Of a DNA stretch of 32,000 nucleotides, positions 1 through 32,000 are shown one piece after another. Source of the DNA: Wallemia ichthyophaga EXF-994 (Eukaryota; Fungi; Basidiomycota); assembly GCF_000400465.1 (NCBI RefSeq), contig NW_008806289.1, positions 228,370 to 260,369 on the forward strand, read 5' to 3'. The notes below the pieces were generated by a model. The model did not search any database. It was not told the origin of the DNA and worked only from the letters and a program-made list of their open reading frames with translations. Position numbers and translations under genes: made by a program. Each line of letters opens with the position of its first letter. Positions within the stretch are counted from its first letter, which is position 1.

Positions 1-1185
1 AGCTACAGAATTGGTTGATGTTTTCAACAATAAGGAGAAAGTGACATGTGATGTGCTGGACCCTTTGATGAATTTTTCTACTGATGTTGTCGGTTTAATT
101 GGTGGGTGTGATACTAATGTTTTGTATGTTATACTGATCGGCCCGACCCAGGTTTCGGTTTCTCATTCGATATGTTAAGCCCTGAAAGGAGACGTGAACA
201 GCGTCAATCAGACCTGCAACAGGCGGTAGAAAGGATATTTTCTTCGGCTGGTCCTTCTTCGCTCTTAGCGTCAGTTTCATTTTTCATGTCCTCAATAATG
301 ATAATTCCAACAAAGGCTTTAAAACTTATAAAACAGGCCATGAGCTTGCTCGAGCACGTTGGGTTGGATCTAATGAAGGAAAAGGAAGAGGCAGAAAAAG
401 AGAATGAAGAGATTGGTGAAGATTCATTCCAGGGTAAAGATATACTGTCTTTGCTAATGAAATCAAATCTCAATCCTGATCTCAATCCAAGTGATAAAAT
501 GAGTACTTCGGAGGTCGTTTCGCAGATTTCTACTTTCCTGCTTGCTGGACTTGATACAACGTCAACTACGATGACGTTTATGCTCCACTCGTTAGCTTCG
601 AATAAACGAGTGCAAGATAAATTGCGTAGCGAGATAATCGAACACGCACTAAATATGAATGAATCAACCTCGCTTAATGACGTCAATGCACTTCCTTATC
701 TGGATTTGGTGATAAAAGAGGCACTCAGACTTAACGGACCTGTGCCTCTTGTTTTCAGGCAAGCTACAAAAGCCGATGTCATACCCTTAGCAAATCCAGT
801 GAAGGATACAAAGACTGGTGATATGATTTCACAGATAGTGATCAAGCCTGGTCAGAAGGTAGCGATCGGAATTCACTCATACAACAAATCTAACTTGATG
901 TGGGACAAACCACTAGAGTTCATTCCAGAGCGGTACGAAAATGACACCCACAGCCCACCTAATCTATCTTTCATCGACGGCCAGAGAGTGTGCATTGGAT
1001 TCAAATTAGCTTCGCTTCAAATGAAAATTTCTACCATTAACCTGATTAAAAACTTTACATTCTCGCTCCCTGATCCACCACAGACCCTCGTGAGAGCGGG
1101 TAGAGTGGTACATAAGCCTTACATTGGCGAGCGCAAGTATTTAGGTGCTAGATTAGAATTGCAAGTAAATGAGTACAAGCTTTAA
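1..1185 (+). CDS. Cytochrome P450, 5' end outside the window
   Basis: I-helix AGLDTT, K-helix EALRL, PERY and heme motif FIDGQRVCIG are all present. The frame from nt 2 (ATELVDVF...DVVGLI) joins via intron 102-151 (GTGGGT..CCAG) to GFGFSFDML. Stop TAA at 1183-1185. Confidence 0.95.
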
Positions 1186-1295
1186 TATGTAGGATTATGG
1201 ATATTTCATATATTTGTTTTAAAGAGTTGTATTGCCGATTAGTCGTCACCTCATCTTCTGCAAGATGGCAAGTCGTGAAGGCGGGCAAAGTGAAA

Positions 1296-3475
1296 TTAGA
1301 TTACATTAGTTTGAAAAGATGGTTTGAATATTGGTAGTATGTGTGCCTAGGTAGTTGCGTCAGTCGCGTGTGTCTACTGCACTGTAAACTTACTTCAGTG
1401 TTGAATACTACCTCTGTAATTGCGTCGTTAGCAGTGGTATTTACGCATTAAACTACACTTACTGTCTAAAGGTGCTACTGAATTATCCTCAAATAGTAAA
1501 TAAAGATATTTGAACGTCTCACTCTGTGTTGTGATAAGCATGGCATCTAAAACAACACACAATGACTACACCTACCAGTAGAAACGTCTCCATTTTGTCT
1601 TCATGATCTACTGGAACTTTGTTCACATTCATTATACTAGCGTATCCGCCGCTGTTTATTTTTGCATGCTTCTCTATAGATTCAAATATGCTCCAACCCC
1701 ACTCTCTGTACTTGTTGTTGCCGCTTAGCCTAAATGCTATGAAGATGGACTCCACAGTCTCCGGTCTGAGAATATAACGTCCGTCGATTGTGTCTTCACC
1801 ACGTGAAGGCTTTATGTACCAATCCTCCTTCTGTCCTCTATAATCGCCAACTTGATGGAAGTGAATAATCTCCGGGGACAGACCCGACTTTGTTGAGGTG
1901 TATGTGTCGTACTGTTGATGCTTATGTGAGTTTGTTAACGAAAGCGAGTCTAGTGACGTACACATGTTTTGAGTAACTCTTCTCCAACCCACCAATCCTC
2001 ACGTTGTTGAGTGGTGAATGTACTTTGATCTAGCGGAAGATGACTTTTGCCTTCGTGAACGCCGAGGAGAAAGAGTCCTGGCAAAAAGCAGACCTGAAAT
2101 GATCAATTTGGCAAAAGTGGAAGGAGAACAAACACACCAGATGGTCTTGCTTGTTGTATGGCCGGTATTCAGGTCTGAAAACGTTGTCAGAACATGACAA
2201 AATAAGCTAAGACAGCTGTCTCGCCTTTCAATTCCACGCTTTGGGGTGAGTTCTATAGTATGTACCATCTTTTTGGGTCCTTGAGTCATTTTCAACAAGT
2301 GTCTTTTGATACCTCGACGAGCAGTATCATACATGTCTTTGTAAACATGCTCGGTACTTGCTGTCTGAAGGTACTGCTTCAAGAGGTACTCGTAGTAGGA
2401 GTCGGCTCTAGAACCCAGTCGGATTGAACTAAAGTAGAAGTTTTTAACATGAGGACTGTTATTATGTAAACTGATATGATGGCATATTTGTGAGAAACAT
2501 ACTCAATGAAAATAGGTACCAAGCCATCTCTTTTTGGAGCATCCTTGATCAGTTGCATGACTCCTTCTGACTTTCTCCAGAATAAAGAATCGTCTAGTAG
2601 TTGAGAAAGGTATTTGAATTCCAATTGCAGACTTGCGGCCTCTGCTGTACTTATGAAACCTCTGTTATCTTGATCGGATATACCCTCCATTCGATGCAAG
2701 TTGACGAAAGATAGAGGAAGACCGGAGTCTTGGTCGAATGAGGATACCAAGCGCTCGCCTAAGTCAGCAGCTAGATTAAGGTACAAAGGGTCTGGATTGC
2801 TTAGGTTTTGACTGAAAGGGTTTGATGAGAGATAGTAAGACGATAGTAAACCACCGAGGACGCTGTTGTGGGTTAAAAGGAGTGTAAGTACTAGCAAATG
2901 AAAATATTTACCGGATTGTAGTCTGAGTGGGATTAAGAGGATTTCTGTTTAGACAAGTAAAACACGCACTTCAAAGGTATTGAATTTGTCATCTACGTCG
3001 AAGGATAGTTCATTTTCAATCCAATTTCTTGCTCTGGCATACTCATCGGTGAGACCCATGAGTTGAATAGTATCACTGCGAGTGAACGAGTAAGTGTGCG
3101 GTATATGTGATAATAAGAAACATACAGACTATCAATGATAGTGTAACCAATTCCGGCTGAATTTGAAAGATTTGAGCCAGATTGAGAAATTGGATGGTAT
3201 TCATCGGATCCCCACGCGTCCCTCTCATAAGCAAACCACGCGTGCTTGAAAGCAGATTTAACAGCATCGCGTTTAGGGAAATCAGGTCCAAGATATAAAT
3301 CATGTGTGGGTAAATCAAGATTCTTATCTTTAACGATGAGTTTCTTTGGCTGTGAGTTGAGTACTTTGTACTTTGAATGATTGATCCTTGTAAAATAATG
3401 ATTCAGTAATAATCCAATTCCTATTCCAATGAATAGTATTTTAAGCGCCAGCTTCTTACTCCAAATCCCGTGCAT
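1296..3475 (-). CDS. Class I alpha-1,2-mannosidase (GH47), type II membrane protein
   Basis: The spliced product has an N-terminal TM segment, AFKHAWFAYERDAWGSDEYHP, FETTIRVLGGLLS, TAEAASLQLEFKYLS, LGSRADSYYEYLLKQ, DHLVCFLPG, YILRPETVES and METFLLSETFKYLYLLF...VFNTEAH. It has many exons, including 11-nt (2912-2922) and 20-nt (1394-1413) ones. ATG taken at 3475, stop at 1296. Confidence 0.93.
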
Positions 3476-3540
3476 TTCAATTCCTATTTCATTGACTGAG
3501 TCCACAACACAAAAGAATCCTTAACCAGAAACCACCATCA

Positions 3541-4693
3541 ATGTCACAAGAATTTGATCAAGTTGAAATTGCAACGGGTCCTTCACTTATCTCAAAGCTT
3601 CAAGTGTGTTTTCTGTTGTTTCATCGGTGGCAATCATCCACTCACACATCCATTTAGGAATGTGGTATATCTGCAACTGATTGCCAGAAACTTGAATTGG
3701 CTGGCTATCACACTATTGAATCTGTTGCTTTCACTCCAAAGAAGCACTTGATGACAGTCAAAGGAATTTCTGACGCTAAAGCTGACGTCATTCTTCAAGA
3801 ATCTTCCAAGTTCGTTTCAATGGGGTTCACTACTGCTACTGAGGTTCACGCTCGTCGCGCTGACTTGATTAGCGTTACAACTGGTAGCAGAAACCTTGAT
3901 ACTATTCTTGGCGGTATGTTGTTGTGCTTCTATTCATCCTTATCTAACTCGAATCAGGTGGTATCGAAACTGGAGCTATTACCGAACTATTTGGTGAATT
4001 TAGAACTGGCAAATCTCAAATATGCCACCAATTAGCCGTCACTTGTCAACTTCCTATTAGTATGGGCGGTGCAGAAGGCAAATGTCTTTATATCGATACT
4101 GAAGGTACTTTCCGTCCTGTCAGAATTCTCGCCGTTGCTGAAAGATACGGTCTTAATGGTCAAGACGTCTTGGATAATGTCGCATACGCACGCGCTTATA
4201 ACGCTGATCATCAACAACAACTGTTAATCCACGCTAGCGCTATGATGGCTGAATCAAAATTTGCATTACTTATTATCGATAGTGCAAGTGAGTCATTGTC
4301 TCAATCACTTATTAAACACGCTCATTCTCTCCTCAAGTGAACTTATACAGAACAGATTTCTCTGGAAGAGGTGAATTGTCCGCTAGACAGATGCATCTCG
4401 CCAAATTTCTGCGAAATCTCATGAGACTTGCAGATGAGTATGGTATAGCTGTCGTGATAACCAATCAAGTTGTAGCCCAGGTCGATGGTGCAAACCCATA
4501 CAACCCAGATCCAAAAAAACCTATCGGGGGTAACATACTTGCACACGCCTCAACCACTAGATTATTCTTGAAGAAAGGCAGAGCAACAACAAGAGTTGCC
4601 AAGATATATGATTCACCTTGTTTACCAGAGTCTGATGCGACTTATAACATTGGTGCAGATGGAATAGGTGACCCTATCGACGAGGAGGCTTGA
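3541..4693 (+). CDS. RAD51: RAD51 recombinase
   Basis: Introns 3604-3657, 3914-3957 and one near 4288-4337. Walker [50 protein letters not shown] and [17 protein letters not shown] match Rad51 rather than Dmc1. Confidence 0.95.
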
Positions 4694-4859
4694 TTTTTAC
4701 ATCGTCGTGAGCAGGGTTAGCTATCAGAGAGAATCGATTCGATATTTCTTGCATCATTGCAGTGTTTACTCAGCAAAACCAGCATATCTCAAGTGTACCA
4801 TAATTGATAACCCATGTACTCTAGAAGATTGTATACAGTAGAAATTTTATTTATTCCCT

Positions 4860-4868
4860 ATGACTCAT
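4860..4868. promoter_or_regulatory. Gcn4/CpcA-type consensus site ATGACTCAT
   Basis: Exact 9-nt match ending 22 nt upstream of the HIS7 ATG. HIS7 is a known general amino acid control target in yeast. Function here is inferred. Confidence 0.5.
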
Positions 4869-4890
4869 TCACATCTTGCTAACCAACCAA

Positions 4891-6730
4891 ATGGCAGACA
4901 GATTGTTTATATTGGATTACGGCGGTGGAAACACACGTTCACTCACAAATTCAATCAAGAGATTAGGCTACGAATTTGAATGGGTTAAGGAGCCCAAAGA
5001 TCTTGCAAATGCTGAGGTTCGTGGGAGGGACACGGCGTCAACAACGAGGCTGACAGATAGCTTATTAGAAACTTATATTCCCTGGCGTTGGCAACTGTGG
5101 TCAAGCTGTAAAGAGCTTACACAACTCCGGTTTGTTTGAGCCACTACGCCAGTACGTCTTATCAGGTAAACCTTACTTTGGTATTTGCATTGGTATGCAA
5201 GTCCTATTCGAAACTTCAGCAGAATCGCCGCAGGACAAAGGGTTCGGCGTTATACCTGGTTCTGCCGCCAAGTTTACAACAAGCGCAGTAGATCCAAAGA
5301 GAGTTCCTCATATGGGTTGGTCTGCTGCTAGAAGGTTGTCAAACTCATCGCAGAATCCAATCAACGGCGTTAGAGATGATTGTCATTACTACTTTGTGCA
5401 CTCATACGCTGTACCCTACAATCCATCCAAGTTAGCTGGCTGGGCTAGCACAATAACTCAATATGGTAAAGAAATCTTTGTTAGTTCAGTACAACGTGGA
5501 TCTGTTTTAGGTACTCAATTTCACCCTGAGAAATCTGGAGAAGCTGGTCTTGATCTTCTCAACAGCTTCCTCAAGACAAAGGCCGAACTTAATCCATTAA
5601 AGAGCTTAACAAGCTACCCAGAACCAGTTGATGTTGAATTAAATGAGAAAGATGATCTTGTCAAGCGTATTGTCGCTTGTTTGGATGTACGCTCTAACGA
5701 TAATGGTGATTTAGTGGTCACAAAGGGAGATCAGTATGATGTTAGGGAGGATGACAACAACCCAGAATCAACAGATGCTGCTTCGAGCAAGCGTGAGGTC
5801 AGAAACCTCGGTAAACCTGTTGAATTAGCTAGACGTTACTTCAGTGAAGGTGCAGATGAAGTCGTCTTCTTGAATATCACTTCATTCAGAAACTCCCCAT
5901 TAGGTGATCAGCCAATGTTAGAATTAGTTAAGGCTGCTGCTGAGACTATCTTTGTTCCACTTACAATAGGTGGTGGTATTAGAGATATGGTCGATCCAGA
6001 TGGTACTCGTCACTCTGCATCAGAAGTAGCACACGCATACTTTAGATCAGGTGCGGATAAAGTCTCAATTGGCTCAGATGCTGTATATGCCGTTGAAGAA
6101 CTGCTCAACAGAATTAAAACCAATACTCAACCAATACTGACTGGTCAATCAGCTATCGAAACAATCTCAGCTGGCTACGGTGCACAAGCTGTCGTTGTAT
6201 CTATTGATCCAAAGAGAGTTTACTTTAACCCTAACAGTGAAAAACCATCTGAAGAGCATCTCCCTTCGGTCATTTACGGAAAAGACGCTAAAGCTAACAC
6301 AACGGATGAGGAGAGAAAGCTAGCTTGGTGGTATCAGTGTACTGTTCAAGGTGGTAGAAGTTATAGAGATGTGGATGTCGTTCAACTCGCAAAAGGCGTT
6401 GAATCACTTGGCGCAGGTGAAATACTACTCAATTCAATCGATAGAGATGGTTCAAAGAGAGGTTTCGATGTTGATCTCATTCAATTGGTTAGAGAATCAG
6501 TAAGCATTCCTGTCGTCGCATCTTCCGGTGCAGGTGAAGCTCAACACTTTGCTCAAGTCTTTGATGCAACAAATGTCGAAGCTGCTTTAGGTGCAGGTGC
6601 ATTCCATAGAAAAGAGTTACCAATAGAAGATGTGAAGAATGACATGCGTCAAAAAGGCTTAAAAGTAAGAACTGAACTTCCTAAAGAATTAGTACAAAAT
6701 TTGAGTCAAGGTAAGGTTATATTACAATAG
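4891..6730 (+). CDS. HIS7: Bifunctional imidazole glycerol phosphate synthase HisHF
   Basis: Glutaminase domain (ILDYGGGN, FPGVG, GICIGMQ, VPHMGW, YFVHSY, TQFHPEKSG) is fused to the cyclase domain (RIVACLDVR, GADEVVFLNIT, PLTIGGGI, GAGEILLNSIDRDG). One intron, 5017-5068. Confidence 0.97.
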
Positions 6731-6780
6731 ATATTGTTATTTTTCATTCAAAAGGGATATGTTGAAGTTTAATAAATCGA

Positions 6781-9074
6781 TTACATTGATTGCTTGATAA
6801 TTTCCAAACGATTTTGAATCCTATCTAATGCAACGTTTAATTGATCAATCTCCATTTGTGCGTTTGATTGTGTGTGCGTGTGATGTTTGAAAGCATCATG
6901 TACAACACTTCTAATCGTGTCTACTAATAGTGGTTCGTGATTTTGACTTAATGTTGATATTGGCTTGAATGGCGTTAAATTGAAATACGTGTAAGCGTTT
7001 GATATGATTAAAATCAAGATTAAAACATAAAGTGTTTTCGTAAATGATGGTGAAATCGTCAAAGCTCCTAGAGCTGAAAATATTGTCATCGTTAGTCTGA
7101 CTACTTTATTGAATAACTCGAATGTACCATCTAATAAATGCTGTAAGATAGTTGGCAGCATTGAAGTATGTTCCATTGTACTCTTTAAATGACTATCCTC
7201 GACTTTAGCTTTTTCAGCTAATTCCTTTGATCCTTCTTTTTCTTCACGAGCTTTCTCAGGGGTTATTGCATTAGTATCCGTAAATTCATTTGCATGCTCT
7301 TCAATATATTTACGCATTGCTGACTCTAAAGCGCGATGATAAGATTTCTGACCTTCGATTGCTGATCTTTCAATAACACCTGAAAAATAGTGAGTCGAGT
7401 AGATTTTCAAACATCCAGGACCCACCCTTTAAAAAACTTCTACCAGTCCATTCAACCTTTGTGGAGACAATAACATGAGAATTGTTGTTAGTTGCCCATG
7501 AAATTGCTGTTCTAGTACGAACAACAAAAGAATTACCAGAAGGTACCTCTGGAGTACGGGTGGACGTGAGTACAAGAACATGATCATCAAAATCGACATG
7601 CTCATTTTCATCATCCAATACACATTTCGTTGACTTTGGACCGACACCTACTGTCAAAGGTTTGATGTAAGTGATTGTTCTACTAAGTTTAGAGCTATCA
7701 GCTTTGGGTTGCCAGTCAGATATTTGAATTTCTGTCAGGTCTTGAGTCGACATAAAGTCTTTAATAAAGAAGCTTGTAAACATAAGATTGTAAAGCTTTT
7801 CAGGTGTTGCTGGGAGTGTAGTATCCATTGCAACCTCTGGGAAGTTTACAGAAGGGTCAATCTTTGTAGGCCTGTGAATAGTTGGTGGAGGTCTTTGTGT
7901 CGCTTGTCTAGGTACAGAAGGACGAGCATTTCTAGATTGCTTTCCACCTTTCTCTTTGTGTTTACGACTGGATTTGCTTAATGAAGTTGAGGCTGATGTG
8001 GCAGAGCTTTCTGCAGATGTATCAGAGTCTTCTTGCGAGCTTCCTTGATTAATTAGATGGGCGCTTTCGTGAGACTCTTCCGATACTGGTATGGTGGGGT
8101 GAGACAACCTCCAGATGTTTAATATCACATCGTAAACAGTGTCTCTGGATAAAAACGAAGCGAAGACATACTATTGCGCGACAGTTAGCGTTGTCTCATC
8201 TTCATAATTGTAAGCCAACCTTTGCGCGCAATGTAGAAATTTGGATTGCGTTTGGAATGACAAACGCAGTCATCTTCTTCTCGATTGCAACCATTTCAGA
8301 GAAAGGAACAGCAAACTGTATCTTATTAAAAGATGAATAGAGATGAGTGAAACTACCTACGCTGGTAACCCAACCAAATATGTTTGCGTTAAAGGAGATG
8401 TGATTTTCTGATATGTAAAGACGCCCTTGAATAAGTATTTCACGCTGTAAAGCACAACCATAATCTTCAATGAGGTAATCTTGCTCAGGAATATTAGGAA
8501 AGAGTTGGTGAAAGTCAGCATTTCTGCGTGAACTTGCGACAGCGAAACCGGTGATACCTTCGCCGAAGTAATCATTTAACTCTAAAGACTGGCTGTCAAC
8601 ATCTGAAGAATGTCTATCATTTAAAGCCAAGCCAATCTGAGGATCTGTTTCATTTAAAGAGTTACGGGAGGTATCGATTGAGTTCCTGGTTGAAGGGCTA
8701 ATTTGAGATTTATCAGGAGTAGAATGACCGCTAGGAGAAACATCACGTAAAGAATCAGGAATATGATTAGAATCTGAGTAATTCCTTTTACGTGTATTGT
8801 TTGATCTAAGTGATGAATTTGACTGCGACTTTTTGTGATTGAATTCATCAAGGCTGAGGCTGCCATCACCGATACTCAAAGGTAAAGATCTCCTTTCAAG
8901 CGTAGGTGTCTGAGTATCATCATCCAGCTGAGGCTGCTGCTTATCAGGCATATCAAGCTTTGGTAGATCATCATATTGAGATAAAGGCTGATTCATGACC
9001 ATAAGATTATGCCTATTATTCGTAGATTCCTCTTTGTTCTCCTTTTTCTTATATTTGTTTAGAATTGAACTCAT
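6781..9074 (-). CDS. GRAM + VASt/StART-like domain sterol transfer protein (LAM/Ltc/Ysp2 family)
   Basis: GRAM domain (LIEDYGCALQREILIQGRLYISENHISFNANIFGW, IEKKMTAFVIPNAIQI, YVFASFLSRDTVYD), VASt domain (STRTPEVPSGNSFVVRTR), C-terminal TM segment and coiled coil. Ser-rich N-terminus and three introns. Confidence 0.88.
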
Positions 9075-9099
9075 CCTTCTTGATAATCAACTTTGAAGA

Positions 9100-9400
9100 A
9101 TGTTAAGCTTGAGATTTTCAAGTCTGGGGGCTGTAAATATTTTACAGGATTTGCTGGGCGGTATATTAAGGGCTGTACCGTGAGTATTACCCAGCACGCA
9201 TGCTACTACCCACTCAATTCCCATCCAGCAAGAAGAAAGTATCTCACTCGAGAAAATCCATGCGCTCTGCGAATAAAGGTTTAAAGGACAAGCAAAGCTT
9301 AGTACATTGCCCCGCTTCTGGTCTTCCAAAGCCTGCTCATCACCTCTCACAAGATCTTTACAACGAACTTAAGCGGAATTGGAAATCATTTCAGAAGTAA
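9100..9400 (+). CDS. MRPL32: Mitochondrial ribosomal protein bL32m
   Basis: ATG 9100, intron 9180-9228 (GTGAGT..CCAG). The product is MLSLRFSSLGAVNILQDLLGGILR-AVPKKKVSHSRKSMRSANKGLKDK..., which carries the bL32 signature AVPKKKVS. Confidence 0.9.
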
Positions 9401-9441
9401 ATTTCAATTATAAATGCTATTTGTCTCAATTACATTAGTTC

Positions 9442-10964
9442 TTAAGCGTTAAGCTTTGGTGCTGTTGTTCCACGTGCTAATCCATCTTCACCACCGTAAA
9501 CAACCTTTCCACTCTCTTGAGCAATCTCATCTTCGATTCTGAGTAAACGGTTGTACTTGGCAAGACGCTCTGTACGACATGGTGCACCTGACTTGATTTG
9601 TCCTGTTTGAAGTGCAACAACAAGGTCTGCAATGAATGTGTCTTCGGTTTCACCTGAACGGTGTGAAACCATTACACCCCATCCAGAGCTTTGTGAGAGT
9701 TGTGCTGCTTCAATTGACTCTGAAACGGTACCAATTTGGTTTACCTTAAGGAGTAATCCGTTACATGCCTTCTTTTCTACTGCTGTCTTGATACGAAGTG
9801 GGTTTGTAACTGTTAAATCATCTCCAACAATTTGAATTGGTGAGTTTTGAGTAAAGTGTGACCATGCTTCCCAGTCATCTTGGTCAAATGGATCTTCAAT
9901 TGAAACAATTGGGTATTTCTGTACGTATCCAAGGTAAAGGTCTGCAAGTTCCTTACCTGATAACCATTTAGACTTGTCTGAGTTGTCGTTCTTGAAATCC
10001 AAGTCATATTTGCCCTCCTTGTAGAATTCTGATGAAGCAACATCAAGTGCAATTGAAACCTTACCAGTGTAACCTGCTTTGTCAATAGCAGTAACGAGCA
10101 AGTCAAGTGCTTCATCAGCACCATTAACATTTGGTGCGAATCCACCTTCATCACCAACGTTGGTAGCATCAATACCGTATTTAGCCTTGATAACCTTCTT
10201 AAGTGATTGGTATGCTTCTGAGCCAATTCTCATTGCTTCAGTGAATGAGCTAGCGCCAGTTGGGAGTATCATGAACTCTTGGAAAGCAAGAGCGTTACCA
10301 GCGTGTGATCCACCGTTGATAACGTTGAATGCTGGAGTTGGGAGAACGAATGGAGCCTTAACACCAGTGAGTGTAGCGAGGTGCTTGTAAAGTGGAACAC
10401 CCTTCTCAAGAGCAGCAGCTGATGCAGCAGCCATTGAAACACCGAGGATGGCGTTAGCACCGAGCTTGTTCTTGTTTTGAGTACCATCAAGCTTAAGAAG
10501 AAATTCATCAACTTGATTTTGGTTGGCTGCGTCAATGTTTGCCTTTACAAGCTCTGGGGCAATAATGTCGTTGACGTTGCTAACTGCCTTGGTTACACCC
10601 TTTCCGTTGTAAGCATCACCGCCATCACGGAGTTCATTGGCTTCGTAAACACTGAATAGGCGTTAGTAATTCGCTGCTTCAACGCTTCCCACTAACCCAG
10701 TTGAAGCACCTTTATATGTGTAAGCCAAGAAATTCTAATCAACAAATAAAAAACGTACCGGATGGGACAATAGCAGTAGCCTGTTTGCCACCAGCAGTGA
10801 TAACAACTTCAACGGTTGGCTATTTGTCTATTAGACTGAGTGCATGTCTTTGTGCTCGACTTACACCGCCTCTTGAGTCGAAGACTTGACGTGCATATAC
10901 CTGAGATATTCTGTAAGCTATGTTTATACGTATCTTACAGCTTTCTTACTTTTTCAATTGCCAT
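9442..10964 (-). CDS. ENO: Enolase (phosphopyruvate hydratase)
   Basis: Exons 10964-10950, 10900-10865, 10819-10759, 10709-10697 and then a long exon to 9442. Motifs [44 protein letters not shown] and SHRSGETED are present. Confidence 0.97.
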
Positions 10965-11304
10965 TTTAATAGATCCTGGTTGTGTCGAAAAAAGAAACAC
11001 CTACGAATCAATCTACTTGAATTTGGTAATCAAAATTTTGCTTGCTCATGTTCCAAATAGCCAGCATAACTATACCATACAACCTCTTTATCCGCCTTCG
11101 TCGACATTAAGTTATCTCAGTCATGAGGGAAACAATCCGGCGGTATCTCTTTTGCGCAGATGGAGTTGATGTGATTCTTAAGCGATACTTGCGCAATCCT
11201 TAAATTCAAATTAATTTCATTTTTAAAGAAAAATAACATGTATGAATGTTTGGCGGTATATGTACTCATCTTGAAAAGGTATTTTAATGAGTGTCTGTAC
11301 AGAG

Positions 11305-14300
11305 CTAATTTGAAGATCTGAATAAAGAGAATAAGTCCTTACGTTCCCTGGTTGGTGATTTCAATGTTTTATCAACATTCTCATCATTTTCTGTATTCAC
11401 ACTTGACTGATATTCACCATCCGATATAGCCTTTTCTTTCTTTGGTGTTGCTGGCATACGACTTTGTTTTGGCCGTAGCGATTGATTTTTGTTTGGCGAC
11501 GTTGGTCTCGACTTAGACAATATTCCTCTTTTCTTCCGAAGGTTTAATGTACTTGAAATCGCTTCACCCACTGTCTTTTTAGCAGGCGGTGTTGACTCCC
11601 TTCGAGTTGATGGTGGCGAATCTGTATCTGTCGTTGCTGATGATGCATCTTCGTGTGTTTGCACTGGTATTTTAACTTGTCTATTCGAATTATTGATTGT
11701 TGAATTTTGACGACGTAATATCAGCTTGTATTTATCTGTAACTCCTCTAGCAAACAGTGTTGATGGATTTATTCTGCGTCCATTCGGTGCCATTGGTGTA
11801 TCTGATTCTACTAAGTCCCATTCATCATCGTCGTTGTCATCTGTTGCGTCTTCATCGTCTGCAATAGATGAGCTTGAAGACGAGCTAACAAGCATTGGTC
11901 TATCAAATGCTAGCACACCTGATTTCTCACGTCTGCGCTTTCTCAAACCATTTGGATGATGTGTGACAATTGATTCACTTTCCTCTACGTTGTCAGACAT
12001 TGACGGTGGTACTTTTGATAGTGATTTTGGTTCCTTATGCAGCTCTGTCTCAAATCGCTGGTTGATAATGGCATCCTCGGTTGTATCTTTGTTCACATTA
12101 TCGACACTTGTAACTTTCTCCAATTTTTCGACCACCTCAGCTTCATCTCCAGTTTTCTCATTTTCATTAAAGACATCATCATGCTCCTCTTCATACATGA
12201 CAGAATGACCATCCTCGTTTAGACGCCTGTAACTGTACTTGTCAAAGAGATCTTCATTGTTGGCGTCAGCATCTCGAATAGCTTCGTCCGCGATCGCAGC
12301 ACGCTCTGGGTCTATGTTGCTAGCATTTAAATCATCATCATCAATAATTGGCTCCATGTCGAGGAATGTCTCATCAAAGTTTTGAGTATCGAGATGATCT
12401 TCTGGGTTAGTTGGTGGTATGTAAGGTGGGATATAGCGTTTCGCGGATATATGATTCCAATCGAGCATTCCTGTCATGCTCATTAATACTTATTTGAAGT
12501 GATTGACTTATCTCACCAAAGTATGGATGACGTTTAATACGTGGTTCACATAGACGTAATTCTGGGTTCTTTTGGAGAAGCTGGTGTGTGTAAGTAATTG
12601 TCTAAAATGCAAAACTTAAACTTACCCCTCTGAGTAAAGACTTGGTATCTTGATCCATATATCTTTCATCGCCAAAATTTAAGTCGTCGTGAAGTACACG
12701 AACATACATATCTGAGTGATTTGAAGCCCAAAATGGGGTCTGGAAACTTGTCAGTATGGGCGATGCTGGTTTGCATCCACGTACTATACCAGCAAGCATT
12801 TCGTAAAGCATGGTTCCGAGTGACCACCAGTCAACTTCATATGAATAGGATAAACCTTGAATAACCTCTGGTGCTAAGTACTCAGCTGTACCGCAGAAGC
12901 TACTAGTGGTATCTTTAGGATCGACATTGGGCGTTGTTGAACTGACTGTCGTCATCCATTCCGGTAAAGCCATGATTGGGCCTTCAGGTTTGGGAAATTG
13001 TTTCGATAGTCCAAAGTCAGTCAATATAATATGTCCATCAGCTGCGATCAAAATATTTTCAGGTTTTAGATCGCGATAGATGACACCAGCAGCGTGAAGA
13101 CCTTCAACACCTTCAACAATCTCAGCAGCATAGAATCTTGCTCTGTCACGACCTAGACGGCCCCATCTAGACAGTTGAGTAGCTAAGTCACCTCCCGGAT
13201 GGAAGTCCATGGCAAGGAATAAGTCACTCTCATCATGAAATGAGTAGTGCAATTGAACGATGAAAGGATTTAAAACATCTCTAGTCATACGCTTTAAGAC
13301 TGTTTGTTCAGTGAGGGTATGTAGCAACTCTTGGTGTGCCAAAACATGTCTTTTGTGAATGGCCTTCATCGCAAAGTATCCACCGTTGGTTTTGTGTCTG
13401 ACCAAAAGAACTTTACCTGCGCAGCCTTTGCCTAAAACTCTCTTCATTTCAAAATCTTCAATCTTAACCTTGCGATGCTTCTTACGAACGACCTTGCGCG
13501 TAGTCGTTTCGTTTGTATCGTTCTGCAGTGATTGGAGATTAGGTTCAGATTGAAATAGTTCATGAGATTTTGCTAGGCTTTGGTTGAAGGAAGCGGACTT
13601 GATAACTTCATCAGAATCTACTGGTTTCTCATTGAGTGTCTCATCTTTTGCTTGCGCGTCTAGGCTCTTATCGAAATTTGTGTTGTCAAGAGCTTTATCA
13701 AGCTGACTGAGTATAGAAGCGAAATCCTTTGAATCGGACTTCTCATCCAAAGGCTGCTCTGGTTGCTCTTCCTTGATCGATGGAATAATCGCTGAAGCTG
13801 GATTTATACCCTGGCTTCTTCTATCAATGCGATTTGACTGTAGGTCGTCTTGCCTAACTCTAGTAAAGCGCTTCCATGCTATTGTACTGCATATTTGCTC
13901 GTCATTTGCTAGCTGCGTGAGGTAATGCGACAGAGGTTCGTTGGCCGGGGAGCTAGAAACATTTGGAGGAGGGCTTAGAGGAGGCTGAATAGAAGCCTTT
14001 GGCTTTGAAGGAGTTGTTGGATTTGATGCAAATCTTGTTATTGTGTTTAGAAATGATCTGCGCCTGCTGTTCGGCTGATTTGAAGGCGGTAATGCGGGTA
14101 TCTCTAAGTCTTGAAGATTCTCGCGTAGCTGTCAATGTGTTAGGTACAAGCAGCCACTAATTTCCCTCCTTACAGTCTCGTCTAAGCTGCGAATGGCAGC
14201 GTGCGATCTTGTAAGCGTCAGTGACTGTGTAGGTGTCTTGTAGTACAGGGTATAAAGTGTTTTACTCCTTTTCAACGGGTTTTCTACCACTTTTATTGAT

Positions 14301-14305
14301 TCCAT
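11305..14305 (-). CDS. AGC-family Ser/Thr kinase with N-terminal PX-like region and long acidic C-terminal tail
   Basis: The ORF is open upstream to an acceptor at 14128. Intron 14129-14173 joins it to exon 1 (MESIKVV..., ATG 14305). Kinase motifs: GKGCAGKV, AMK, YRDLKPEN, DFG, FCGTAEYLAPE. AGC tail DTQNFDETF and hydrophobic-motif-like FDKYSY. Confidence 0.88.
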
Positions 14306-14385
14306 AGTGTTTCGTCGTGGTCGCCAGCCAGCAAAAATCAAAGCGCAATGATTCAAAAAGTTAAATGTATTCAAGATTTTATATT

Positions 14386-15775
14386 TCATTCAAATTTCTT
14401 TACGTCGTGTTCTGTTGGCCCAATTACCGGTTCTTTGCCGCTAGCCGCAAGGTTGCATTGATGATGAATTCGTATCGTGTCGTCTTTTAGAGCGCCGGTG
14501 ACGCTATGAAGCACTTGGCGATTGTGGAACTTGGATTTGTTAGCTAGCAGCTACTTTATGTACGCCAAAGCCACTCACCAAAACTAGATCCTTCTCTTCC
14601 CAATCATGTGTATATACGTGTTCAGGCTTAATTCCAGGCCGCTGCATTGCGTATATAACATCCCTTACCTCACTCAATTTGGTTATATGTGCACCATCTG
14701 GGTATAAGCTGTCGCTCGTCTTCTTATCGGCGGATGAAATTGGCTTGATCTTTAACTCTGCTATTGCACTTGGATGTACTTGGAAATATAAGTCGCCAGT
14801 GACTTTGTTCTTCCAAAGTACTGGATATGTCTTGATCTTGGTGTCATCAACGGGTGGTAGCTCCTCAACCGTCAGTTCTAATCCTTCTGTCTCCAAGCCG
14901 AGAGCATTTGGGCGCGCTTTAGCCTTTGACATCCATACATAAGGATGTGGCGCATATACAACTTGTGTACGAACAGCCAAGGACTTGTGGTTGTCTGGTA
15001 AAATTCGAAACATTTTATTTCCACTGACAAATGCTGTAGATCCCAGTGATACTTGGAGGGTTTCTTCTGAGCCATCGTCGTATCTGAGAGTCTGTTTTGG
15101 TCCTTTAGGTATTCTGATCGCGTAAAGTGTTGTTACTTTTGGAGGATCGAGATCGTAAAGAGCTGCATCTATGTGCCAACTAAGAGACATTAGCTTGTGT
15201 GATTGCTAGATTATGACCCACCGATAGAAACGCGTGAAGCCTTTCTCATCATCCTCGTCGCTAACCTTTGTTTTGTGAAATGTTTTGTGATGAGGATGCT
15301 TGAGCTTAGCCTGTAGATTGTTGATTGGTAGTAAGACAAACTGAAAATTCTCACCTCCGAAAGACCCTCATGGTCATAGACGGTGCCATTGCCGATAACC
15401 TGTACAGTTGGAACACGAGGAATTGTCTTGAGGTCAGGGTGCAAGATTGATTTGCTTGCACCTTCTGTCTTGTTGTTACCATGGCCATATGTTTTAGCTT
15501 CTGGGTCAAAGAGCTGTCAAGAGTCAGATAAGCACCGATGATGACGAAAGCTTACTCTAGTCAGCTCATCTTGCTTTTCAGGCGTTAAGTCAACGTCTTT
15601 GAACAGTATGATGCTGTGCTGTCAAGTGTAAATTAAAGCATATAGTGGAGTGGAAGCTCACTTGGTGCAAAAGTTTGTTCACCTCCTCGAACTCTGCCGC
15701 GCTAAGACAAGAAGGATCGCAGTCGGATAAAATACAACCAAATTCGCTGTCTTCTGAGAATAGCGTTGACTTCAT
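14386..15775 (-). CDS. xanA: Fe(II)/alpha-ketoglutarate-dependent xanthine dioxygenase (XanA, TauD fold)
   Basis: The spliced product has SILHPDLKTIP, HPHHKTFH, TRFYRWHIDAALY (HxD), YDDGS, YAPHPYVWMS, HDWEEKDLVLFHNRQVLHSV and HQCNLAA. These match my recollection of A. nidulans XanA block for block. Five introns. Confidence 0.88.
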
Positions 15776-15826
15776 GGTTGTCTAATCGAAAGAGTTACTG
15801 TGATTCATACGCGTCATATACTCTAT

Positions 15827-15914
15827 GATAAGATAGCGCGGAGATAGGACTCTGAAATGCTATCAAGTTAGCCCGATATATCGCTTTTAGCAGTCGTTTA
15901 TCTCCGCTAAGATA
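15827..15914. promoter_or_regulatory. GATA-site cluster upstream of xanA
   Basis: Eight GATA/TATC cores in 88 nt, five of them HGATAR (15827, 15832, 15843, 15861 reverse, 15899 reverse), plus a 9-bp inverted repeat. Confidence 0.6.
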
Positions 15915-16055
15915 CGTTCATGTGATTTTATGCTAGATTTTATTCATATTCAGCTATTCGCATGCCTTATTAGGTCATTGCAGAAGTTCTTTAGGAATGC
16001 AATAATGTAAATACATGAAACCCACAAAGAAACTTTACAAAAGAGTTCCATGAAA

Positions 16056-18383
16056 TCAGAATGGATCTATAACACAGCTTTCCTCGCCATTATAGACTTC
16101 AAAAGAAGTAACTTTATCCGTAACTTTATCTATAGATGCATATATTGCCTGTGTATCAAATTCAGAATGTGTATAAAATCAAAGCCAATCCGCTCACATT
16201 AGTCAAGTCCCTAGAAAGCTCCTCGTTGCCGTAGTTGAAAGGTGACAGCATGATGCCTGATTTGGTCTCCAAGAATAGCGTGCTTGGAACATCGCTTGCC
16301 CTTGGAAGATGATGCATTCCAACATTTGCCCAAAGAACTAAGTCTTCTTGTACGATATTCTCATCATTTAAGAATGTATTGAAATCGACAGGTGGCTTCA
16401 TCATATTAGCAATGATTTGGAGCCCATACAGTCAACTCACATTGTTTGGTAGGTTCATGTTATACATCGAGCTAGCACTCTCTTCATCCTCGTTGTATTT
16501 GGTCACGTAGACGTGCTGTCTACTGAACACAGCATTCCGCTTCATACGTGACTGTGTGTCTGGCGTATCATGGATAACGGGAGTTGATGGCATTATACGA
16601 TAGGCTGGATTATAGCCATACTGAGTTTTCTTATCCAGGTTCGAAAGGAGCAGCCAGTGATCGTAGTTGTTTGACCAATTCATACCTTTCTCTTGTTCTA
16701 TGTTAGATGTGTTGATCACCTTGGACTCATAAGCATCTTCATCCTCATCTTGCCAAAAGAATTTTGTATTTTGTACGTCTATGGACTTTTCCACCAAGGT
16801 GTTGCTCTCACCGAGAATGTCCAAGTCGAATTTGAATAGGATAACGTGGTCGTGAATGTTTCCGAAGGTTGTATCAGAGACTTGAGTGCCAAACTTATCG
16901 CCACCCCTCGAGCTGTGTGTCTGAAGAAGATAGCCGGAGGCTGATGCTGATGCTTCAATTGTACCGTCCGGCATGAGTGCATAGTCTATCATATAATCAT
17001 AGTTTCCAGGTGTGCTTATGCTTCTGATGACCAGTTTTGAGGCTTTGTTAGAAGAGGCGTCGTTCACTCCATAATGCCTAGAAATTGGCTGGAGAAGAGG
17101 CATCTCGAAGATGCAAATAGAGTTGGGAGTTGTAACATCATGTGTACCATTCCAATAGTGCGTTGCTAAATATGTGGCTTCGTCGGCACAGTCATAGCCT
17201 TTGAGAAGAGGAGTGAGCTTCTCACCCAACCCGATACCTCTATCAAGGAGAAAAGAATTTGCATTTGTAGGAGTATTTGCTGAGTAATGAGATACTGCTT
17301 CTTGTAGACTAATTTCGTACGCTATTCTAACACTATTAAAGCGCAAGTCGTGGATGCTAACACCAGTCTCTGGGTTGTGAGCGAAAAAAAAGTCCCAATT
17401 GAGCCATGAAACGTGGTTCTGCTTATCATCAAGCCTGTATCTGAGCCCCTGTTTTGACAAACTGATAGGCGCAGGACGTTCCTCGAGATCTCTGACTGGT
17501 ACATCAGGGCGACGTCGTGACCAGTGTGCTAAATCTTTTTCGGTGAATTGAGGGATGAAATTCGCAACTTCGCCTTTCTCATAGTCTTCTGCGAAAGATT
17601 TCAAGCTTCTCCACACTTTATCGCCGTACACGATCTTTAAAACACTCCATTCAGAGAACTTTTGACCAGAGATATCTATTAAAATGTGGAATCCAGTGAA
17701 GCCACCCCACTAAGTCCTTGTCAGTATAACTTTTTGTGTGAATATTTGTTGTCACTTACGAAGGCAGAATCTTCTGGGGTTTGTGAAAGCTCTAACCATC
17801 TCAGACGCTTATCGCTGTCAAGGTTGAGGCGCTCATCTAAGTACATGTACTCTTCCAAGCTCCATGGCTTGCCAAGCAAGTCTTCAATTATCGCTGAAAT
17901 TGGGGCGAGAGCATAATACACGAAAACCTTCTCTAACATTTTATCCTTGTGTGCCTTGGTTCTGCGGCTATTGTGAGGGATAGGTGGAGTGTTGGTTGAG
18001 TGTACCTGGACGTTGTCTTGATTAAGTGGGCCAACGGTGTATGACCTGATGGAAGGGTCGCTTTCCGAACCGTGTACAATGATAGCTTTAGCATATCTAT
18101 CTGGTTTGGAACCGTTGAAGTTCAAGTATTCTAATGTTTCATATTTCTTTGGTGAGTTGAGTGTGAGGAGTTCGACGTAGTTATCAGCAGGGCCAGCATC
18201 TTCCAAACTGGTGAGATTGAATTTGTCATAGATAAATTCATATGCTTGATTGAACTCTTCTGATGTGAGTTGATTGAAAGGGTTTTCCTTGACATTCTTC
18301 GTCTCCTCGAATGTTGAGAATGGTGGATTGTAAGAAAGTGAAAGCGAGATGCAGCCAAGTATAACCAAAGCCACAGATTTCAT
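16056..18383 (-). CDS. Copper-containing amine oxidase, probably secreted
   Basis: Signal-peptide-like MKSVALVILGCISLSLS, topaquinone motif GNYDY, Cu ligands HDH and GMHHLP, and catalytic-base region FLLDRG. Three introns. The last exon ends CVIDPF-stop at 16056. Confidence 0.92.
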
Positions 18384-18551
18384 CCTCAGCGTTTCTCAAC
18401 AAAATGTTCATTCTTCGTTAGGATATTCAAACGCTGGGAATTTAGTCTACGTGTTTGAAATCTGCATTCCTGTGACAAAGCAGTAGAAATTGTGTGAAAA
18501 AAATTGAATTTTTGATTGGGTTTGACATATTGATTTATATCTTTTGCCGTC

Positions 18552-19810
18552 ATGATCTTCTCATCAAACAACAGGAGCCGAGATATACGCACACTGGGAT
18601 TTCTGTCGTTGGCATGTTTTCTGGTGCGATCTATTTAAATTGCTATTTCTAGGATAACGAATAATTCTAGTATGGCTGGTCGGTCTCTTCGATTGGTAGT
18701 GTGCAAAACGCAGCTATATGTCAAACTGGGGATGTTACGCGTAATAGATTAGAATGCTTGAATATTTCAGACACAAGCTACTCATTTGCAGTTGGTCCTT
18801 TCTTTGCTGCAGGCGGTTTGGTCGGTAGCTTGGTGATTTCACCTTATCTGGGCAATCGTGTGGGCTGGACAAACCTTTCCCGCGTAGCATTCAGCGGATA
18901 TTTTAGCTTGATTGGTCAAGTAATCATCGCAATTACCCCATTTGCATCCCTTCTCTTCGTTGGCAGGCTGCTCTCTGGAATCAGCGCGGGCGTTGCAATC
19001 GTTGCCGTTCCAATTGAGCTCGAGAGGATGAAGGACAGCGAGGACAGCTACCTAGGACTGCTCACACAAATCTCGATTGTCACTGGTCTCACCGTCTCTC
19101 AAGCGTTAAGTTTGGCCCTTGCCAAGCCGACATACTGGCGTCTTATGCCGATGATTGCAGGACTGATATCAGGTATCCAATTGCTTCTACACAGAAGATA
19201 CTCTCCGTTGCCAACAGAGGATTACGAGGAGAATGATGAAGTTGTGCCTCAATTATCAATGCTTGATGTCTTAAAAGACAGGGAAATGAGACCAAAGCTC
19301 ATTAAAGCAGTCGTATTACTTGCATCTCAGCAGTTCGCTGCTATAAACATCATACTATTCTACTCCAAAATGATCTTTAACAGTGACCTAATCAGCATGC
19401 TGATAACATTGGTGAATTTTTTCATGACATTTCTCACGTTACTCATACTAAATATGCTCAGCAAGAGGTCATTATTTAACGTAAGCTATTTTGGTGCAAT
19501 TGTATCACTGGGGATACTATCATTGTCTCTAGAGCGTAATTACATGGTGACGAGTATAGTAATATACGTCTACATAGCCAGCTACTCGATCGGATTGGGA
19601 CCACTACCATTTGATATTCTCGGGCAGCTCTCCACAGAAGAAACAAAAAATTCGTTATCAAGCATTGGGTTGAGTGTGAACTGGATAACAAACATGATAA
19701 TGTCAGCAGGGTTTTCGATATTGGTTGGTGTGGTGAACAAGAATATAATTTTTGCAATATTCTTTACACTGAATATTATTGTAGCAGTTGCTCTTAATGT
19801 CTTATGGTGA
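18552..19810 (+). CDS. MFS sugar-porter family transporter (resembles vacuolar Vps73/YBR241C type)
   Basis: Exon 1 18552-18623, intron 18624-18670, then YGWSVSSIG. Sugar-porter motifs VGRLLSGISAG, QQFAAINIILFYS and YSIGLGPLPF, with about 12 hydrophobic segments. Confidence 0.88.
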
Positions 19811-20720
19811 CGACCTGAACGATGGCTTAGATTATAACTTTGATAACATTGAGTCTGAAAATGAAGGCAGCTTCGTAGATGAGGAGTTCGCTGCTGGTGA
19901 TGATAATGAGGAATCGCTACAGCTAGCTACTGGGCAGAAGAGAGTGAGGGATGATGTAGAGCAGCCCCAGCAGAAGAAGAAGAAGACTAAAAAGACCAAG
20001 CATTGGTCCAGTCAAGTGCCTCAAGTAGCGAAATCTGCGCAGTCGAGTCAATACGACTTTTTAAAAGATCAGCTTAAGTCTGTTTATGGCAAATTATCCG
20101 ATATTGAGATCGAGGAGAGGGTTATTCCAGGTGAGCTATTCTAAATAGCCTATAAACCGACTAACCTTGGATGAAAATTAGAGACAGCGATTGATGCTAC
20201 ACACGAATACAGTCTTCCTAGGAATAAGGATACTATTACAGACTTTATAAGCACACAGTTTAGCAATTTGAAGGATTCGCTTAGTAAGCCAAACAAGCAG
20301 AAGGGTAGTCCGAGATTGCTTGTTATATGCTCATCTGCGATTCGTTGCGCTGATGTTGTTCGTTCACTCAAACAGCTCAATCCATCAAAGGACATTCCAA
20401 TTGCCAAGTTATTTGCTAAGCATATAAAACTGCATGAGCAGAAGGATTTCTTGCAGTCGAATCAGACTGTTATCGCAGTCGCAACACCAAATCGAGCAAA
20501 ATCACTTATAGAGGATGGCACATTGAATACAAAGTACCTAAGTTTGATATTACTTGATTCTAGTTATACAGATGATAAGCAGCGGACATTGTTTGATGTA
20601 CCAGAGACCAAAACTCAGCTATTCGATCTACTCAATTTGAAAAGCATATATGAGAGGTTCAAGGGAGAAATTGGCGGACAAGGAGACAAAGGACGTAAGA
20701 CAGCGTTGTGTTTATTTTAA
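19797..20720 (+). CDS. CMS1: Cms1/CMSS1 ribosome biogenesis factor (helicase-like, catalytically degenerate)
   Basis: The N-terminus MSYGDDLNDGLDYNFD resembles yeast Cms1 as I recall it. Also GSPRLLVICSSAIRCADVVR, AKLFAKHIKL, VATPNR and LDSSYTDDKQRTLFD. Intron starts at 20131. Confidence 0.85.
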
Positions 20721-20755
20721 TACTAGAAATACATACAACTTGAGCCTATCATTCA

Positions 20756-21309
20756 TTATTCCTCACCAACCCAACGATTAGCTATTTCACCAATGTAAGG
20801 GAGTGGATACCTTTCAAGACTTTGGGCATCTCTATAAGCCTTTAAAGCGCAATTGCCGAGTGCGAATAAGTCGAGAGCGATAGCGCACCACTTGAAGAAA
20901 GAAGGAAAGCGTAGAATGAGTAGGAGTAAGTGTATAAGGGATAGAATAACTGAAAGTAAAGCAGATTGATAAGCGTGGTCTGTATATGTTAATGAGTTAA
21001 TTGATAGCAAAACAATAATCTCACATCGTACGTAATCCGAGGTAGTCTCAACGACAAGAATCAAAAGGGCTGGGTGGTTATAGGTCAATGAGGGGAATTG
21101 TATATTTTACGCTAATACACACCACTAATTGGACCTAACGAATATGCAGATGCAGCTTCAACGTCAAGTCTCCAGCCTAACTTTGTATCCCATGCGCCAA
21201 CAGCTTGACCAGCTTCAAGGTTTTCTGTTTCCTGGACGTCGCCATAGAAAGGCTGAGGGATGTTTCCAGATTGATAAGAATTGAGACTAGCAGGTGGATA
21301 CGAGGACAT
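20756..21309 (-). CDS. UPF0132-like small membrane protein of unknown function
   Basis: Two introns give WRLDVEAASAYSLGPISALLILVVETTSDYVRYHAYQS, followed by two more hydrophobic segments and ERYPLPYIGEIANRWV. Confidence 0.75.
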
Positions 21310-21434
21310 TTGAGTAGAGCAATGATGGTTCAAGTTTGAGAGGATTAAAGAGGTATTTAAGGCATAAAATATTTATTTAATTCAGTTATTCAAACACTCT
21401 CTCAGTCGTACGTTCATCACTCAAAGCTATAGGA

Positions 21435-22664
21435 ATGAACATCGCAATTATAATGCCCTTAATTGGGCTCATCTTCCATACTTATCAGATATTCATCAGT
21501 CCTCAGCTTCAACATTTCGGTATTCGCAATAAATCCATCACAAACCGCAATTCGGACTCTTGTAAACCGATCCCCGAGTTTGAAGGCTGCGAAGGTAATT
21601 TCTAAGCTTTTTTTTACAGGAACGTTGCTTAAAAATTATATTCAGATATCCGTTATCATCAATCTGCTAATGATTTATACCTCAGTTGCGCTCCAGTGGA
21701 ATCTAGGTTACTCTGGGGGCCCGGTCACGCGGTTTATAATGAACAGACCAATGAAGATTATATTGCAAAATATAATTTAGATTCTGGAATATTCACTAAA
21801 TTGGTTATGGATAAGTTACCTCAAGGTGGTCTTGGCAATCACGGTATTGATCTTGTTGACAACTCAGATGGTTCTGCTGATATTTTTATGGTTAATCACG
21901 CTAGAAATGTTAGCGGTGATACAAAATCACCTACTATTGAAACTGTTGAAGTTTACAAGACTAGTTCATCAAATCAACTTACTCACTTGAAAACTTTCAG
22001 TGATCAAAACGTCATGTACTCACTCAACGCTGTCGCTGCTGATGGAAAAGGTGGTATTTACTTCACTAACGATAAACCAACAAGAGTTTGGAGAGAATAT
22101 GTCGATCTTGCACTTCTTGCTACAAACTTCGCTACTTCAACACTTGGTCACTGTAATGCCTCAGGTGAATGCAAACCAGTTGGTACATATACATCACTCA
22201 ATGGTATTGCTAGAATCGATCAAGATCATTTCGTACTCAACCTCCAAAATGAAGGTAAACCTTTAATCATGCAAAGGCAATCAGACGACACATTGATTCA
22301 AGAACAACAATTCCACATTGGCTCACCAATCGATAATGTCTCATTCGATCCAGTTACCAACGAGGTCTACGTCGTCGCGTTCCCAAAAGTATTTGATACA
22401 CTGAAAAGTATGAAAAACCCTCATATACATAAATCAGCAGTCCAGATCTATCGTCTTTTCAGGATGGAAATAAGCGATGAGCAGGTCAGAAAATTGTACT
22501 CTGAAGAACCTGTTCCTGGCAACAAGTACTACAGATGGAGAGCTGAGTTAGTTTTAGAAGATGATGGATCGAATGTATCATCTGTTACAACAGCTTTCAG
22601 AGTCAAGGACAAGCTGTACTTGGGTGGTTATGTCAATCCAGTTGGATATATCTGTGACATTTGA
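21435..22664 (+). CDS. Paraoxonase/arylesterase-like six-bladed beta-propeller with N-terminal signal anchor
   Basis: Intron 21595-21645 gives GCED. NHGID, VNH, FTND, LNGI and IDNVS align with PON-family Ca and catalytic positions. Confidence 0.82.
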
Positions 22665-22683
22665 GTCGTTGATGATGCTACTT

Positions 22684-23087
22684 CTACTCATACACTGAAC
22701 GACAAGCCCGATTAAAATATTTTCTTATATCTTAGATTTGATATACTCACAGTGAACCAATCCATATGCCATTGTCCATGCTAGTATGTAACTAAAGAGA
22801 TTATCGCTCGTTGGTATTATAATCTCTGATAAGCCTCCTTGAAAGTATGCTTTATAATTCAATGATCTTGTTTTCAGTGTTATCAATAATAGTGGTAGCA
22901 GTGGTCCTAGCACCAAAAAGAAGATAAGCCCGCTCAAGTTGATCAAGCCAAGTACTCCTGCCACTCCACCTAAGAATAACGACAGCGTTGATCTAATTAC
23001 AAATAACTCTCTGTTATTTTTCTGCTGGTTATCTGTGTAGATCGGATCCCGCTTGTCCTCCTCGTTGAATTGCACGCTGGTGTTCAT
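22684..23087 (-). CDS. EMC6: ER membrane protein complex subunit 6
   Basis: IRSTLSLFLGGVAGVLGL...YF...LFSYILAWTMAYGLVH followed by a terminal intron to LYE-stop at 22684. There is an alternative in-frame ATG at 23141. Confidence 0.85.
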
Positions 23088-23369
23088 CTGCTTAGTCTTG
23101 GTAGTTGAGGTTAGAGAGGCCAAGTGAAGGAGTATAGACATCAAGCTTACTTGATAGCACTGACTGAAACTTCTTGGTTCAAGGTCCCTTCGTTACTTGT
23201 CACGCTGCTATCAACTTACACAGTCTTGAGGAGGTGTAGTTGAACAGGTTGCAACGATAGTCCAGTATTAATTATGCTTACATCTTAAAATTCACAAATA
23301 TCAAAACAGCTCATACAAATCAAGGAATGTTCAAGGGAAATGAATGAATCTAAGACAAACTCTAAAATT

Positions 23370-24474
23370 CTATGAAGAGGTGGAGGTGCTAACATAAGAC
23401 TTCTTGAAGCCAGAGTACCAACCGCAAACTAAATCATTGAAGACTAAACAACAGACTGTATGTGGAGCAATACGTAAAAACTGAGCACTTGTTCCCTTGT
23501 ACAACCCAGTTACACCTTCAGCTTTCACCGTCTTGTAGAGACAGTCTATTGGGTTCTTGTAGAACTGTCCAACTGACTTTCCATTCTCCATTTTCTGTGT
23601 AGGCTGATTGTACATTCTTGTGAGCGCAACATCAGGCGGCTGCATCATCAAACAAACGCAAGCGCCTGAAATACTTGACGAGAATATAAAGTTGGCTAAG
23701 GAGGTTGGTTCAAATATACCATTAGATGAGAAGTATGTTTTGGCAGCAATGTACGTTGGTAGTTGGACGGAACTACCCATGCATGTTCTTAAGATTGCTG
23801 CATCCATACCTCTAATTAATCCTGATATACCTTCTACCCGTATAACTGATTTGAGTGCATCATAGCCGTGTCTATAATGATGCTGAGTTCCAACTGGTAA
23901 ACTTGGACTGTACGCTTGCATGCGCGCTTTGATAAGATAAAATGGATTTCCACTAGCCGCACCCATCATTCCACTAACAATACCCGCACCAACCGATGTT
24001 GTTGTAACATTCTTATCGGCAGGTATACCTGTATTGAGTTTGAGCGAGTGTGGAGATGCAATAACAAAAGTACTCACCCGTTAATGAGTTCAACTGTCTC
24101 CTGACAGGCTCGTAGAATCCTTGTTGGGATTTAGTAGATGATATCACATCGTAATGACAGTTACCAACCTAATCTACATCCGTTGAGGGCTGAATTGAGT
24201 GTGAGAATGCAAAAATTCATTATAACAGATACCGACCTGTTTGATAAACATAAGAAGTTCCCAATCCCCTTTGCAAACCTCTGATACCTTCATGCCTATA
24301 AGTTTTCGTGAAAACTTCACCAACGTTGTTGTAAACCTTTACGCCTTGCTTTGACAATTCTCCCTGCAACTGTAATCTAGTCTTTGCCACTTCCATTGGA
24401 TTTGAGAGTGTAACTGCCCCGCAAGAAGCTGCGGCTCCGCAGAAAAAGCCCTCAGCAGTTGTTAATTCGCTCAT
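23370..24474 (-). CDS. OAC1: Mitochondrial oxaloacetate/sulfate carrier
   Basis: Three carrier repeats (NPMEVAKTRLQLQGE, NPFYLIKARMQ, QPPDVALTRMYNQ). EGIRGLQRGL...YQTALNGCRLGFYEP spans a 21-nt exon (24169-24189). Confidence 0.88.
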
Positions 24475-24486
24475 CGATTGAATTTA

Positions 24487-24955
24487 TTATTTATCTTGCT
24501 TCTTATTTACACTAATTGGTGTAGCCTTCAATATGCTATTTGTACAGGTTGATGTATTCTGGATAACTAAATTTGAGTTTATGGTATGACTTGGCTGTAG
24601 CTTGTAGAATTCGTGTGACACTCTAAATATTGGAGTATCTGTATCCAAGCCCTTTGTACTCGTTGGTGGTGTGACTAAGAGGAAGTCCATTGACTCACAA
24701 TAAGCTGAAAATCATCCGAGTCTATGGCAGAATCCTTCAAAGCAGATGACGCGTCTATTATTGCCATATCTTCTTCCAACTAAATTTCTTGTAAGCGTAT
24801 GCGTATCCGTTTCACGTGCTTCTACAGACCTCTTCCCATCCTTCGCTTTCGTCAAATTCCTTTACCTGCTTGTATTTATCGTCTAGTAATTTAGTTGCCC
24901 TTGTGTTACCCTCCATTAAGCCTTTGCATCCCACTTGCTTATCGCCTAAGCCCAT
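24487..24955 (-). CDS. TFIIIC subunit 6-like protein (TFIIIC_sub6/Sfc7 type)
   Basis: Reconstructed across two introns: ...EGWEE|LEEDMAIID...DFQLI|GLDTDTPIFRVSHEFY...SHTINSNLVI. GWEE and QLIGLDTDTP resemble the triple-barrel TFIIIC_sub6 motif. ATG at 24955 or 24916. Confidence 0.65.
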
Positions 24956-25067
24956 GACGGAATCTAAAGAGATGCACACGACACTCACTGTAGGAATAGT
25001 TCTAATGAATGAAATGTAAATGAATCTTTAATTGTTATTTAAGAATGCTTAACAATGCTTAATTAGC

Positions 25068-27962
25068 TTAGATATTCTTCTCTAACCACTGCTCAACATC
25101 CTTCTTGTCTCTGGCTAACCATTGAGAGTTACCCTTGACAGCATCGAGGCCTTGGTTGAGCGAGGAAGAGTACTTGCTTGTGTCTCTGTGTTTAAAGAAC
25201 TCTTCAACCTCGTTAACGTCGTTTGGTTGAGCAAGACCATCGAATGAGAAACTAATTAGTCTACCAAGTGAGAAATTACCTTCCAATCTCTTCTCGAGCT
25301 TATTAAGGTTAGCCTTTGTGTATTCCCATAATTTACGACGTGAGATAGGGTTGTTGCGCAATGCTACGTATGGGTACATTAAGTCTCTGTTGATTAGGTG
25401 GTTAGTTGGTGTATAAAATATTCCATCATCACTCACTGATTCTTGAAGCCGTGTTCAATAAAGTCAAAGGTCTTTTCAATGAGTTCTTCATGCTTTGTTG
25501 ACCCTAATGCCAACATCGCAGCAATCTTGTGCATTGGAGTTGGTGGGTTAGGGTTTTTAACAATTTCGAGACATTTGCTCCATTCAGCTTCACCACCGTG
25601 TTTGACAGCTTGTGCGTAGATAACCCTGAGCAAGTCGTTTGGAATGAGAGAGTCGTCGTCCTTTTCAAGTAATGGTTGGAAGCGTCTCTTTATTTCCTGA
25701 ACCACAGCTTTATCATTAGCAGCAGCAGCAGATGCAATCGACAATTCTCTTAATTGAAGAACATCTGGAGAGTCACCCTCTTTATTGTCAAATCCAACTT
25801 GTTTAACAAGTGGGGAAAATAATTTGCGTCTGAGAGCGTCAATCTTTTCTCTAACTGATAAGCTTTCTTCACACCAGACACTAGAAAGGTTAGCTAAGCT
25901 TGTAGCCATTGATGACCATACAAGGTACTCCTTCTCGTTCTTGAGTTGACTAATGAAACCCAAAGCTCCAGATGTTGGGCCATTACCAGCCTTGGCTAAA
26001 ACGAAAGCGTCGTTCACTAAACCAATTCTGTCATTGAGTGAGAATGACGAGTCTGACTTTGACGCTTCAATGCCAAGCTTAGCTAAGCGTTCAGGGGAAT
26101 ATAAGACTCTGTAAACACCAGCAGTTTCCGCGTTGAGTTTCCAGTTTGAGCTTGATACGTCGGATAAAGCAAACTCGGCTTGACGCTTGTTCAATGCAAC
26201 AGTTTTGTCGATATGATCACCTTGACGAATGAACAATGGAACGTGCCATTCAGTTTCATTCTCTTCAGCAGTCGGCTTACCAGTGCTCAAGAATCTGTCT
26301 TGACGAACTTGAATACCATTTTGACTTTCGTTGACAGTGAGGACAGGGAAACCTTGCTTGAGTGTCCAAGGATCCATGATAGCTTGTACGTCGATTCCAG
26401 CTGCTTCAGCGATACCGTTCCAAAGGTCTTGGGTTTCAGCGTTGCCTGTGATGTGTGAGGGTAAATTGGTGGATGAAAAATAACTCACCATAAAGGTGCT
26501 TCTTGAGATAGATTGAAACCCCTTTCAAGAAGGTTTCCTCACCGACCATGTTTGAAAGCATGCGAAGGACAGAACCACCCTTGGAGTAAGAGATGGCGTC
26601 GAAGATTTGGTTGATCGTAGCAGGATCTTTAACAGGAACTTGAATAGGGTGAGATGATTTAAGTGCATCCAAATCAAGTGCTCTGTGGAGGTGTTGAGTG
26701 ATAAATTCACTGTAGACCTTCCATTCAGGTCTGATTCTATCAATGACGATAATTTCACCGACCAAGGTCGCGAAAGCTTCGTTTAACCAAAGACCGTGCC
26801 AATCTGCCATAGTAACAACATTACCGAACCATTGGTGTGAAACTTCATGTGATTGAACACCGACGACTCTCTTTTCAGCATCCAAACCAGACAACTTATC
26901 ATCATAAAGGTAAACCGAAGTCCTACCGGTAATCAAACCCCAGTTCTCCATTGCACCTGCGTCGAAATCATTTGCAACCAAAGTGTCTAACTTTGGTAAT
27001 GGGTATTCAATGTCGAAAATTTTCTCATAGAGAGGTAATACTTGAGACTTTGCATCTAAACCAAGTTTGGCTTGATTGATAAGGTCTGGGGTAGCGTAGA
27101 TTCTTAAAGGTCTAACTTTACCAGAGATAGGGGACTTGTAGGAGGATTCGAGGTGCTTGAAGTGACCGTTGGCCCAAGCAACGAGGTAAGAAGAGATGAG
27201 GGGAGTCTTTTCAAACTTTGTGACGACCCACTCGTCTGGGTTAGTGGATCCAGAGTGTTTCGAGTAGTTGAAAGTGTCAGAAGTAGCTGGTGAAGAGTGA
27301 ATTGGAGGCATATTTGACAAAGCTACCGTGTCTTTTCTGTGAATGATAGAAATGTCGTAAGTAGCTTTAAGGATAGGCTCATCAAGGCAGGGGAAAGATT
27401 TACGAGCAGCGGTTGGTTCATGCTGAGTGAGAGCATAGTAGATATCCTTATCGTCTTGCTTGTAAGAAGATCTATAATAGCCCATCATGCTATCGTCTAA
27501 GGTGGAGTTGAAAGAGATGGACAGGGTTACGTCATCACCTTGATTCAAGTTGAAGGGAAGGGAGAGGTTCAAGCGCTCTAACTTTTCATCAAATGAGTGA
27601 TCAGGGGTTATAGATTGAGACTGTTTGATTGAATTGGTGTATAGATTGATGTAGTGTATCTTTATGTTCTTATGAGAGTGCAAGCTAATCAAATCAGTGG
27701 ATTGCTTCACTTGGAATTGAATATCCACTAATCCTTCGTAATTACAATCAACCAAATCAGATTTTAATTTTAAATCGTAATTTATCGGCTTTAATGATTT
27801 TGGCAGTCTAAACTCTGACATGATTGTTTTGGTTGAAGAGGCGTTGAGGAGGTGCTGGTGATGCTTGACATGTGAGCAGCAAAAGTGGAGCTGCCTGCGA
27901 TTGAAATTAGATTTTAATTTTAACCTAAAATGATTCCCCAGTGCTCTCCTCAGCGGCAACAT
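25068..27962 (-). CDS. M1 family aminopeptidase (Ape2/puromycin-sensitive type)
   Basis: TQHEPTAARKSFPC, GAMENWG, HEVSHQWFGN...WLNEAF and DAISYSKG motifs plus an ERAP1-like C-terminal region. Two introns. In-frame ATGs at 27962 and 27821. Confidence 0.95.
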
Positions 27963-27979
27963 TGGAGGAGTGATTTGAG

Positions 27980-29055
27980 ATGAATTTTGATTTGTTTGAT
28001 TGTAAAAAACTGAATTTCGTCTTGAGGAGAATTGTTTGGTGCGTTTGAATTTGTTTGATTTTGTTATCTTAACCAAGCAAAGGTCTCCAAGTGGCAGATA
28101 TCTAGTCACACAGGATGATGACCATTCTTTGAATATTTTTGAGCTACTTAATCATCGTATAGAGCTGACCAATAAGCTCAAATCTTCCACTCCAATTATC
28201 AATTTCTTTATTCACTCAATTAACTTCTACTACACGGACCAATTACCTATTTTCTTATCTACGAGGGACAAACCTTTGCAATTATTGAATGGCTTGAATG
28301 GCGCAATACACTCCAGTTACAATTTAATAAAGAACGATGCTTTCTTATCTCCGTTCGACTTGTTTCAATTGGGTGATTCTCTGTTTTGTTCTTCAAAATC
28401 TTCAATCTACAAATTCAACATAAACAACTCTAACGATTTTGAATGTTTTAACCTCAAACAGTCTCAATCTGGTATAATTTCTTCCATTGACTTTAACAGC
28501 CTTTACGTCGCATCCGGTGACTTATCAAACAATCTAGCTATCTACACTTTAGATTTTGACCTAGTTTTGCTGCTGACTGATCTTCCTCAATCCATTATCC
28601 AGTTGAAGTGGCTGTCTGAGAGTTTAATTATCATCAACTTTCGACATTTTGACTACTTATACATCTACGATATAAACACACCTTCAGCTCCTTTAAACTA
28701 CTTATCTAGACCTTCGAATACTAATCAAAACTTCTACTTTGACCTCTATTACAACTGGCTAATTTCAGGTGACAAGCTGGGTAATATATCTTTCTTCAAC
28801 TTATCAGATCTCACTTTAGATGGTTCTTTATTCCAACCATCACATAGTTTGCGCTTATCATCAGACTCTATCAATTCTATCTCTCATCATCCTCATTTAC
28901 CACTAATATCACTTACATCAAATTCAAGAAAATTTTTATATAACACATCCGACTCATCAGACACATCAGATTCAGATAATGACTCCATCAATCAAGTTGA
29001 ACAATTCTTATCTTTTAACCTATTAATCTTCAATCTATCACCACCCCTTCAATAA
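27980..29055 (+). CDS. WD40 protein, TCAB1/WRAP53/Swt21-like
   Basis: ATG 27980 and intron 28039-28082 give RRIVWSPSG. STRDKPLQL, QSGIISSIDF and NTNQNFYFD resemble TCAB1-family blocks. Confidence 0.65.
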
Positions 29056-29070
29056 TCCTCGTAATTAATT

Positions 29071-30261
29071 CTAGTCACTCATCTCTTCATCTATCAATCT
29101 ACGGATCAACATCGGTGGATACTCCCCGTCATTGGTTATAAAGACCGTAATCATTTCCGGTTTGACGTACTCATAATAAGGTACGCCTACATCTACCCGA
29201 TCAACTACCCTTCCATCATCATACTTAATCATTTTGCCTGAGTTCACATAGTCACTTGAACTGAATTCTCCGCTTTCCCTGTTATCCTTATTTGATGTTA
29301 TCTTAAATTGACCCGTTACACATATTACAGGTGTCGCATGCATCCCTGCAATCGCACTGGTTAAATAAGTGCCCGTCTCTGCTATAATTCCACCATTTGA
29401 TAACACCACATGCGTCCCAATTACTACTTTTGTTATGCGTGGCATTAATGAATAAATCGTCGAATCACTGATCATTATCACTTTAACACCTTTAACTTGC
29501 TCTAACGACTTGACCATGTCTTTCCCATTAAATAATGGTGCATTTTCCGCAACATAAACCATTAGCCCACCCGAGGTTGTTGCTGCTGATTTTATAAACG
29601 ATTCAGCCGTTTTGGATTTTCCAATCGTCAAAATTACATCGGTTGACTTAATGTGGTTCGACGCGTTCTTAGAAACCTGCTCATATGTAGTTTCTATTTC
29701 ATCAATCACTTCTTGTATCGCTTGTATCATGACTGTTGTCGATTTTCTATTAAAGTCGTCGATATCTGAATTGCTTTTTTGAAATTGATATGACGAAGAT
29801 TGAGCTGTACTATCATTCATTTGATCTTTAGGTAATCCAACGTCATATAACTTTGGTGTCATGAAGCTCGATCGAAGTGCAGGCTCTGAGCTATCTAGAT
29901 TTGAAGCTCTAAGTGCTTGCTGGTATTCTTCTCTGATCAATTTAAGGACCTTGCGAGTCACGTTGATGATTGCCAACTCTTTGGGCTGTGAATCTAAAAG
30001 GGATTGACCAACAGCCTCGACGATTGCTAATAACTCTTCGATAGAGCTAAATTTCGCGTTAGAAACGACAAGTCTTAACAATAAAGCAGTCTCTAATGCT
30101 GTTTGATTGCTGCCTACTATCTTCCTATCGGTGGTCTTAACTGTGTGTCAAGTGGAACGCAGCACCCACCTTCTTCTCAACTTATCAGATAGCTGAGTTA
30201 TCTGACTCAAAGTTGTGCGAGATTTTCCTCTAAATTGATTCCCATTTATTTCGATAGCCAT
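29071..30261 (-). CDS. GCD7: Translation initiation factor eIF2B beta subunit
   Basis: Exon 1 ends ...KLRR and joins after an intron to RKIVGSNQTALETALLLRLVVS. Also QPKELAIINVTRKVLKLIREE, HIKSTDVILTIG, KVVIGTHVVLSNGG and TNDGEYPP. Confidence 0.88.
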
Positions 30262-30308
30262 CTTCTTCGTCGACGTCTACTTTCAACGCCAAATTCTGGA
30301 AATTTTAA

Positions 30309-31738
<1,430 letters not shown>

Positions 31739-32000
31739 TATTTTTCGACTTTCATAATCCATCTTATATATCATTCAACTATTTATCATACTAATATTGT
31801 AAAGATCAATGTATTGAGTCTAAAAATAGCTCGATTGATAAACATCTGTTGGTTCAGCTTGCTTAGATTCATGCGGCTACCAACATAGTTGAAAATGGTA
31901 GAACAGCATCTTGTTGAGCACCTCACCAACGCTCGATTAAACGAAAAACAGGGAAATGCTTATTCGCTATTCATGATTGTTACGACTTCGATATTGACGT

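Follow-up and report, generated by a model that had tools for sequence, protein, structure and literature searches.

Introduction

Viral termination-reinitiation takes place where a stop codon and a start codon overlap, as at the TURBS of caliciviruses and at M1/BM2 of influenza B. In these viruses an ORF begins a few bases before the preceding one, on the same strand, has reached its stop codon. Coupling in bacterial operons can have a similar geometry, with an ATG inside the end of the preceding ORF. Compacted eukaryotic genomes, which include those of nucleomorphs and of microsporidia (Encephalitozoon cuniculi and Antonospora locustae), combine extreme gene density with spacers of tens of bases or less. 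PMC3629993, citing Williams et al. (2005, PNAS), describes microsporidian transcripts whose start lies in the gene upstream or whose end lies in the gene downstream. Expression in such genomes still proceeds by ordinary monocistronic translation. In Agaricomycetes, read-through transcripts join tandem genes that are also transcribed independently, and interference with the second gene of such a pair is possible (Gordon et al. 2015, PMC4503453). Only ORFs that do not overlap were admitted to that study, and the conservation that it reported declines outside the Agaricomycetes.

Wallemia genomes measure 9.6–9.8 Mb, are about three quarters coding, and hold 514–538 genes per Mb (PMC3849046). We analysed a 32-kb stretch of the Wallemia ichthyophaga genome (the window, 32,000 nt), in which the end of a major facilitator (MFS) transporter gene overlaps the start of CMS1 by 14 nt on the same strand.

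The pair shares with the compacted genomes their extreme gene density and very short spacers, and its transcripts may likewise extend into the neighbouring gene, at the start or at the end, with ordinary monocistronic translation. Unlike them, it belongs to a xerophilic/halophilic basidiomycete that lives freely and has normal introns, neither an intracellular parasite nor an endosymbiont remnant, and here it is the coding sequences themselves that overlap, a state conserved between species. As in the Agaricomycete read-through transcripts, tandem same-strand genes of a basidiomycete appear on one RNA, though for Wallemia this contiguity derives from short reads only. With viral termination-reinitiation the pair shares the position of the start codon a few bases upstream of the preceding stop. 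Unlike the viral cases, it has a long upstream ORF with no TGGGA motif or structure upstream of the junction, its close relatives have spacers, and the locus is a nuclear, intron-bearing gene pair. The likeness to bacterial operons is one of geometry only; there is no Shine-Dalgarno logic, and because the spliceosomal introns of both genes are absent from RNA, they are not a bacterial-type coupled pair.

A preliminary description of this DNA, made from the sequence, had presented such an arrangement as typical of prokaryotes or viruses. The overlap is real, but this framing was overstated: the host is an intron-bearing, extremely gene-dense eukaryote, and in a genome that combines spliceosomal introns with such density overlapping transcription units are expected. 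A literature search found no paper that discusses the MFS/CMS1 overlap. The pair is a new conserved example, from a free-living basidiomycete, of a known kind of overlapping unit, and not a new kind of system.

Results

The two genes and their junction

The features of the locus, in window coordinates, are as follows.

18552..18623, + strand: exon 1 of the MFS (Sugar_tr-like) gene, 24 codons, start ATG at 18552, upstream in-frame TGA at 18531; the N-terminus aligns with the intron-free P0002 of contig L003 and with W. mellicola P0003
18624..18670, + strand: MFS intron, 47 nt, GTGCGA...TCTAG; the homologous 46-nt intron is exactly missing from the RNA-derived contig L006
18671..19810, + strand: MFS exon 2 including the stop TGA (19808–19810); the C-terminus, LNVxW followed by the stop, falls at the same alignment position in all relatives
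19797..19810, + strand: overlap ATGTCTTATGGTGA, 14 nt, comprising CMS1 codons 1–5 (M S Y G D, the fifth codon only begun) and the last MFS codons with their TGA
19797..20130, + strand: CMS1 exon 1, start ATG at 19797
20131..20181, + strand: CMS1 intron, 51 nt, GTGAGC...CTAAC...TAG; the homologous 46-nt intron is missing from the RNA-derived L006
20182..20720, + strand: CMS1 exon 2, stop TAA at 20718–20720

At the junction (19790–19815) the MFS frame reads GCT CTT AAT GTC TTA TGG TGA, with its stop at 19808–19810, and the CMS1 frame reads ATG TCT TAT GGT GAC GAC, with its ATG at 19797–19799. The earlier claim that the MFS stop lies 14 nt inside CMS1 on the same strand is therefore exact, both frames being read directly. 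The gene identities hold as well, on the Pfam matches given below.

The MFS product of 403 aa comes from the sole GT..AG model with an open frame. It matches Pfam Sugar_tr (PF00083) with 114.1 bits against a cut-off of 22.3, and the match ends at profile position 430 of 452. A Kyte-Doolittle scan finds about 11–12 hydrophobic segments, of which the last covers residues 383–401 of 403. This bears out the earlier remark that the transporter ends after its last TM helix without a cytosolic tail, and the same is seen in relatives that lack the overlap. Sugar porters carry signature motifs: GRR/K after TM2, PESPR after TM6, and PETKG after TM12. Read by eye, the MFS sequence has GNRVGW in place of GRR/K, lacks PESPR, and stops before the position of PETKG. 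As judged from its sequence, this MFS protein is a member of a divergent, tail-less sugar-porter subgroup. It is unusually short for a relative of the sugar porters, with a short central loop and no tails. Its closest named relative, 75% identical, comes from W. mellicola; beyond Wallemia-like sequences the search found only one distant metagenomic relative and a weak tick match. The first intron of the gene measures 47 nt in the window and 46 nt in W. mellicola, and contig L003 (668–760, against window 18552–18700) lacks it. Since L003 is genomic, this intron is present in some members of the group and absent in others.

CMS1 encodes 290 aa. Exon 2 matches Pfam PF14617 (CMS1, a subunit of the U3-containing 90S pre-ribosome, and so a ribosome-biogenesis gene) with 130.6 bits against a cut-off of 35; the match of exon 1 is weak and covers profile positions 16–83. 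The protein is collinear over its full length with 'Protein CMS1' of Naganishia, Tuber and Lachnellula and with other basidiomycete homologues, including the N-terminal GDDLxD motif. Its N-terminus, M-S-x-G-D-D-L-N-D, aligns with the GDDLDD-type start of CMS1 in other Basidiomycota, in agreement with the earlier view that this start is credible. The frame is closed upstream by an in-frame TAG at 19782; as the 290 residues hold no other Met, 19797 is the only possible ATG start. The context of this ATG is poor, with T at −3.

Conservation of the overlap in other Wallemia assemblies

The preliminary description had proposed conservation in related genomes as a check, and the overlap is indeed present in the independent contigs L001, L004, L006/L008, L007 and L002. 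The window, L002 and the W. mellicola group (L001, L004, L006, L007) share one general form of the interlock, ATGTCnnnTGGTGA. Its W. mellicola form, ATGTCAAATGGTGA, occurs in SPRB01000041 (L001), in two further W. mellicola-group contigs (L004, L007) and in L006/L008, and a third lineage, represented by L002, has ATGTCAGTTGGTGA. Variation is confined to the three middle bases, which leaves one free residue in each protein (Y/V/N in CMS1 and L/S/K in MFS).

Synonymous sites are saturated between the lineages that bear the overlap (pS 0.74–0.79). For pairs with an estimable dS, dN/dS is 0.07–0.08 for MFS and 0.03–0.07 for CMS1. These low ratios at saturated synonymous sites indicate that both are working genes and that the overlap is long-lived. 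Judged from substitution patterns, then, the comparison shows the 14-nt interlock to consist of two real, conserved reading frames under purifying selection.

The same ratios bear on a different view of the locus, in which the MFS gene is a decaying remnant that now serves only as the promoter or 5′ leader of CMS1, leaving the overlap without coding meaning. A short product (403 aa) that lacks GRR/K, PESPR, PETKG and a cytosolic tail might be expected of such a remnant. We consider this view highly improbable in light of an MFS dN/dS of 0.07–0.08 at saturated dS, a frame that is open in every lineage, an intron that is spliced in RNA, and an MFS homologue of the same architecture in the distant relative L005, at 39% identity.

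Two relatives keep the order MFS then CMS1 with a spacer between the genes. The spacer is 53 nt in L003 (73% identity, with a higher G+C) and 178 nt in L005 (39% identity). In both, MFS ends with its own stop at the same alignment position as in the overlap lineages. The tail-less C-terminus thus predates the overlap, since it is found at this position where there is none. Provided that L003 and L005 branch outside the overlap lineages, the overlap is probably the derived endpoint of compaction, from 178 to 53 to −14 nt; their outside position was judged from lower sequence identity alone, without a tree, and the direction of change rests on these two relatives.

An origin by duplication, in which the L003 MFS end and CMS1 start would be copies and an ancestral overlap would have been resolved, was considered and set aside: their local alignment scored 16, where shuffled sequences averaged 18, which is not significant. 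The regions compared were L003 1875–1903 and 1943–1970. In its second frame, the CMS1 5′ flank of L003 reads S-L-N-V-C-R-stop, which resembles the end of the L003 MFS (L-L-N-Y-Y-W-stop) and that of the window MFS (A-L-N-V-L-W-stop), with no significant nucleotide similarity. The L003 spacer (1904–1956) also holds an upstream ORF of 16 codons, MYDKWDYNSQMPQRVS, whose TAA shares one base with the CMS1 ATG (TAATG). This ORF may be due to chance or may be a small regulatory uORF. A search for more lineages in JGI metagenomes, by a protein-pattern scan and a degenerate DNA pattern, found none.

An RNA-derived contig and the public gene models

A 6.8-kb contig from the Logan assembly of run SRR23314750 (L006, the same as L008) matches the W. 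mellicola genome at 93–96% identity along most of its length. Missing from it are six segments of 43–50 nt, each with GT...AG borders on the strand of its own gene, among them the MFS and CMS1 introns. Because six introns with canonical borders are missing, from genes on both strands, RNA must have been the source of the contig. Between the MFS and CMS1 introns it follows the genome without a break; no segment near the junction is therefore spliced out, and the overlap is covered by RNA. As a de Bruijn contig from a strain of the W. mellicola group, it reads the same whether it came from one dicistronic molecule or from overlapping monocistronic ones.

Positions 1–6800 of L008 run through five genes, namely the cohesin loader (+), a copper amine oxidase (−), MFS (+), CMS1 (+) and the next gene (−), and the introns are gone on either strand. 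Since the contig is continuous over all five, neighbouring transcripts probably overlap at every border by at least the assembly k-mer, including the 173-nt divergent promoter region.

One public model does depict the junction otherwise. The GenBank model of the W. mellicola transporter, TIB73168.1 (P0003), evades the overlap: it has a 19-nt intron and ends at a TAA directly adjoining the CMS1 ATG. This model would favour an explanation in which the overlap is an artefact: MFS would use another last exon, CMS1 would start elsewhere, or the junction would be misassembled. We give this explanation very little chance. From the MFS intron to that of CMS1, L006 has no gap, which means that the 19-nt segment is unspliced, and no other last exon of MFS appears in the RNA-derived sequence. 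The MFS C-terminus (NVxW and stop) is conserved, with the protein's own stop at the same position in L003 and L005. For CMS1, a start at a downstream ATG, which the preliminary description had named as a way in which its reading could fail, is precluded by the lack of any alternative ATG: the product has no other Met. An assembly error at the junction, also named there, fares no better, as at least five independent assemblies from different projects have the same junction. The 19-nt intron of TIB73168.1 is an artefact of a gene predictor that forbids overlaps.

In this region of L001 (5199–5235), the intron gives TIB73168.1 a false C-terminus that ends in FLFL and a stop. Another model, EIM23698.1 (P0031, 332 aa), starts at an internal Met and so misses about 70 N-terminal residues, including the first hydrophobic helix. 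The older JGI models EIM23698.1, whose end is NVKW, and EIM23700.1 (293 aa) already imply the overlap. EIM23700.1 falls in the same 90%-identity cluster as P0007, whose start is MSNGDD.

Expression of CMS1

Two mechanisms had been put forward earlier for the expression of CMS1, an internal promoter and reinitiation on a dicistronic mRNA. The indirect evidence leans towards the internal promoter. The microsporidian transcripts and the independently transcribed read-through genes of Agaricomycetes are precedents for it, and the overlap of neighbouring transcripts suggested by L006/L008 points the same way. We think it likely that the locus is an ordinary outcome of compaction, with CMS1 expressed from its own mRNA that starts inside the MFS coding sequence and with transcription units that overlap. 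Compaction would have removed the spacer until MFS and CMS1 interlocked by 14 nt. CMS1 would be translated from its own capped mRNA, with a transcription start in the last ~100–370 nt of the MFS coding sequence, and the MFS mRNA would end within or beyond CMS1. Two-gene read-through RNAs may exist, but CMS1 would not be translated from them. Under this arrangement MFS transcription may interfere with the CMS1 promoter.

The zone in which such a start might lie in the window is the following.

19703..19796, + strand: ATG-free stretch of 94 nt inside the MFS coding sequence, abutting the CMS1 ATG, the proposed zone of CMS1 transcription start and 5′ UTR; TATAAT hexamer at −53

In the window and in L002, the 94 nt before the CMS1 ATG hold no ATG in any frame of the + strand, a run which in the window alone is not significant (chance would give it about 1 time in 5). 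The corresponding run is 370 nt long in the W. mellicola group (L001 4866–5235; L008 5305–5674), the longest such gap in either locus. This ATG-free run fits selection against upstream ATGs in a 5′ UTR, as far as the sequences go. The 370-nt run covers the last third of the MFS coding sequence, and Met residues of the window protein are replaced there. A TATA-like hexamer at about −53 is found in the window, L002 and L006 and is missing in L001.

MFS exon 2 holds 19 ATGs. On a two-gene mRNA, scanning would not reach the CMS1 AUG, because a 403-codon ORF full of AUGs precedes it. In L003 too, most of the CMS1 promoter sequence must lie in the MFS coding sequence, since the spacer is only 53 nt. 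A search for the footprint of a promoter or poly(A) signal at synonymous sites (sliding pS) was uninformative: pS dips only slightly towards the 3′ end of MFS and shows no decrease at the 5′ end of CMS1. Upstream of CMS1, A/T-rich candidates for an RRPE/PAC-like ribosome-biogenesis promoter motif, sought by eye only, were discarded as they are not conserved in L003.

On a dicistronic mRNA, ribosomes would instead stop at the TGA at 19808–19810, and some 40S subunits would backtrack 11 nt and reinitiate at the CMS1 AUG, as happens in some RNA viruses. We regard this as unlikely, even though the stop and start lie within 14 nt in a geometry that is conserved in three lineages, the RNA of L006/L008 is continuous across MFS and CMS1, and multi-gene read-through transcripts are documented in other basidiomycetes (PMC4503453). 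Both L003 (53 nt, a spacer with several ATGs) and L005 (178 nt) keep the pair, so coupling is not a conserved requirement. Eukaryotic ribosomes normally reinitiate very inefficiently after an ORF as long as 403 codons unless a dedicated element lies upstream. The TGGGA motif, which is complementary to 18S rRNA, does not occur within 150 nt upstream of the junction in the window, L001, L002 or L006, and folding gave no excess of RNA structure around the junction (z = 0.17); both results count against reinitiation. Nor would the 370-nt ATG-free run of W. mellicola have a reason if ribosomes arrived from the MFS ORF. Two of the three testable features of viral-type termination-reinitiation were thus not seen, namely TGGGA or structure, and stop/start proximity wherever the pair occurs.

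A more specific version holds that, in lineages of the Wallemia sebi/mellicola type, CMS1 is made from a two-gene mRNA on which ribosomes finish the MFS ORF and reinitiate 11 nt upstream. We consider this distinctly improbable. If true, it would be a conserved cellular termination-reinitiation pair in a free-living fungus, tying the output of a ribosome-biogenesis factor to the translation of a membrane transporter.

Neighbourhood of the locus

The surroundings of the pair are similarly dense. Local G+C in the window is about 41%, and introns are about 50 nt long and have CTAAC as their branch site. Upstream of the MFS ATG, at a distance of 168 nt, lies the start of the divergent copper amine oxidase, and an ORF on the opposite strand ends 35 nt past the CMS1 stop. 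The amine oxidase gene itself (window 16432–18383, −) is ordinary and, like the M1 aminopeptidase gene described below, is divided by short introns into two or three ORFs. In W. mellicola, the annotated spacers around the locus are 142, 174, 0, 30, 19 and 6 nt. Past CMS1 in L001 (6193–7985), successive gaps measure 30 nt in a convergent pair, 19 nt between the start codons of a divergent pair and 6 nt in another convergent pair. If this annotation is correct, it is routine here for a promoter or a 3′ end to lie inside the adjacent gene.

Two other sets of same-strand ORF overlaps in the window were examined as gene overlaps and rejected. Those at 25068–28109 (−) are exons of one M1 aminopeptidase gene. 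Those at 6781–9074 gave VASt and GRAM domain matches, with none for 6781–7425; neither set gave evidence of a further gene overlap. Scans of the whole 32-kb window for tRNA genes and Rfam families found neither.

Discussion

The problem that the MFS/CMS1 locus exposes for annotation is that predictors which bar overlaps invent a 19-nt intron and a wrong C-terminus. For the biology of Wallemia, the locus is a clean, conserved same-strand overlap of coding sequences in a free-living eukaryote and shows how far compaction has gone in this genus. The CMS1 promoter, its 5′ UTR and the MFS 3′ end would all have to sit within coding sequence. The spacer series of 178, 53 and −14 nt offers a small natural model of how an overlap originates, and the locus is a tractable one in which to look for transcriptional interference or, less likely, for a link through reinitiation.
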